Of a stretch of DNA of 64,000 bases, positions 1-64,000 are shown piece by piece. The notes under the pieces are model-generated. The model saw nothing but the letters and a program-made list of their open reading frames with translations. It made no database searches and was not told the DNA's origin. Origin of the DNA: an uncultured Bacillota bacterium (GTDB lineage Bacteria; Bacillota_I; Bacilli_A; RF39; UBA660); NCBI GenBank assembly GCA_946622285.1, contig CAMOPK010000001.1:41343-105342 (forward strand), written 5' to 3'. The position numbers and the translations under genes were made by a program. Each line of letters begins with the position of its first letter. Position 1 is the first letter of the stretch.

Positions 1-835
1 CCATTAAATTAGTTGTCGTATTTTCGTGAATTTCCTTACTAATACTAGACAATTCTCCTTTATTAAAAAACTCCCCAAATAAAGTCCAGTTAGTTGGATA
101 ATGTTCGTTTATAGCAATAGTGTTAGTTTTGACAACTTCAGGTTTTTTATTATACATAATTGTTCCAATATAAGAACCTGTTGGAATAATATTAACAAGT
201 TTTTTACTAACACGTTTAAATTTATCTGATTCAAATTGCTCTAACCTAAAACCTGGGCCATCGAATGAATAAACTTTTTTAATGTGCTCAAAAACATCAT
301 CATTTACTTCCATACCAACAAAAGTAGCTAGATTTCCACCTTTAGAATGTCCTACTAAATAAATTATTTCATCTGAATCATTTATATTTTCTAAAAAATA
401 TTTAAGTGCTAATTCTTGAGTATAAGTCGGATATGAATAAGCTGTTCTAAAATTTTCAACCCATCCAATAATTGACTCATCAGTACCTTTAAAACTGATA
501 ATTGTTTTATTATCTAATACAATTTTAACTGCACCGAATTGAGTTTTCTCATTTCTAAAATTTTCAAAATTAATAAGCTTCATTTCATGATATCTTCTAG
601 ATGAAAGCATTGCCTTTGCCAAACTATATAAATCTTTATGAAATGACTTCTTCTTTTTTGGTTCCAATGCCTGTATTCCTTCTTCTAGAACAACATCAAG
701 ACTTTTTTCACCTTTATAAGGTTCTATTGGTAAATAAGATAAAAGAGCACATACTAATTGATCCATCATATTAAAATTAATTTTTTTAAGTGATGACGCT
801 TTATAGTACTTTACATAATCTAATATTGTAAACAT
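1..835 (-). CDS. DUF2974/Mbeg1-like alpha/beta-hydrolase (lipase-like), C-terminally truncated by window edge
   Basis: Own translation of minus strand from ATG at 835..833 (RBS GGAGGAAAAT upstream): MFTILDYVKYYK... contains GHSKGG (GxSxG nucleophile elbow). ORF runs off the window start, so it is absent from the ORF track. Confidence 0.5.
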   Translation of the reverse strand, partial: MFTILDYVKYYKASSLKKINFNMMDQLVCALLSYLPIEPYKGEKSLDVVLEEGIQALEPKKKKSFHKDLYSLAKAMLSSRRYHEMKLINFENFRNEKTQFGAVKIVLDNKTIISFKGTDESIIGWVENFRTAYSYPTYTQELALKYFLENINDSDEIIYLVGHSKGGNLATFVGMEVNDDVFEHIKKVYSFDGPGFRLEQFESDKFKRVSKKLVNIIPTGSYIGTIMYNKKPEVVKTNTIAINEHYPTNWTLFGEFFNKGELSSISKEIHENTTTNLM

Positions 836-873
836 ATTTTCCTCCTATCCTTTACACTAGTAATATTATAGCA

Positions 874-903
874 CAAAAAAAGTCATAATAAATTATGACT
901 TTT
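874..903. terminator. Bidirectional rho-independent terminator (AGTCATAAT-AA-ATTATGACT hairpin flanked by A-run and T-run)
   Basis: Perfect 9-bp inverted repeat at 881-900 with A7 upstream and T3 downstream, immediately after the BofA-like stop (906). Confidence 0.5.
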
Positions 904-905
904 AG

Positions 906-1181
906 TTAAATGATATGGAATACTGCCAAGATTAATAAAATAAGTACTCCTGGAGCCCCGAATATTCCTGCTACTAATACTGTAATAATATTAAGAGGAA
1001 TTGAAACTAAGCCAGTCCAATTAATTAACCATAATACTGCTAATCCGATTAATGCATTAACGATTAAAGCAACAAGCTTTTTACCATTAATTTTGAAAAC
1101 ATATTTAGCTAGTAAAATTACGACAAGTGCAATGACTGCTATTTTTAAATAATCCATCCAACTAACTCCTTTCAAATACAT
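906..1181 (-). CDS. bofA: Pro-sigmaK processing inhibitor BofA-like small membrane protein
   Basis: 91 aa, two TM helices. C-terminal NIITVLVAGIFGAPGVLILLIL resembles the Bacillus BofA C-terminal motif (from memory). Confidence 0.55.
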   Translation of the reverse strand: MYLKGVSWMDYLKIAVIALVVILLAKYVFKINGKKLVALIVNALIGLAVLWLINWTGLVSIPLNIITVLVAGIFGAPGVLILLILAVFHII

Positions 1182-1236
1182 TTTACTGCATTTTTTAGAT
1201 TTTGTCTATTAGCCTTATATTACAATGATTTTACAA

Positions 1237-1362
1237 TTATTTTTTCGATGTCAACTGTTCGCCAGCACCCAATAATGTAGCATATTTTGACATCTCATCA
1301 ATTGTTAAAGGAAGTCCTAGACGCGTTCTATCATATGCCGAATATTTTTTTAAAGGAGACAT
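1237..1362 (-). CDS. Possible small ORF (41 aa, MSPLKKYSAYDRTRLGLPLTIDEMSKYATLLGAGEQLTSKK), locally GC-richer, weak RBS
   Basis: Own translation; not in ORF track (below size cut-off). LTIDEMSKY resembles the HTH_17/Xis-type motif LTIEEASKY. No good SD sequence; in-frame stop 9 codons upstream. Confidence 0.2.
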   Translation of the reverse strand: MSPLKKYSAYDRTRLGLPLTIDEMSKYATLLGAGEQLTSKK

Positions 1363-1472
1363 AAGCATTTTTTTCTACTTACATATTCATAGTTATATTC
1401 TTTTTCTAACATTGAATCGAATGGCCTAGGAAAATACCCATCCCTACTTGTACTTTCTGAAATAATTTCAAG

Positions 1473-1494
1473 AAAAAAAGATAGAAACCTATCT
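1473..1494 (-). terminator. Rho-independent terminator after the Cys-rich peptide gene (AGATAG-GTTT-CTATCT + T7)
   Basis: Hairpin at 1479-1494 on the minus strand, followed by TTTTTTTC (complement of A-run 1473-1479). Confidence 0.5.
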
Positions 1495-1634
1495 TATTTT
1501 TCACAAGTACATTCTTTTCCTTCATGACAGCCACATTCGCATGTTTCATCACAAGAGCCATCACAAGTACATTCTTTTCCTTCTTGGCAACCACATGTGC
1601 AGTCTGGAGTGCAATTACATTTCTTTTCTTCCAT
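1494..1634 (-). CDS. Metallothionein-like cysteine-rich peptide (46 aa, 13 Cys, 1 His)
   Basis: Own translation: MEEKKCNCTPDCTCGCQEGKECTCDGSCDETCECGCHEGKECTCEK. Strong RBS GGAGG 6 nt upstream (1641-1645). Contains a perfect 23-nt internal direct repeat (1501-1523 = 1561-1583), giving two ..EGKECTC.. modules. The ORF-track 62-aa ORF at 1406..1594 is the wrong frame of the same strand. Confidence 0.6.
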   Translation of the reverse strand: MEEKKCNCTPDCTCGCQEGKECTCDGSCDETCECGCHEGKECTCEK

Positions 1635-1645
1635 TTTAATCCTCC

Positions 1646-2194
1646 TTATTTTTTATAATAATTACTATTATCTATAAACAAATCCTTTTTATTATATTTT
1701 TCTAATGTGTCTATTATTTCATCTTTATATTTAGCATTTATAGAAATAAAACCATTGACAACAATTTTAGGTAATATGCTTATTGTATATTTATTCAAAA
1801 TAATATATTTAATATCTTCCCATTTAACACGAATGTTTTTATCGTCATCAATGTACTCAATTCCATCTTCATTAAACTCAACTATTCTAACTCCTTTAGT
1901 TTTAAGAAGCATTTTTATTCTCTTAATACAAACAAATAGATAAACAATTTGAATCAACAAAATTACAGTCAAAGCACCTGTCATAAACATAAATATTGTC
2001 TCTTTTGTATCAAGATAGAAATAAAAATTAAGCAGTAAGACAAAGAAAACAAAAATATTATAATATATTAAATACTTTGTAAATTGATATGCTTTTCTTC
2101 TTGGATTTTTTTTGAATTTTTTATATCTTGAAACGACATATAAAAATTCATCATAATATTCTTTAGATCCACGTTCTTTAACTTCAAGTCGCAT
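1646..2194 (-). CDS. YcxB-like membrane protein (two TM helices + bacterial PH-like domain)
   Basis: 182 aa; central hydrophobic hairpin (IFVFFVLLLNFYFYL ... LTVILLIQIVYLFVCI) followed by a soluble C-terminal domain. Own promoter TATAAT and RBS GAAAGGA upstream. Stop is 11 nt from the Cys-rich peptide start, so they form an operon. Confidence 0.45.
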   Translation of the reverse strand: MRLEVKERGSKEYYDEFLYVVSRYKKFKKNPRRKAYQFTKYLIYYNIFVFFVLLLNFYFYLDTKETIFMFMTGALTVILLIQIVYLFVCIKRIKMLLKTKGVRIVEFNEDGIEYIDDDKNIRVKWEDIKYIILNKYTISILPKIVVNGFISINAKYKDEIIDTLEKYNKKDLFIDNSNYYKK

Positions 2195-2235
2195 ATTATC
2201 GTCCTTTCACATATAATTATATCACAAAATGACTT

Positions 2236-2260
2236 TAGAAAAAAGAGACAAAAGTCTCTT
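2236..2260 (-). terminator. Rho-independent terminator of the ABC transporter gene (AGAGAC-AAAA-GTCTCT + T-run)
   Basis: 6-bp perfect stem at 2245-2260 directly after the stop at 2261, followed on the minus strand by TTTTTTC. Confidence 0.6.
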
Positions 2261-5200
2261 CTATTCGCTTCTTAAAGCTTCTACTGGATCTTTTTTAGAC
2301 GCTTTCCTTGCAGGTATTAAACCACCAATTAAAGTTAATATAATACTTAATACTACAAGTATAAATGCACTCTTTACGGCTAATGCAGCACTTAAAGGAA
2401 TATTTCCTGTATAGTGATGCAATATAGTATTAATAATCGGAATTAATGTATAAGTTATTGCAATACCAATTAATCCAGATAAAAATCCAATTATGAATGT
2501 TTCAGCATTAAATATTGAAGAAATATTACGTTTAGATGCACCAATACTTCTTAAGATACCAATTTCCTTAGTTCTTTCATAAACTGAAATATAAGTAATA
2601 ATACCAATCATTATTGATGAAACAACAAGTGAAATTGAAACAAAAGCAATTAAAACATAACTTACAGCATTAACAATTGTTTTAACTGAATTCATTAGAA
2701 TACCTGTCGTATCTGAATAATGAATTACCTTATCTTCATTACCTTCTTTTTCCATTTTTTCATTATAACTATCAATAAATTTTAAGAAATCTTCTTTACC
2801 CTCAAAACTTGTAAAATAGAAAGATATATAAGTTGGAATTTCTTTATCTTGATATCCAAGTTTAATTAAATTTGTATTTTGATTTGTTTCACTTCTATTT
2901 GCCATTGCCCCAAAAATACGCATAAGCTCATCTTCAGTAAATTTTAAAGTAAATGCTGATGCAATCTTATTTGAATCAACATTGAATGCATTAGCAAAAC
3001 TTTTACTTAAATTTCCTGTTAATTCACCAACTTTTGTTAAAATTGTTGCTTTCATTTTAGTTTCGGTCATCCCTTGAGCAAGTTTTTCAATTGCTCCAGC
3101 AGCACCAGTAACATAAGATTGATAAACTGTATTTAAAAGATTATTATCAACTTTTGCTGTTGGATTAGATGGATCAGTTGTTAAACTTGGATCAACTCCA
3201 GCATATGTGGAAATGTAGATTTGAAGTAGTGCTTTCAAAAGACCTGAGTATGCCTCTTTAAATGTTGCAGCTGGAATTACATAATTTTTTTCCAAATTAT
3301 TAACGATATTCTTTGCTTCAGCACTATTCATATAATCATTAACAATATTATTAATATCATTCTTGCTAAAATTCCCATCAATGCTATTAAATAGTCCTGT
3401 TTTTAATGTATTTAATCCATTATTAAAGTCTTTTTTTGCAGGAGTAATATCTGTTGTAATTGAATTAGATATTTCACCCATATACCCCTTTGTTTGATTT
3501 TCTAGATCCTTTTGATTAATTTTTACATTAAATGCATTACCAAGTTTTTTCTTATCGATATTTACTAAATCTGCAAATTGTAAATCTAAATTATTCTTTT
3601 TACTATCAAATCTTGTATTTGAGAAAACATCTACTTCTGGATTATCTAATTGTTTTTTTACCATTTCGTTTTTAGAAGCGTTATCAATAATATAATCTAT
3701 TAATGAATTTTGATAATGAACTCCTGGTGTTAAAGCAGAAGATGTAACTCCTGGTTTAGTAGTAACAATTCCAACTATTTTTAAATCAAGGGCTTTATCA
3801 TAAAGACCTTTCATGTATTCATCGTCTTCACTCATATCTTCATAAACTTCATATTTTGTATTATATTTATAAACATCATATGGATTAACCATTTTAAGTT
3901 TAATATTTAATAAGTCTTCATACGTGAATGTTAAAGGTTCATTATGAATATTAGAACTTTCACCTGACATTATTTTGGTAAACATATCAGTTAATTCATC
4001 ATAATCTCTTAAACCTAATGAATAAACAAGCAAATCAGAAATATTACCTTTTTCACTTAAGACAATTATCATTTCATTATATTTTTCTGGCCATCTACCA
4101 GCTAAAACTTCATATTGCTCATCAAGTATTTCTCTACTATCTAACATTTGACTATAAATTGAAGTCATCGATGATAGTGTTCCCATCATATTTGAATTAA
4201 ACATAGAACTAAATAAACTACTAGGATTTAATTTTGCAAGTTTATTTGTTGCATCAATTGTGTAAATCAAAGGTTCAATGCTATACGAATACTTTACATT
4301 TCTTAAGTCTTTTTCAACTTTTGAATAATTGTCTTCTAAATAGTGTTTAAAACTTTTAATATCATTTACTTTGATATTAGAAAACATTGATGTCATATAT
4401 TGTTGTTCTTTAACAACATCTTCATTTACTTCCTCACCATTACCAGATTGCATAGCAAGTAAAGCTCCTGTAACATCAGTTGCTTCTTGCATAATAGAAA
4501 GTGGATAAGAGCTCAAAGTATCTTCTTGAATAGAATCAACATAATTTTGAAATCCTGTTGAAACAGCTAATATCAAAGCAATACCAATGATTCCAATTGA
4601 ACCAGCAAAAGCAACTAAAATTGTTCTTGCTTTTTTAGTCATTAAGTTATTAAAAGAAAGTGATAAAGCGGTCAAAAATGACATACTTGTTTTTTTATCT
4701 TTATTACCAGATCCTTTACTCTTTTTTTCTTTAAAAGGATTAGAATCTGATGTAATTTTACCATCTTTTAAATTGATGATTCTATTTGAATATTTTTCAG
4801 CTAACTCTGGATTATGAGTTACCATTATAACTAATTTATCTTTAGAAATTTTCTTTAATAATTCCATTATTTGAACACTTGTTTCAGAATCAAGTGCTCC
4901 TGTTGGTTCATCAGCAAGTAAAATGTCTGGATTATTAACTAGTGCACGAGCAATTGCAACTCTTTGCATTTGACCACCAGATAATTGGTTTGGTCTTTTA
5001 TACATATGGTCTTCTAAACCGACATCTTTTAATGCCTGTTTAGCTTTCTCAATACCTTCTTTTTTAGAAATACCAGAAAGAGTCAATGCAAGGCGAACAT
5101 TAGAAAGAATAGTTTGATGTGAAATTAAATTATAGCTTTGGAATACAAAACCAATACGATGATTACGATAAGCATCCCAATCTGCATCTTTATATTTCTT

Positions 5201-5407
5201 AGTGCTTATTCCATTAATAATTAAGTCTCCTGAGTCATAATGATCAAGACCACCAATTATATTTAAAAATGTAGTTTTACCTGATCCAGAAGGACCTAAA
5301 ATAGAAGCAAATTCGCATTCACGAAAAGAGACACTGACGTCATCAAGTGCCTTTTGAGTAAACCCTTCTGTTTTATATATTTTTGTAATGTTTTTAATTT
5401 CTAACAT
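2261..5407 (-). CDS. ABC transporter, fused ATP-binding and FtsX-like permease (MacB-type), large extracytoplasmic domain
   Basis: Walker A GPSGSGKTT, signature LSGGQMQRVAIARAL, Walker B ILLADEPTGALD at the N-terminus. C-terminal FtsX-type TM bundle (IGILRSIGASKRNISSIF...). RBS AAGGTGA. Confidence 0.85.
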   Translation of the reverse strand: MLEIKNITKIYKTEGFTQKALDDVSVSFRECEFASILGPSGSGKTTFLNIIGGLDHYDSGDLIINGISTKKYKDADWDAYRNHRIGFVFQSYNLISHQTILSNVRLALTLSGISKKEGIEKAKQALKDVGLEDHMYKRPNQLSGGQMQRVAIARALVNNPDILLADEPTGALDSETSVQIMELLKKISKDKLVIMVTHNPELAEKYSNRIINLKDGKITSDSNPFKEKKSKGSGNKDKKTSMSFLTALSLSFNNLMTKKARTILVAFAGSIGIIGIALILAVSTGFQNYVDSIQEDTLSSYPLSIMQEATDVTGALLAMQSGNGEEVNEDVVKEQQYMTSMFSNIKVNDIKSFKHYLEDNYSKVEKDLRNVKYSYSIEPLIYTIDATNKLAKLNPSSLFSSMFNSNMMGTLSSMTSIYSQMLDSREILDEQYEVLAGRWPEKYNEMIIVLSEKGNISDLLVYSLGLRDYDELTDMFTKIMSGESSNIHNEPLTFTYEDLLNIKLKMVNPYDVYKYNTKYEVYEDMSEDDEYMKGLYDKALDLKIVGIVTTKPGVTSSALTPGVHYQNSLIDYIIDNASKNEMVKKQLDNPEVDVFSNTRFDSKKNNLDLQFADLVNIDKKKLGNAFNVKINQKDLENQTKGYMGEISNSITTDITPAKKDFNNGLNTLKTGLFNSIDGNFSKNDINNIVNDYMNSAEAKNIVNNLEKNYVIPAATFKEAYSGLLKALLQIYISTYAGVDPSLTTDPSNPTAKVDNNLLNTVYQSYVTGAAGAIEKLAQGMTETKMKATILTKVGELTGNLSKSFANAFNVDSNKIASAFTLKFTEDELMRIFGAMANRSETNQNTNLIKLGYQDKEIPTYISFYFTSFEGKEDFLKFIDSYNEKMEKEGNEDKVIHYSDTTGILMNSVKTIVNAVSYVLIAFVSISLVVSSIMIGIITYISVYERTKEIGILRSIGASKRNISSIFNAETFIIGFLSGLIGIAITYTLIPIINTILHHYTGNIPLSAALAVKSAFILVVLSIILTLIGGLIPARKASKKDPVEALRSE

Positions 5408-5469
5408 CTAATCACCTTTTCTTGCCGTTAGTATTATATTATATTTTCTTAAAATTTGATAGATTTTTT

Positions 5470-5931
5470 TTAATAATCTGATGTTCTTTTTTTGTTTAAA
5501 TTTTCATCATCATCAGTAGTTAAGAATTTCATGAAAATTCCTTGAACTAGTGAATAACCAGCATCAAAATGTAAAGGCTTATCACTTTCATTTTGAACTT
5601 TAACAAATATATGTCCCTCATTGTCTTCATTGTTATAATAATCAGCATCAATAACACCTACTTGATTAACTAAACGAATATTATATTTAAAACCAGTAGA
5701 TCCTCTTACTATTAAAAATAAAACTTCATCAGAATTAAAGCATGATTTAACTCCTGTTGGAATTTTAGCAATCTCGCCTGGTTTAATATCTAAATCTTCA
5801 AGTAAGTATATATCATATCCTGCAGCATCTGTTGTTTTTCTTGCAGGCAATTTATAACTATCATAAAACTTCTTATCATCTTTTACTGATTTTGAGAATT
5901 CTTCATAACTAATTTTTTCAAACTTACGCAT
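5470..5931 (-). CDS. dut: dUTP diphosphatase (dUTPase)
   Basis: 153 aa with dUTPase motifs AGYDIYL, RGSTG and GVIDADY. Confidence 0.7.
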   Translation of the reverse strand: MRKFEKISYEEFSKSVKDDKKFYDSYKLPARKTTDAAGYDIYLLEDLDIKPGEIAKIPTGVKSCFNSDEVLFLIVRGSTGFKYNIRLVNQVGVIDADYYNNEDNEGHIFVKVQNESDKPLHFDAGYSLVQGIFMKFLTTDDDENLNKKRTSDY

Positions 5932-5933
5932 TT

Positions 5934-6437
5934 TTATATCTCCTTTGAATAATAATTGACTATAACTTCTGTTCCATCTGGATAAGTATCAGTTGATGTT
6001 TTTAGATATGTTGTAAAGCCATATTTAAAATAAATCATCATATTCTTTACTTCACATGGTTCAACCCCTAAAGTTACTTTTTTATAACCTCTTTTTTTAA
6101 GATCTTCAATCATGAACTTAAATAACTTACTGAAGTATCCTTGGCCTTGATATTCTTCAATTACACGAAACGCTTCTAAATAAGCTGTATCTTTATCGGC
6201 TAAACCATTTCCATTTTGAACATCACTTGTATCAAATATTGCAGTTGTTTCAGCAATTATTTTACCATCTAAGACTCCATGATAAACAACACTTATACCT
6301 TTTTCTACTCTATCAAAAGCATTCTTTTTCCAGGTGATCCAATTATCTTTATCACTAGCTTTATTTATTTCATAATCCCACTTTATTTCCATTTCAGGAA
6401 TAGTCGCGATTTTGCAAATATATTCCATAGGTCTCAC
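5934..6437 (-). CDS. GNAT family N-acetyltransferase
   Basis: 167 aa; acetyl-CoA-binding motif RVIEEYQGQGYFSKLFKFMIEDLKKRGY. Confidence 0.65.
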   Translation of the reverse strand: MRPMEYICKIATIPEMEIKWDYEINKASDKDNWITWKKNAFDRVEKGISVVYHGVLDGKIIAETTAIFDTSDVQNGNGLADKDTAYLEAFRVIEEYQGQGYFSKLFKFMIEDLKKRGYKKVTLGVEPCEVKNMMIYFKYGFTTYLKTSTDTYPDGTEVIVNYYSKEI

Positions 6438-6477
6438 CTTTAGACATTATAACAAAAAAGAAGCAGATTTACTACTT

Positions 6478-8214
6478 CTAACTTAATTTTTTATAATCAA
6501 TTTTACCAATTTTAGTAGTTGGAAGTTTCTCTCTGAATTCATATTCAGCTGGCCACTTATATTTTGGTATGTTACTTTCACAATATTTCTTGATTTCTTT
6601 TTCAACTTCTTTTGTTAACTCAATATCTTTTTTAAGCACAATTACAGCTTTAGGAACTTCCCCTTTTACTTTATGCTTCATTGCAACAACTATTGCTTGA
6701 TCAACATATTTATGTTTACTAATAATACTTTCAAGTTCAAGTGGATAAATATTATATCCATTTGAAATAATCATTCTTTTTAAACGTGATTGATAATGTA
6801 AAACTCCATCTTTACTCATGTAGCCTAGGTCTCCAGTATGAAGCCAAGTCTTGCCATCATAGTGAGTTCTTAAAACTTCTGAAGTTTCCTTTTCCTGATT
6901 AATGTAACCTAACATTACAGATGGGCCTGTTACACATATTTCACCAATTGTTCCAAGTTCTAGTTCAATATCAGTATTTGGTTCAAATATCTTGATAATA
7001 TTATCTGGATTAGGTATACCAATATTATCAATATCTTTAACACTTTCACATGTAGCTGAAATAAATGCAGTTGCTTCAGATAATCCGTATCCTATCTGAA
7101 TATGTGCCAAAGATCCACAATCTCTGAAATAATTAATTGTATTTTCTTTCAATTCTTTAGGTAAATAATCTCCACCACTTAATATTACTTGAACACTCTC
7201 AAAGCTATTTCTTCCAAGTTTCTTATTTTTTATTATATAATTTAACATACTTGGAATAACAGGTAATAGATTAGGTTTTTTATCCTTGATTACCTTATTT
7301 AACTTATGAACATCAATCTTAGGTATTAAAATGCACTTTAATCCTATTGCAAGTGGTACATGAATACAAACACAAAGACCAAATCCATGAAAGATTGGTA
7401 AAGCCGATAAAATAGAATTACCAGCTTTAGCTTCTGGGCAAACAGCTTCACATTGAGCAGCAATTGAATTAAAGCAAAGATTTGAAAGAACAACACCTTT
7501 ATTTTTACCAGTTGTTCCACCGCTATAAATTATTATAGCCGGACTATCTTGACTACGATTGACATGAGTCTCAATTAAAGAAGTATCATTCTTTAAAAAG
7601 TCAATCCATCTAATAACATTGTCATTGTAATGCATGTTCTTGCGATTTTTTAAAGTATACAAAAGTTTCATGATAGCATCCATACTATTACATACTTCAC
7701 ATACTATTAAATGTTTGATTTTTAGATCTTTTACTTTCTCATATGTAACATCAGTTGTAATTAAAATTGTTGAATTTGTTTCCTTCATTGCTTCTTCAAT
7801 CTCAGCTGATGTTGAGATTGGATGGATGATATTACAAATAGCCCCTATTTTATTAACTGCATATATTGTAAATATTGCTTCAGGCATATTAGGCATACAA
7901 ATAGTTACGCATTCATTTTCAACTACTTTTAAATTTTTCAAAGAAATTGCAACTTGATCAATATTTTTAATTAATTCAGTATAACTATATTCGATTCCAA
8001 AATATTCCAAAGCTGAGTTATTTGGATATTTAATACTTGTATCTTTAACAATATCGTACATTGAGCCATTGTAATAACTTAAATGTTCTGGCATACGATC
8101 ATAATATTTTAACCAAGGTTTTTCATCATTTTGTTTAATACTATTTACTTTATTTATTATTTTATTTATATAATCATTTACTATTCCCATATATAAAACC
8201 TTTCTAATAAACAT
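6478..8214 (-). CDS. AMP-dependent synthetase/ligase (acyl-CoA synthetase family)
   Basis: AMP-binding motif IIYSGGTTGKNKGVVLS, GYGLSEA and TGDLGYMSKDGVLHYQSRLKRMI. True start may be the second Met (8190), which has a better RBS. Confidence 0.8.
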   Translation of the reverse strand: MFIRKVLYMGIVNDYINKIINKVNSIKQNDEKPWLKYYDRMPEHLSYYNGSMYDIVKDTSIKYPNNSALEYFGIEYSYTELIKNIDQVAISLKNLKVVENECVTICMPNMPEAIFTIYAVNKIGAICNIIHPISTSAEIEEAMKETNSTILITTDVTYEKVKDLKIKHLIVCEVCNSMDAIMKLLYTLKNRKNMHYNDNVIRWIDFLKNDTSLIETHVNRSQDSPAIIIYSGGTTGKNKGVVLSNLCFNSIAAQCEAVCPEAKAGNSILSALPIFHGFGLCVCIHVPLAIGLKCILIPKIDVHKLNKVIKDKKPNLLPVIPSMLNYIIKNKKLGRNSFESVQVILSGGDYLPKELKENTINYFRDCGSLAHIQIGYGLSEATAFISATCESVKDIDNIGIPNPDNIIKIFEPNTDIELELGTIGEICVTGPSVMLGYINQEKETSEVLRTHYDGKTWLHTGDLGYMSKDGVLHYQSRLKRMIISNGYNIYPLELESIISKHKYVDQAIVVAMKHKVKGEVPKAVIVLKKDIELTKEVEKEIKKYCESNIPKYKWPAEYEFREKLPTTKIGKIDYKKLS

Positions 8215-8294
8215 TTTTTATTATATCATAAATTGCACTTCTTTTTTAACAAAAATGCACTATTAACATATTATCACATAATTAAAAGCAAGAA

Positions 8295-9068
8295 TTACCT
8301 ATCTTGCTTTTTTTCCTTAAAATTAAATATTTTCTTTCTTTTCAATGTTATAGAACTAATATATGCAGTTATTGGAATAATCATAATTGATCCAATGAAA
8401 GAAATTAATAATTGAATTACTTCTTGATCAAATGCTTTATAGTTTAAAACATATTCAAAAGTTGCACCTCGATGCCACAAGAAGAATCCTATGAAATTGG
8501 CAATAATTGCAAAGTAAAGTGTATTTATCGTCGTTGACATAATATCTCTACCAACATTCATTCCTGACTTAAATAATTCTTTACTATTTAAATGTTGATT
8601 ATTTTCTAACACTTCATTCATAGCAGAACTTATTGAAATAGATGTATCAATTATAGTACCAATAATACATATTAAATACATTCCAATCATGACATCTATC
8701 ATATTTGTTCCAATATCATATGAATATCCACCAATAGCTTCAAGAGATTCCATTGAGAATCCTTGAATGTTACCTCTTTTAACAATTATAAATATGAGAG
8801 TAAATATAAATAGTAAAACTATCATTATTGATACAAATGAAGTCTTTGTTTTAATATTGACTCCATTGATAATAAATAATGTTGAAAGAGTCGCAAGCAT
8901 ACAAATAATTATTGAAAGAATTATTGGATTAAGTCCAGACTTCATTAATAATAAATATAGTATTATTAAAAATATGCCTAGATAAAGAGTTATATATGTT
9001 TTAAATCCTCTACTTCTTCCAATTATTAATAATAATACTAAAAGAGTTATAGATAATAATGTTATCAT
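8295..9068 (-). CDS. YibE/F-family polytopic membrane protein
   Basis: 257 aa, ~7 TM; motif IDTSISISSAMNEVLE is shared with the upstream paralogue. The two genes overlap by 4 nt. Confidence 0.45.
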   Translation of the reverse strand: MITLLSITLLVLLLIIGRSRGFKTYITLYLGIFLIILYLLLMKSGLNPIILSIIICMLATLSTLFIINGVNIKTKTSFVSIMIVLLFIFTLIFIIVKRGNIQGFSMESLEAIGGYSYDIGTNMIDVMIGMYLICIIGTIIDTSISISSAMNEVLENNQHLNSKELFKSGMNVGRDIMSTTINTLYFAIIANFIGFFLWHRGATFEYVLNYKAFDQEVIQLLISFIGSIMIIPITAYISSITLKRKKIFNFKEKKQDR

Positions 9069-10159
9069 TCTTGCACCTCCTTTTTAGAAGGTTTTAAAAT
9101 ATGTATTGCTATAAATAACGATATGGGTATTGCAAGAACAATACTTATAGAACTTGTAAATACAGCTATTAAATCTACTTCACCATAAAACGTTAAAGCA
9201 TCAAATAGTTTCATATTATTTTTGATTGCAAGAAAAACCATTGGAACAATTGGAGTATAACAAGTATAAAGCATAACATTAGTCATTGTTCCAACTATAT
9301 CTTTTGATATTTCTCTTCCAGATTTAATTAAAGCTGATTTTTTTATTTTAGGATCTTTTTCAATTAACTCATTTAAAGATGATGAAATAGTAATTGAGAT
9401 ATCCATTATAGCTCCAAGTCCGCATAATAAAATTGTGACATAAAAGAAATTTTCATAATCATATACTGCTTCAATATATTCCATTGACCAAATAGATAAT
9501 TCCCCACCATATATTTTAACAATTAAAAATGCTAAACCAAATGATATAAAGAGTGAAGCAATTGAAGATATAATTGCTGATAATGTTTTTTTACTTTTAC
9601 CATTAGTAATAAAAAGTGATAAAACTATAAATAATACTGATACTCCTATATAAAGTAATAATAGATTTAAAGTAGTAAACTTTTTTTGAAAAATGAATAT
9701 TGCTATAGCAGATACTATAATATTTATGAAAAAGCTTATTAAAGTCTGAACACCCTTCTTACCGGCTACTAAAATAATGGAATCAATGAATAATACGAGT
9801 AAAATAACTAAATATTTATCTCTTTTAACGCCAATAAGTTCATTAACTTCACCTGTCTTTGACATCTCAATCAATAATTCGTTTCCTTTTTCGACTATAT
9901 CTCCATAAACTCCTGTTTTAGAAACTAAATTATTTATTTTTATTTCTTTACCTTTATATTTCCCGTTTTTTATAATACCTTTAATTTCTTGGTTATAATA
10001 AGTTTCCTTAAACATTTCAGAATTTTTAGTACCATTCTTAACTTCAGTTACTTTCATAATTGGAGTTTTATATAAAAAGTGATCATTATATACAAATATA
10101 ATACTTACTAGTGAAAATAGTATTAAAATCATTATTTCTATTTTAAATTTTTTACTCAT
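9065..10159 (-). CDS. YibE/F-family membrane protein with N-terminal extracytoplasmic domain
   Basis: Start reassigned to MSKKFKIEIM (RBS GGTGA 4 nt upstream). Motif MDISITISSSLNELIE is paralogous to the downstream gene. Confidence 0.45.
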   Translation of the reverse strand: MSKKFKIEIMILILFSLVSIIFVYNDHFLYKTPIMKVTEVKNGTKNSEMFKETYYNQEIKGIIKNGKYKGKEIKINNLVSKTGVYGDIVEKGNELLIEMSKTGEVNELIGVKRDKYLVILLVLFIDSIILVAGKKGVQTLISFFINIIVSAIAIFIFQKKFTTLNLLLLYIGVSVLFIVLSLFITNGKSKKTLSAIISSIASLFISFGLAFLIVKIYGGELSIWSMEYIEAVYDYENFFYVTILLCGLGAIMDISITISSSLNELIEKDPKIKKSALIKSGREISKDIVGTMTNVMLYTCYTPIVPMVFLAIKNNMKLFDALTFYGEVDLIAVFTSSISIVLAIPISLFIAIHILKPSKKEVQE

Positions 10160-10270
10160 CTTATCACCATACAATATTAATTCTATCATATATTTTAGTA
10201 TTTTTACATTTTTTTGATTTTTTAGAAAAGAAAAAGCATAGACATTGTCTACACTTTTTTGGTTAGTTTA

Positions 10271-10927
10271 TTACTTTCCTGTTTTTGATTTTAGTTTGTC
10301 ATAATACATGGCATTAGCAACAGTCATGTATGGGAATAACCAAATCATGATTAACCCAAATGTTGGAACAATAAGTAAACACCATCCAATGAAACTTAAT
10401 CCAAATACAAAGTATTCCCACTTATGTCCCTTCATCATTTCACGACATTTCTTTAAGGCATCAACACCTGACAAATTAGTATCAAGAATTACATAATTTA
10501 CAAGTGCATAAGCTAAAGCTAAGATAATTCCAGGAATTACGAATAATACCATTCCTAGACCGATTAAAAGACCACCGATAAGATTTGCAACTAATAAGTT
10601 AACCCATTTTTCTTTTAATGTTTTAATAATTACATCATGGTTGAACTTACCTGTTCTTACAAAATCAATGATATATTTCAAGTAACAAGCACCTAAAATT
10701 GCACTCACCAAAGTAACAACTGTTGAACCTGCTGTTTGTATAGGTGTCATCTTAAACATATCTAGACTAAAATTGTTGAAGTCAAAAGTATTTATATCAA
10801 CCTTTGGGCTAAAGAAACTTGATAAAACTGATGTAATAATTGAAATACATATATATGGCCACCAAATATTCCATTTGTTTCCCCTAATCTTTTCTTTTGC
10901 TGCTTCCTTAATCTCCGCTCTGTTCAT
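10271..10927 (-). CDS. DUF975-family integral membrane protein
   Basis: 218 aa; N-terminus MNRAEIKEAAKEKIRGNKWNIW is typical of DUF975. RBS GGAGG. Terminator hairpin at ~10228-10262. Confidence 0.5.
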   Translation of the reverse strand: MNRAEIKEAAKEKIRGNKWNIWWPYICISIITSVLSSFFSPKVDINTFDFNNFSLDMFKMTPIQTAGSTVVTLVSAILGACYLKYIIDFVRTGKFNHDVIIKTLKEKWVNLLVANLIGGLLIGLGMVLFVIPGIILALAYALVNYVILDTNLSGVDALKKCREMMKGHKWEYFVFGLSFIGWCLLIVPTFGLIMIWLFPYMTVANAMYYDKLKSKTGK

Positions 10928-10977
10928 AAACTTACCTCCTATTCCTAAGATAATTATATTTCATTAATCAATAAAAA

Positions 10978-11790
10978 TCAACTTTTCAAAAATGAAATTA
11001 TTTTAAAGATTATAAAAATTATTAAATTAACAATTACAATTGTTGCTCCAGTTGGAGTTGCAACTAAATATGAAATAATTAATCCAATTATAAATGCTAT
11101 TGTTGAAACAATTACACTAGAAATTACTACGCTTTTGAATGTCTTAAATATTTGCATCGATGATAAGGTTGGAAAAATAATCAAACTTGAAATTAGAAGT
11201 GCTCCCATTAAACGCATTCCAAGTACTACTACAACTGAGCATAAACTTGCAAAAATAATATTATAAAGATTTGTTTTAATGCCAATTGATTTTGCAAATT
11301 TTTCATCGAATGTTAGTGCAAATATTTTATTGTATGAAAATATGTATAATGCTATTACAATTATTGAAAGTATTACACTTATAATTACATCTGATTTACT
11401 AATTGCTAAAATACTACCAAATAAATAATTATTAATATCTGTATTTACTCCAAATAAGGAAACTACAAATGTTCCAATTGCAAGTGAACTTGATGATATT
11501 AAGGCAATTGCCGCATCTCCGTTTATTTTACTATTTTCATTTAATTTAAGAATAAAGAATGAAACAATTATAACAATTGGCAAAGCAAACTCAAGTGGTG
11601 CAAAATGTAAAACCGAGGCAATGGCAAAAGCTCCAAAACCAACGTGAGAAAGTCCATCCCCAATCATTGAGTTTTTCCTTAATACTAGTGAAACCCCTAC
11701 TAAAGATGCACATAAACTTATTAAAAATCCTGCTATAAGAGCTCTTATCATAAATGATAATGAAAACATTTCAATTAAACTATTTATCAT
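10978..11790 (-). CDS. znuB: ABC-3 family metal (Zn/Mn) importer permease
   Basis: 270 aa, 8-9 TM, ABC-3 permease family; overlaps the ATPase gene by 11 nt. Confidence 0.75.
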   Translation of the reverse strand: MINSLIEMFSLSFMIRALIAGFLISLCASLVGVSLVLRKNSMIGDGLSHVGFGAFAIASVLHFAPLEFALPIVIIVSFFILKLNENSKINGDAAIALISSSSLAIGTFVVSLFGVNTDINNYLFGSILAISKSDVIISVILSIIVIALYIFSYNKIFALTFDEKFAKSIGIKTNLYNIIFASLCSVVVVLGMRLMGALLISSLIIFPTLSSMQIFKTFKSVVISSVIVSTIAFIIGLIISYLVATPTGATIVIVNLIIFIIFKIISFLKS

Positions 11791-12460
11791 GATGAATCCT
11801 CCTTACAAAATCAGTTGTTGATCCATAGAAAATTTCATCTTCACGAAGTGATAATATTTTATTACCTATTAGGTTCCCATGATCTAAGTCATGAGTAATC
11901 ATGATAATTGTAATTCCTTCTTTATTTAAATTTGAAATCATTTCATAAAGATTTTCTTTTGATTTAGTGTCTAAATTATTTGATGGTTCATCTAAAATAA
12001 GTAATTTTGATGTTGCACACAAACTTCTTGCAAGTAATACTTTTTGTCTTTGGCCTCCAGATAAATCAGCAAAACTTTTATTTTTTAAATTTTCAATATG
12101 CAATAATTTTAAATTATTTAAAGCTTTTTCTTTGGCTTCTTTTGAATAGAATGGTTTAAATCCAGAATTATTTAAAGTTCCTGATAAAACTATTTCCAAA
12201 ACTGAAGCTGGAAAGTTTGCATCGACTTTTGTTTCTTGAGGCATATAACCAATGAAGTTTTGTTTTAAATTGTTATACTTGATTTTACCTTTTAATGGCT
12301 TTATAAGGCCTAAAATACCTTTTATTAAGGTTGATTTCCCAGAGCCATTTGGTCCAACCACACAGACAAAATCTCCCTCTTCAATTTTAATATCAATGTT
12401 TCTTAAAACAATGTGTTTTTCATATCCTAATGTCACATTATTTAATTCAATAAGACTCAT
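11780..12460 (-). CDS. znuC: ABC-3 family metal importer ATP-binding protein
   Basis: Walker A GPNGSGKSTL, signature LSGGQRQKVLLARSL, Walker B LILDEPSNNLD. Confidence 0.85.
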   Translation of the reverse strand: MSLIELNNVTLGYEKHIVLRNIDIKIEEGDFVCVVGPNGSGKSTLIKGILGLIKPLKGKIKYNNLKQNFIGYMPQETKVDANFPASVLEIVLSGTLNNSGFKPFYSKEAKEKALNNLKLLHIENLKNKSFADLSGGQRQKVLLARSLCATSKLLILDEPSNNLDTKSKENLYEMISNLNKEGITIIMITHDLDHGNLIGNKILSLREDEIFYGSTTDFVRRIHHDK

Positions 12461-13377
12461 TAATTTAAAGCCTCCTTTAAAGCAACAATATTATTTTTCA
12501 TAATATCAATATAACCAATATTTTTATCAAAATCAGTTTTAGAAATATTATGTGCACTATTAAATTCTAATACTTTTGCTCCTGTTTCTTTTGCTATTGC
12601 TTCTGCTATTTTTTTATTTGAAAGTTCTATATGAAAAATAACTGGTATTTTATCTTCTTTAACTTTATTAATTAAAAACGATATTGTCTTAGCACTTGCT
12701 TCACTCGCTTCAGAGCATCCAGGAAAAGCTGCATAGTAAGTTAAACCATATTCTTCTACAAAATATCTAAATGGGAAACGATCTCCAAATATGATTTCTT
12801 TTCTTTTAGCATTTTTCACTACTTTTTTTATTTCATTATCAATGCTTTCAAGTTCTTTAATATATGAATCTCTATTTGATTCATATAGTTCTTTATTTGG
12901 TTCATCAATAGATATAACTTCATCTGTTAATTTTTCAGTTATTTTAATTGCATTAACTGGACTAGTCCATACATGTTCATCAAGTTCAGTTTCAGCACTT
13001 TCTTCAGCTTCTTCTTCCATTCCTTCAGTTATTTCTTCTTCATATGTATCAACTAAATCCATAAGTTTTACTATTTTAGTTTTAGTTGGATCAATATCAA
13101 TTAAAATATCATCAATCCAAGCGTCTGATTCGCCACCAACATAAATAAAAATCTTACTATTTTTTATTTTTAAAATATCTTGAGGAGTTGGTTCAAAGTC
13201 ATGAATCTCACTACCTGGCTTTAATAACATTTCAACTTCAATATTAGAATCTTTTGTAATTGCTCTTGCAAAATCATAACTTGGAAAATTAGTCGCAACA
13301 ATAGTATATTCTTGACTATTTTTATTACATCCAGTTATTAAAAATAACATAATTATAACTACTAATATTTTTTTCAT
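12460..13377 (-). CDS. znuA: Metal-binding lipoprotein of ABC-3 system (ZnuA/TroA fold) with acidic flexible loop
   Basis: Start placed at MKKILVV (RBS GGAAGAGAG); lipobox LITGC. Acidic loop EEEITEGMEEEAEESAETELDEH. Metal specificity (Zn vs Mn) is not decidable from sequence. Confidence 0.75.
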   Translation of the reverse strand: MKKILVVIIMLFLITGCNKNSQEYTIVATNFPSYDFARAITKDSNIEVEMLLKPGSEIHDFEPTPQDILKIKNSKIFIYVGGESDAWIDDILIDIDPTKTKIVKLMDLVDTYEEEITEGMEEEAEESAETELDEHVWTSPVNAIKITEKLTDEVISIDEPNKELYESNRDSYIKELESIDNEIKKVVKNAKRKEIIFGDRFPFRYFVEEYGLTYYAAFPGCSEASEASAKTISFLINKVKEDKIPVIFHIELSNKKIAEAIAKETGAKVLEFNSAHNISKTDFDKNIGYIDIMKNNIVALKEALN

Positions 13378-13381
13378 AGAT

Positions 13382-13771
13382 TCACTCTCTTCCACACTTT
13401 TCACAAATTCCATTTATAATAATGTGTTCACTATTTATTTTAAATTTATGTTCTCTAGCAATATGACTCATAAGTTCTGTAATACAGTCACAATCAACAT
13501 GAATGATGTTTCCACATTTTTCACATTTCAAATAAAAGTGATTTTCATGTTCACATTTTTCTAGATATTGATAATAAGCTATATTATCATCACCTATTGT
13601 TTTATTTAATAAGCCTTCTTTAACTAGCTTATCTATCAGACGATATATAGTTGTTAATCCAACTTCTTTATTTAAATATTTATAGATATCTTGTGCTTTA
13701 AATTCACTTTTTTGATTCTTAATTTCGTTTAAAATTAAATCTTTTTGTTTTGTTTTATAAGAATAATTCAT
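13382..13771 (-). CDS. Fur-family metalloregulator (probable Zur, by operon context)
   Basis: 129 aa, N-terminal winged helix, two C-terminal CxxC pairs (CEKCGN..., CEKCG). First gene of the regulator-znuACB operon. Confidence 0.8.
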   Translation of the reverse strand: MNYSYKTKQKDLILNEIKNQKSEFKAQDIYKYLNKEVGLTTIYRLIDKLVKEGLLNKTIGDDNIAYYQYLEKCEHENHFYLKCEKCGNIIHVDCDCITELMSHIAREHKFKINSEHIIINGICEKCGRE

Positions 13772-13782
13772 TATATCAGCTC

Positions 13783-13807
13783 CAATTTGAAAATGATTTT
13801 CAAATTG
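13783..13807. promoter_or_regulatory. Perfect 12-1-12 palindrome CAATTTGAAAAT-G-ATTTTCAAATTG (Fur-box-like, core TGAAAATnATTTTCA) overlapping the promoter of the regulator gene
   Basis: Seen directly in sequence: sits between the -10 TATAAT (minus strand) and the RBS of the Fur-family gene, and matches the 7-1-7 Fur/PerR/Zur box architecture. Confidence 0.55.
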
Positions 13808-13854
13808 ATTATACTACATTTATAAAAAAATGCAATAAAAAAAATCATGAATTA

Positions 13855-14538
13855 TCATGATTTATCTATGTTATTTTTATCTTTCCTTCTATTTAGTAAC
13901 CAAACTACTAAACTAAGTATATATGTTGCAACATGCATAAATATAAATACAAATACAGTTGCTTTAAAACCACCTCGTGCAAATCCATACCAGTCATATG
14001 CAAAAGGCACTTTGCCATTTTCAATATGAGTAATTATGTTTAACACATAAAATATTGCATATATAAATACAGGTACTAACCCTAAAATAGTGTGCTTAAA
14101 TTTTATTTGGTTGTTTTTTTCAAAAAAGACAAGTGTAATAAAACTTAATACTGGAATTATGAAATGATAAAATAAATTGCTATTTTGAAACATTGAGAAA
14201 AATCCAGTTGGTGCAAATGGAGCTAAATATAAAACTGTTACTAAAAATGTTACTAGAACCCCAATTGTAAACATATATTTCATTATATATAATTCTTTTG
14301 GTATTATTTTTCTTTTATCTTTCATTGTTTTATATTCGAAACAAGCAAACACTAATGATATTAGTCCAATTAATATATTTGAATCAACAGTAAAAAACTT
14401 AAATAGTTGAAGTCCTGATACTTCTAAAACTAGATCATCACTCATAAAATGAAAACCAGCCATCATAAAAATAGTGGCCATAAGAACCAATATAAATATT
14501 ATTATGTTAAAAATGAATGATATTTTTATATTTTTCAT
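13855..14538 (-). CDS. Polytopic membrane protein (Pr6Pr/FAR-17a-like family suspected)
   Basis: 227 aa, 6 TM helices, FTVDSN motif. Confidence 0.35.
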   Translation of the reverse strand: MKNIKISFIFNIIIFILVLMATIFMMAGFHFMSDDLVLEVSGLQLFKFFTVDSNILIGLISLVFACFEYKTMKDKRKIIPKELYIMKYMFTIGVLVTFLVTVLYLAPFAPTGFFSMFQNSNLFYHFIIPVLSFITLVFFEKNNQIKFKHTILGLVPVFIYAIFYVLNIITHIENGKVPFAYDWYGFARGGFKATVFVFIFMHVATYILSLVVWLLNRRKDKNNIDKS

Positions 14539-14621
14539 ATTTTCACCGTACTAATTATAACATAATTATTGCATTTATTAATTTCATTTGTTAAAATATG
14601 TCATAAAAGGTGGGGATTTTT

Positions 14622-15173
14622 ATGATTAAGCAAGAGATTCCAAAGTCTGTGCTCAAAAAAAGAGTCAAAGAAATTGCTGAAAGGATCACTCGTGACTACC
14701 AAGGTGAAAGTGTAACACTAGTTTGCATTTTAAAAGGCGGCATTTATTTCTTTGCAGATCTATCACGTCAAATAAATCTTGAAGATGTTAGATTGGATTT
14801 TATGTGTGTATCAAGTTATCAAGATACCGAAACAACTGGTAAACTTGATATTAGACTTGACTTAAGTGAACCAATTACTGGTAAAAATGTCATTGTTGTT
14901 GAAGACATAATTGATACTGGAACAACATTAGCTTATCTTATGGATTACTTAATGAGTCAATCGCCAAAGAGTTTAAAATTATGTGTTCTTTTAGATAAAA
15001 GAGCACGACGTGTTACTGAAACTAAAGTAAACTATGTTGGATTTGAAATCGATGATAAATTTGTTGTTGGATATGGTATGGATTACAATCAACAATATCG
15101 TACATATCCTACTGTAGGTGTCCTTGAAGAAAGCGGACCTCAACATAAAATAAAGAACCCAGGAGAAAAATAG
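14622..15173 (+). CDS. hpt: Hypoxanthine-guanine phosphoribosyltransferase
   Basis: PRPP-binding motif VVEDIIDTGTTL. Start moved to ATG 14622 (RBS AAAGGTGGGG); the track used an upstream GTG. Only plus-strand gene in the window. Confidence 0.85.
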   Translation: MIKQEIPKSVLKKRVKEIAERITRDYQGESVTLVCILKGGIYFFADLSRQINLEDVRLDFMCVSSYQDTETTGKLDIRLDLSEPITGKNVIVVEDIIDTGTTLAYLMDYLMSQSPKSLKLCVLLDKRARRVTETKVNYVGFEIDDKFVVGYGMDYNQQYRTYPTVGVLEESGPQHKIKNPGEK

Positions 15174-15200
15174 AGAGTTATTCACTCTCTATTTCTTTTT
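15161..15200. terminator. Bidirectional terminator shared by convergent hpt and oatA-like; both stop codons lie inside the hairpin arm (TAGAGAGTTATTCACTCTCTA)
   Basis: 8-bp stem TAGAGAGT/ACTCTCTA with T-runs on both strands; TAG of hpt at 15171-15173, and TAA of the minus-strand gene is the complement of 15178-15180. Confidence 0.6.
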
Positions 15201-17415
15201 GGTTTAAATTTTCTACAATCTTAGTTTTTAATGCTTTATTTCCTTCTTTAGTTAAATGAATTTTATCTACCATTAGATATTTTGGATTTTCATTTATCTC
15301 TTTATAGAAATCAATTATTGTGGCATTGTTAATATTTAATTCATCTTTGCCCATTTTAACAATGTAAACTTCTCTTTCACCACATAAATCAACTAAACTT
15401 TGATAGTTTTCATTAGTCAATTCACTTGAATTATCAAATGCAAATATAACTCGATGTGTTAAAGTATCTTCAGTTATATTTTTTTCTATTTCGTTTTTTA
15501 TTTCTTCATATTTATAATCTTTATTAATCATAAAGTTAGAATCATTATATTCATCTTTTAGATCATTAAAGGCATTTACTAATAGTTCGTTACCATAAAA
15601 ACTAAGTTTTGTTCTCATTTCTTCTTCATGTTTATTCATGATTTCTTCTTTTTTAGCATTAAATTCGTCCAAATAAACATTATAGATTGCTTCATATATA
15701 GCATTTGTATATGCTACTCTACCTGGAGATGGTAAATGCAAGCCATCTGAATAGAAGTATTCACTATGACCTTTTGAAATCTTTTCCCAATCAATTATAT
15801 ATAAATTATTATATTTTTCTGCAAATGCTTTTATTTTATCATTAAAATGAACTCTTTTATCATTAGTAACTGTCAACCAGAATACTTTTCTACTATCCCC
15901 GATTGTTTTCATGATTGTTTCTTTGGTTCCTTGTGAGCAATCACCATTAGCACCAAAGTTAAATACAACTACATCACCTAAAGCGTTTTTTCTAATCAAT
16001 TCTTTTAAAATATCATTTGCAACATAACATGTTCTTGATATTTCAGCATTGAAATAAGCGTTCTTAAATTTTTTCTCAATATTTAGTTTGGCTCCAAGCA
16101 TTACAGAATCTCCAATAAATGCAGATGGTACATCAGCAACAATTTTCTTAAGATTTTCTTCACTAGTATCTAAGTCAGCCATCATTTGTTTCCACTTTTC
16201 TTGTTCTTCTGCTGCCTTAGTTTTATAAGCTTCTTGTTGCTCTTCCATTAGTTTACTATTTTCACTTAATTGCTCTTCTAATGCTTTCATTTCATCAGTA
16301 TGATCAACACTAATGACATATAAATATAGTCCATATGCAGATATTACTAATACTCCAACTTGTAAAAGTATTTTTAAGAATTTTGCTTTATCATATTTTT
16401 TAAAATTTAATGCAATATGTAAAATATAAGCAACTAATATTGTTCCAATTATTATAAGTGGAATTTTAATATATGCCTTCATTTCTAATTCTTGCATCAT
16501 GAATATTATTGGATATTGCACTAAATAAATTTCATAAGTAATACTTGCTATTGATTTAATAATATTCTTTTTATTTGTTAATTCCTCTTCATTAATTGAA
16601 GCATAATTAATTAACCTCATTGTAACAACATTTGTTAGAAGCATATAAACTATCATGTATTTTGGATCTGTTCCACCAAGCAACATCAATGCAATCCATA
16701 CTAGACTATATATAACTAACATAATTCTACTATTAGCTTTAGTTGCGAGTTTTTCTGGTATTAAATTTTTATAAGCTCCTAAGAATGCAATCATCATTCC
16801 AAAACAAAGATCAAAAAGGCGCGCAAATGTATTATAGTAAGCAATTGTTATATTATTCAAACTCATTTTGTAAAAGAAAACTGCACTTAATATTCCAAGT
16901 AATCCTGTTAATATTACCGGACATACTTGACCTACTTTTCGTCCAATCTTTCTTAAAAAAATGAATATAAATGGAAATATCAAATCAAATTGAAGTAATA
17001 TTGCAATATACCATAGATGCATAAATGGTGAATCTACATGACGTGCAAAATAGTCCAAGTTAGCATTCAATTGCCAGAAATTATTGTATCCAAGCAATAC
17101 TGAATTTGTTTCTGGTTTTAGATTTAACCAACTAATACTTGGTATAAATGATATTGCAAATATAGATATTAATACCACAACTAGAAGCGGTAAATATAAG
17201 TGAAAAAATTTGTTTTTATAATAATTTTTAAAATCAAATTTTTCTTTTTTAAATGCTGATACGCATGATAAGTATCCACTTAAAACAAAAAATGAGCATA
17301 CTGCTAAATATCCGCCTTTTAAAATACCTAAATGATACAAAAGAACTGCTATACAAGCAATTACTCTAATAATGTCTAAATCTCTATAATACTTTTTCAT
17401 TTTATACATCTCCAC
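15178..17415 (-). CDS. OatA-like O-acyltransferase: Acyltransferase_3 membrane domain + coiled-coil linker + C-terminal SGNH hydrolase domain
   Basis: N-terminus DLDIIRVIACIAVLLYHLG is typical of acyl_transf_3; C-terminal FNFGANGDCSQG..DGLHL is SGNH-like. Likely start is MKKYY at 17400 (RBS GGAG). Confidence 0.75.
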   Translation of the reverse strand: MEMYKMKKYYRDLDIIRVIACIAVLLYHLGILKGGYLAVCSFFVLSGYLSCVSAFKKEKFDFKNYYKNKFFHLYLPLLVVVLISIFAISFIPSISWLNLKPETNSVLLGYNNFWQLNANLDYFARHVDSPFMHLWYIAILLQFDLIFPFIFIFLRKIGRKVGQVCPVILTGLLGILSAVFFYKMSLNNITIAYYNTFARLFDLCFGMMIAFLGAYKNLIPEKLATKANSRIMLVIYSLVWIALMLLGGTDPKYMIVYMLLTNVVTMRLINYASINEEELTNKKNIIKSIASITYEIYLVQYPIIFMMQELEMKAYIKIPLIIIGTILVAYILHIALNFKKYDKAKFLKILLQVGVLVISAYGLYLYVISVDHTDEMKALEEQLSENSKLMEEQQEAYKTKAAEEQEKWKQMMADLDTSEENLKKIVADVPSAFIGDSVMLGAKLNIEKKFKNAYFNAEISRTCYVANDILKELIRKNALGDVVVFNFGANGDCSQGTKETIMKTIGDSRKVFWLTVTNDKRVHFNDKIKAFAEKYNNLYIIDWEKISKGHSEYFYSDGLHLPSPGRVAYTNAIYEAIYNVYLDEFNAKKEEIMNKHEEEMRTKLSFYGNELLVNAFNDLKDEYNDSNFMINKDYKYEEIKNEIEKNITEDTLTHRVIFAFDNSSELTNENYQSLVDLCGEREVYIVKMGKDELNINNATIIDFYKEINENPKYLMVDKIHLTKEGNKALKTKIVENLNQKEIESE

Positions 17416-17483
17416 TATTATTAATTATACAAAATTTTGATATAAATTTAAAGCAAAAATAAAAAAAAGTACAAAGTACTTTT

Positions 17484-18341
17484 TTACATTCTTCCAACTC
17501 GCTTAATTTCTTTTTGAAGCATTGGACAACCTTCTGTATGAATATCTAAGTCTTCAGCAACATCTATTAATGATTTACCACATAAAATGTTTTCTAACTC
17601 ATTTACTACTGCTTCCATATCATCTTTTGATCTATAGATTAATTGAATTGCATATTCAAGTGATTCTAAAAATTTATACCAATCCGCTATTAAATAATGA
17701 AAATATTTAGAAAGCAAAGGATCATTAGTATTAGCTCTTTTGCACAATTTTTCTAGATCTCGTGCAACTTGTTGTTCCATTGGTAATCTAGTAAATAAGA
17801 AATAATTAAGAGCGTTTTCAAATTTTTGATCTCTTCTTAAATGTGTTATATATTCTAAAAACATTGGTAATACTTCTTCATATTCAAGAAAACTTCTTCT
17901 TAATAATTCAACTTCTGGAATATGTCCCATTTCATGAGCGTATCCAACTTGATCGTCCATTGTTAAAGGTCTTTTTGGAACATACAATTTAAATGTTGTA
18001 GGTCTCCCTACACCTCTTGTATAACCTAATTCTACGTCTTCACCTTCAATTCCACTTTTTCTTAAAAGTTGAATTTTTTTAGTTCTATCTGTAAAGTAGT
18101 CTGTTATATCTGATGAGTTAAATACTGTCAAGCTCCTTAAAAAGTAAGCTCTCATTGCTTCTTCTTTTATTTTTGCATGAATACCACTATCTTCTGGAAA
18201 TGTCGCTCTTGAAAACTTACGACACATAGCAAATATTCTTTGTCTTTCAGCTTCGCTATATTTATTTTTTATTGTTTGTCTTTCACTTTGTAATTTCTCT
18301 TGAAATTCTGTGACGAATCCTCTAAAATCTGCTTTTTTCAT
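17484..18341 (-). CDS. Hypothetical cytoplasmic protein with HExxH (HEMGH) zinc-peptidase-like motif
   Basis: 285 aa, no TM helices, single HEMGH motif; family not recognised. Terminator hairpin AAGTAC-AAA-GTACTT at 17462-17487. Confidence 0.35.
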   Translation of the reverse strand: MKKADFRGFVTEFQEKLQSERQTIKNKYSEAERQRIFAMCRKFSRATFPEDSGIHAKIKEEAMRAYFLRSLTVFNSSDITDYFTDRTKKIQLLRKSGIEGEDVELGYTRGVGRPTTFKLYVPKRPLTMDDQVGYAHEMGHIPEVELLRRSFLEYEEVLPMFLEYITHLRRDQKFENALNYFLFTRLPMEQQVARDLEKLCKRANTNDPLLSKYFHYLIADWYKFLESLEYAIQLIYRSKDDMEAVVNELENILCGKSLIDVAEDLDIHTEGCPMLQKEIKRVGRM

Positions 18342-18404
18342 ATTACCATTCTCCCTTGATGCAATATTATAATAAATAAAAATTTTTATTTCAAGAAAAA
18401 AAGA

Positions 18405-18737
18405 TCATTTTGGATCTTTTTGTACATCTAACTCTACAAATGTGGTTCTTCTAATAACTCGTGGATTCCCTTTTTGTGGAGATATGAATTCACGATAAGC
18501 TGTTAAAGCATCTTTAATTGATGGACATTGTTTAATACTCATTGTAAACTCAAACGATTTTTCTAAAGTTGGAAAATCAAGAAAGATTGTTTTTAAATCA
18601 CCATCATTTAATATTACTCGATATGAAAGTCCTTTTTCATTTGCTACTGGTGTAATTCTTGCATGGAGGAAATTTAACGACATTGATAATTCATTTTCAT
18701 TTACAAATACTCCATTATATTCAACTCTAGTTGACAT
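18405..18737 (-). CDS. Hypothetical protein (110 aa)
   Basis: ORF with a terminator hairpin (AAGATC-ATTTTG-GATCTT) overlapping its stop codon; no recognisable motif. Confidence 0.4.
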   Translation of the reverse strand: MSTRVEYNGVFVNENELSMSLNFLHARITPVANEKGLSYRVILNDGDLKTIFLDFPTLEKSFEFTMSIKQCPSIKDALTAYREFISPQKGNPRVIRRTTFVELDVQKDPK

Positions 18738-18803
18738 AATTACACTTCCCTACAATGATATTATAACATATAGATAATAAAAAAGAACTGAAGTTCAGTT
18801 CTT

Positions 18804-18959
18804 TTATCTTTGATTTGTTGGTTTTACAATAGTTACCTCTTCTGCTGGTTGTTCTTTTGTTAATGTTGCATTACCATCTAATGCTGCACATCCAGATAAA
18901 AGACTTAACATAACTACACTTATAATCAATGTGGCACAATATCCATTTGATTGAGGCAT
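18804..18959 (-). CDS. Putative small lipoprotein (51 aa)
   Basis: Own translation: MPQSNGYCATLIISVVMLSLLSGCAALDGNATLTKEQPAEEVTIVKPTNQR, lipobox LLSGC. Followed by a perfect 9-bp hairpin terminator (AGAACTGAA/TTCAGTTCT, 18781-18806). Weak RBS. Confidence 0.35.
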   Translation of the reverse strand: MPQSNGYCATLIISVVMLSLLSGCAALDGNATLTKEQPAEEVTIVKPTNQR

Positions 18960-18983
18960 ATTTAAAAATGGTCAAATTCAGTC

Positions 18984-19823
18984 TTAAAGCTTATTTAAAA
19001 TATTATTTAATTCTATTCTCCAACGTTTTATATTATTATTGACAATATTATCATCGATTATTCCATATAGTTTCGCCCAGTTTTGAATTTCTTTTAAACT
19101 TAAAATTACTCCATCAATATATACTTCTTCATTATCAACGTTTAATTCATTAAGTATATCTAGTGAATGATTTACTTTACTAAACATTAAAAAGTATGTT
19201 AAATCATATAATTCAGGCATATAAGATATATATTCCCAGTCAATAAACTTAACTTCATTCTTATCTAGTATTATATTTGTTGGTATTAAATCACCATGAG
19301 CCATAACAATTTTTTTAGGTTTTTTAATTAAAACTCCATATAATGAAGTTATTTTAAGATAAGTATTCTTAGAAATAAATTTTTTTGCTTTTTCTAGATA
19401 TTTATCAAGTTTTTCTTTTCTATTATAATCATTATCCAAATCATAATTTAGTTTAATGTTTTTTATATTAAGAACACTTTTAGCAATACTTAATCTTTTA
19501 TCATGAGATAAATGTGTATTATAATCGTTTCTTTGAGTACTTAGGGTTTTACCATTTATTTTTTCTAATACTATTAAGCAGTATTCATTTGAGATAAAAG
19601 AATCAACCAATTTAGGTATTATTACATTATCTTGGTTATTTTCATATAATTTAATCTCTTTCACTAAATTATTAAAAAATAATTTGTCAGAGTTTTTACC
19701 TACTTTAGCAAAATATTTATCATTTATAATATTATCTCTTTGATTTTTTTCTAAAGTCTTCCCTATTTTAATAATATCTTTTTCATTAAAATATTTTCTT
19801 AATATAGAAATAATTTCATTCAT
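18984..19823 (-). CDS. Phosphotransferase enzyme family protein (APH/choline-kinase-like small-molecule kinase)
   Basis: Brenner motif HGDLIPTNIIL and IDWEY (Mg-binding D) are typical of the APH/ChoK fold. Confidence 0.6.
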   Translation of the reverse strand: MNEIISILRKYFNEKDIIKIGKTLEKNQRDNIINDKYFAKVGKNSDKLFFNNLVKEIKLYENNQDNVIIPKLVDSFISNEYCLIVLEKINGKTLSTQRNDYNTHLSHDKRLSIAKSVLNIKNIKLNYDLDNDYNRKEKLDKYLEKAKKFISKNTYLKITSLYGVLIKKPKKIVMAHGDLIPTNIILDKNEVKFIDWEYISYMPELYDLTYFLMFSKVNHSLDILNELNVDNEEVYIDGVILSLKEIQNWAKLYGIIDDNIVNNNIKRWRIELNNILNKL

Positions 19824-19851
19824 ATTATTTATTTCCTTCTCTATAATTTAA

Positions 19852-20619
19852 TTATCTTCTACTTCTATATTGAATTTCATCTTTTGCATCTATTCTTCTT
19901 GTAGATAAATCATAGGCTGCATTATTATCTCTTAATGTATAAATATTAGATAGAAGCACGCGGTCTAGAAGTTGAACTTTACCTTTTGATCTTTCTAATA
20001 ATTCTTGAATTTGATCTGATGTTACAGTTTCACCACGATCTAAAACAATGCTTGCATCTAAATCTTCAAATAGCATAATTCTATAGTCGTCACCACGATA
20101 GATTTTTCCACTTTGAAAAATTCTAGCAATTTCATCACTTTTAAAAAGCAAAAACCTTTGAGCGCCACCAGCTTGACAAATATGTATTGTATGTTTAGAT
20201 TGATCATACTTTTCAGTGTCATCTATTTCAAAAAAAGACTTTTTCAAAATATACAATAAATATGGCTTTCTTTGGGCTTTATTAGTGGTTAAAAAATCAT
20301 ATCCTTCATCAAGGCATATTTTAATCCAATATGACGTCAATAAAGAAGCTAATCCAAGAGAACGATATTCAGGCTTAACATATGTACCAATATAAGAACT
20401 TGTTCGCGTTTCAGGATCTAAATAAAAATATATATACCCCATGTTTTCATGATGACAATTACTAGCAGTATCTGTTCTATATATTTTTACAAAGTATTGA
20501 TCAACATTTCTATGTGTGAAAAATGTTTTTTCTAAACTAACTGTGTAATAACAAGTACTTGATATAGGAATATTATCAAATTCTATTCCCTTTTGCCCAT
20601 ATTCTACTTTACTTAGCAT
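19852..20619 (-). CDS. GNAT-like acetyltransferase domain protein with ~100-aa C-terminal extension
   Basis: YVKPEYRSLGLASLLTSYWIKICLDEGYDF resembles GNAT motif A. C-terminal part unknown. Confidence 0.4.
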   Translation of the reverse strand: MLSKVEYGQKGIEFDNIPISSTCYYTVSLEKTFFTHRNVDQYFVKIYRTDTASNCHHENMGYIYFYLDPETRTSSYIGTYVKPEYRSLGLASLLTSYWIKICLDEGYDFLTTNKAQRKPYLLYILKKSFFEIDDTEKYDQSKHTIHICQAGGAQRFLLFKSDEIARIFQSGKIYRGDDYRIMLFEDLDASIVLDRGETVTSDQIQELLERSKGKVQLLDRVLLSNIYTLRDNNAAYDLSTRRIDAKDEIQYRSRR

Positions 20620-20646
20620 ATTGATTTTCCTCCTTACATAATTATT

Positions 20647-21588
20647 TTAACCATTTATTTTTCTATGATAAAAACCTATTGTATCTTCTGTTTTAAATCC
20701 TGCTGCATTATAAAATTTTTTGCGCCAATCATAAGAATTAACATAGCATTTTTCAACACCTAATTCTTTACATCTTAGCATTACTCCATGCATCATAGCA
20801 GTTCCAATGCCTTTATGGCGATATTTTTCTCTAGTACTTACAGGTTCTACAAATGCTGTCTTTGATTCTTTATCAACATAAACAAAACAATATGAACATA
20901 CATTATTTCGTTCACTTGTCTTTTCATCAATTACCATGCATTCAAAGCTATCTTTATACATTGATGAATTCTTTCTTAAATTATAAGGGGCCATACCATT
21001 TCTATAATTTGGATTTTCTAAATCTGGATGAAAACCCAAATTACAAGCACTCCATTTATTATCTTCATCAGTATATTCATCACCATAAACTAGTCTATAT
21101 CCTGCTGGTAAATCTATTGAAACATTTGTTTCGGAAGGTAACACAAAGTTATCATAGTCTTCTTCTTGTTGTCTTGTATAACCAATTGATTCTAAATAAC
21201 TTCTTGGATAACCTAAACTATCATTTGCAATAACTAAAAAATCTATAGACCCATCATTATTTTTTTTAAATAATGGCTTGCAGTTTTCTTCAGCATAACT
21301 AACTATAGTTTTATATAAAACTTCATAGCCTTTTTTAATACTTATATATATAGCATCTCCATCAGGCAAAATACATCCAACTATTTTTCCGTCATCTTCC
21401 CATAGATAAATATAATTGTATGAATTAGGTTTTCCTGCATCTTTTTCTTGTGCTGTCATACGAAATATTAAATCATGTAATCTTTCAGGTAACCATGAAG
21501 TCATATTTCTATTATCTAAATATTGATTTCTAAGATAGTTTTCTAATCTTTTTAAATCTTTTTCTAAATCAAATCTTTTTGTTTCCAT
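20647..21588 (-). CDS. GNAT family N-acetyltransferase (two-domain)
   Basis: C-terminal VSTREKYRHKGIGTAMMHGVMLRCKELGVEKCYV is a canonical GNAT acetyl-CoA motif. Confidence 0.6.
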   Translation of the reverse strand: METKRFDLEKDLKRLENYLRNQYLDNRNMTSWLPERLHDLIFRMTAQEKDAGKPNSYNYIYLWEDDGKIVGCILPDGDAIYISIKKGYEVLYKTIVSYAEENCKPLFKKNNDGSIDFLVIANDSLGYPRSYLESIGYTRQQEEDYDNFVLPSETNVSIDLPAGYRLVYGDEYTDEDNKWSACNLGFHPDLENPNYRNGMAPYNLRKNSSMYKDSFECMVIDEKTSERNNVCSYCFVYVDKESKTAFVEPVSTREKYRHKGIGTAMMHGVMLRCKELGVEKCYVNSYDWRKKFYNAAGFKTEDTIGFYHRKING

Positions 21589-21595
21589 AATTACC

Positions 21596-21730
21596 TTCTT
21601 TCTAATATATAGACACTATCACAATGGGTTGTATCAGTGTCAGTGCTAAGTGCTCTAACCTTGTTTCAGTATCAGGAATATTTCTAATTTTGAAACTATC
21701 ATAGTTGTTTGCGTATTAGGAATAAGTCGC
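21596..21730 (-). pseudogene. Decayed duplicate of the 3' end of the rlmD/rumA-type methyltransferase gene (encodes ...THCDSVYILERR* vs intact ...NTCHCESVCLLEKR*)
   Basis: 21601-21627 aligns at ~80% identity to 22215-22243, and 21687-21709 to 22271-22295. In-frame it gives HCDSVYILERR-stop, closed by a TGA 22 codons upstream. Confidence 0.45.
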
Positions 21731-22207
21731 TTAACTCAAATAATTTTCTAATATATAAGCATATCCTCTATTAATTTTTCCATCATTTATTTTATTAATA
21801 ATTTCTTCCTTAGTATACCAATTGATGTTTACTACTTCATTAGTATCATATTCTATACTATCTATATCTATTTCATCTTCTATTAAATAAATATTAAAGA
21901 TGTAACTATTATATGGATATATAATTGTATCTAAATGCTCAACAGTAACATTTTCTAAATTAAGTTCTTCTTTTAATTCTCTTTTTAAACCAGTTAAACC
22001 ATCTTCTCCAGCAAGCACATGTCCTCCAGGGATAGCTAAAGTATTGTTACTACGAGCTGTTGCTTGCTCTAATAAATATTTGTTGTTATTTTTTATTAAT
22101 GCATAACTCATCATTACATAACAACCTTCTGGTATTTCATCTACTCTTCTTCTGATAGTTTTATTTAACTTATTAAAATTCTTATCATACAAATCTTCTA
22201 ATTCCAT
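21731..22207 (-). CDS. NUDIX hydrolase
   Basis: Nudix box GGHVLAGEDGLTGLKRELKEELNLE. Start probably MELEDLY (22207), 2 nt after the rlmD stop; the track's longer start would overlap rlmD by 40 nt. Confidence 0.8.
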   Translation of the reverse strand: MELEDLYDKNFNKLNKTIRRRVDEIPEGCYVMMSYALIKNNNKYLLEQATARSNNTLAIPGGHVLAGEDGLTGLKRELKEELNLENVTVEHLDTIIYPYNSYIFNIYLIEDEIDIDSIEYDTNEVVNINWYTKEEIINKINDGKINRGYAYILENYLS

Positions 22208-22209
22208 AA

Positions 22210-23427
22210 TTATCTCTTTTCTAATAAACAGACACTCTCGCAGTGACATGTATTAGGAAACATATCAACAGGAGTAACTTTTAAAACATTATAAGTTTCT
22301 TTTAAAGTACTTAAATCTCTTGCTAATGTTGCAACATCACAGGAAACATAAACTATTCTTGATGGATTTAGTTTTAGAATAGAATTGATTGTTTTTTTAT
22401 CTAATCCTCCTCTTGGTGGATCAACTATTAAAATATCAATGTCATCTTTTATTTTAGTTAAGAATTGATTGGCATTCATTGCATAAAATTCGATATTTTT
22501 AATATTGTTAACTTTTTTATTATAATTAGCATCTTTAATAGCATCTTCATTTATTTCAATTCCATATACTTTTTTAGCTTTATCAGATAAATATATTCCA
22601 ATTGTTCCTGTTCCACAATAAAGATCTAAAACATTTTCATTTCCTGTTAAGTTAGCATATTCTTTAACTCTATCATATAGTTTAATTGCTTGAAATGTAT
22701 TTACTTGAAAGAAAGATGATGGTGATATATAGAATACATAATCATTCATTTTCTCAGCTATATTTTTATTTCCTGCTTTATGAATATATTTATCTTTTAC
22801 TTTTACATAAACTGAACCAGATTTATCAAGTACACTAGTATCTATATTTTTAGTTGCTTCTATAATAATCATTTTTTCAAGTGTTTGTTTTGATACTTTA
22901 ATAGTTATATTAGTAATATATTCTAATTCTAGTTTTTTTAATTTTTTAATCAATTTGTTAATATTTAAATCACATATTAAACAGTTGTCTACTTTTACAA
23001 AATCATTAGTTCTTTTTTCAAAAAAACCAATGTCATTAGAAACATGAAATGTTATTTTATTACGATAGTTAAATATTTCATCTGAAGGAATAATTGCTTC
23101 TATTTTAGGTGAAATATTTGCAAATTTCTTTAATGTTGTTTTTACTTTATCCTTTTTAAACTCTAGTTGATTTTGATAATCCATATGCATTAAATCACAC
23201 CCACCACATACTTTATAGTATGGACAAGATGGTTCAACTCTTTTTGGACTTTTCTTTTTAATATTTATAGTTCTCGCTTCATAAAACTTCTTACTTTTTT
23301 TAGTAATTTCTACATCAACTATTTCACCTTTTAAGGCATTATCTACAAATGTAACTATATTATCAATTCTAGCTATTCCTCTTCCTTGAAAATCCATATC
23401 TGTAATTTTAACATCATTCATATTCAC
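22210..23427 (-). CDS. 23S rRNA (uracil-C5)-methyltransferase, RlmD/RumA family (TRAM + Fe-S + SAM MTase)
   Basis: N-terminal TRAM domain, Cys cluster CPYYKVCGGCDLMH, SAM motif VLDLYCGTGTIG, DPPRGG, nucleophile SCDVATLARD, family-typical C-terminus DMFPNTCHCESVCLL. Confidence 0.8.
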   Translation of the reverse strand: MNMNDVKITDMDFQGRGIARIDNIVTFVDNALKGEIVDVEITKKSKKFYEARTINIKKKSPKRVEPSCPYYKVCGGCDLMHMDYQNQLEFKKDKVKTTLKKFANISPKIEAIIPSDEIFNYRNKITFHVSNDIGFFEKRTNDFVKVDNCLICDLNINKLIKKLKKLELEYITNITIKVSKQTLEKMIIIEATKNIDTSVLDKSGSVYVKVKDKYIHKAGNKNIAEKMNDYVFYISPSSFFQVNTFQAIKLYDRVKEYANLTGNENVLDLYCGTGTIGIYLSDKAKKVYGIEINEDAIKDANYNKKVNNIKNIEFYAMNANQFLTKIKDDIDILIVDPPRGGLDKKTINSILKLNPSRIVYVSCDVATLARDLSTLKETYNVLKVTPVDMFPNTCHCESVCLLEKR

Positions 23428-23472
23428 ACCTCATTTTATATTATAACAAAATAAAAGATACTTTTGTATCTT

Positions 23473-25347
23473 TTATTTCAATATGTATAATTGATAACCA
23501 TATGTTTTACGACCAGTATCATATCCGGATATCATAAATCTTGATGTGTCACGATCCATACGTTCTAACTCACCATCATAAGAGTCAATTATAAGTAAAT
23601 CTTGTTCACTCATAGTTGATCCTGATGTTACTGACTTTTTATAGCCAACTACTGTTACATAGTGACGTGATGTTCCGGCTTTATTTCCATTTACATGGAT
23701 AACCATTGGTTGTCCAGCATTAATAAGTTCATATACCTTTTCTAAAACAACTTGTTTATCATCATTTTTAAATTCATGGAAACGACCAGCATACATATAT
23801 TTTGATGCTTCAGGTGCGCTCATTCCATTTATATTGTCACCATTATATAAGTTATATGCATGATAATATGCAAATGATAAACACATATCTGGATATCCTG
23901 GTGGATCATTCTGAGCAACTCTTAATCTCTTAACTGTCTTTGCAAATTCGACTGTATCATTTTTAGCTGCAACAAGTACATATTCTGTTGAATCAATGAC
24001 AGTTGAGCTTCCAGGTGGACGACCTGATACGGTTGGTTCTTCTTTAATTGTTACATCACATTTTAAAGTTGTTTCATTTCCTACTAAATCTTTTACTTTA
24101 ACAGAAACTGTAGTTGATTTTTGACTTGCTTTATAATTTGTTTCTTTCTTATATTCAGTTGCTGTTCCATCTAGTATATAACTATATCCAGCTATACCTT
24201 TATTGTCGCTTGCACTTACATCAACAACAGTGTTTGATCCTTGTACTAATGCTGAACATGTTCCTGATGGTGGAATATTATCGATGTTGTTAACATCAAT
24301 TTCCTTAATAATTTTATTTCCATATATATCTTGGATTGTAAATGAATATTTTCCATTATTTCTTACAGTTTGTTCATAGTGACGGCTTATTTCACTTACC
24401 GGTTTAATAATGCGGTCATAACCTTTACCTTTTATATCAAGAGATAATTTTACTTCTCGTGTTATTTCCTCTGTACTTTTTGATAAAGTTATATCTAAGT
24501 CTGCTTTATACTTTACGACTGTTATTGTACGTGTATCAATAGCAGTATTTCCTTTTGAATTAGTGACACTATATGTAATTGTATAAATAGCTGGTTTTTT
24601 GGTGTCAATTTTTTCAGGATTAGGTGATACTCGAACTTGACGACTTATTTTTCCATCTTCAAAGTCAATTGCCGTATATCCTTCTTCAACATATTTTTGA
24701 TTTACTTGAAGAACAATATTTTTGTCTCCCATTAAAGTCAACGTTGGATCTTCACGATTTTTAAGTGGAGTTACATTCTCGCCTTTATCGTTTTCAGTTA
24801 CAATGACAGTACGATAAACTGTTTCTTTTAAATCTCCATCATATACTTTATAACTAAGTGTATAAACACCTGGTTCAGTTCCAACCTTACCTGTAATTAC
24901 AACATCAGCATCTCTCGTTAAGGTGTAATTCTTTTCTTCATATACTTCACCTTTATTTAAGATAACAATGTCGCCGCCAAGCAAAGTAATATACTTAGTA
25001 CTCTTTAATTGTATAGTTGATTCATAATTGTCACACTTTAAATATGGTAAATAATTTATTTTACCATTTTCATTTTTAACAATTACACCACTTGCCTTAC
25101 TACAAAGTTCCGTTCCTTGAATGTCCCCAAGTTTTGTAATTGGAATGAAATCTTGATTAGTTATATTCATATTATTACTGGTAATATATTGTTTAGCTGC
25201 TAATATCATTTCACTCTCAATATCGTTATAACCTCTTTTACAACTCTTTAAAGCAAATAAAATGATAACAACTATTGCTAATAAAATAATATATTTTCCA
25301 TATTTGATTATACTTTTTAACTTATCTTCATCTTCTATTGAATTCAT
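23473..25347 (-). CDS. Membrane-anchored surface protein: N-terminal TM, tandem Ig-like (DUF5011-type) domains, C-terminal C39-like/YvpB-like cysteine peptidase domain
   Basis: Single N-terminal TM. Repeats of the pattern L.GD..I.L..G..Y.E.GY.A.D..DG.ISR. C-terminal Cys (DMCLSFAY) and His (SRHYVTVVGY) typical of Peptidase_C39_2. Confidence 0.5.
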   Translation of the reverse strand: MNSIEDEDKLKSIIKYGKYIILLAIVVIILFALKSCKRGYNDIESEMILAAKQYITSNNMNITNQDFIPITKLGDIQGTELCSKASGVIVKNENGKINYLPYLKCDNYESTIQLKSTKYITLLGGDIVILNKGEVYEEKNYTLTRDADVVITGKVGTEPGVYTLSYKVYDGDLKETVYRTVIVTENDKGENVTPLKNREDPTLTLMGDKNIVLQVNQKYVEEGYTAIDFEDGKISRQVRVSPNPEKIDTKKPAIYTITYSVTNSKGNTAIDTRTITVVKYKADLDITLSKSTEEITREVKLSLDIKGKGYDRIIKPVSEISRHYEQTVRNNGKYSFTIQDIYGNKIIKEIDVNNIDNIPPSGTCSALVQGSNTVVDVSASDNKGIAGYSYILDGTATEYKKETNYKASQKSTTVSVKVKDLVGNETTLKCDVTIKEEPTVSGRPPGSSTVIDSTEYVLVAAKNDTVEFAKTVKRLRVAQNDPPGYPDMCLSFAYYHAYNLYNGDNINGMSAPEASKYMYAGRFHEFKNDDKQVVLEKVYELINAGQPMVIHVNGNKAGTSRHYVTVVGYKKSVTSGSTMSEQDLLIIDSYDGELERMDRDTSRFMISGYDTGRKTYGYQLYILK

Positions 25348-25397
25348 ATTATCACCATTTTCATTATAGCAAAAAAAAAGATATTTTCATATCTTTT

Positions 25398-27254
25398 TTA
25401 ATGGCATACTGCAAAAGATTTTGTATCCCTTGTTTTCTTAATAATATCCTTATTAGCATCCCATGTCTTTTTAGTAACTTTTTCACTATATGGGTCATTT
25501 ACAGCTATTTTTCCATCAGCTGTAACACCTTTTAGAACTATATAGTGTCCAGTATAAATACCAAAGGCATTTTTACCAACAAATGCGATTATTGGTTGTC
25601 CACTTCTTAAAGTATCTTTTAAAGTTGCTTCGTTTAAACTCTTCCATTCACAACTAACACCATATTTAGCAGCTGCTTTTGTTAATGCGGCTTTACCAAA
25701 TCCATTTCCATGGAAATATCCTTGGGCAACCAAATCTTCAAATATTAATTGTGGATTCTGGCTAATATTTCCAGTTAAATATGCTACAACCATTGATACT
25801 GACGTTGGCCCACAACCAAATCCTTTTACTGTTGTTGTTCCACCATACCATTTTATTGGTTTAGTATACATTGTTTGATAGAATGTTGGTATATTCATGA
25901 TACCATTTGTCATGCTACCATGCCCTGTTACTTTATTAACTTGACACGTAAATGTTGCATTGTTTCCATATGTATCTGTTACTTGTACTTTTGCTACTTT
26001 TAAAACTTTAGATGTTGAATAATATGATGTTGTACCTTCTTTAGTTTCTCCATCAATTATAAAGTTGTATGCTCTTATACCACTTTTGTCAGTTGCATTT
26101 ACAAATACGTTTGATCCTGTTGGTGCAACTGATGCGATACAAGATCCTGTTGGAGGTGTAATATCAATTCCATTAACATCGACATCTCTTATATATACGT
26201 TATTATATGAATCATATACTGCAAAATGATATGTGTCATTTTTAGGTGCTTTATATGTTATACTCGTTTTTGTTTCCTTAGTGCCGTCAGGTAGTATTGT
26301 ATGACTATAACCAGAACCAGTTATATTAAGGGTTATTGCATATCCTTTAGTTTGTTTTTTAATTGATGATTCAATAACAACATCGCTTTTCTTTAAAACG
26401 ACTTTAATTGTTCTAGTTTTAGTTACTGTTACTCCCCTAGAGTTAGTTACACTATATGTTATGGTATAATCTCCAATTGCTTTTGTTATTCTACTATCTT
26501 CAACACTACTTGTTTTTTTTACTTGACGGCTTATTTTTCCATCAACATAATCGACTGCTTTATAACCTGGTTCTTCGTATCTTTCTCCTCTTTCGAGAAT
26601 CATTATAGTATCACCATATAATTTAAGCGTCGGTTCATTGCTGTTTGTAACGCCACTATTAGTAGTTTCTTTATCATATTCTGTAACAATTACTTTTCTT
26701 GTTACAACTTGTTTTTCTTTACCTTCATCGATTATACGATAGTTAATTGTATATATACCAGGAGTTCTTTCAACCTTACCTTCTGTTATGACTTCAATAA
26801 CATCATCGCTGTAGTAACCTTTTTCTTCATAAAGTTCTCCTGAGTTTAAAATAACAACAGGATCTCCAGATAAAGTAATATATTTTTCACTATTAGAAAC
26901 TAGCTTTGTTTCATAGTCATTGCACTTTAAATAAGCTTCATATTTATACTTGTTATTTTTATTTGAAACAATTACACCACTTGCATTACTACAAAGTTCA
27001 GCACCTTCTACTTCACCTAATATTCCAAGTGGAACATAATATTCTTCTCCTTCGGGTACTTTAACACTATATGTTGCAACATATTCTTTTGCTTTTTCTA
27101 TAACAGTACTTTCAACATCACTATAGGTTACAACATAATGACTTATAATTGCCCAGATAGGAATTATAGGCAACAAAAAGAGCACGTATTTTAAGCGTGA
27201 TATTATTTTTTCTCTCTTTTCTTCAAAATCAATGCTGCCTATACTATCTAGCAT
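25398..27254 (-). CDS. Paralogous membrane-anchored Ig-like repeat protein with C-terminal C39-like cysteine peptidase domain
   Basis: Same architecture as the downstream gene; GFGCGPTSVSMVVAYL (Cys) and GHYIVLKGV (His). Confidence 0.5.
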   Translation of the reverse strand: MLDSIGSIDFEEKREKIISRLKYVLFLLPIIPIWAIISHYVVTYSDVESTVIEKAKEYVATYSVKVPEGEEYYVPLGILGEVEGAELCSNASGVIVSNKNNKYKYEAYLKCNDYETKLVSNSEKYITLSGDPVVILNSGELYEEKGYYSDDVIEVITEGKVERTPGIYTINYRIIDEGKEKQVVTRKVIVTEYDKETTNSGVTNSNEPTLKLYGDTIMILERGERYEEPGYKAVDYVDGKISRQVKKTSSVEDSRITKAIGDYTITYSVTNSRGVTVTKTRTIKVVLKKSDVVIESSIKKQTKGYAITLNITGSGYSHTILPDGTKETKTSITYKAPKNDTYHFAVYDSYNNVYIRDVDVNGIDITPPTGSCIASVAPTGSNVFVNATDKSGIRAYNFIIDGETKEGTTSYYSTSKVLKVAKVQVTDTYGNNATFTCQVNKVTGHGSMTNGIMNIPTFYQTMYTKPIKWYGGTTTVKGFGCGPTSVSMVVAYLTGNISQNPQLIFEDLVAQGYFHGNGFGKAALTKAAAKYGVSCEWKSLNEATLKDTLRSGQPIIAFVGKNAFGIYTGHYIVLKGVTADGKIAVNDPYSEKVTKKTWDANKDIIKKTRDTKSFAVCH

Positions 27255-27263
27255 TTAAACACC

Positions 27264-27539
27264 CTAATCCTTCTTTAGTACAAAATATTTACAATCATAT
27301 GCACAATAATTTTTAATATATTCATCTTTGTTTTTAAAATCATTTATTTTATTAAATATTTTATTGTTTTTTTCACAAAAACCTTTGAGTCTTAATTTAC
27401 CATATGCCCAGTCTCCTACGAGGTAGTCATAACTATCATAAAACTCAGTCATACACTTTTTAGTTTCTTCATAATCAAAACCATCTTTATAGTTTTCAAT
27501 TAATTCATATTCGTGTTCATTAAGTATATATTTTTTCAT
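27264..27539 (-). CDS. YutD-family protein (DUF1027)
   Basis: 91 aa. DYLVGDWAYGKLRLKGFC and NYCAYDCKYFVLKK match the YutD signature as remembered. Confidence 0.5.
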   Translation of the reverse strand: MKKYILNEHEYELIENYKDGFDYEETKKCMTEFYDSYDYLVGDWAYGKLRLKGFCEKNNKIFNKINDFKNKDEYIKNYCAYDCKYFVLKKD

Positions 27540-27547
27540 AAAACCTC

Positions 27548-29206
27548 CTATAGAGCCCCTATTATTTCTTTATATTTAGTTAATGACGATGACGCACTCC
27601 AAGGCATATGTCCACCTGTTGCACCTGAGTCTTCAATTGCTCTTATTTGATCTTTTATTTTTTCGGAATCATAAATAACTGATGGTGTTTTGGTCGTATT
27701 ATAAGCTTGAATCCAAGTTCGCATTATTGCTGGTGTTGGAATTTCAGCTTGACGCTTCATCGCATATTTACTACACCAAGTATATAGTAATTTGTATGGG
27801 TTTGTCCATACTACTTCTTCAATTCCATATTGATGAGCTAAGAAATGATCTGGATAAGGCATTGCACTTATAACGTCAACAACATTAGAAACAGCTCCCC
27901 AATATTGGCCATAGTTATTTACATATTCATGAGCACTTTCTCCAAACACATCTGCCGATATATAAACACCTTTTTCATGAAGTAAATCTGTTGCATACAT
28001 CAAGAATGTTTGAATTGCTTGAATTTTAGAAATACCATATTCATTTTTCATATTAATGCTTTTAGCTGATTCTGCTATTGAAGTTCCATCTGGGAAACGA
28101 ACATAATCAAATTGGATTTCATTAAAGCCAAATAATTCAACAGCTTCTAAAGCTAAATTGATATTGTATTCCCATACATTCGTGCTAAATGCACTTGGCC
28201 AATAAGAACCATTATGTTTATAAAGATTTCCACTTGTATCTGTAATTGAATCTTTAACATTATCTATGGCATAACTTTTATCTTTGAATAAAGTTATACG
28301 CCCAACTACATAATAACCATTATCTTTTAATTTTTGAATGCATTTTTGATAATTTTCAATACTTGATATTGCATATTTATATGTCGTTGGTGTATATTTT
28401 TCACTCACTTTTGACTTATATGCAATTGAGTCATCTTTAATATCAACAATAAAGGTATTTATATTTGTTCCCTTAGCTATTTCAATATAGTCATCAACTT
28501 TACGAATTGCACTTCCATTTAAATATAAGGCATGAACTTTTTCTGGCATTACATTATCTTTAAAATTTGCTTTCTTTCTTGGATAAAAATCAAGTTCTCC
28601 TGCTTTTCCACCAAAATTACTGCTTTTTTTAGCATGTATTTTTTGAATGCCTTCTTCATCATAATGCTTTAAAGCTTCTTCTTCATTATCAACTAAGTAT
28701 TCAGCACTTATATAACCTTCTAATCCATTATAACTAACTTTATATTTATTTGGATTCCCATTTTTATCAAGTTTATCAAATCCAAGAATTTTTAAGCTTG
28801 ATCCTTTAGGTACAATAGATTCTATTTTAGTTCCATTTAAAAGTGTTGTCATTGTCCTTACATAGATTTTATCATTCAAAAGAACATTACTATATTTATT
28901 AACTACTGCCGATTGCTTTACATAATAACTATCATTATTAACTTTAATTTTAACAAAATCATCAATAGTTTTATCAACATATAAAGTTGCTTTTGTTCCT
29001 CTTAAAGTTTCACTGACTTTCTTTTTTTCTTTATCATAAAGTTCTACTTTAGAAATAGAACTTGCTAAATAAACATTTTCAGTTCTAGGATTTATTACTC
29101 TATATAGAGAGTTTACACCTTTTACTAACAATAAAACGATTACTACTAAAGCGACAACACAAATTAAGATACGATCATAACGTATTTTGACTTTCTTCTT
29201 ATTCAT
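27548..29206 (-). CDS. Membrane-anchored putative glycoside-hydrolase-like TIM-barrel protein (DUF4015/YngK-like)
   Basis: Start reassigned to MNKKKVKIRY (RBS GGTGGA); N-terminal TM; GFNEIQFDYVRFPDG motif typical of this family. Confidence 0.45.
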   Translation of the reverse strand: MNKKKVKIRYDRILICVVALVVIVLLLVKGVNSLYRVINPRTENVYLASSISKVELYDKEKKKVSETLRGTKATLYVDKTIDDFVKIKVNNDSYYVKQSAVVNKYSNVLLNDKIYVRTMTTLLNGTKIESIVPKGSSLKILGFDKLDKNGNPNKYKVSYNGLEGYISAEYLVDNEEEALKHYDEEGIQKIHAKKSSNFGGKAGELDFYPRKKANFKDNVMPEKVHALYLNGSAIRKVDDYIEIAKGTNINTFIVDIKDDSIAYKSKVSEKYTPTTYKYAISSIENYQKCIQKLKDNGYYVVGRITLFKDKSYAIDNVKDSITDTSGNLYKHNGSYWPSAFSTNVWEYNINLALEAVELFGFNEIQFDYVRFPDGTSIAESAKSINMKNEYGISKIQAIQTFLMYATDLLHEKGVYISADVFGESAHEYVNNYGQYWGAVSNVVDVISAMPYPDHFLAHQYGIEEVVWTNPYKLLYTWCSKYAMKRQAEIPTPAIMRTWIQAYNTTKTPSVIYDSEKIKDQIRAIEDSGATGGHMPWSASSSLTKYKEIIGAL

Positions 29207-29257
29207 ATTATCCACCATATAATAGTATATCACAATTAACAATTTTATACTAGAAAG

Positions 29258-29294
29258 ACAATAAAAAAATCTATAGAGATAATCTATAGATTTT
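29258..29294 (-). terminator. Terminator of the nrd operon (AAATCTATAG-AGATAAT-CTATAGATTT + T7), overlapping the stop of the last gene
   Basis: 10-bp perfect stem; T-run is the complement of 29261-29270. Confidence 0.55.
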
Positions 29295-30189
29295 TACTAT
29301 TTAAATAGTCAATTACATCAATTGCTGCGATTGTACCATCGTTAGTTGCTGTAGTAAGTTGTCTTACATTTTTAGTACGAACATCACCTGCTACAAAAAT
29401 GCCCTCTAAATTGGTATTCATATCAGTAGATTTGATATAACCATAATCGTCGATATCAATTAGATTTTTAAATATTTTACTTGTCGGAATACGACCAATT
29501 GATAAGAATATTCCATCTAATTTAATATCTTTTTCATTATTTACTTCTATTCCTGAAAAGTTTCCATTTTCATTTAAATATTTTGTAACTTTACTTGATA
29601 AGTTTATTTCGACATTAGATTTTTTACCTATTTCAGCAATATATCTTTCTTCACCAGTTAAGTGATCTAAGTCTTGAATAATTACTACTTTTTTGCACAA
29701 TTCAGATAGCGATAGAGCATTAATCAAAGCAGAGTTTCCACCACCTATAACGCCTACTACTTTATTATTGTAAAAAGCGCCATCGCAGGAAACACAAAAG
29801 TGAATTCCCGATCCGATAAAGTCTTCTTCACCCTCAAGATTTAGTTTACGATATTCACATCCAGTTGCAATAATGATTGATTTAGCTTGATATTCACCTG
29901 AATCAGTAATAACTTTTTTATCTTTTGTTATTTCTAATACTTCTTCAATTGCTATTTCACAACCAAGATTATCAACTTGTTCATATAAATTATTTGCAAG
30001 TTCAGCTCCGCTTATTGCTTTAAATCCTGGATAATTCTCAACAAGTGGAGAGGAAGCTATTTGGCCTCCTATCCCCTCTTTTTCAATCAATAAAACATTT
30101 TTATTAGCTCTTTTTAAATATATTGCTGCAGTTAATCCCGCAGGACCTGCTCCAATTATAATTGTGTCGTACATATTATTTTGACTCAA
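29284..30189 (-). CDS. Thioredoxin-reductase-like flavoprotein lacking the NADPH-binding HRRxxxR motif (FFTR-like, pyridine-nucleotide-independent type suspected)
   Basis: FAD fingerprint IIIGAGPAGLTAAIY, redox CxxC CVSCDG, second GGGNSA. Where E. coli TrxR has HLIHRRDGFRAEK this protein has VIIQDLDHLTGEE. Confidence 0.7.
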   Translation of the reverse strand: MSQNNMYDTIIIGAGPAGLTAAIYLKRANKNVLLIEKEGIGGQIASSPLVENYPGFKAISGAELANNLYEQVDNLGCEIAIEEVLEITKDKKVITDSGEYQAKSIIIATGCEYRKLNLEGEEDFIGSGIHFCVSCDGAFYNNKVVGVIGGGNSALINALSLSELCKKVVIIQDLDHLTGEERYIAEIGKKSNVEINLSSKVTKYLNENGNFSGIEVNNEKDIKLDGIFLSIGRIPTSKIFKNLIDIDDYGYIKSTDMNTNLEGIFVAGDVRTKNVRQLTTATNDGTIAAIDVIDYLNSKNL

Positions 30190-32542
30190 TATATTTCTTT
30201 ATGTTAGAAAGGTTCTTTACTTGTTCTACAGTACCTTTTTTAACAATAACTAATGTTGGTGCTTGAGTAACTCCACATTTCTTTGTAAGTTCTACTTCTT
30301 CTTCAGCATCAATAAATTTATATTTGATTTTTGCTTTATCAAGTAATGTTTTTGCCATTTTACAGTTTGGGCATGTTTTAGTTCCGAAAAGCATTATTCC
30401 ATCTTTTACGTCTTCAACTTTTTCAGTAGTGCAATTAGTTTCGCAAGCGCATTTTTCAACATGATGAGTATGATCTAATTCTTCATATTCAGTTCTGCTA
30501 TCATATTCACTTCGTTTTCCATCATTCCAATTTTTGATTGGACGATAGTATCCTGTTATACGGCTGTATACTTCAGCTTCTTCACCGCATTCTGGACATG
30601 TAAAGTGTTCCCCTGGCATATAGCCATGGTTCTTACATACTGAATATGTAGGTGATATTGTATAGTAAGGTAAACGATAGTTTTCAGCGATTGTTCTAAC
30701 TAATTTAGCTGCTGCTTTCCAATCTGTTAATCTTTCACCTAAGAATGCATGGAATACTGTTCCTGATGTATAAAGTGTTTGTAATTCATCTTGAATATCT
30801 AAAGCTGCAAAGATATCTTTTGTGAAATCTACAGGTAAATGTGATGAATTTGTATAGTATGGTTTTTGGCCTTCTTTTGCTGCTGTTATAATATCAGGAT
30901 ATTTTTCAACATCATGTTTAGCAAAACGATATGTTGTTGATTCTGCTGGAGTTGCTTCTAAGTTATATAGATCTCCATATTCTTCTTGATAATCTGATAA
31001 TTTTTCACGCATGAAGTTTAATACTTCTTTAGCAAATTTTTGTGTCTTTGGACTTGTTAAGTCTTCTCTTAACCATTTAGCATTTAAACCTACTTCATTC
31101 ATACCAATTAAACCAATTGTTGAGAAGTGATTATTAAATGTACCTAAATAACGTTTAGTATATGGATAAAGTCCTTCATCAAGTAATTTTGTAATTACAT
31201 TTCTCTTTACCTTTAAACTACGAGCTGCAATATCCATTAAACGTGTTAAACGCTTGTAAAAATCTTTTTCATCTGTTGCTAAATAAGCAATTCTTGGTAA
31301 GTTGATTGTTACAACTCCAATTGATCCAGTTGATTCGCCACTACCGAAGAAACCACCTGATTTCTTTCTTAATTCTCTTAGGTCTAGTCTTAAACGACAG
31401 CACATACTTCTTACATCACTTGGTTCCATATCACTGTTGATGTAATTTGAAAAGTATGGTGTACCATATTTAGCAGTCATTTCAAATAATAACTTATTGT
31501 TTTCTGTTTCACCCCAATTAAAATCACGAGTAATTGAGTATGTTGGAATTGGATATTGGAATCCACGGCCATTAGCATCTCCTTCAATCATGATTTCGAT
31601 GAATGCTTTATTTACCATATCCATTTCTTTTTGACAGTCTTTATATTTGAAATCCATTTCTTTGCCACCAACGATAGCATTTAATTCAGCTAAGTCATTT
31701 GGTACTGTCCAGTCAAGTGTAATATTAGTGAAAGGTGCTTGAGTTCCCCATCTACTTGGTGTATTAACGCCATAGATGAATGATTGAAGTCCTTGTTTTA
31801 CTTGTTTATAAGTTAAGTTATCAACTTTAACAAAAGGTGCTAGATAAGTATCAAATGATGAGAAAGCTTGTGCTCCAGCCCATTCATTTTGCATAATACC
31901 TAAGAAGTTAACCATTTGATTACAAAGTGTTGATAGGTGCTTTGCTGGTGATGAAGTAATCTTTCCTGGTACTCCACCTAGTCCTTCTTGAATTAATTGT
32001 TTTAAACTCCAACCTGCACAATATCCACTAAGCATTGATAAGTCATGGATATGAATATCAGCATTACGATGTGCATTTGCAATTTCTTCATCATATACTT
32101 CACTTAACCAATAATTTGCAGTGATTGCACCAGAGTTACTTAAAATTAATCCTCCGATTGAATATGTAACTGTTGAGTTTTCTTTTACTCTCCAGTCAGT
32201 TACATTAATATAACTATTAACAACATCACGATAGTTTAAAATCGCACCTTGCATGTTACGCATTTTTTCATGTTGTTTACGATACAAAATGTATGTTTTA
32301 GCAACTTCTGCATAACCAGCATTTGATAATACACTTTCTACACTATCTTGAATATCTTCTACTCTGATTGCGTTATTTTTGATGTTAGGTTGAAAATTAG
32401 CAGTTACTTTTAAAGCAAGTAGATCTAAAACATCATCATTGTATTCAGTTTCAGTTGCTTCAAATGCTCTTCTAATTGCACTTTTAATTCTCTCTATATC
32501 AAATTCAACAGTTTTTCCTTCTCTTGTTTTTACTTTATACAT
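30176..32542 (-). CDS. nrdD: Anaerobic ribonucleoside-triphosphate reductase NrdD (class III) with N-terminal ATP-cone and fused C-terminal glutaredoxin/NrdH-like domain
   Basis: ATP-cone MYKVKTREGKTVEFDIERIKSAI; ADIHIHDL; thiyl loop MCCRLRL; Zn site CKNHG...CPEC; glycyl-radical motif SRITGYYR; then ~100 extra residues with CACETNC and a TKTCPNCKMAK CPxC redoxin fold. Confidence 0.9.
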   Translation of the reverse strand: MYKVKTREGKTVEFDIERIKSAIRRAFEATETEYNDDVLDLLALKVTANFQPNIKNNAIRVEDIQDSVESVLSNAGYAEVAKTYILYRKQHEKMRNMQGAILNYRDVVNSYINVTDWRVKENSTVTYSIGGLILSNSGAITANYWLSEVYDEEIANAHRNADIHIHDLSMLSGYCAGWSLKQLIQEGLGGVPGKITSSPAKHLSTLCNQMVNFLGIMQNEWAGAQAFSSFDTYLAPFVKVDNLTYKQVKQGLQSFIYGVNTPSRWGTQAPFTNITLDWTVPNDLAELNAIVGGKEMDFKYKDCQKEMDMVNKAFIEIMIEGDANGRGFQYPIPTYSITRDFNWGETENNKLLFEMTAKYGTPYFSNYINSDMEPSDVRSMCCRLRLDLRELRKKSGGFFGSGESTGSIGVVTINLPRIAYLATDEKDFYKRLTRLMDIAARSLKVKRNVITKLLDEGLYPYTKRYLGTFNNHFSTIGLIGMNEVGLNAKWLREDLTSPKTQKFAKEVLNFMREKLSDYQEEYGDLYNLEATPAESTTYRFAKHDVEKYPDIITAAKEGQKPYYTNSSHLPVDFTKDIFAALDIQDELQTLYTSGTVFHAFLGERLTDWKAAAKLVRTIAENYRLPYYTISPTYSVCKNHGYMPGEHFTCPECGEEAEVYSRITGYYRPIKNWNDGKRSEYDSRTEYEELDHTHHVEKCACETNCTTEKVEDVKDGIMLFGTKTCPNCKMAKTLLDKAKIKYKFIDAEEEVELTKKCGVTQAPTLVIVKKGTVEQVKNLSNIKKYIESK

Positions 32543-32570
32543 AATAAGTTCCTCCCTTTATTTCTATTAT

Positions 32571-33254
32571 CTATAAACCACGTATTTCTACGTTCTTTTC
32601 GTTTTTAAATATAGCTTTTATTTTTTCTAGCTCATCTGCTTCAAATCCAATTAAATTCTTATCAAGTACATCATCGCTCATTTTAAAGTTTTGAATATAA
32701 TACTTGCTTCCTTTAACTAGTTTATAAATTGATTTTACATCATCAATTGTATGATAATTCTTTATGAGTGTTGTCCTGAATTCATAATCAACACTACCAT
32801 TTTTTAATATTTTTATACTCTCTTTAAGAGCTTTTTCGTTGACTTTGCATTTAGCAACGATTTCATATTTATCAAGACTATTTTTTATATCCATCGCCAC
32901 ATAATCAACTAATTTATTGCTTACAAGTTCTTTTAATACTTTTGGATTGCTTCCATTTGTATCTAATTTAACTTTAAGTCCAATTGCTTTAACCTTTTTA
33001 ATGAAATTTATTAATTCTGGTTGAACTGTAGGTTCACCTCCAGATATTACAATTCCATCTAAAACATTTTTTCTAAGATTCAAGTAATCTAATATTTCTT
33101 CTTCAGAAAAGTTGCCTTTTTCTTTCTTGTGCAAAATTAATGAACTATTTTGACAATAAGAACATCTAAAATTGCATCCTCTTGTAAAAATAATGCAAGC
33201 AACATGTCCTGGATAATCTAGTAGAGTTAATTTATCAAATCCATCAATTATCAT
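32571..33254 (-). CDS. nrdG: Anaerobic RNR activating protein NrdG (radical SAM)
   Basis: CNFRCSYCQN radical-SAM cluster motif; operon context. Confidence 0.85.
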   Translation of the reverse strand: MIIDGFDKLTLLDYPGHVACIIFTRGCNFRCSYCQNSSLILHKKEKGNFSEEEILDYLNLRKNVLDGIVISGGEPTVQPELINFIKKVKAIGLKVKLDTNGSNPKVLKELVSNKLVDYVAMDIKNSLDKYEIVAKCKVNEKALKESIKILKNGSVDYEFRTTLIKNYHTIDDVKSIYKLVKGSKYYIQNFKMSDDVLDKNLIGFEADELEKIKAIFKNEKNVEIRGL

Positions 33255-35169
33255 AATTTACCTCCACATATTTTATTTTACTTGCTTCTAAGTCTGATAA
33301 AAGTTTAGTAAATTTTTTAAATTCAGCATTTTTTAGATTGATTGTACAAATTGCTGAAGTTAAACTTTGATATTTTGCTTGAAGTGTTAGTTGTGTGTCA
33401 AAACCTAATTTTGATTGATTAATAAATTTAGATACTGGTTCATAACAACTTTTATTGATTGTTTTCTCACTTCCAAACACACTTTTATCGATACGAATGA
33501 AACTATTTATTATTGATTGATCATATATTTCAGCAATCATGAAGTTTAATTTTAAATCATTACTTAAAGCTTCACATTTTTTATTCATTGCTTTGATAAC
33601 TTTAGTAAGCATTTCAAAATCTTCATTATTTAGTTTATTATCTGCTTTCTTATTTAATAAGAAGACTGCTTCAACAAGCCCAACAAATCCAATTACAAAT
33701 GCTCCATTACGCAATATTTTTCTAACTTTTTGGCCATCATCAAGTTTTTCAGAGTCATAAAGTAAACCTTTATTAAATAGAACATTATAATTTTCTTTAA
33801 TTTTACCTGATTGAACTTCAAATCTTTGCATAAGTGCATTTTTTGCAAGCTCCATGACATTATCAAGTTCCTTTAAAAAATCATTTATGCAGGTATTTTT
33901 CAAAGCAAGTCTGGCCAAATTAATGGTTGAAATCGAATTAATTGTTCTTCCTCTTGATGTTTCAGTTCCATTTATATTATTAAATACACATATTCCATTT
34001 GAGAAATAATTAACATCATGATTTTTACCAAATACAAAGTGAATTTTATTTGATTTAGTTTTTTCAAACAAAACCTTATTTATTTCTTCGTCATTATTAA
34101 TATATATATTAGTAATTACCTTTGATTTCGGTTTTAATGCTTTGAAATAATTGATAATTATCATTTTACTTATGAATGAGTCATCATTATCAAGGCATAT
34201 TACAATATTTTTCTTTAAAATTGTATCAATAATATCAAATAATCTTTCGAAGTTATCTTTTATTAACCTATTCAGTTTTTTAATTGTTTGATTGTAAGTA
34301 ATTTCAAAAATATTTTTTAATACGCCATTTTTTAACTCAGTATTAAGAAAATCTTTATCTTCAATATTTGTTAATGGTTTTACTAATTCTTCAACTTTAT
34401 TTCTATCTATATATATATCTAAACCATTTATACTTAAGTTATTCCAAAATTCTTTTAGAAATATATCTTTAAAATCATTTAATACTCTTGTTGATAAAAT
34501 TCTATCAAAGTTCATTAAAGTTTGTTCTTGATATTGATCTGATTCTACTAGAATAATTGTATGAATTATCTCAGTCATAAAACTTTGAACTGTTTTTAAA
34601 TCTTCAAAATCAACATTCAAGTTACTTGAACAAGGAGTTCCAAATGTATAATTATCTAATCCATTTATTGCAATTATTCCTTCTTCAATGCCTTTTTCAA
34701 CTTTGCCTTCAATTAAGTAAGCTGTTGCAAATTCCTTTGAAATTACTTCAGCAAAGTTAGATATGAGTTCATTTGGTTTTTGATCATTTGCTTCATTTGC
34801 CAAATAGCCAACTTTTTCCATGGCTTTAACAAATTTATGTTGTGGTCTTATTCCAAATACATCCCTTGACTTTGCTCTACGTAAGCGATAATCACTAAAT
34901 GAATTATAAACATTTATGTACCCTGCTTTTTTCAAAGATTCTTCAATGATATTTTGAATGTCTTCAACATTGATAGTTTTTCTTGTTTTGTAGTTTTCAG
35001 CAATTGTTTTTAAAACTAACTCATAAACTTTGTTTACATCTTTAACATTTGGGTCTTCATAGACGCTTCCAAAGCCTTTTCCTATAGCAATTGCAATTTT
35101 TGTACCATTGAATGCTACTCTTTGACCAGTTCTCTTAACAACTACGAGATCTTTAAATTCTTCTTTCAT
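33244..35169 (-). CDS. NrdD-like protein with ATP-cone but without glycyl-radical motif, Zn-ribbon or thiyl Cys pair (probable pseudo-enzyme / regulatory paralogue)
   Basis: ATP-cone VVKRTGQRVAFNGTKIAIAIG...VEDIQNIIEESLKKAGY. EGIIAINGLDNY aligns with NrdD ADIHIHDLSMLSGY, and TINSISTINLARLALKN...LKEL aligns with NrdD IGVVTINLPRIAYLAT. C-terminus ends ...KYVEVNYDN with no RxxGY and no CxxC. Overlaps nrdG by 11 nt. Confidence 0.6.
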   Translation of the reverse strand: MKEEFKDLVVVKRTGQRVAFNGTKIAIAIGKGFGSVYEDPNVKDVNKVYELVLKTIAENYKTRKTINVEDIQNIIEESLKKAGYINVYNSFSDYRLRRAKSRDVFGIRPQHKFVKAMEKVGYLANEANDQKPNELISNFAEVISKEFATAYLIEGKVEKGIEEGIIAINGLDNYTFGTPCSSNLNVDFEDLKTVQSFMTEIIHTIILVESDQYQEQTLMNFDRILSTRVLNDFKDIFLKEFWNNLSINGLDIYIDRNKVEELVKPLTNIEDKDFLNTELKNGVLKNIFEITYNQTIKKLNRLIKDNFERLFDIIDTILKKNIVICLDNDDSFISKMIIINYFKALKPKSKVITNIYINNDEEINKVLFEKTKSNKIHFVFGKNHDVNYFSNGICVFNNINGTETSRGRTINSISTINLARLALKNTCINDFLKELDNVMELAKNALMQRFEVQSGKIKENYNVLFNKGLLYDSEKLDDGQKVRKILRNGAFVIGFVGLVEAVFLLNKKADNKLNNEDFEMLTKVIKAMNKKCEALSNDLKLNFMIAEIYDQSIINSFIRIDKSVFGSEKTINKSCYEPVSKFINQSKLGFDTQLTLQAKYQSLTSAICTINLKNAEFKKFTKLLSDLEASKIKYVEVNYDN

Positions 35170-35306
35170 AAACTTTCGCCTTTCTATTTTTGGCTACTGT
35201 AATCATATTACCAAATTGGAGAAAAAATAGCAATATTTTTTTGTAAATTTTTTTACATTTTTTTAAAATTATTTTTTTGATTTTTTTGATTTTTTTCTAA
35301 AAAAAA

Positions 35307-35332
35307 CATTTTGTATTTTTTACACAAAATGT
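35307..35332. promoter_or_regulatory. Inverted repeat ACATTTTGT-N9-ACAAAATGT in the nrd operon leader (candidate repressor box; NrdR-box-like ACA...TGT half-sites)
   Basis: Seen in sequence between the hypothetical gene terminator and the putative nrd promoter (-35 TTGCTA / TGgTAATAT at ~35232-35204). A third copy of ACAAAATGT lies at 35371-35379. Confidence 0.25.
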
Positions 35333-35354
35333 CTTTTCTTTTGAAATATAAGGG

Positions 35355-35385
35355 TTAATATAAAAAACGACAAAATGTCGTTTTT
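35355..35385 (-). terminator. Rho-independent terminator (ACGACA-AAA-TGTCGT + T-run) after the 35400..36347 gene
   Basis: 6-bp stem at 35367-35382; minus strand continues TTTTTTAT. Confidence 0.5.
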
Positions 35386-35399
35386 TTGTTTTTTATTTT

Positions 35400-36347
35400 T
35401 TATTCGACAGTAAAATATCCAAAATTGATTTCAGACGTTGGATTTTCAACAGTTCCTGTGAAATATCTAACACGGAACTTTTCATCTCCTGTAACTTTTA
35501 CTGAAACAGAGTTTGCATGATAATACCAAGAACCATTTTCTTTATAAAAATCAGCTATTGGTTCATCTTCTCCATTATATAGTTTATATTGAAGTATTGT
35601 ATTATCTTTTGTCAATGTGTTAGAAGCATATGTATAACTATTAGCATTTTGCTTAAAGTCATATCCATTTATATTTTCTTTATCAATTTTAAAATAATTT
35701 GTAACAACATTTACGTAGTTGGTATATTTTCTTATAACTAATGTTCTTGTTGCTTCTTTTGAAACTGTATTGTTATTATCGACAACTGAATATCTTACAT
35801 AAAAAATATTATCGACATTAGGTGATAAATATTTAGTAACTACTTTTAATTTAGTTCTTGTTTCATCTAAAACATAATTTCCTTTTGAATCTTTTTCATT
35901 ATATGTATAGTAAACAAGATCAACTTTATAGTTATCACTACTAGTTACTGTATTTGTATTAAAACCGATAACTTCATTACCTATTTCATCATATATTTTA
36001 TAGTTTAATAGATTAGTAATGTCACTTTCATTTTCTTGGCATAAAGAGTTACTTTCACTATTAGCAGCTCCATCATTAATGCATCCAGAGACTTTACCTT
36101 TAAAGTCATATTCCATTACTTCTTCTTCATTTATTCTAACATAAGTAGTATCAGGAGATATTTGAACACGTGCTCCATATGTTTCAGCCGCTTCATTCAA
36201 TTCTGTTTTAACATTTTTCTTATATTTATCAAGAGCCAACTTACGATTAGATATCATTGCAAGTAAAGCTACAACTATTGTTAGAAACAAAATCATTACG
36301 GCATATAATATTCCACTTATGGCAAATCCCTTATTATTCAGTTTCAT
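35400..36347 (-). CDS. Hypothetical membrane-anchored secreted protein
   Basis: 315 aa; N-terminal signal anchor MKLNNKGFAISGILYAVMILFL; no recognised domain. Confidence 0.4.
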   Translation of the reverse strand: MKLNNKGFAISGILYAVMILFLTIVVALLAMISNRKLALDKYKKNVKTELNEAAETYGARVQISPDTTYVRINEEEVMEYDFKGKVSGCINDGAANSESNSLCQENESDITNLLNYKIYDEIGNEVIGFNTNTVTSSDNYKVDLVYYTYNEKDSKGNYVLDETRTKLKVVTKYLSPNVDNIFYVRYSVVDNNNTVSKEATRTLVIRKYTNYVNVVTNYFKIDKENINGYDFKQNANSYTYASNTLTKDNTILQYKLYNGEDEPIADFYKENGSWYYHANSVSVKVTGDEKFRVRYFTGTVENPTSEINFGYFTVE

Positions 36348-36394
36348 ATTTTCACCTACTATAAGTATATAATTATTTCTTTAAAATAACAAGT

Positions 36395-37636
36395 TTAATA
36401 ACCAATGATTTTTAAATTTGTTGGTGTTACTTTTTCAACATTTTCATTTTTAACAACTACTGTATTTGGATTACCATCTGAGATATATCTTCTTGTTTCA
36501 AGATATTTAAAATTATAGGTTATATCAAAATCATTACCATCATTATCATAAGCACGAATTCTTTTAACAAATTGAGGATTAAAGCTTTCTGAAAATGGTG
36601 AGTAATCACTTTCCCAACCTACTCTTAAAGTGCAATCTGTTTGATATGACTCACCCTCATAAGTTCCAGATAAAACATGTTTAAAATTTGCATGTGTTGA
36701 TTTATATGGTGTTCCATATGGTAAAGCTACAATATTAACAAATTTATTTGTTTTACTCTTTAATAATTTATACATTCTGCCTACTTCTTTAATTGTTTCT
36801 TCTTCAGTAGTTGTTGTTAAATCAGCATGTGAATATGTGTGATTTCCTATATCGTATCCATTTTTAATCATCCAATCAATTATTTTATCGTTGTATTCTT
36901 TTTGATTAAATAAACCACCATTTAAGAAGAATGTTGCTGTCACTTTAAAATCAGGGTATTTTTTCTTAAAACTTTCTAAAATTCCAACTGCACTATGTGG
37001 ATCTATTATAATATTTCCTTTTTCATCTAAACCAGTTACTTTTATGCTGTTACTTAAACCATCATCAAATGTGAGAACAATTGGGCTTTTTCCAAGCTCA
37101 CAATCGATTTTACCATTAATATAGTCTGCTAGTCTTATCATTCTGTAACCGCTTTTATAATAGAATTCTAAATCATTTATAAATGCTTCATATGTTCTTT
37201 GATATCCATCTTTATCAACATTTCCACCTGTATATGATGTTTCTTCACTTTTTTTATCAATTATTCCATGATACATCATTACTGGAATACGACCTAGTTC
37301 ATTTACATTATTATCACTGTAAACTTGATAATTTATTCCTTTTGAAATAACAATTTCAATTTTTTCATTGTCCTTTAATTCTGAATTTTTCTCTTTATTT
37401 TGTTTAATTATTTCATCTTTTTCAAAATCAATATTATATTCATAACTTATATCAACTTTACAGTTATTTAGTTTACAGAATTCAATTGCATCTTCTTTTT
37501 TTAGTCCAACAAAAAGTGGCATTAATACTTTTTCTTTTTTAGGTATTATTAAAATGACTATTATTATAAATATTAATAGTCCGAGTCCAATTAAAAAAAT
37601 TTTAGCTTCTTTTTTTAGATGTCTTTTCTTTTTCAT
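36395..37636 (-). CDS. Polysaccharide deacetylase (NodB-domain) family protein, membrane anchored
   Basis: NodB motifs TFDDG and HTYSHADL; N-terminal TM. Confidence 0.8.
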   Translation of the reverse strand: MKKKRHLKKEAKIFLIGLGLLIFIIIVILIIPKKEKVLMPLFVGLKKEDAIEFCKLNNCKVDISYEYNIDFEKDEIIKQNKEKNSELKDNEKIEIVISKGINYQVYSDNNVNELGRIPVMMYHGIIDKKSEETSYTGGNVDKDGYQRTYEAFINDLEFYYKSGYRMIRLADYINGKIDCELGKSPIVLTFDDGLSNSIKVTGLDEKGNIIIDPHSAVGILESFKKKYPDFKVTATFFLNGGLFNQKEYNDKIIDWMIKNGYDIGNHTYSHADLTTTTEEETIKEVGRMYKLLKSKTNKFVNIVALPYGTPYKSTHANFKHVLSGTYEGESYQTDCTLRVGWESDYSPFSESFNPQFVKRIRAYDNDGNDFDITYNFKYLETRRYISDGNPNTVVVKNENVEKVTPTNLKIIGY

Positions 37637-37687
37637 ATAATCCTCTATTATAAGTATATCATAAAAAAATAGCTGTTAAGCTATTTT

Positions 37688-40216
37688 TTATTTTAATAAT
37701 TCTTCAAGTTTTTTCTTTTCTTCTTCTAGTTTTTGTTTATCCATTTCAACAATCTTAGTAGGAGCTTTATTTACATAATTTTCATTTGCTAAGAGTTTTT
37801 CTCTTCTCTCAATTGAAGCTTGTAATAATTTGATTTGTGCTTCTTTTGCCATTTTATCAGCTTCCGTTTCAACTTTTTCAAAGAAGATAGTTGCTTTTAT
37901 TTTCTTAGAAAATACATTATAAGCTTTAATTCCAAGTGGCTTTTTAACAAGATTTTCATCAAGTTTTAACATTTTTACAATTAAATCATTGTCATCACTT
38001 GTATCAAACATTACTTTTGCTTCTTTTGTAATGTTATTTTCAGCTTTAATATTTCTAAATTTCTTAATAAATTCAATTGCATCATCTGTTGCTTCTTCTT
38101 CAACTTCAAATATCAATTTTTTATCATATTTTGGATAACTAGAAATTATTATATCTTCGGCATCTTTAACTGGTAACATAGAGTATATTTCATCTGTTAC
38201 ATAAGGCATAAATGGTTGAAGAAGTTTTAAAATTCCTGTTAAGATAAAGCATAATGTTGATTTAGTGCTTTCTTCTTCAATTGAGTATTTAGCCATTTCA
38301 ATATAGTAATCACAGAAATAATTCCATGTGAATTCATAAATAGATGCTCCGGCATTATTAAATTCATATTTATCCATGAATCTCTTTGTTTCATGTAAAG
38401 TTTTTTCAAATTTTGTAATAATCCATTTATCTTCTGGTTTTAAGTTTTCTAATTTTATTTCTTTTAAACCTTCAATATTAGTTAGTACGAATCTTGAAGC
38501 ATTCCATATTTTATTGATATAATTCCAAGCAGCTTTTACTTTTTCTTCATCGAAACGCATATCTGTTCCTGGAGCTACATCTGTTGCAAGATAGTATCTT
38601 AAAGCATCTGCTCCATATAAGTTAACCATATCAAATGGATCAATACCATTACCTAAGCTCTTAGAGAATTTTCTTCCTTCTTTATCACGAATAAGTCCAT
38701 GAATGAAGCAGTGTTCAAATGGTCTTGCACCTAGAATATGTTCTCCTTGGAATGTCATACGATTAACCCAGAATGGAATAATATCGTATGCTGTTACTAA
38801 ACATGAGTTTGGATAGTATTTCTCAAGTAAATCAGTTTTATGTGGCCAACCTAAGGTTGCAAATGGCCATAGTGCACTTGAAAACCAAGTATCAAGTACA
38901 TCTGGATCTTGTACCCAACCATCACCAATAGGTGCTTCCATACCTACATATATTTCGTCTCCTTTATACCAAGCCGGAATACGATGACCCCACCATAATT
39001 GACGAGATATACACCAGTCATAAGTAATTTCCATCCAGTGATTCATTGTTTTTTCATAACGTGGTGGAACAAAGTTAACTTTTTCGTTTTTCTTCTTTTG
39101 AATTTCTAATACATGATCAGCAAGTGGGCGCATTTTTACAAACCATTGCTTTTTAATCATTGGTTCTACCATTACACCTGTTCTTTCACTATGTCCTACT
39201 TCGTGAACAATTGGTTCTACTTTTAATAATAGGCCTTGTTTTTCCAAATCTTTTAAGACTGCTTCACGGCATTCTTCACGAGTCATACCAGTATAACCTG
39301 GTGCATTTTCATTCATTGTTGCATCATCATTCATAATAACAATACGTTCAAGATTATGACGATTTCCTACTTCAAAGTCGTTAGGGTCATGTGCAGGTGT
39401 TATTTTAACAGCACCTGTTCCCTTAGTCATATCAGCATGTTCGTCAGTGATAACTGGTATTTTTTTACCTACTAAAGGTAATATTACATTTTTACCAACG
39501 AACTTTTTATAACGTTTATCTTCTTCGTTTACAGCAACAGCAGTATCTCCAAATAAAGTTTCAGGACGAGTTGTTGCAACATCAATATATTCTTCACTAT
39601 CTTCTAGTTTATATTTAAGGTGATAAAATGCACTTTTTTCTTCTGCATAGATAACTTCTTCGTTAGATAAAGCTGTTCTTGCAGCTGGATCCCAGTTAAT
39701 TATTTTTTCACCACGATAAATTAAACCCTCATTATAGTAGTCAACGAATACCTTTTTAACAGCCTCAGATAATCCTTCATCAAGCGTAAATCTTTCTTTA
39801 GAGTAATCCATAGATACACCTAGAATAGCCCATTGTTTTCTTATAATGTCACCATGTTCATGAGTCCAATCCCAACAAGCTTCTAAGAATTTCTCACGCC
39901 CATATTCATATTTATTAATTCCTTTATCTTTTAGTCTTTTTACAACTTTTGCTTCAGTTGCGATTGCAGCATGATCCATTCCTGGAAGCCAAAAAGTATC
40001 ATATCCTTCCATTTTCTTATAACGAATCATAATATCCTGTAAAGCTGCATCCCAAGCATGACCAAGATGTAAAACTCCTGTTACATTTGGTGGTGGCAAA
40101 ACTATACAATATGGTTTTTTCTTACTATTTGGTTCACATTTAAAATAGTCTTTTTTTAGCCATTTTTCATATTTCCCTTTTTCAACTAACTCGTGATCAT
40201 ATTTCTTTTCTAACAT
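37688..40216 (-). CDS. valS: Valine--tRNA ligase
   Basis: Class I HIGH (LHLGHAWD) and KMSKS (KFSKS) motifs; C-terminal coiled coil. True start MLEKKYDHEL at 40216; the track's 21-residue N-terminal extension is the T-box terminator read as protein. Confidence 0.95.
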   Translation of the reverse strand: MLEKKYDHELVEKGKYEKWLKKDYFKCEPNSKKKPYCIVLPPPNVTGVLHLGHAWDAALQDIMIRYKKMEGYDTFWLPGMDHAAIATEAKVVKRLKDKGINKYEYGREKFLEACWDWTHEHGDIIRKQWAILGVSMDYSKERFTLDEGLSEAVKKVFVDYYNEGLIYRGEKIINWDPAARTALSNEEVIYAEEKSAFYHLKYKLEDSEEYIDVATTRPETLFGDTAVAVNEEDKRYKKFVGKNVILPLVGKKIPVITDEHADMTKGTGAVKITPAHDPNDFEVGNRHNLERIVIMNDDATMNENAPGYTGMTREECREAVLKDLEKQGLLLKVEPIVHEVGHSERTGVMVEPMIKKQWFVKMRPLADHVLEIQKKKNEKVNFVPPRYEKTMNHWMEITYDWCISRQLWWGHRIPAWYKGDEIYVGMEAPIGDGWVQDPDVLDTWFSSALWPFATLGWPHKTDLLEKYYPNSCLVTAYDIIPFWVNRMTFQGEHILGARPFEHCFIHGLIRDKEGRKFSKSLGNGIDPFDMVNLYGADALRYYLATDVAPGTDMRFDEEKVKAAWNYINKIWNASRFVLTNIEGLKEIKLENLKPEDKWIITKFEKTLHETKRFMDKYEFNNAGASIYEFTWNYFCDYYIEMAKYSIEEESTKSTLCFILTGILKLLQPFMPYVTDEIYSMLPVKDAEDIIISSYPKYDKKLIFEVEEEATDDAIEFIKKFRNIKAENNITKEAKVMFDTSDDNDLIVKMLKLDENLVKKPLGIKAYNVFSKKIKATIFFEKVETEADKMAKEAQIKLLQASIERREKLLANENYVNKAPTKIVEMDKQKLEEEKKKLEELLK

Positions 40217-40465
40217 AATATCAACCCTTTCTAAACAAAAAAACATTTCATCCAAAGGACGAAATGTTCGTGGTACCACCTTAATTTATAGTATTGCTAC
40301 TATCTCAAAGTCTTAATGCGACTAACAATATATCTTACTCTTAGTTCTGACATATAACTCCCAAGCTACCTTCAAATAGGTTTCACTAATGAATGCTTTC
40401 AGTCGGTGACATTCAATTCCTAATAGTTACTAACTACTTTACTCCTCTTGTTCTTCGTTTTTTTA
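40217..40465 (-). promoter_or_regulatory. T-box riboswitch leader of valS (specifier GUC, T-box AAGGUGGUACCACG, terminator AACAUUUC...GAAAUGUU + U7), with consensus promoter TTGACA-N16-TATAAT upstream
   Basis: Own reverse complement: ...AATGTCACC (Val GUC specifier) ... AATTAAGGTGGTACCACGAACATTTCGTCCTTTGGATGAAATGTTTTTTTG. Confidence 0.8.
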
Positions 40466-40504
40466 TAATTATAATCATTTAAATAATTTTGTCAATACAT
40501 AAAA

Positions 40505-40581
40505 TGGCGCCTCAAGTAGGACTCGAACCTACGACCCCTTGATTAACAGTCAAGTGCTCTAACCGACTGAGCTATTGAGGC
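40505..40581 (-). tRNA. tRNA-Asn (anticodon GTT)
   Basis: Folded by hand: acceptor GCCTCAA/TTGAGGC, D arm GCTC..GAGC, anticodon loop CTGTTAA, T arm GTAGG-TTCGAGT-CCTAC, encoded CCA; 77 nt. Confidence 0.9.
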
Positions 40582-40612
40582 CCTAAAGATAGTATAACAC
40601 TTTTTTTAAATT

Positions 40613-41158
40613 TTACAATAACATTTCTTTTATAGCTAACCAATCTTTAGCTCTTTCAATACCCATTTTTTCTAATTCTTCATCACTTATTGCTTCATTA
40701 TGATATGCAGTAAAAAGAATTTTTCTTTTGGCATTTTTTAAATTATCAGTTCTATCATCTATTTTAATATCAGTTTGTAATAATGCTTTATTAGATAAAA
40801 ATATATATTGACTTGGTTTAATAAATGGAAATTCTTTTACTAAAAATTCATGTTTTTGTTTTAATATATATCCACATTCTTCTGGTATTTCACGATATAT
40901 ATATGATGTTCCTATATATAAATCATATTTCTTAGACAATTCTTCTATTACTTCTTTTGCATTTGGTGCTATATGGCAATATTCATAAATGTTTTTATCT
41001 TTAAACCATTTAAAGAATGCTTCTTTATCTGGAAGAATATCTTGCATATAAAAATTCTTGAAATCACTTTCCACATAGTTTGTTCCCATATATTCATTCA
41101 AGAGGGCTATAAAGCCCCCTTGAACCATTACATCATCCATATCAATCATTAATGTCAT
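40613..41158 (-). CDS. 5'(3')-deoxyribonucleotidase (NT5C/YorS-like HAD phosphatase)
   Basis: HAD motif I IDMDDVMV and C-terminal KIDDRTDNL, typical of the NT5C family. Start ATG overlaps the upstream stop (ATGA). Confidence 0.7.
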   Translation of the reverse strand: MTLMIDMDDVMVQGGFIALLNEYMGTNYVESDFKNFYMQDILPDKEAFFKWFKDKNIYEYCHIAPNAKEVIEELSKKYDLYIGTSYIYREIPEECGYILKQKHEFLVKEFPFIKPSQYIFLSNKALLQTDIKIDDRTDNLKNAKRKILFTAYHNEAISDEELEKMGIERAKDWLAIKEMLL

Positions 41159-44100
41159 TTTTTATCACCAATAACCTTATTTGGTCCTCTCGGAACCAAT
41201 CTTCTTTGATATACAGGTTGAGGGTTAGGATTACCTTCACCAAAAATTGTTGCTTCTTCAGTCATGCAACTTTGAATAAAAGATTCTAGTCCCATTTCTC
41301 TTACTACTGGATTTTGAATTTGATATTGGTCTAAGAATTCTGTTCCAATAGTTTCTATAACTATTCTTCCATCTTCCAAATATTTTTCAACAACAAATAG
41401 TGGTTGACTACTATAGCCTAAGTTTTGTTCAAACCCACTTTGTCCAGATCCTGAACCTGTAATTGTAATTAAAGTATTATTAATTACAGAGGTTTCAAAT
41501 ATATGATAATGAGCTGCTATTACTTTATCAATTCTTGGCAAGTTTGGTGCCATTCTATTCAACCATTTTGAAGCACCTATAGTTGGAGATGACCCTCCAC
41601 CTTTAAAACTATGTGAATAGATATTATTATAACCATTTATTGTTCTAAAACAATATGGTGCATTAACAAAGTCCCCCTTACCGTTTACCAAAAATTCAGT
41701 TAATGTTAAATCAATGTCACTACCTGTAACAGCTTTTAAAGTATCTAACTCTTGCCTTAAAAGTTCAATTTCATCAAAACCTTTATGGTCCCAATCACTG
41801 TTTTCTTCGTGATTTCCTCTTAACAAATCAGTAAACTCAAGATTGACAATTTTTGTTAATTTGCTTCTTATTTCAGTTTCATATGGTTTTAACGCAGGTG
41901 GTAATTTTAAATCAACTTTCTTATAATCAATACCTCTTTTAACACGTTCAATGCTTCCATATAAACCTTCTGATTGTTCTATTAAACCTGTTTGAGCCAA
42001 ATGTGTAATTATTTCTTGTGAAGTTCTACAATCTATTCTTTCGGTCCTAAACCCATCTCTTACTACTCCAAATCCATTTCTCATGTATGGTCTTAGTAAT
42101 TTATTATGGCTTACCATTTGTTGTGTCATAGCTGCAGCTCCAATATGTCTTGCTTCATTTGGATACTTTCCATAGTTATGTCCTTGTTGTAAATCACCAT
42201 TAAAAATTATACCAGTTGGATTGCATTCATAGAATAAATAATCTAAAAATTTAACAACATATTCTGGTCTTTCTGCTAATGAACCAATATGCAAATCATT
42301 TAAATGCCCAATAGTTTTCTGTTCGTATCCTTTGCCAGTTCTTTGGACTTCATCCATTACTTCTCTTACTCGTTTATAATATGGAATAATCTCCATTCTT
42401 TCACGAATATCACCCGTAATCATCCAACCACCAGGATAATTTGGTCTTGCTGTTACTTGAGTAACTCTTTTATATGTTGGATCTTGAAGGACATGTTCTT
42501 TAATACCTGCAAGTAATTCAGGATGTTCCATATATTTACTATCATCAATCATAGATGGAACATTCATTGTAAGTTCATCGCCTTCATAAGCAATAGACAT
42601 AAATGGTTGTTTTGCATCTACAAATAATCTTGGAATACCAGTCACTTTGGCTTGTTCTACAACGTTAGATTGGTATAATCTTAAGTTTTTCATAACGTTA
42701 GATCTACCTTTTGATGAGCGCCCATTTGAAGCAATTAAGTTAACTGCTATTGTTGAATCATCTTGCCCATATTGATGAATGTCAGAATATAATACTCTGA
42801 AGGCTGGATTATCTTTTAAAAATTCTGGTTTAAGTCTAACATCATCACCTAATGGTAATCCTTCTTTATATCTCTTTATTGCATGTAATACTCTTGATAC
42901 ATTTGTTTTTGTTTCATCATCTGTATATAATCCAGCAAGGTCTTCACCACTACGAATCATATAAGGAATTAATTCTTGAATAATGATTGGACGTACCCAG
43001 TCAAATTTACTCTTCAAATCTTCTCTTTTTAAGAAGTCGTTTCCTTTTACGCCTTGTTCTCTTATATAAATTTTAAATATATCTTGGTATAATTGAAATT
43101 CTTCATCACCCATTTGATAAATAACTTTAATACCTGCTTCATTTAATTTATCAACTACTCTTCTAGCTGCTTGAAGACGTGATGCGATAGTTTCGTATGT
43201 TGGATCTGTTAACAATCTTCTTGATGTTTGGTTATGATAATAAGTTGAATAAATTAAACCTTGAATATAAACTGTATCAACTTTATTAGCAATTGCCATA
43301 TCAATCATATTATTAGTATCTACTTCACTATGATAGATATTACCAAAATTAGCTCCTGCCATGAACATCAATAATGGATATCCTTGACGTGCTTCAATTG
43401 GTGAAAGATTCTTTAGTTCACGCCTATTACTTCTTTCTTCAGCAATGAAAGATGCTCCAATACTATCAAGAGTTTTAACGTCCAAGGTTGCTGTACTATT
43501 GGTAACGAAATAACTCCTATTACGCGGATTATTTCGATATAACATAATATAATCTTGAACATATTTTTTAAGAAGTGGATATGCTTCTTTTACTTGATTC
43601 ATATGTGGAATAAATGCCAAATCAATTGCAAATTGATTCTCTTTTAAAGAATCTGATATAAATCCAGCTCTTGTTAAAATTTCTTCTAATTTTTTAACAC
43701 CTTTTTTAGTGCTAATATCTATTCCAGATACAAATTTAACATAACTTCCTTTAGCCGGAAATAGACTTTTATATCCCGAGAATATTGCATCGTTAGCAAG
43801 TATGTGATGCTCACCATTTTTCTTAATATCTTCAGTTAAATAATAAAGTAAGTCATGAAAATTTTTACCTCTAGAAAGATATGCAGTAATATGTGAAACT
43901 AATTTTGTAAATACTTCATATTCTCTTTTATCTAATTTATCTTTTACATGCTTAGTTAATAATAGTGCATGTGCAACTGGATCGTACGTCTCATTTTCAG
44001 CATATCTTCTAATCTTGGCCAAATTGAACTCATCTGTTAATAATTGTTCAACCTGAGCATCTGTAATAAATGACTTTTCAATTTCACGATCAATATCTTC

Positions 44101-44622
44101 TTTTCTTTGTTTATATAATAATTTTAACTGTTCTTTTTTTTCTTTTGCATCAAGTTCACTAAAATCTTTATTTTTCGATAAAACTCTTTCAATATATGAA
44201 TCATATAGTGAAGGCCTTAATGCTTGTATTATGTCTGCTCTAGAGAGTCCGAATAATTTAGTTATATATTCTTCTTTGGTAGCACATGCTTTCATCAACA
44301 ATGTATTAAAAATAGCATTTTCAACATTAGCATGTTTACGATCAAAGAATAAAATATATGGTTTAGAAGTACAAACTCTTTCTGCCATACCAGCTAAAGA
44401 TGCTGTAACATAAAAACCTCCTACATGACCAATCATCATAGGTGCTTTACCATATGAATATTTGCTTTCAAATTCTTCTGCTACTTCAGTAAAGTCATCT
44501 GACGAACAAAGCTTTACTCGTTCACTTTTAGAAATTTCAGAATCAAAAGACATTTCTTGATTGTCCATGTAAGAGATAAAATGAGTTTCTCTAAATCTTT
44601 TTAAATCTTGACTTCTTGCCAT
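41155..44622 (-). CDS. Large cytoplasmic protein (1155 aa): ~750-aa N-terminal region of unknown function + C-terminal calcineurin-like metallophosphoesterase domain
   Basis: MPE motifs GHLNDLHIG (D-x-H), FNGDLQQGHNY (GDxx), LLRGNHEE (GNHE) and AAHYHIF in the last ~380 aa. No TM, no P-loop. Structured 5' UTR with promoter TTGAAA-N16-TACAAT and RBS GGGGGGAG. Confidence 0.5.
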   Translation of the reverse strand: MARSQDLKRFRETHFISYMDNQEMSFDSEISKSERVKLCSSDDFTEVAEEFESKYSYGKAPMMIGHVGGFYVTASLAGMAERVCTSKPYILFFDRKHANVENAIFNTLLMKACATKEEYITKLFGLSRADIIQALRPSLYDSYIERVLSKNKDFSELDAKEKKEQLKLLYKQRKEDIDREIEKSFITDAQVEQLLTDEFNLAKIRRYAENETYDPVAHALLLTKHVKDKLDKREYEVFTKLVSHITAYLSRGKNFHDLLYYLTEDIKKNGEHHILANDAIFSGYKSLFPAKGSYVKFVSGIDISTKKGVKKLEEILTRAGFISDSLKENQFAIDLAFIPHMNQVKEAYPLLKKYVQDYIMLYRNNPRNRSYFVTNSTATLDVKTLDSIGASFIAEERSNRRELKNLSPIEARQGYPLLMFMAGANFGNIYHSEVDTNNMIDMAIANKVDTVYIQGLIYSTYYHNQTSRRLLTDPTYETIASRLQAARRVVDKLNEAGIKVIYQMGDEEFQLYQDIFKIYIREQGVKGNDFLKREDLKSKFDWVRPIIIQELIPYMIRSGEDLAGLYTDDETKTNVSRVLHAIKRYKEGLPLGDDVRLKPEFLKDNPAFRVLYSDIHQYGQDDSTIAVNLIASNGRSSKGRSNVMKNLRLYQSNVVEQAKVTGIPRLFVDAKQPFMSIAYEGDELTMNVPSMIDDSKYMEHPELLAGIKEHVLQDPTYKRVTQVTARPNYPGGWMITGDIRERMEIIPYYKRVREVMDEVQRTGKGYEQKTIGHLNDLHIGSLAERPEYVVKFLDYLFYECNPTGIIFNGDLQQGHNYGKYPNEARHIGAAAMTQQMVSHNKLLRPYMRNGFGVVRDGFRTERIDCRTSQEIITHLAQTGLIEQSEGLYGSIERVKRGIDYKKVDLKLPPALKPYETEIRSKLTKIVNLEFTDLLRGNHEENSDWDHKGFDEIELLRQELDTLKAVTGSDIDLTLTEFLVNGKGDFVNAPYCFRTINGYNNIYSHSFKGGGSSPTIGASKWLNRMAPNLPRIDKVIAAHYHIFETSVINNTLITITGSGSGQSGFEQNLGYSSQPLFVVEKYLEDGRIVIETIGTEFLDQYQIQNPVVREMGLESFIQSCMTEEATIFGEGNPNPQPVYQRRLVPRGPNKVIGDKK

Positions 44623-44767
44623 ATTTTCTCCCCCCTAGAATTGACTTTGTGTCCTAATACAAAATAATTGATTAAGTAATAATAGAGCACCACTCTCTAC
44701 CATTATCTTAAACTCTATTATCATTGTATCATTTTTACTCAATATTTCAAACAATTTTAAGCAAAAT

Positions 44768-44796
44768 TAAAAAAAATATAGCATTTGCTATATTTT
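44768..44796 (-). terminator. Rho-independent terminator (AATATAGCA-TT-TGCTATATT + T8) after the VanY-like gene
   Basis: 9-bp stem at 44775-44794. Confidence 0.55.
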
Positions 44797-44799
44797 TTA

Positions 44800-46101
44800 C
44801 TAAGCATTGATATCATAGATACCTAAATATTCTTCTAATGTTATATTTTTTGTCATTATTTCAGTTGCTATTTCAACACCAACATAGCGAACATGCCACG
44901 GTTCATAACCATATCCAGTAATAGCTTCTTTATACTGTGGATATCTGATTATAAAACCGTATTTATGAGCGTTTTCTCTTAACCAAATACCTTCTGGCAT
45001 GACACCTAATTTAACAGAACAAAGTCCAATATCAAATGCAAGTCCTGTTTGATGTTCTGAGTGACCAGGTCTAGCAGATCTTTTATCAGCAAATTCTTGT
45101 CCTTTATTTGTTTTATATCGATTATATAAGGCATCTTGAGTTGAATAACTACGATATGCCGATTTAGTTGGCAAACTATGTCCTTCTTTTTTTGCATCTG
45201 CTTGCAATTTTTCAAGTGCTGCTTTAGCTTCAGTACTATCGACTTGGAAATTTTTAGGAATTGCATATTTTTTATTAACAATCAAAATATCTTTAATATA
45301 AGTTGGTCCTGAAACAATTTCAGTATAACCTTTATTTAGATCATCTTGATTATATACTTTTATTTTTCTTATTGCTGTAGCTTCATTTCCAGCATTATCC
45401 TTTACTTTATATGTTACTTCAAATACTTGATGTTTACTTGTATCAACATTTGAAATAACTTCAATTTTAGAAGTAATATCACCATCACAGTTATCGGTAG
45501 CTTTGGCCCCAAATTCTTTATATGTTGAATTTAGTTCAAATGTCAAAATATCAGAATTAACTAATGTTATTTCAGGTTTAGTACTATCCTTACTATCAAG
45601 TATTCTTACAACTTCTTTCTTGTTGCCACTTTTATCTTTAACTGAGTAAATGATTTTATCACTTTTTTTAGTAACAACTACATCTTTGGTCAAATCACCA
45701 TCAACGTTATCAATTGCAGTATATCCTTCTTCAGTATATTCTTTTCCACATGTACTCACCTTAGAATCCCCTTTAAGTGTTATTTCAGGAGATATTAAAT
45801 CAGCAACTATAACTGTTCTAGTAGCTTTCCTTGTTGAATTTCCATGCTTTATTTCATAGGTTATTTTATATTCACCTAATTTGTTAGTATCAACTTTATT
45901 AGTCACTTTTATTTCTTTGGTTAAATCTTCTTTTAAATATGAAGCTTTAGCTCCTTGATCATTATATTTTTCCCCAATTGAAATTTTAATTGTTGCATTA
46001 CCATTTAATTTAAGTTTCAAAAATGGATTATATATTATAATGGTTGCTGCTATTAAAACTATTTCAAGTATTATTGTAATAATAAGTGGTTTTGTTTTCA
46101 T
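44800..46101 (-). CDS. Membrane-anchored D-Ala-D-Ala carboxypeptidase (peptidase M15/VanY family) with Ig-like stalk domains
   Basis: M15 motifs SEHQTGLAFDIG and EPWHVRY; N-terminal TM; Ig-like repeats as in the C39-like proteins. Start at MKTKPL (RBS GGGTGAGGGT). Confidence 0.7.
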   Translation of the reverse strand: MKTKPLIITIILEIVLIAATIIIYNPFLKLKLNGNATIKISIGEKYNDQGAKASYLKEDLTKEIKVTNKVDTNKLGEYKITYEIKHGNSTRKATRTVIVADLISPEITLKGDSKVSTCGKEYTEEGYTAIDNVDGDLTKDVVVTKKSDKIIYSVKDKSGNKKEVVRILDSKDSTKPEITLVNSDILTFELNSTYKEFGAKATDNCDGDITSKIEVISNVDTSKHQVFEVTYKVKDNAGNEATAIRKIKVYNQDDLNKGYTEIVSGPTYIKDILIVNKKYAIPKNFQVDSTEAKAALEKLQADAKKEGHSLPTKSAYRSYSTQDALYNRYKTNKGQEFADKRSARPGHSEHQTGLAFDIGLCSVKLGVMPEGIWLRENAHKYGFIIRYPQYKEAITGYGYEPWHVRYVGVEIATEIMTKNITLEEYLGIYDINA

Positions 46102-46137
46102 ACCCTCACCCATAGATATTATAACACAAAAAAATAC

Positions 46138-46941
46138 CTATAAGGTATTTTTCATATATGAATTTATGCTTTCATATATAGCAATTAACTCTTCATTTGA
46201 AATAGCATTAAATGTTTTAGCTAATAGTTCTTCGTTTATAGATAATTCTGACACTATCTTCTTAGCTTCTCTTTGAGTTAAAGTAATATTTTTTAAATAG
46301 TTTAATCTTATAAAAGATTCTACCAAAGCATTTTTTATTTTTTTATCATCATAAAAATAAAGATTTCTAAATATGATCATTTCATCAGTTAAATCATTTT
46401 CTTTAATAGGTGTCAATCTAATCATTGATGATAATACTCTCGGTTTTGGATCAAAAGATTCTGGTAATATATCCATTATCTTTTCTATTTTGAAGAAACA
46501 ATTTGTTAACAATGACAATTTTGTAGTTTTATTTTCTAAAACATTGTTTGCAAATCTACTTCCTGTAATCATCAATATTTCTTTGAAATCACATTTTATT
46601 ATTTTATAAATAAATGGTTCAACAATACTATATGGTAGTGATGTAACAATCTTATCACAAGGTGGAATATATGTATCTAAAACACTATCAAATATAAGTT
46701 CAATATTGCCTTTTTCATATGATAAAGGAACTAAATATTTTTCTAGTCTACGATCCAGTTCAATTAAATATAGTTTTTTTACTTTATCTGCAATTAAACT
46801 TGAAATATTTCCTTTACCTGGACCCACTTCAACTATAGTGTCAGTTTTTTTCAAATTTGCTTCTTTGATAAATCTTGAAATGACTTCTTGGTCTATCAAA
46901 AAATGTTGATCTAGTTTATCTGTTTCATTGATGAATTGCAT
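46138..46941 (-). CDS. rRNA adenine N6-methyltransferase family protein (KsgA/Erm fold), divergent
   Basis: DQHFLIDQEVI, SAM motif VEVGPGKGNIS, catalytic TSLPYSIVEP. Overlaps the rel stop by 17 nt. Specifically paralogous to 62771..63916 (shared LPY[ST]I.EP). Confidence 0.55.
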   Translation of the reverse strand: MQFINETDKLDQHFLIDQEVISRFIKEANLKKTDTIVEVGPGKGNISSLIADKVKKLYLIELDRRLEKYLVPLSYEKGNIELIFDSVLDTYIPPCDKIVTSLPYSIVEPFIYKIIKCDFKEILMITGSRFANNVLENKTTKLSLLTNCFFKIEKIMDILPESFDPKPRVLSSMIRLTPIKENDLTDEMIIFRNLYFYDDKKIKNALVESFIRLNYLKNITLTQREAKKIVSELSINEELLAKTFNAISNEELIAIYESINSYMKNTL

Positions 46942-48376
46942 ATTTTTTCCTCATTCCTCTTCGAATTGATACTTGAGCTTGTACTGTTGTTGATATATGT
47001 TCCCATCCAGGTAATGGTCCATGTGGATACTCAGATAGTATTAAATGTACGCGATCTCCTTGTTCAAAAACAGTACTTACGTCAACTTGTTGTCCATTTA
47101 CAAAAACTGAGTCTAAGCGGTCCCCAATCTCCTGTCCACGACTATATGCATAGTCAATGGCTGTTGATCCAGCTGAAACAAACACTTGATGTTCTCCGTC
47201 ATATATAGCTACTTTATCACCAATAACGTTTTGTTCAAAGCCTTGAACAAAATCTTGACTATTTTTCATAATGCGGCTTAATTCTTTTACGGATTGAATA
47301 AAATGATATTTATCCCTTAATATCTCTTGCATAACATCAACTGCTTTTCCTTGAAATAAATCCCAGTAAGCAGTAAGACCTTGAAGATTAATTTTTTCCA
47401 TTTCATGTGTTCTTATCTGCATTTGAACAGCCACTAATTCTGGTCCGAAAACTGTCGTATGTATAGAACTATACATATTTGGTTTTGGTTGGCTTATATA
47501 ATCTTTAAATGTTTTAGGCATTGGTGGATATAAACTATGTACTAGCCCAAGTGCATTATAACATTCTTTTTTACTTTCTACTAGTAGTTTTATTGCAAGA
47601 AAGTCATGAAGATTTTCAATTTTTCCGCCATCCTTTATTCTTTGATAAACACTATAAACACTTTTAATTCTTAATTTTAAAGTATGTGGAACTTTTTCAT
47701 CTTCCAATAACCTATGAATATCAATCATCATTTGGTTGGTACTTAATTGCGTTTGGTTAGAATAATCACTGATAATTTTACTTGTTTCAACGTAACCCTC
47801 TGGATTCAAAAATTTGAACGAAAGATCTTCAAGTTTTCGTCTTAAAACTTCAGCCCCAATATATCTTGCAAGTGGTGCATAAAATTGCATCGTTTCTGCT
47901 GCTTTTTTAATTCTTTTTTCTTGGCTTTTATATTGAAGCGTTAAAAGATTATGTAAACGGTCTGCAAGCTTGATTACGACAATTCTAGCATCTTTACTAA
48001 TTCCTAAAATGATTTTATTTTTATTAGCATAATCACGTTCTGTTTTTGACTTAAAATCAACTTGGGTCAAATTAGTAACTCCATCAACTAATTCGGCAAT
48101 TTTAGGATTAAATTCTCTAGATATTTGTTCTAAAGTAACATCACAGTCCTCAACTACATCATGCAAAAGTCCAGCACATACTGTATCACGATCAGCATGC
48201 ATATTTGCTAAAATCCATGCGACTGCTAGTGGATGAATAATATATGGTTCCCCACTTTCGCGATGTTGCCCTTTATGACATTCTTCTGCAAACCTATAAG
48301 CCTTAGTTATGATTTCAACTTCATCAGGATTATAAGCTTTAACGAGGTTAATAAATTCTTCAAATGTTACTTGCAT
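46925..48376 (-). CDS. rel: Bifunctional (p)ppGpp synthetase/hydrolase Rel, short form (HD-Synth-TGS, no ACT/RRM C-terminus)
   Basis: HD motif HPLAVAWIL...LLHDVVED; synthetase YSSIHTTVFGP...VAVQMQIRTHEM; TGS-like C-terminus; ~480 aa versus ~730 for canonical Rel. Start at MQVTFEEF (RBS GGTGG). Confidence 0.75.
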   Translation of the reverse strand: MQVTFEEFINLVKAYNPDEVEIITKAYRFAEECHKGQHRESGEPYIIHPLAVAWILANMHADRDTVCAGLLHDVVEDCDVTLEQISREFNPKIAELVDGVTNLTQVDFKSKTERDYANKNKIILGISKDARIVVIKLADRLHNLLTLQYKSQEKRIKKAAETMQFYAPLARYIGAEVLRRKLEDLSFKFLNPEGYVETSKIISDYSNQTQLSTNQMMIDIHRLLEDEKVPHTLKLRIKSVYSVYQRIKDGGKIENLHDFLAIKLLVESKKECYNALGLVHSLYPPMPKTFKDYISQPKPNMYSSIHTTVFGPELVAVQMQIRTHEMEKINLQGLTAYWDLFQGKAVDVMQEILRDKYHFIQSVKELSRIMKNSQDFVQGFEQNVIGDKVAIYDGEHQVFVSAGSTAIDYAYSRGQEIGDRLDSVFVNGQQVDVSTVFEQGDRVHLILSEYPHGPLPGWEHISTTVQAQVSIRRGMRKKYAIHQ

Positions 48377-48402
48377 AATATCCACCAATTCTTTGATAGA
48401 AA

Positions 48403-48430
48403 AAAGGCACTAATATAGCGCCTTTTTATA
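48403..48430 (-). terminator. Rho-independent terminator (AAGGCAC...GCGCCTT + T-run)
   Basis: GC-containing stem at 48404-48428 downstream of 48471..48875. Confidence 0.45.
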
Positions 48431-48470
48431 TCCGTTATATTAAATTGGTAATAATATAACCTTTCTTTAT

Positions 48471-48875
48471 TTAGTTGTCAAGTTGATTTTGTTTTTTTCC
48501 GAATCTTATTGGTTTAAATCTATTCATAACTCTTTGAGAAACTGGTTTTCTCGCAAAATTAATAATTGGTTCTTTTTCAACAATTTGACCTCTTAAGATT
48601 GATTGAATCTCTTCTTGACCATATTCACGACCATGAAAGTCAATAACTGCATATGTTCTAGATTCTGAGAATGATTCAGTTGGAGTAATATCGTCAAGCA
48701 TAACTCCATTAATAGTAGAATATTCTGTTCTTATTTGCTCAACCAAGTCTCTTGGTATATATTCCATATATCTTGGTTCAAAACTCATTTCATATGATTC
48801 AATACCTCTTACGACATAAAGATCATTTGCTCTATCATAAGTATATCCGTATAAAACTTGTTCTACTCTTTGCAT
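48471..48875 (-). CDS. Hypothetical protein (134 aa)
   Basis: ORF with RBS AAAAGGAGG; no recognised motif. Confidence 0.4.
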   Translation of the reverse strand: MQRVEQVLYGYTYDRANDLYVVRGIESYEMSFEPRYMEYIPRDLVEQIRTEYSTINGVMLDDITPTESFSESRTYAVIDFHGREYGQEEIQSILRGQIVEKEPIINFARKPVSQRVMNRFKPIRFGKKQNQLDN

Positions 48876-48938
48876 TATTAAACCTCCTTTTTTGTTGTGA
48901 CATATATTATATAGTTTTTAACTTTTTTTGCAAGTTTT

Positions 48939-49343
48939 TTATGATGATAAGCAAATAACATAATCTGCATCTGACATATACTTAGTTAATTCTTGCTTAT
49001 TTAAGTCTTTATAATCTTCCCAATAGTCTTCTGTTTCTTCTGTTATAAATACATCATACATATAGCTTATAGTTTCAGAATTACCAAAGGTTTCTTCTTT
49101 ATAATATTGTTCTGCTTCTTCTGGTGTTTTAAATTTAATTGCAGTTTCTACTTTAACAATTTTTTCATCTTCAAAATAAACTACTTCATATGTATCTTCA
49201 CTTTTAAATACTAATCTATTATCAGTTGATACAAGTGAGTATTTTTCAACTTCTTTTTTAGGTTTTTTTACTTCTTCTTTTTTAACATTTCCACAGCCAA
49301 CTAAGAATATACAAATAGCTATTAGATAAACTATCTTTTTCAT
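48939..49343 (-). CDS. Lipoprotein (134 aa)
   Basis: Signal peptide with lipobox FLVGCG. Confidence 0.5.
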   Translation of the reverse strand: MKKIVYLIAICIFLVGCGNVKKEEVKKPKKEVEKYSLVSTDNRLVFKSEDTYEVVYFEDEKIVKVETAIKFKTPEEAEQYYKEETFGNSETISYMYDVFITEETEDYWEDYKDLNKQELTKYMSDADYVICLSS

Positions 49344-50023
49344 GCTCTTTTGCCTCTTTTCTTTATAACTAAAACACTAGCAATTGCAATTACAATAAAT
49401 GCTCCGATTGCAGATATTATAACTACTTTCTTTTTACTTTTTGGTTTTACTTCTTCTTTTACAGGTTCTTCCTTTTTCTCAGGCTCTTCAACAATTGTAT
49501 ACTCAATACTATCTATAATCTTTTTATTTTCCAAGATTTCAGCTGATGTAAATTCACTCTTTTTTTGAAAACTATATAAATACCATTTATGATTAATAAC
49601 TGTTGCATAAATATTCATATAGTAATCTCCTGATTTATTATTAAGGAGTATATATTTATATTTATTAGTGTATCCTTTATAATCTTCTGTTTTATTAATT
49701 GCTCCTAAATCACTTGCTATTTCTTCTATTTTTTCATCAGGATAATCACTTAATGAAGCATAATCAACATCATCAGTTGTTCTTAATACAAGTTCAACAT
49801 CTTTCTTTGCAGCTGATATATAAGCTGTATTAATTTCAAAAAACTTTTTCATGAGTTCTTTTTTAGATTCTTCAACATCTTCTTTTGTATCAATATTTTC
49901 CCTTGTAAATACAAACCATTCATCTGGAATTGTTATTTTCATATCAGCACTTTTAATATCATATTCTGCTGCTTTTATGTTTAAAGGTAAAATCAATAGT
50001 AGCATTATAAAAAATTTTTTCAT
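49340..50023 (-). CDS. Secreted protein with C-terminal TM anchor
   Basis: Start reassigned to MKKFFIMLLLILPL (RBS GGTGA); C-terminal VVIISAIGAFIVIAIASVLVI-KKRGKRA. Confidence 0.4.
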   Translation of the reverse strand: MKKFFIMLLLILPLNIKAAEYDIKSADMKITIPDEWFVFTRENIDTKEDVEESKKELMKKFFEINTAYISAAKKDVELVLRTTDDVDYASLSDYPDEKIEEIASDLGAINKTEDYKGYTNKYKYILLNNKSGDYYMNIYATVINHKWYLYSFQKKSEFTSAEILENKKIIDSIEYTIVEEPEKKEEPVKEEVKPKSKKKVVIISAIGAFIVIAIASVLVIKKRGKRA

Positions 50024-50071
50024 TCTATCACCAAGATAATTATAACACAAAAAAAGCAAATAAATTGCTTT

Positions 50072-51451
50072 TTAATAGTTATCAAAAATAGTCCTATAAT
50101 TGGTTTTTAATTTTTCAATGTTTTCTTTTGATGCATAAATATCAAATTTCTTACTTGTATAATTAACAACATTTCGCTTATTAAGATCTTTTAAAACTCT
50201 TCTAATATCGTTTAATTCTGTTCCATTATAGTTGTTTCTTAAAGCAAGTATTGTTCCTTCTTTAACAAATTCATAATCATAATCTTTATAATGTGTTAAT
50301 TTGATTACAATATTATCTATATCTTCTTCATGATATTCAGTATTGTTTGAGCAACAAATTGCTAGGCCATTTTCAAACTCGTATTCATAAGTTTTTTCAA
50401 TAAAGTATTCTTTAGTTTCATCTGTTTTAACATCTTTATATTCAATATTAGAAGCCCCATGTACCATAAGTCCAATTCCTATTCCTGCTAATAATAATGA
50501 AATTAAGAATATGATTGCCCCTACTTTGCCATCATTCTCACGTCCTGTTATGAATTTATAAATGACTACTAGGAATACCATATTAATTGCAATTGCTGCT
50601 ATAAGAGCTATTAAAAGTCCTATAAATAAAGTTCCTGTTTTAACAATCATAAATGATAAAACTAAAGCTGCTGCAAATCCAACTAAAGAACATATAAACA
50701 TAATTCCTGCAAATAGTGCAAATATCTTTATGATAAGAATAAATATTCTTAAAAGACCTTTTATAAATCCATATTCAGAGTGCTTTGGGTCCCTTATGAT
50801 AATTTTTTCTTTTGGTTCAATTATTTTTAAATTTTCTTTTTTTTCTTCAATATTTTCTTTTGTTTCGACATCATCGTTTTTAACTTCTTCATCTTCATGA
50901 ACAATTTCATAATAATTAAGATATCTAATCTTAAAGATATGTAAAATAACGACTGCTCCAATAACGATAAGGCCAAGTTTTAGTATTGCCTCCCATATTC
51001 TATCAATATAGTAATATATATTGCTTGGTAAAAACGATATTAAACCATCAATTATTGAATGTAAAATTAATCCAACAATTGCACCTAATACTATAAGTAT
51101 TGAAACGATAAGTATTTGTTCAAATATGCATTTTAATTTTTCTTTAAAACTCATTGCTCCAAACATCTTAGTGGTTTTGGTTATAAAATCAAGAAAACTA
51201 TCAATATATTTATTAATATTAATTTTAGATTTCTTTTTACTATTTACATCTTTAATATCTTGATTTAGTAAATCATCCATATTTAGATTAAACATTTCAC
51301 ATAGTTGTAACATCTTATCCATTTCAGGATATGCTTGACCAGATTCCCATTTTGAAACACTTTGGCGAGATACACCTAATTTTTCAGCAAGTTGTTCTTG
51401 AGATAGATTATTTTCCTTTCTTATCTTCTTTAAGTTTTCACTTAAGTTCAT
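50072..51451 (-). CDS. XRE-family HTH transcriptional regulator fused to a polytopic membrane domain
   Basis: N-terminal LSQEQLAEKLGVSRQSVSKWESGQ (HTH_3), followed by ~6 TM helices and a C-terminal domain. Confidence 0.65.
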   Translation of the reverse strand: MNLSENLKKIRKENNLSQEQLAEKLGVSRQSVSKWESGQAYPEMDKMLQLCEMFNLNMDDLLNQDIKDVNSKKKSKININKYIDSFLDFITKTTKMFGAMSFKEKLKCIFEQILIVSILIVLGAIVGLILHSIIDGLISFLPSNIYYYIDRIWEAILKLGLIVIGAVVILHIFKIRYLNYYEIVHEDEEVKNDDVETKENIEEKKENLKIIEPKEKIIIRDPKHSEYGFIKGLLRIFILIIKIFALFAGIMFICSLVGFAAALVLSFMIVKTGTLFIGLLIALIAAIAINMVFLVVIYKFITGRENDGKVGAIIFLISLLLAGIGIGLMVHGASNIEYKDVKTDETKEYFIEKTYEYEFENGLAICCSNNTEYHEEDIDNIVIKLTHYKDYDYEFVKEGTILALRNNYNGTELNDIRRVLKDLNKRNVVNYTSKKFDIYASKENIEKLKTNYRTIFDNY

Positions 51452-51576
51452 ATTTTCTCCTCCTCACAACTTTATTTAACCATTTCTACTGGTTGCACTC
51501 TACCAATTTTTAGTTGTTTTTTGTCAATTTTCGGTTGCAATTACTATTTTATATCAAAAAAAGAATTAAATATAGT

Positions 51577-52158
51577 CTAATTTAATTCTTCTTTCAACTG
51601 TTCTAATGCACGAGCACGATGTGAAATTTGATTTTTTTCTTCAAGTGTCATTTCACCAAGAGTTTTATTTAAATTATCTGATAAAAATATACATTCGTAT
51701 CCAAAAGAATTATCTCCTCTTTCTTCTTCAATGATTTCACCATATGTTTTACCTTCTTTATAGATATATGTACCATCTGGATGATATAAAACTATTGTTG
51801 AATTGAAATATCCTTTATGATCTTTACCTTTTAAATCTAAAATCAATTTATCACGATTAGCTTTAAAATCATGATTACCAGCATAACGGGCACTATAAAT
51901 TCCTGGTGCTCCATTAAGACTAGGCATACAAAGTCCAGAATCGTCTGCAATAATGTCATATTCTAGTCCCTTTGATTTTAAATATTCACTTATAGTTCTT
52001 GCCTTAATAAGAGCATTTTCTAAAAAAGTTGAACCAGTTTCTTCTATTTCTTCATTAAAGCCAATTTCATCTAATGTTAGAATCTTATAGTTAGTTAGCA
52101 TTGATTGAAATTGTTTTATTTTATGTTTATTGTTTGATGCAAGCACGATTTCTTTCAT
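51577..52158 (-). CDS. rdgB: Non-canonical purine NTP pyrophosphatase (ITPase, RdgB/Ham1 family)
   Basis: ASNNKHKIKQF, DDSGL and FGYECIF family motifs. Confidence 0.85.
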   Translation of the reverse strand: MKEIVLASNNKHKIKQFQSMLTNYKILTLDEIGFNEEIEETGSTFLENALIKARTISEYLKSKGLEYDIIADDSGLCMPSLNGAPGIYSARYAGNHDFKANRDKLILDLKGKDHKGYFNSTIVLYHPDGTYIYKEGKTYGEIIEEERGDNSFGYECIFLSDNLNKTLGEMTLEEKNQISHRARALEQLKEELN

Positions 52159-53141
52159 AGTTTCACTCCTGATGCTTTTTCAATTATTGGAATTAATCCT
52201 TCTTTTTTGTAGCCAAAGCTTGGTTTAATTTGATATACTCCTGGGAAGCAATTTCCTTCAATTATAGAAGCTCCATCTTCAAGTAATGCAACATCCCATC
52301 CAACAAATTGAACTTCTGGAACAACTTTTGCACATTCTTTAACAAGTTCAATTGCTTTATCATAGTTTGGTATTTCATATCCAACTAATTTAATATTGCT
52401 TTTGGGATGAACTTCATAGATAAAGTCTTCTCGGTCAATTGCTGGAACGATTATTTTTCCATCTTCAACAAATGTATACATGCTTCCAGTTGAAAAATTA
52501 TCAGTTACGCCACCATTACCTATTTTAAATACACTATTAATTATATGTGCTTCTTTTCCATCATAAAATGTAATAATTCTAAGTGTATTTACACTAGTAC
52601 TATTTAAAGCAGCTATTTTTTTATGTTGAATTATTTTTTCTTCAACTAGAAGTTTTTTATTTTTAATTAGATAATCAAATATTTCTTTTAGGTTTTTTTT
52701 GACTTCGATTAATTCGATTCCTACTCCGCCACTACCATCTAATGGTTTAGCAATAAAATCTTTTTTATTTTTGCAGAATTTTTCAAAATCAGCAAAGTTA
52801 TCTTTATTTAAATATAACCAATCTCTTTTTAGATATTTTTTAAATATCTTATTAAATTCAACTTTATCATCAAACTTATACCATGAACTTTTAACATTAT
52901 AGTTTCTTACAATTTTAACGTTTTTAGCTCTTGTTAAATAAGTTTTTCTTTCTTTTCCATTTAAATTATAGAATTCAAATTCTTGATAATCATATGGACC
53001 AGATCCATATTTAATTGCACACCACATAATATCAAAGAAAAGTGCAATTTTACTTTTTTTAGTTTTAATATGTAATTTATTAATTATTATTTTTAGATTC
53101 TTGACTGTTTCATTATTAAAACAACGTAGTTTTGTAAACAT
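52155..53141 (-). CDS. ATP-grasp domain protein (sugar-transfer-associated ATP-grasp family suspected)
   Basis: 328 aa; the N-terminal segment (FFDIMWCAIKYGSGPYDYQEFEFYNLNGKERKTYLT) and C-terminal DVAL..DG..IIEGN are consistent with this family; 4-nt overlap with rdgB. Confidence 0.45.
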   Translation of the reverse strand: MFTKLRCFNNETVKNLKIIINKLHIKTKKSKIALFFDIMWCAIKYGSGPYDYQEFEFYNLNGKERKTYLTRAKNVKIVRNYNVKSSWYKFDDKVEFNKIFKKYLKRDWLYLNKDNFADFEKFCKNKKDFIAKPLDGSGGVGIELIEVKKNLKEIFDYLIKNKKLLVEEKIIQHKKIAALNSTSVNTLRIITFYDGKEAHIINSVFKIGNGGVTDNFSTGSMYTFVEDGKIIVPAIDREDFIYEVHPKSNIKLVGYEIPNYDKAIELVKECAKVVPEVQFVGWDVALLEDGASIIEGNCFPGVYQIKPSFGYKKEGLIPIIEKASGVKL

Positions 53142-53219
53142 ATTTTTTACTCCTTAACATACTTTGATTATATCAAAATTAGTACCTTAAAACAAGAAAA
53201 AAGGATTTTATAAATCCTT

Positions 53220-54800
53220 TTAAATTATTATTAAGATAACACTTGCAATAGCAAGTACTGCATATAACGCTTTTGCTAGTGGATATGTGTAAATTTTTTT
53301 AGTTTTTCCATCTACTGTCCATTCTTTTATTTCAACATATGGGACTGGACTACGACGATACCAGCCTTTTACTGTTACAGTTTTATTGAAATATTGTTCA
53401 GATCTAAATATTGCAAATATTTTGTTTATTATTCCAAGTGGTTGATTATAATCTAAGAAAATGATTCCTGTTTGATCTTTTATTACAAAATCTTCGTTAA
53501 AAATACATCCTGGGTTACCTCTACCAATGATATTACCATTTAAAACACATGGAATACTAGTTACATGTGATACTTTCACTTCACCAAGTAAAGATGCAAC
53601 ATTTGTTTCTTTGTAATCTTTGTTCTTATGTGCACGAGCAAATTTAATATAAAGTGTTATTGTAAATAGTAGTCCTACTATTCCTGCATAACGTAATATG
53701 TTAAAGTCATCAGAGATAAGAATTAATCCCATGATTATTCCAACAATTAATATAATAAATGGCAAGAAAGAGATCAAAACTTCTAATAAGAAATCATCAA
53801 CATAAGATTCTTTCTTTTCTAAATCAAATATAATGTATGGTTCTTGACCATAATCCATTGAACGACTTGAAATTGCAAGTAAACGTTTTGAAATTAATGG
53901 GTGTGTCGAATTAAATTCAAACCATTTAGCCCATGGATTCCATTTTTCCCATTTCATCGCATTTTTGATTTTTTCTTTTGATACAGTATTACCTTCTAAT
54001 GCTGTTACAACCATTGCTTTTGATGCTTTTGAGTCAAAAATACCTAATGCGTTATTTTTTGAAACATTGTGTTTTCCTTCATTAGATGCTGTGCTTAATC
54101 CAAATCCTATTTTAACTAATGCTTCTGCTAATGCATTTGGATTCCCAGTTTCCTCAATTGAGAAAGCATCGGCAAAATATTCACGTGTTCTTGATAAATA
54201 AAGAATTATATATTGGCTTATTAAATATAAAATATAAGCTATCCATCCTACTATTGCTGCTTTATTATCATCTGAATCACTACTACTGCTATTTGCAAGC
54301 ATTTCATAGATTGCATATAAAACAAGTGGTACAACTTGAACAGCTGTCATAAATAGCATGTCATAATGCACAATATGACCTATTTCATGACCTACAACTG
54401 CTTTTACTTCTTCTGGATTTAATAAGTTATAAATTCCTTCTGTAATAACAATTCTAGCATCATTTTTTGTTCTACCATATGTAAATGCATTTGGTGCTCC
54501 ATCATGAATAATTCCAATTTTTGGATATTTCATTTTATGTTTTTGACATTCTTGTTCAATGAATGCTTTCAAATAATCTGGAATTTGTTCATCAAACTTA
54601 GCTTTATAGAACCATCTCATTGATAAATCAGTTAAGAAAGGCGCTATTAAGAATTGAATGATTAAAACAATAATACTAATTCCAATACCAAGTAACGCTT
54701 GGCCACCTAATAAAATTGTGGCTAAAATAATAATTGCTCCAAGTAACCCATACATACATGTTAGAGTTAATAAGGAGATTCCCATAATACTTTTTTTCAT
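53220..54800 (-). CDS. M48-family (HtpX-like) membrane zinc metallopeptidase with C-terminal extension
   Basis: HEIGHIVHYD (HExxH) within a TM-flanked domain; ~150-aa extra C-terminal domain. Confidence 0.7.
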   Translation of the reverse strand: MKKSIMGISLLTLTCMYGLLGAIIILATILLGGQALLGIGISIIVLIIQFLIAPFLTDLSMRWFYKAKFDEQIPDYLKAFIEQECQKHKMKYPKIGIIHDGAPNAFTYGRTKNDARIVITEGIYNLLNPEEVKAVVGHEIGHIVHYDMLFMTAVQVVPLVLYAIYEMLANSSSSDSDDNKAAIVGWIAYILYLISQYIILYLSRTREYFADAFSIEETGNPNALAEALVKIGFGLSTASNEGKHNVSKNNALGIFDSKASKAMVVTALEGNTVSKEKIKNAMKWEKWNPWAKWFEFNSTHPLISKRLLAISSRSMDYGQEPYIIFDLEKKESYVDDFLLEVLISFLPFIILIVGIIMGLILISDDFNILRYAGIVGLLFTITLYIKFARAHKNKDYKETNVASLLGEVKVSHVTSIPCVLNGNIIGRGNPGCIFNEDFVIKDQTGIIFLDYNQPLGIINKIFAIFRSEQYFNKTVTVKGWYRRSPVPYVEIKEWTVDGKTKKIYTYPLAKALYAVLAIASVILIII

Positions 54801-54846
54801 AAATTACCTCCAAAAAAATTATAACATAAAAAGAGGTTTTTTAACC

Positions 54847-56376
54847 TCATTTTATTATTTCTAATGTTGCTATTACTAAATTATGATCGGTATATATTCC
54901 ACGTGTAACTTCAGTTTTACCACTGACACCTTTTATTCTTAAATTACCTGCATTGTCTTTTGGCTTTATAATGACTGAATCAGCATATATTTTTCTTGAT
55001 GTATCGTGGGCAACTATTTCAAATTTTGAACCCAAGGCATCTACCAAAACAGTGTTTGGTCCAACATTAAAGTCTCCTACTAATATTACTGCATTTGGAT
55101 CTTCTTTTATAATTCTAGCAACTTCAACCATTTGTTTTGCAGGGCAACCACTTTGATATGAAAGATGAGTATTATAAAATGATATTTTTACACCATTTAT
55201 TGTCATAACAACTTTAGTTAATTCGCGACTTTCATGGCAACTTGGTAATGAATAATATTTTTTTGATTCAAATGAATATTTTGCCATCGTTGAATCTGCA
55301 GCTGCTGGTTGTCTATAATAGTGATTGTATCCTAAAGATGATGCTATTTTATTTGTTGTATTTTGTGGATGGGCTTCTTGCATTCCAATGATATCTATTT
55401 TGTTACCTTTAATTAGATTTGCAAAATTAGAATAAGTAGCATTACATGTTAATGAACTACTTCCACAACGATATGCTCCAATATTTAAAGTCCCAACAAT
55501 TACTTTAACTCCACTTTTAACTGTTATAGTTGCACTTGCTGTCTTACCATTACTTGTCTTAGCAGTTATTGTAGTTTTGCCATCTTTTAAAGCTTTTACA
55601 ACGCCATTTGATACACTTGCTACACTCGGATTAGAACTCGTCCATGTCAACGTTCTAGCTTCGGTATTAGATGGTTCAAATGTGACTTTAAGTGTCAATG
55701 ACGTATTTGTAGTAAGAGTTGCCGAAGTTTTATCAAAAGTTATTTTAGTTGCTTCAATTTCCTTTGGTTTTACTTCAACATCACATATTGCAATTTTACC
55801 ACTACTCGATTTTGCTGTTATTAAAGTCGTTCCTTTTTTCTTTGCTGTTACAACCCCATTTGATACGCTTGCAACACTTTCATCACTACTAGTCCATTTT
55901 ATTTTTTCAGTATTATTTTTTGGTTTTATAGTTAAACTTAAAGTAAAACTTTTTCCTTCAATTAATTCAATATCAGTTTTATTGATAGTCATACTTTCTA
56001 TCTTGACTTCTTTTGCTTTGACTTTAATAGTAGCCTTTGCTTCTTTTCCATTATTTGTTTTAACTATTACTGCTGCAGTTCCTACGCTTTTAGCCTTAAT
56101 TACTCCATTACTAACTTCAACAATACTTGGGTTATCACTATACCAGTTAACACTTTTATCTGATGCATTATTAGGTGAAATAATATAATTTAAATTATAT
56201 GTATCACCAACAACTAAGGAAATATTATTTTCTGATAATATAATGTTTTCTACTTGTACATTAGAAAAAGTATTTTCATTATTGTTTCTACCTGTAAAAA
56301 ATAAATAAGCAACAATAAAAACGCATAATATTACAATTATAATCAATATTAAATTACCCGTGTTATTCTTTTCCAT
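54847..56376 (-). CDS. Membrane-anchored endonuclease/exonuclease/phosphatase (EEP) family protein with three Big_2 Ig-like domains
   Basis: Three VASVSNGVV.A.K.G Big_2 repeats; C-terminal EEP motifs IIGMQEAH, LVGDFN, TDHNLV. Confidence 0.7.
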   Translation of the reverse strand: MEKNNTGNLILIIIVILCVFIVAYLFFTGRNNNENTFSNVQVENIILSENNISLVVGDTYNLNYIISPNNASDKSVNWYSDNPSIVEVSNGVIKAKSVGTAAVIVKTNNGKEAKATIKVKAKEVKIESMTINKTDIELIEGKSFTLSLTIKPKNNTEKIKWTSSDESVASVSNGVVTAKKKGTTLITAKSSSGKIAICDVEVKPKEIEATKITFDKTSATLTTNTSLTLKVTFEPSNTEARTLTWTSSNPSVASVSNGVVKALKDGKTTITAKTSNGKTASATITVKSGVKVIVGTLNIGAYRCGSSSLTCNATYSNFANLIKGNKIDIIGMQEAHPQNTTNKIASSLGYNHYYRQPAAADSTMAKYSFESKKYYSLPSCHESRELTKVVMTINGVKISFYNTHLSYQSGCPAKQMVEVARIIKEDPNAVILVGDFNVGPNTVLVDALGSKFEIVAHDTSRKIYADSVIIKPKDNAGNLRIKGVSGKTEVTRGIYTDHNLVIATLEIIK

Positions 56377-56453
56377 AGTGCTCCTTATTAGTTTATATTC
56401 TCATATTATATTTTAGCACAATTAAATTAAATAAAAAAGGCCATTAAGACCTT

Positions 56454-56657
56454 TTATCTTCTATATGTGTGATATTTTTCAATATCTATGTTATAACTAA
56501 GAGCCATTCTTATTATTTCATCAGGTGATTCAATTGTTTCTGCTGCAACTAAATCAGCATTCGCCATCATTTCAATTGGAGTAGCTGGTCCAATTACAGA
56601 AACTAATTCTTCTCTTATAGATTCAATATCATATTCATCTGGATTTATATTGTACAT
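56454..56657 (-). CDS. Hypothetical small acidic protein (67 aa)
   Basis: ORF 10 nt downstream of the CapA-SGNH fusion gene; no motif. Confidence 0.3.
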   Translation of the reverse strand: MYNINPDEYDIESIREELVSVIGPATPIEMMANADLVAAETIESPDEIIRMALSYNIDIEKYHTYRR

Positions 56658-56666
56658 AAATACCTC

Positions 56667-59330
56667 CTAGTTATTTATAACTGCTTCACTATATAAATTG
56701 ATTCCATTTATCTTATTTGGATGAATATGATCCTTCAAATAGTATTTAGAATCTATTCCTTTTAATTCATTAAGAATATATTCATTTGGATCAATATATA
56801 AATAATTATTTTTAATACTATAATCTTTCAAAGAATTAGAATATTTTGCAAATAATACTTCTTTATCACTTTGATTTAAAGGAGTTACTAAATCACTTAC
56901 AAGTGAAGTCCAAGGTGCTATAAAAATAATTTTAGCATCTTTATTTTCCTTCTTAATTAGTTTTACAAGTAAATCAATATTTTCAATATATTCTTTTTCA
57001 TCCATTGCACAAATACTCTTATCACGATATCTGATATCATTTGTTCCAATTGCAATTATATTTAAATCAGAAACACAGTTTTTAATTTCTTTTTCTTTAT
57101 TATTTAATAACATTTTAACCGTATGAGAACCATATGCAGCAGCCTTAACCTCACCTTCAAAATTCGCAATTAAAGGCTCATACCAACCATATCCACCATT
57201 TTTAGTTCCTTCAGTTACAGAGTCTCCAATAAAGCAATAACTTGTTGCATTTTTAAGTTCATTATAAACTTCATTTTCCATATAAGAACTTATATCTAAT
57301 GCCTTAACTTTATTTCTTTTATAACCATCTTTATAGAAGAAATATCTTTCTTCAATATTAGTTATATCTAATTCTTCATTTATCATTACTTTAGTTATGA
57401 GTGAATGAACTTCTTTAATTCTCTTCATTTCATAAAGACCAATTGAATTATAAAGTTCTTTATTCGTCATTATTTCATATATTGGTAATGCTTTAAAAAA
57501 TCCATCATTACTTGCATATGTATACATTGGAATAACTGCTGAAGTAATTACTTTTTTAGTATTTTTATCAATATAAACATCAACTATACTTGTTGCATCA
57601 CCATCAAAATCGCGATATAGATTAGCAAAATTTCCTGGGCAATTAACAACAAATGTGTCTCCAATATATTCAATAGGTTCAACTGCATGTGCATGATTAC
57701 CTAAGATTATATCAGCACCATATTCAGCAAATATTTGATTCCAAGTATTTTGATAAGTATCAGTTCCATGTGAAAACTGTGTTCCCATATGTGGTAATAC
57801 TATAATTAAATCAACTTTTGATTTTAAGTTTTCAAAGTCTTTTTTTACATTTTCTTTTATTCTATTAAAGTTTTTACTATATGGACTTACTATTAATGAT
57901 TTAACTTTTAAATTAATTAAATCTTCTTCAGTATAGTAATTACTACCATATGTATATGTAAGAATACCTATTTTAAGATTATCTTTTTCAATTATTTTAG
58001 AGTTGTCATTTAAAGCATCTATATAATCCATATTAAGTTTTTTCAAGTTTTCAATTGTTTCTTTATAGCCATCAACACCTTGATCAAACATGTGATTATT
58101 TGCTAATGTTACTAAATCAATATTGCTATTTTTAATGCTTTCTACAAATTCAATTGGATAATTCAAGTAAAGAGCAACTCCATCGTCAAAATTACCAACA
58201 CTATAAGGTTTATTAGCAACTGGTCCTTCTAATGTACCAATTGTTAAGTCAGATTTTAAGTATTTTTTAGCATATTCAAACATTGGATCAAAATTATATT
58301 TTCCAGAACTATATCCACTTCTAACTTGATTTTCAAGCATTATTAAGTCTCCAACAAATGAGATTTTAAATGAATTGTTAACTTCATTTATTTCTTTTTC
58401 ACTCATTTTTGGATACATTTTATCAACATTATAATTTGTTTTTAAATGTGGAATTGTTAAAAAGATAATTAATAAAACTAAACTTGTGATTAGTATTATT
58501 GTTTTATCTATTTTTTCTACTTTTTCAATTAGTTTTTGAACATATTTATTATTAGTTAAGATTATTAAGAAAATTGCAAATAAAACTGCATATAAAATAT
58601 AGCAATTACTATAAAACTTTTGATTAACAATTACTAAAAATAAATTAGTAATAACTGGTATTAATGATATTAAAAGTATTTCTTTATTTCCATCTTTATC
58701 TATTTTAAAGATATTACCAAATGAATATAGGAATACTAAAGCAATACCAAAATAACCTGCTCTAAAAAGTAAATGTTTTTTAGATTCAATAATACTTAAA
58801 TTTAAGATATCAAATGAAACATAGAAGCGTTTTAAAATAAATATAGTTGCTAGAACTAATATTACTAAAACTATAGCACTTACTATTTTTTTTGTTTTTT
58901 CACTTATTTTTAGCTTTAATTCATATCTTCCAAGAAGAAAGAATGGAAATAAGCTAATTAACCAAGATTCTAAATAAAATCCACTCAATAAGGCTATAAT
59001 AAAGAATATTGGTATATAAATAAATTTATCAAAGTATTTATAAATCATATTCCAGATAATAATACATGGAATTATTCTGATTAAACCAAGTGAATTATCT
59101 TTAAAAATTATTAAATTTATTAAGGCTAAAATAATTGCAATTAAAAATGCAAAGTTAATATTTATATCTTTTTTCTTACCAAAGTAAAAAGCAACACCTG
59201 TTAAACTAATGAAGCTTAACATTTTGACTAAAAAATAAATTAAACTTTCTTCATTTAAAATAGCATATGGATATAAAAGAGCATTAATAATTACTAAAAA
59301 TAAAAGAATTAAACCCAAACGATCTTTCAT
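56667..59330 (-). CDS. Three-domain envelope protein: polytopic membrane domain + CapA/PgsA-type metallophosphatase domain + C-terminal SGNH/GDSL hydrolase
   Basis: ~320-aa TM region; CapA-like ISFVGDLIM...LANNHMFDQGVDG...; C-terminal SGNH-type motifs CFIGDSVTEG, AIGTNDI, DHIHPN. Confidence 0.6.
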   Translation of the reverse strand: MKDRLGLILLFLVIINALLYPYAILNEESLIYFLVKMLSFISLTGVAFYFGKKKDININFAFLIAIILALINLIIFKDNSLGLIRIIPCIIIWNMIYKYFDKFIYIPIFFIIALLSGFYLESWLISLFPFFLLGRYELKLKISEKTKKIVSAIVLVILVLATIFILKRFYVSFDILNLSIIESKKHLLFRAGYFGIALVFLYSFGNIFKIDKDGNKEILLISLIPVITNLFLVIVNQKFYSNCYILYAVLFAIFLIILTNNKYVQKLIEKVEKIDKTIILITSLVLLIIFLTIPHLKTNYNVDKMYPKMSEKEINEVNNSFKISFVGDLIMLENQVRSGYSSGKYNFDPMFEYAKKYLKSDLTIGTLEGPVANKPYSVGNFDDGVALYLNYPIEFVESIKNSNIDLVTLANNHMFDQGVDGYKETIENLKKLNMDYIDALNDNSKIIEKDNLKIGILTYTYGSNYYTEEDLINLKVKSLIVSPYSKNFNRIKENVKKDFENLKSKVDLIIVLPHMGTQFSHGTDTYQNTWNQIFAEYGADIILGNHAHAVEPIEYIGDTFVVNCPGNFANLYRDFDGDATSIVDVYIDKNTKKVITSAVIPMYTYASNDGFFKALPIYEIMTNKELYNSIGLYEMKRIKEVHSLITKVMINEELDITNIEERYFFYKDGYKRNKVKALDISSYMENEVYNELKNATSYCFIGDSVTEGTKNGGYGWYEPLIANFEGEVKAAAYGSHTVKMLLNNKEKEIKNCVSDLNIIAIGTNDIRYRDKSICAMDEKEYIENIDLLVKLIKKENKDAKIIFIAPWTSLVSDLVTPLNQSDKEVLFAKYSNSLKDYSIKNNYLYIDPNEYILNELKGIDSKYYLKDHIHPNKINGINLYSEAVINN

Positions 59331-59337
59331 ATTTCAC

Positions 59338-59952
59338 CTATTTCTTAATGAATTTTTCATTTTCATAATAATAAGTATTATTACCTATTTTCTTTATAAA
59401 ATGATTATCCATTCCTTTTTTCACTATTTTTCTTGGATGATCTAAAACAACTAATGTATCATCATCTATATCTTCAGCAACAACTGCACCTGCTCCGATT
59501 CTAACATTATTTCCTATTTTAATATTACCTATTATTTTAGCACCTGCTCCTATAAAAACATTATCTCCAATTGTTGGAGAACCTTGTTTTTTAGAATCGG
59601 CTAAGGTATTTGATCCTATTGTTACATCTTGAAATATTACACAGTTTTCACCTATTTTAGCATCATCTGAAATGAAGATTCCAAATACTCCATGTGGAAA
59701 ACAAGGAATGTTTTTAAATTCAGCATGAATTCCAATATAAGAACATCTTTTCATGAAATAGTCGTTATAATAGCTAGCAACCATTCCCCCTTGAATATTG
59801 TTTTCTTTTATTTTTTTTCTCACGTTCCAAATATTTTTATATTTACAAACAACAATTTTATTTGTAATAGGTCTCACTATATCTTTTAAAACATTTTTAA
59901 ACATGAATAATCCTATATGTTTTCCATTATATTCACCATATTCAGTAGTCAT
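59338..59952 (-). CDS. Hexapeptide-repeat (left-handed beta-helix) O-acetyltransferase
   Basis: Repeats IGENCVIFQDVTIGSN ... IGDNVFIGAGAKIIGNIKIGNNVRIGAGAVV. Confidence 0.7.
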   Translation of the reverse strand: MTTEYGEYNGKHIGLFMFKNVLKDIVRPITNKIVVCKYKNIWNVRKKIKENNIQGGMVASYYNDYFMKRCSYIGIHAEFKNIPCFPHGVFGIFISDDAKIGENCVIFQDVTIGSNTLADSKKQGSPTIGDNVFIGAGAKIIGNIKIGNNVRIGAGAVVAEDIDDDTLVVLDHPRKIVKKGMDNHFIKKIGNNTYYYENEKFIKK

Positions 59953-60032
59953 ATTAACACCTCTATTTAATTATAACATTTACATAAAAAAAAGGATATT
60001 AAATATCCTTTTTTTGTTTAAATCATTAGTTC

Positions 60033-61796
60033 TTAAAGAGTATATTTTTTATTATCAATATTATCTTTAATCATTTTTAAGAATTCATCAATAGATAAAG
60101 TTGTTGTTTCTTGTGAACCAAAGCATCTATATGATATTGTTCTACTATCTCTTTCTTTATCACCTAAGATTAAAGTTAAAGGTATCTTACGAGTTTGAGT
60201 TTCTCTCATCTTATAAGATAATTTTTCTTCTCTTTGATCTAATTCTACTCTGATATTATTATCAGCAAGTAAATTCTTTATTTCAGTTGCATATTCCATA
60301 TGATATTCATTATTAACTGGTAGAATTACAACTTGTTTTGGTGCTAGCCATAAAGGTAAATTTCCTTTTGTTTCTTCTAAATAGTAAGCAATAGTTCTAT
60401 CAATTGAACCAAATACTGCACGGTGTAATACAACTGGTGTTTTTTTAGAACCATCTTTATCAACATAAGTTAGTTCGAATTTTGCTGGTAAGCAGAAATC
60501 GATTTGACAAGTTGATAATGAGAACTCATTTCCAACAGCTGGTTTTACTTGAACATCTAATTTTGGTCCATAGAATGCTGCATCACCAATTTTTTCTTCA
60601 TATGGAATACCAATTTCATCTAAGATTTTTCTTAAAGCATTTTCAGCAGTATTCCACATTTCATCATCTTGATGGAATTTTACTTTATCTTCTGGATCTC
60701 TTAAAGCAAGCTCGAATTTAAAATCTTTAATATTTAGTTCTTTATATACTTCAAGGATTAAATCAACAACATTTTTAAATTCTGATTCAATTTGTTCTGG
60801 AGTGCAGAAGATATGTGAATCGTTTTGACAGAATGTTCTTACTCTTTCAACACCTTTTAAAGATCCTGATGATTCATAACGACAATCTCTTGCTATTTCA
60901 GCAATACGAAGTGGTAAATCACGATAAGAATGAATTTCATTACCATAGATAACCATGTGATGAGGACAGTTCATTGGTCTTAAAACATATTCTTCATCTT
61001 CAACTTGCATGATTGGGAACATTGCATCTTTGTAGTGTTCCAAGTGACCTGAAGTTTTGTACAAATTGACATTACCTAAAGGTGGAGTTTGTACATGTAA
61101 ATATCCTCTTTTAATTTCTTTATCACGAATGTAAGTTTCAAGTAAATTCCATAGAATAAATCCATTTGGTAAATACATTGGAAGTCCTCTACCAACTAAA
61201 TCAGACATCATATAGATACCTAAGTCTTTACCTAGTTTTCTATGATCTCTTTCTTTTGCTTCTTCTAATGCTTGAATATGTTTATTTAAATCTTCTTCAT
61301 TTTCAAAGCAAATGCCATAGATTCTTTGAAGCATTTTATTTTTAGAGTCACCTTTCCAGTAAGCACCACTGAATTTGATAAGTTTAAAATATTTAATTTC
61401 TTTTACAGATTCTACATGAGGTCCACGACAAAGATCTGTAAAGTCACCTTGTGTATAGCAACTAATAACTGTAGAGTCCTCGTCCATATTGTTGATTAAA
61501 TCAATTTTATATGGATCATCCTTAAACATATCTAAAGCTTCACTTTTAGATATTTCATGTCTTACAATTCTTTTACCATCTTTAGAAATTTTTTTCATTT
61601 CTTTTTCAATTTTTGGTAAATCTTCTTCTGTTAAAGTTACATCACCTAAATCAATGTCATAGTAAAATCCTTCTTCAATTACTGGTCCTACCCAGAATTT
61701 AGCATTTGGATATAAATGCTTTACTGCTTGTGCAAGTAAATGGGCACAACTATGATTTAGTTTGTTTAGTCTTTCGTCTTCTTTAATGTTTATCAT
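60033..61796 (-). CDS. thrS: Threonine--tRNA ligase
   Basis: Class II catalytic core motif FRDLPLRIAEIARDCRYESSG with C-terminal anticodon-binding domain; true start MINIKEDERL at 61796. The track's N-terminal 22 aa is the T-box terminator. Confidence 0.95.
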   Translation of the reverse strand: MINIKEDERLNKLNHSCAHLLAQAVKHLYPNAKFWVGPVIEEGFYYDIDLGDVTLTEEDLPKIEKEMKKISKDGKRIVRHEISKSEALDMFKDDPYKIDLINNMDEDSTVISCYTQGDFTDLCRGPHVESVKEIKYFKLIKFSGAYWKGDSKNKMLQRIYGICFENEEDLNKHIQALEEAKERDHRKLGKDLGIYMMSDLVGRGLPMYLPNGFILWNLLETYIRDKEIKRGYLHVQTPPLGNVNLYKTSGHLEHYKDAMFPIMQVEDEEYVLRPMNCPHHMVIYGNEIHSYRDLPLRIAEIARDCRYESSGSLKGVERVRTFCQNDSHIFCTPEQIESEFKNVVDLILEVYKELNIKDFKFELALRDPEDKVKFHQDDEMWNTAENALRKILDEIGIPYEEKIGDAAFYGPKLDVQVKPAVGNEFSLSTCQIDFCLPAKFELTYVDKDGSKKTPVVLHRAVFGSIDRTIAYYLEETKGNLPLWLAPKQVVILPVNNEYHMEYATEIKNLLADNNIRVELDQREEKLSYKMRETQTRKIPLTLILGDKERDSRTISYRCFGSQETTTLSIDEFLKMIKDNIDNKKYTL

Positions 61797-62045
61797 ATTA
61801 TCATTCCTTTCCAATAAAAAACTCCTACAGAAAACTGCAGGAGTGCAATTACACGGTACCATCCTTTTTTTAACTTAATTAGATAACGGTTTTTAAGCCG
61901 GGCGCCTTTTTCAAGACCTGTTTATAGGTAGTAACCTTTGATGTTTTCCTTCAGTCAATTTTCACCATTCATGACTTCTCTTTTAAGTAACTTTCAAAAG
62001 TCGTGTCCTAATCAATACATTTATAAGTACATTTTAACACTTTTT
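61797..62045 (-). promoter_or_regulatory. T-box riboswitch leader of thrS (T-box AAGGAUGGUACCGUG; terminator CUCCUGCAG...CUGUAGGAG + U6; candidate specifier ACU)
   Basis: Own reverse complement of 61830-61880: GGATGGTACCGTGTAATTGCACTCCTGCAGTTTTCTGTAGGAGTTTTTTATTGG. Confidence 0.75.
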
Positions 62046-62073
62046 TTTATTTTTGCAAGTCTTTTCCTTGTAT

Positions 62074-62101
62074 TACAATAAAAAATAGTATTTGCACGCA
62101 A
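62074..62101 (-). terminator. Strong rho-independent terminator (AATAGTATTTGC-AC-GCAAATACTATT + T-run)
   Basis: 12-bp perfect stem directly after the 62105 stop, isolating the upstream two-gene cassette from the thrS leader. Confidence 0.65.
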
Positions 62102-62104
62102 ATA

Positions 62105-62734
62105 CTATTTTAAATCATTTGTTCTTACTATAGGACCTTTAACTTTTGATGGTGGTGTATCTACCCATTCACCACCAACACAGTATTTAACAATTGGTGT
62201 TGGTAAAATATGCCCTTTTTTATCAAAATATTGTTCTCTTACCATTAAATCACTTGCTTCACGCATATCGACTGCAAAGTCATAGGCATTTCCTACATAA
62301 GGAAAATAGAATATTGGTTCTTTTACAAATCGATGTGGATTAGCTCCTCCAGGAAAATCATCTAGTGTAAGTCCTTCTAGTTGAATATCAAGTCCAACTA
62401 CTTGTGACCTAAATGCTTCTTCTGTTTCTTCTAAAAGTTTTTTCCAATCATCATCTTGTAAAAATGGTGTTGATTTTATATCTTCTATAGCGTACTTATA
62501 AGATACTAATGCAGTTTCAATAATTGTATTGATGTTGCAATAAGCTAGTCCTCCACCATATGGACGATTTAATTCTTTAAAATACCAATATACTAGTTCT
62601 ACAATAGCAGTAATTGATTCTTTTTTTATAAATTTAAGTCCATCATGCATTACTGCAGAATCAAGTTCAATTGATGTTATCTCTCTCATCTTATCTGCTA
62701 TGAATGCTGCTTGTGCATCATATTGACTTTCCAT
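62105..62734 (-). CDS. Hypothetical cytoplasmic protein (209 aa), companion of the extended methyltransferase
   Basis: No recognised motif; its RBS lies 36 nt after the upstream stop. Confidence 0.4.
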   Translation of the reverse strand: MESQYDAQAAFIADKMREITSIELDSAVMHDGLKFIKKESITAIVELVYWYFKELNRPYGGGLAYCNINTIIETALVSYKYAIEDIKSTPFLQDDDWKKLLEETEEAFRSQVVGLDIQLEGLTLDDFPGGANPHRFVKEPIFYFPYVGNAYDFAVDMREASDLMVREQYFDKKGHILPTPIVKYCVGGEWVDTPPSKVKGPIVRTNDLK

Positions 62735-62770
62735 TAATTTAACACCTCTACTAGTTAGGTTATGCTTCTA

Positions 62771-63916
62771 TTAATTCCCCTGGCTTATTTGATATGCAGA
62801 TGCTTTTCTTACAATTGGTGGAAGACCAAAATTTTCTCTTAAAACTGCTGGATCCATATATTCTAATCCACGATGTAATAAGACTTGATACATACGATCA
62901 TCATATAAATAATCATATTTATGATCATACTTAGTTGTTGGTCTTCTTGTTTCGATTTCATCGTCTTCTTCATCAAAATCCATTGTCATGAAGTCGTCTT
63001 CGCGAACTCTTCTTTCAGTAAATCTTCTTGATTTAATTCCTTTATCATTACGAACTAAGTCTTGAACTAATTGTGAAAGTTGTAAGTTAGTTAATTCATA
63101 AATACTAGAATTTAAAATCCTATCAGATGTAAATCTAGTGCTTACTACACTTTCCATATTATTTTTATGTTTACCTGCTTTATAAACTTTTCCTTGAGCA
63201 ACCATCATTTGATAAATTCTACCGATTGATGGACATTTTCCTTTTTTATCCATTAATAATTCTCTTAAGATTCTATCAATTGTTGTTTTTTGTTTTTTTG
63301 GTTCTAAACGAACAATAAATGAAGTTACAGCTGGTTCTGGAAAGAATGCTGAACTTGGAACAGCTCCAATGACATCAACGTCAAAAAATGCTTTTGTAAT
63401 CATTCCCATTATTCCGAATTCTGGGTTAGCATGTCTACTATTACCTTCTGTAATTTGAACAGGTGCCACCATTTTTCTTAATGAATTTTGAGAAATCATT
63501 ATTGTGATTCCTTTTAATTTTGAACTATGTGGATCACTTGGATTATAATCTAATGCTCCACTTCTTGCTAAATTGATTAATAGTGGTTCTGTTATTGTAT
63601 ATGGTAAATTTGCAACCATACGATCAAATTCAGAATAATCAAATGCTAATGCGTCACCTTCAACAACACTAACATTTCCACAGTTTGCATACTTGTTACG
63701 TAAGTAACCAGCATAGTATGGATCTTTTTCAATAACTGTTATATAGTCAGTTCCTTGTCTTAAATAATCAGTTAAAGCTCCTTCACCACCACCGATTTCA
63801 ACGATTGATTCGCCTTCTTCGATTCCGGCATTTGCAATAATAGTTTCCAAAGTTTCAGCATCTTTTAAAAAGTGTTGATCTTTAGTTGGATTTGGATTCT
63901 TTTCAAACTCTGTCAT
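62771..63916 (-). CDS. rRNA adenine N6-methyltransferase family protein (KsgA/Erm fold) with ~130-aa charged C-terminal extension
   Basis: DQHFLKDAETL, SAM motif VEIGGGEGALT, catalytic VANLPYTITEP; C-terminal tail rich in R/D/E/Y (RFTERRVREDDFMTMDFDEEDDEIETRR...). Strong RBS AAGGGGGG. Confidence 0.6.
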   Translation of the reverse strand: MTEFEKNPNPTKDQHFLKDAETLETIIANAGIEEGESIVEIGGGEGALTDYLRQGTDYITVIEKDPYYAGYLRNKYANCGNVSVVEGDALAFDYSEFDRMVANLPYTITEPLLINLARSGALDYNPSDPHSSKLKGITIMISQNSLRKMVAPVQITEGNSRHANPEFGIMGMITKAFFDVDVIGAVPSSAFFPEPAVTSFIVRLEPKKQKTTIDRILRELLMDKKGKCPSIGRIYQMMVAQGKVYKAGKHKNNMESVVSTRFTSDRILNSSIYELTNLQLSQLVQDLVRNDKGIKSRRFTERRVREDDFMTMDFDEEDDEIETRRPTTKYDHKYDYLYDDRMYQVLLHRGLEYMDPAVLRENFGLPPIVRKASAYQISQGN

Positions 63917-64000
63917 AATTAACCCCCCTTAAATTCAAAATTCCTTGATTAAGTTTGTATTTTAACACATTTTTATAGTTTGTCAAATCAACTTATTTTT

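Follow-up and report, generated by a model that had tools for sequence, protein, structure and literature searches.

The large open reading frame at positions 41155..44622 (minus strand, 1155 aa, taken from the ORF list) of the window, by which we mean the full 64,000-nt stretch and to which all coordinates refer, encodes a member of an undescribed, strongly conserved protein family with one intact and one degenerate metallophosphoesterase (MPE) domain placed in tandem. The reading that we favour, with modest confidence, is that this large protein is a stand-alone cytoplasmic member of the MPE superfamily, an active phosphodiesterase with a housekeeping role, which does not form a module with the nucleotidase gene that it overlaps. 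The family is uncharacterised: the relatives of the large protein fall into 78 homologue clusters (42-88% identity), every one annotated as 'hypothetical', and the protein itself gave no significant match in Pfam, NCBIfam, PADLOC, PHROG or the sequences of the PDB.

Overall architecture of the large protein

The AlphaFold2 model of the large protein (pLDDT 85.4, pTM 0.73), together with Foldseek searches, divides it into three parts, namely aa 1-405, aa ~410-750 and aa ~765-1100. The PDB matches of the full model were exclusively MPE proteins, with a probability of ~1.0. The top match was PolD DP1 (E 1e-5), followed by 6ulo, UshA, Mre11, Vps29 and the B subunit of Pol alpha. Since Foldseek gives no query ranges, the attribution of these matches to one domain or the other rests on the positions of the motifs. 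The E-values, from 1e-5 to 1e-2, indicate the MPE superfamily and not one nuclease subfamily, and nucleotidases, phosphatases and non-catalytic MPEs are also present among the matches.

No transmembrane or hydrophobic segment and no signal peptide were found in the large protein. Its predicted location is therefore the cytoplasm, in agreement with what had been proposed in an earlier note on this DNA.

The C-terminal metallophosphoesterase domain

The C-terminal region (aa 763-1155; 41158..42336, minus strand) contains the MPE domain (aa ~765-1100), recognised from its invariant columns and by Foldseek. The motifs D776-x-H778, G809-D810, G936-N937-H938-E939, H1004 and H1038-x-H1040 are all present and, with the exception of H778, their residues are invariant in 46 homologues, so the metal ligands of this domain are in place. 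The exception concerns motif I, where the histidine is replaced by Gln in 15 of 17 distant homologues and in most members of the family, and for this reason the metal site may be atypical. The resulting signature, D-x-[Q/H]...G-D...G-N-H-E-x-N-[S/T]...H...[G/A]-H-x-H, is retained by the homologues examined from Bacilli, Patescibacteria, the DPANN archaeon and the viral contig. Motifs II and III are separated by an insert of ~115 aa, and the tail of this region is basic and conserved.

At the level of sequence profiles this domain is much less evident. The Pfam Metallophos model (PF00149) scored below its gathering cut-off of 21.5 bits both with the whole protein (15.6 bits, E 0.022) and with the domain alone (18.9 bits, E 0.0021), it reached E<=1 in just 6 of 22 members of the family, and a profile search of the PDB sequences with the large protein found nothing. 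The distant homologue P0112 is above the Pfam gathering score (29.1 bits), and because of this the large protein can be linked transitively to PF00149. The domain is thus assigned to the MPE superfamily from its predicted fold matches and from this distant homologue. The earlier note had called it unambiguous, a word which, given the Pfam scores and the empty PDB search, is too strong for a domain whose motifs, ligands and fold are nevertheless all present.

A degenerate fold in the middle region

The first 750 residues had been described as devoid of any recognisable motif, and indeed they have no sequence match in Pfam or the PDB. However, they are not featureless, because aa ~410-750 form a second, degenerate MPE fold. 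This fold occupies the middle region (aa 406-762; 42337..43407, minus strand) and was recognised by a Foldseek search with a truncated model and by hhalign. The model of aa 1-762, from which the C-terminal domain had been removed, matched the MPE folds of DP1, 6ulo, Mre11, Vps29, Rv0805, LpxH and GpdQ in the PDB and gave 32 MPE-fold matches at E<=1e-3 in BFVD; PolD DP1 and phage proteins annotated as 'DNA polymerase II small subunit' or metallophosphatase were among its top matches. Since MPE proteins were matched in both databases, the MPE fold can be ascribed to the middle domain as well.

The middle domain also aligns colinearly with the C-terminal MPE (hhalign, P 6.5e-4), with G423 in the place of D776, N425 in the place of H778 and D810 deleted. 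The ligand motifs DxHxG, GD and GNHE are gone, being replaced by GANFGN, QG-LIY and MGDEE, and the domain is best described as a pseudo-MPE, in which the predicted fold is present and the ligand motifs are lost. Despite this loss it is the best-conserved part of the large protein, with a mean column identity of 71% versus 56% and 63% in the other two regions. Structure prediction of the N-terminal part, which the earlier note had suggested, has thus brought to light a second MPE fold.

The N-terminal region

The remaining part of the protein (aa 1-405; 43408..44622, minus strand) is known from the secondary structure of the model, and no Pfam match and no PDB sequence match was obtained for it. 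The model has an alpha/beta core, with strands at 62-66, 89-94, 295-299 and 333-337 and a hairpin at 355-376, and a helical insert at 116-285. This region is kept in the homologues from Bacilli, the DPANN archaeon and the viral contig, is missing from two shorter proteins of the Patescibacteria clade (P0112 and P0173) and is largely unaligned in the remaining distant relatives examined. Its fold, once assigned, could redefine the function of the large protein.

Gene organisation and expression signals

A promoter-like site, TTGAAA-16 nt-TACAAT with a TG extension (44723..44750, minus strand), was found by consensus scan 5' of the large ORF, with the terminator hairpin of the VanY gene immediately upstream of it. 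It matches the consensus at 10 of 12 positions in addition to the TG and it is kept in the alignment with the closest relative, L004, which lends support to the promoter claimed previously. The 5' UTR that follows (44623..44722, minus strand; ~100 nt, as read from the sequence) forms one hairpin and carries GGGGGGAG, a strong ribosome-binding site. It had been regarded as structured, a view not borne out by the folding energy of -18 kcal/mol, which does not differ significantly from that of shuffled sequence (z -1.31), nor by Rfam, in which the 5' UTR has no match.

The TGA stop of the large ORF overlaps the ATG start of a second gene on the same minus strand in the form ATGA. The second gene (40613..41158) encodes a protein of 181 aa. 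Members of the NT5C family (PF06941) are 5'(3')-deoxyribonucleotidases of the human cdN/mdN type, and the 181-aa protein matches this Pfam model over its full length (E 5e-17, 62.8 bits, cut-off 24.8). It shares with the family the HAD motifs DxD, T, K and DD and shows no notable difference from it, and the residues of motifs I-IV (D6, D8, T84, K124, D134 and D135) are invariant in six homologues. By its sequence the protein is a genuine HAD deoxyribonucleotidase of the NT5C type, as the earlier note had it.

Both reading frames are therefore real, and the stop/start overlap from which translational coupling had been proposed is present in the window, although it is not kept in L004, where an 8-nt spacer separates the two genes. 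Because of the overlap and because no terminator was found between the two genes, NT5C is probably co-transcribed with the large gene in the window. This tight spacing could reflect a local functional link in this lineage.

The pair was also said to lie beside a tRNA gene, which is the case: a tRNA-Asn (GTT) gene (40505..40581, minus strand; ARAGORN, Rfam tRNA 77 bits) starts 31 nt downstream of NT5C, and the same tRNA follows NT5C in L004. The pair does not, on the other hand, have the terminator of its own with which it had been credited. No intrinsic terminator was detected from the NT5C stop to the tRNA-Asn or just past the tRNA, and the nearest terminator-like hairpin is part of the valS T-box leader.

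Distribution and gene neighbourhood

Full-length relatives of the large protein were found in uncultured Mollicutes-like Bacilli, and more distant ones in Patescibacteria, in one DPANN archaeon and in one 331-kb viral contig. In the window the pair is flanked by housekeeping genes encoding RelA/SpoT, an rRNA methyltransferase, VanY, tRNA-Asn and ValRS, and no defence-island context was found there. The GC content and base composition of the large gene are like those of its neighbours. Its protein is 83% identical to that of L004, which is within the range of the housekeeping neighbours (ValRS 90%, VanY 77%, the KsgA-like protein 77% and RelA 67%). In other genomes the large gene lies among core genes, such as RNase R-RimM-TrmD-L19 (L003) and S2-Tsf (L118).

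Among ~27 distinct homologue loci, NT5C adjoins the large gene only in L004, and no recurrent neighbour of the large gene was found across these loci. In four relatives (L055, L059, L099 and L111) NT5C lies immediately 5' of valS and the large gene is not there, and in these relatives NT5C belongs to the valS neighbourhood. The juxtaposition of the two genes is confined to a narrow lineage, and NT5C is a lineage-specific neighbour of the large gene and not a conserved partner. For these two reasons, the narrow adjacency and the presence of NT5C at valS elsewhere, the two genes make up neither a defence system nor a functional module that has been conserved.

The neighbours of the distant homologues are varied. 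Some are nuclease- or defence-like, such as YhcG with NERD (L001), YhcG (L006) and Mrr with a KAP NTPase (L007), and because of these an accessory role of the large protein may exist in some lineages. Others belong to nucleotide metabolism, namely a phosphoribosyltransferase (L005 and L033) and a cytidine deaminase with a nucleoside phosphorylase (L118). The viral-contig homologue has a weak match to a PHROG annotated as 'exonuclease' and its gene comes after a GHKL-ATPase gene. The large protein of the window matched no PHROG, none of 50,697 phage records and no family of PADLOC-DB 2.0, in which NT5C had just a noise-level match (E 0.19).

Comparison with known phosphoesterases and proposed function

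The best structural match of the large protein, PolD DP1 (PDB 6knb, 8ppt and 5ihe), is the archaeal 3'-5' proofreading exonuclease; it has the MPE fold and acts on the 3' end of nucleic acid. It differs in several respects: it shows no sequence similarity to the large protein in profile searches, and the latter, for which neither a DP2-like partner nor a PCNA-type motif was observed, is longer by a factor of ~2.5, contains two MPE folds and has an N-terminal region that is unrelated. When the two are superposed, the rmsd is high (6.5-25 A). With Mre11/SbcD (PDB 3t1i, 4tug, 5dny and 4m0v) the large protein shares the MPE fold and the complete set of binuclear-site motifs. These nucleases work as MPE dimers, an arrangement that a pseudo-MPE and an MPE in tandem could mimic. 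However, no Rad50/SbcC-like SMC ATPase gene was found near the large gene in the window or at the ~27 homologue loci, no Pfam or NCBIfam model for SbcD/Mre11 matches the protein, and one of its two MPE units is without ligands. Across the homologue loci there was no conserved partner, either a Rad50/SbcC-like ATPase or a polymerase subunit.

Because the closest folds are those of nucleic-acid-processing MPEs (PolD DP1 and Mre11/SbcD), we tentatively suggest a nucleic-acid end or backbone as the likeliest substrate, a proposal that is more doubtful than the phosphodiesterase reading itself. The C-terminal domain would be an active phosphodiesterase dependent on a binuclear metal site, the pseudo-MPE would act within the same chain as a second protomer or as a partner in substrate binding, like the second subunit of the dimeric MPE nucleases, and the whole would have a housekeeping role such as DNA or RNA repair, processing or turnover. 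A bolder version, which we regard as unlikely, is that the protein is the founding member of an undescribed enzyme family in which a pseudo-MPE and an MPE make up an 'intramolecular dimer' and the N-terminal domain is novel. This family would be common to reduced-genome Mollicutes-like Bacilli, Patescibacteria/CPR, DPANN archaea and a huge phage and would carry out nucleic-acid processing (DNA-end resection, proofreading-like trimming or turnover) instead of SbcCD or Mre11-Rad50.

Two other explanations are, in our judgement, a little less likely again. The pair could be an operon for salvage or catabolism, with a link between the two genes that is real in this lineage but does not go back to the ancestor of the family. 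The large protein would degrade nucleic acid or oligonucleotides in the cell to (d)NMPs that NT5C would then dephosphorylate, to the benefit of a scavenging, reduced-genome organism. The likely co-transcription, the occurrence of the family in lineages that have reduced genomes and depend on a host or community (Mollicutes-like Bacilli, Patescibacteria, a DPANN archaeon) and the nucleotide-metabolism genes close to some homologues agree with it, but by a rough estimate such neighbours are about as frequent as expected by chance in small genomes, and NT5C is associated with valS independently of the large gene.

With similarly low probability, the C-terminal MPE could act on a small molecule or a phosphoprotein (cyclic or dinucleoside nucleotides, phospho-Ser/Thr), with the N-terminal part as a regulatory or targeting module. 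The Foldseek matches do include the UshA 5'-nucleotidase, Rv0805, GpdQ, LpxH and purple acid phosphatase at E-values like those of the nucleases. On the opposite side, and each a weak argument, the top PDB and BFVD matches are DP1-, SbcD- or Mre11-like, the viral-contig homologue has the exonuclease-like match and the GHKL-ATPase neighbour mentioned above, and a scaffold of 1155 aa is unusual for a small-molecule phosphodiesterase.

An improbable alternative is that the protein is a non-catalytic scaffold in which both MPE folds are interaction platforms. In Vps29 and in the B subunits of eukaryotic Pol alpha and Pol epsilon, which are among the fold matches of the middle domain, the fold is likewise kept and the metal ligands are lost, one MPE fold of the large protein is degenerate and yet its best-conserved part, and the His of motif I is Gln in most members. 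The large protein, however, joins the inactive fold to one that appears to be active, and in its C-terminal domain seven canonical residues, catalytic or ligand, show no variation between Bacilli and archaea, which is hard to explain without catalysis.

The anti-phage enzymes that deplete dNTPs are encoded by dGTPase and dCTP deaminase defence genes, and the large protein and NT5C share with them just the theme of nucleotide catabolism, the enzyme families being different. The proposal of the earlier note, in which the two proteins form a module that degrades nucleotides in two steps (from (d)NTP or nucleic acid to dNMP, and from dNMP to deoxynucleoside) and is similar to dNTP-depletion defence, is very improbable: in its favour are the ATGA overlap without a terminator, the gene order kept in L004, the adjoining tRNA gene and the few distant homologues near restriction- or defence-like genes, but the pair is present in 1 of ~27 loci, NT5C stands at valS alone in four relatives, the large protein has no match among the PADLOC models, its gene has a normal GC content and housekeeping neighbours, it evolves as slowly as they do, and the overlap itself is lost in L004.

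Significance of the family

As a pair the two genes do not represent a new system: the nucleotidase is an ordinary one, and its place beside the large gene is an accident of local gene order. The large protein, returning to our preferred reading of it as a stand-alone phosphodiesterase, is long and strongly conserved and is covered at the sequence level by no curated family library or solved structure; the curated families and solved structures that were searched contain nothing comparable to its fusion of a degenerate and an intact phosphoesterase fold. Its distribution in small-genome, host- or community-dependent Bacilli, in Patescibacteria and in a DPANN archaeon suggests a function suited to that lifestyle. 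If the protein is a nuclease, it would offer, in a single chain, an alternative to the dimeric MPE nucleases, and it would aid the annotation of conserved 'hypothetical' genes in metagenomes from rumen, gut and groundwater.

A divergent metallophosphoesterase family

The large protein of the window (1155 aa in the ORF listing, 41155..44622, minus strand) is a divergent member of the metallophosphoesterase (MPE) superfamily at the level of fold and motif. Its link to Pfam is transitive, its own match to Metallophos (E 0.022) falling under the gathering score and that of a distant homologue, P0112, lying above the threshold. No match was obtained when NCBIfam, PADLOC and PHROGs were searched with the whole protein, and Pfam gave only noise on the N-terminal and middle regions of each family member. 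Profile searches of PDB chain sequences with the whole family, with the three regions singly and with a more diverse N-terminal profile returned nothing significant, and the bacterioferritin and NDUFA6 matches seen there were set aside as noise. None of the tests run placed the protein in the SbcD/Mre11, DP1, UshA, LpxH or defence families. Its family comprises 78 clusters at 90% identity (42-88% identical, nearly all of 1125-1195 aa), all of them unnamed or "hypothetical", from uncultured MAGs labelled "Bacilli", "Mollicutes" or "Erysipelotrichaceae" and originating from rumen, gut and digesters. No published account of this family was found in our literature searches.

The C-terminal unit (residues 763-1155) had been described in the earlier note as an MPE domain with the D-x-H, GDxx, GNHE and HxH motifs. 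These motifs are real, with D776, D810, N937, H938, H1004, H1038 and H1040 invariant in 46 sequences; the exception is position 778, where the His of the large protein varies and the consensus is Gln. The resulting signature, D-x-[Q/H]-x-G-S ... G-D-x-x-x-G-x-N-Y ... G-N-H-E-x-N-[S/T] ... H ... [G/A]-H-x-H, recurs in every one of the wider homologues, including those of both distant clades and of a viral contig, which speaks for catalysis and against the purely structural role of a non-catalytic scaffold. Outside the MPE fold, the C-terminal tail (aa ~1120-1155; window 41158-41260) is a conserved, basic stretch of low pLDDT (...Y-[QR]-R-[KR]-[LI]-x...P-N-K-x-I-G-P-K) that Bacilli and DPANN members have in common. 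A docking peptide is one possibility for it, and the tail shows no evident motif of the clamp-binding or PIP-like type.

Structure prediction and the middle region

The AlphaFold2 model of the large protein, made with the family alignment as input, was confident (pLDDT 85.4, pTM 0.73). Compared with the PDB by Foldseek, the full model matched MPE-fold proteins exclusively: PolD DP1 (E 1e-5), Leptospira 6ulo, UshA, Vps29, Mre11, the Pol alpha B subunit, purple acid phosphatase and SbcD. Residues 1-762 modelled without the C-terminal domain (pLDDT 86.1) also matched MPE folds in the PDB (DP1, 6ulo, Mre11, Vps29, Rv0805, LpxH and GpdQ) and gave 32 matches at E<=1e-3 in BFVD, with metallophosphatase, "DNA polymerase II small subunit" or SbcD annotations. 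In the models residues 1-405 are helix-dominated with few strands, and an MPE-like beta-alpha-beta pattern lies at 415-750. Because of this pattern and of the MPE matches of the shortened model, the middle region (~406-762) is predicted to be a second MPE fold.

The canonical motifs are gone from this pseudo-MPE: GANFGN stands in the position of DxHxG, QG-LIY in that of GD and MGDEE in that of GNHE. It nevertheless has the highest mean column identity of the three regions (71%, against 63% for the C-terminal and 56% for the N-terminal region). With wider profiles, hhalign gave a weak colinear alignment of the middle and C-terminal units (P 6.5e-4, probability 11%), pairing G423 with D776 and N425 with H778 and with the bridging Asp deleted, whereas Bacilli-only profiles gave no alignment; as a sign of internal duplication this is supportive only. 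For residues 1-405, a Gly-rich loop after strand 1, an invariant Asp ending strand 2 and a terminal beta-hairpin had raised the suspicion of a class-I methyltransferase or Rossmann-like core. This reading was rejected, as hhalign against the KsgA-like methyltransferase of the window was empty and the sole methyltransferase in the BFVD list had a probability of 0.21.

Distribution beyond the Bacilli

When 1.84 billion cluster representatives were searched exhaustively with the profile, 183 proteins were recovered at E<=1e-3. Outside the Bacilli core the homologues (920-1250 aa) are of two kinds. The first clade, to which P0112 belongs, includes a Patescibacteria-labelled protein, and for one member the gene is flanked, on a 373-kb contig, by rpsB-tsf and by a cytidine deaminase gene. 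The second includes a protein labelled Candidatus Woesearchaeota, and its contig is archaeal, since Pelota and RFC genes are found on it. By handle, the distant homologues are P0112, P0173 and P0116 (loci L032, L033 and L118) on Patescibacteria-like contigs and P0081 and P0232 (L034-L036) on a DPANN contig. The shorter Patescibacteria-clade proteins P0112 and P0173 are without the N-terminal region, which in the other distant relatives is largely unaligned. The family thus occurs across domains among reduced-genome lineages.

The sole occurrence labelled viral is on one IMG/VR contig, UViG_3300005512_005684 (L031/L037, 331 kb; locus coordinates 6077-11138), which carries a full-length homologue of 1042 aa aligned with the family over 979 columns (hhalign probability 100%, E 1.8e-65). 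The gene directly follows, with a 14-nt overlap, that of a 648-aa GHKL-ATPase matching Pfam HATPase_c_3 and the PHROG "topoisomerase II large subunit" (E 1.2e-5), and its own product has a weak match to an "exonuclease" PHROG. A phage origin of the large protein was rejected, tblastn against 50,697 phage records (INPHARED) being empty and IMG/VR yielding this one contig.

Organisation of the locus

Every gene in this part of the window is on the minus strand. A RelA/SpoT-like gene (46925..48388) is followed by a RrnaAD-type rRNA methyltransferase-like gene (46138..46941), the two overlapping by 17 nt (46925-46941), and their order is the same in L004, the closest relative. The upstream neighbour of the large ORF encodes a VanY-type D-Ala-D-Ala carboxypeptidase (44800-46113; Pfam E 9e-38). 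Fused to it are a membrane anchor at the N-terminus and three Ig-like domains of the bacterial surface type (PF16403, E 1.5e-44). After the terminator hairpin of this VanY-like gene comes a promoter-like site, TTGAAA-16(TG)-TACAAT, which is kept in L004, and then a 5' UTR of ~100 nt, whose ribosome-binding site, GGGGGGAG, is strong. The large ORF ends in a TGA that overlaps the ATG of the NT5C gene (40613..41158, 181 aa in the ORF listing) in an ATGA junction, and tRNA-Asn(GTT) (40505..40581) lies 31 nt downstream of the latter. The large gene and NT5C probably share one transcript in this lineage. The long structured UTR and the own terminator that had been attributed to the pair could not be confirmed, because folding of the UTR gave no significant gain over shuffled sequence (z -1.3), Rfam returned no match to it, and no terminator was found between NT5C and tRNA-Asn or after the tRNA.

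Further downstream, a promoter-like site with the perfect sigma-70 consensus, TTGACA-16-TATAAT (40495..40468), and a T-box leader (40252..40464; Rfam RF00230, 106 bits) with its terminator hairpin (40269..40241) are the control elements of valS, whose start is probably an internal ATG rather than the GTG listed at 40279. In L004 the interval between tRNA-Asn and valS (12426-12953) has a gene call annotated as NUDIX, in the place taken in the window by the T-box leader.

The large gene and NT5C as a pair

Judged by its sequence, the 181-aa protein is an ordinary member of the NT5C/HAD 5'(3')-deoxyribonucleotidases, a known kind: it matches PF06941 over its full length (E 5e-17), and the HAD catalytic residues D6, D8, T84, K124, D134 and D135 are invariant in six homologues. 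It does not form a module with the large protein. About 27 distinct loci with a homologue of the latter were compared (six from exact-protein look-ups and 23 from a scan in which each GTDB species was represented by one genome, with two duplicates), and NT5C adjoins the large gene in L004 only. The gene order there is that of the window (RelA, KsgA-like, VanY, large gene, NT5C, tRNA-Asn, ValRS), and even there an 8-nt spacer replaces the ATGA overlap. Clustering of positions -3 to +3 over the loci revealed no recurrent neighbour of the large gene, synteny being confined to shallow subclades, and nucleotide-metabolism genes near the homologues were judged, by a rough estimate with no computed statistic, to occur at chance level.

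A search anchored on valS gave 80 metagenomic loci (ValRS 63-100% identical), and the large gene is upstream of valS at none of these. At four (L055, L059, L099 and L111) an NT5C homologue lies immediately upstream of valS (Pfam E 1.7e-18), which suggests a recurrent NT5C-valS neighbourhood. As these four loci have NT5C without the large gene in that place, NT5C is best assigned to the surroundings of valS, with the large gene as the newcomer beside it in this lineage. In L059 a 151-aa ORF without Pfam match lies between the NT5C-family gene and valS.

The anti-phage flavour given to the pair fared no better. PADLOC and INPHARED gave no match, the GC content (0.29-0.32) is similar to that of the flanks, and the flanking genes are co-oriented housekeeping genes. 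The identity of the large protein to its L004 counterpart (83%) is inside the range of these flanking genes (ValRS 90%, VanY 77%, KsgA-like 77%, RelA 67%). Together these findings speak against a defence island. In other lineages the large gene lies amid core genes, such as RNase R-RimM-TrmD-L19 and S2-Tsf. Given the restriction-, PD-(D/E)xK- or KAP-type neighbours at a few homologue loci, it may have an accessory role in some lineages.

Possible function

The large protein is cytoplasmic, its gene stands alone, and it combines a pseudo-MPE in tandem with a C-terminal MPE in which the motif set of a binuclear site is complete and deeply conserved. The C-terminal unit would have metal-dependent phosphodiesterase activity; the pseudo-MPE could offer a partner surface, by analogy with the second protomer of dimeric MPE nucleases. 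Nucleic acid is tentatively favoured as substrate over a small molecule, because the nearest folds, DP1 and Mre11/SbcD, act on nucleic-acid ends, and because the viral-contig homologue has its weak "exonuclease" match beside a GHKL ATPase; this choice is a doubtful one, since fold scores cannot discriminate MPE subfamilies. In the lineage of the window NT5C could take the dNMPs freed by an enzyme of this kind, which would be a local link.

Nothing in the libraries and literature searched matched the domain layout of the large protein, its Gln form of motif I, or its spread over reduced-genome Bacilli, Patescibacteria, a DPANN archaeon and one huge viral contig. It is of some interest as an orphan family, and of little as the nucleotide-degrading or anti-phage module that had been proposed.
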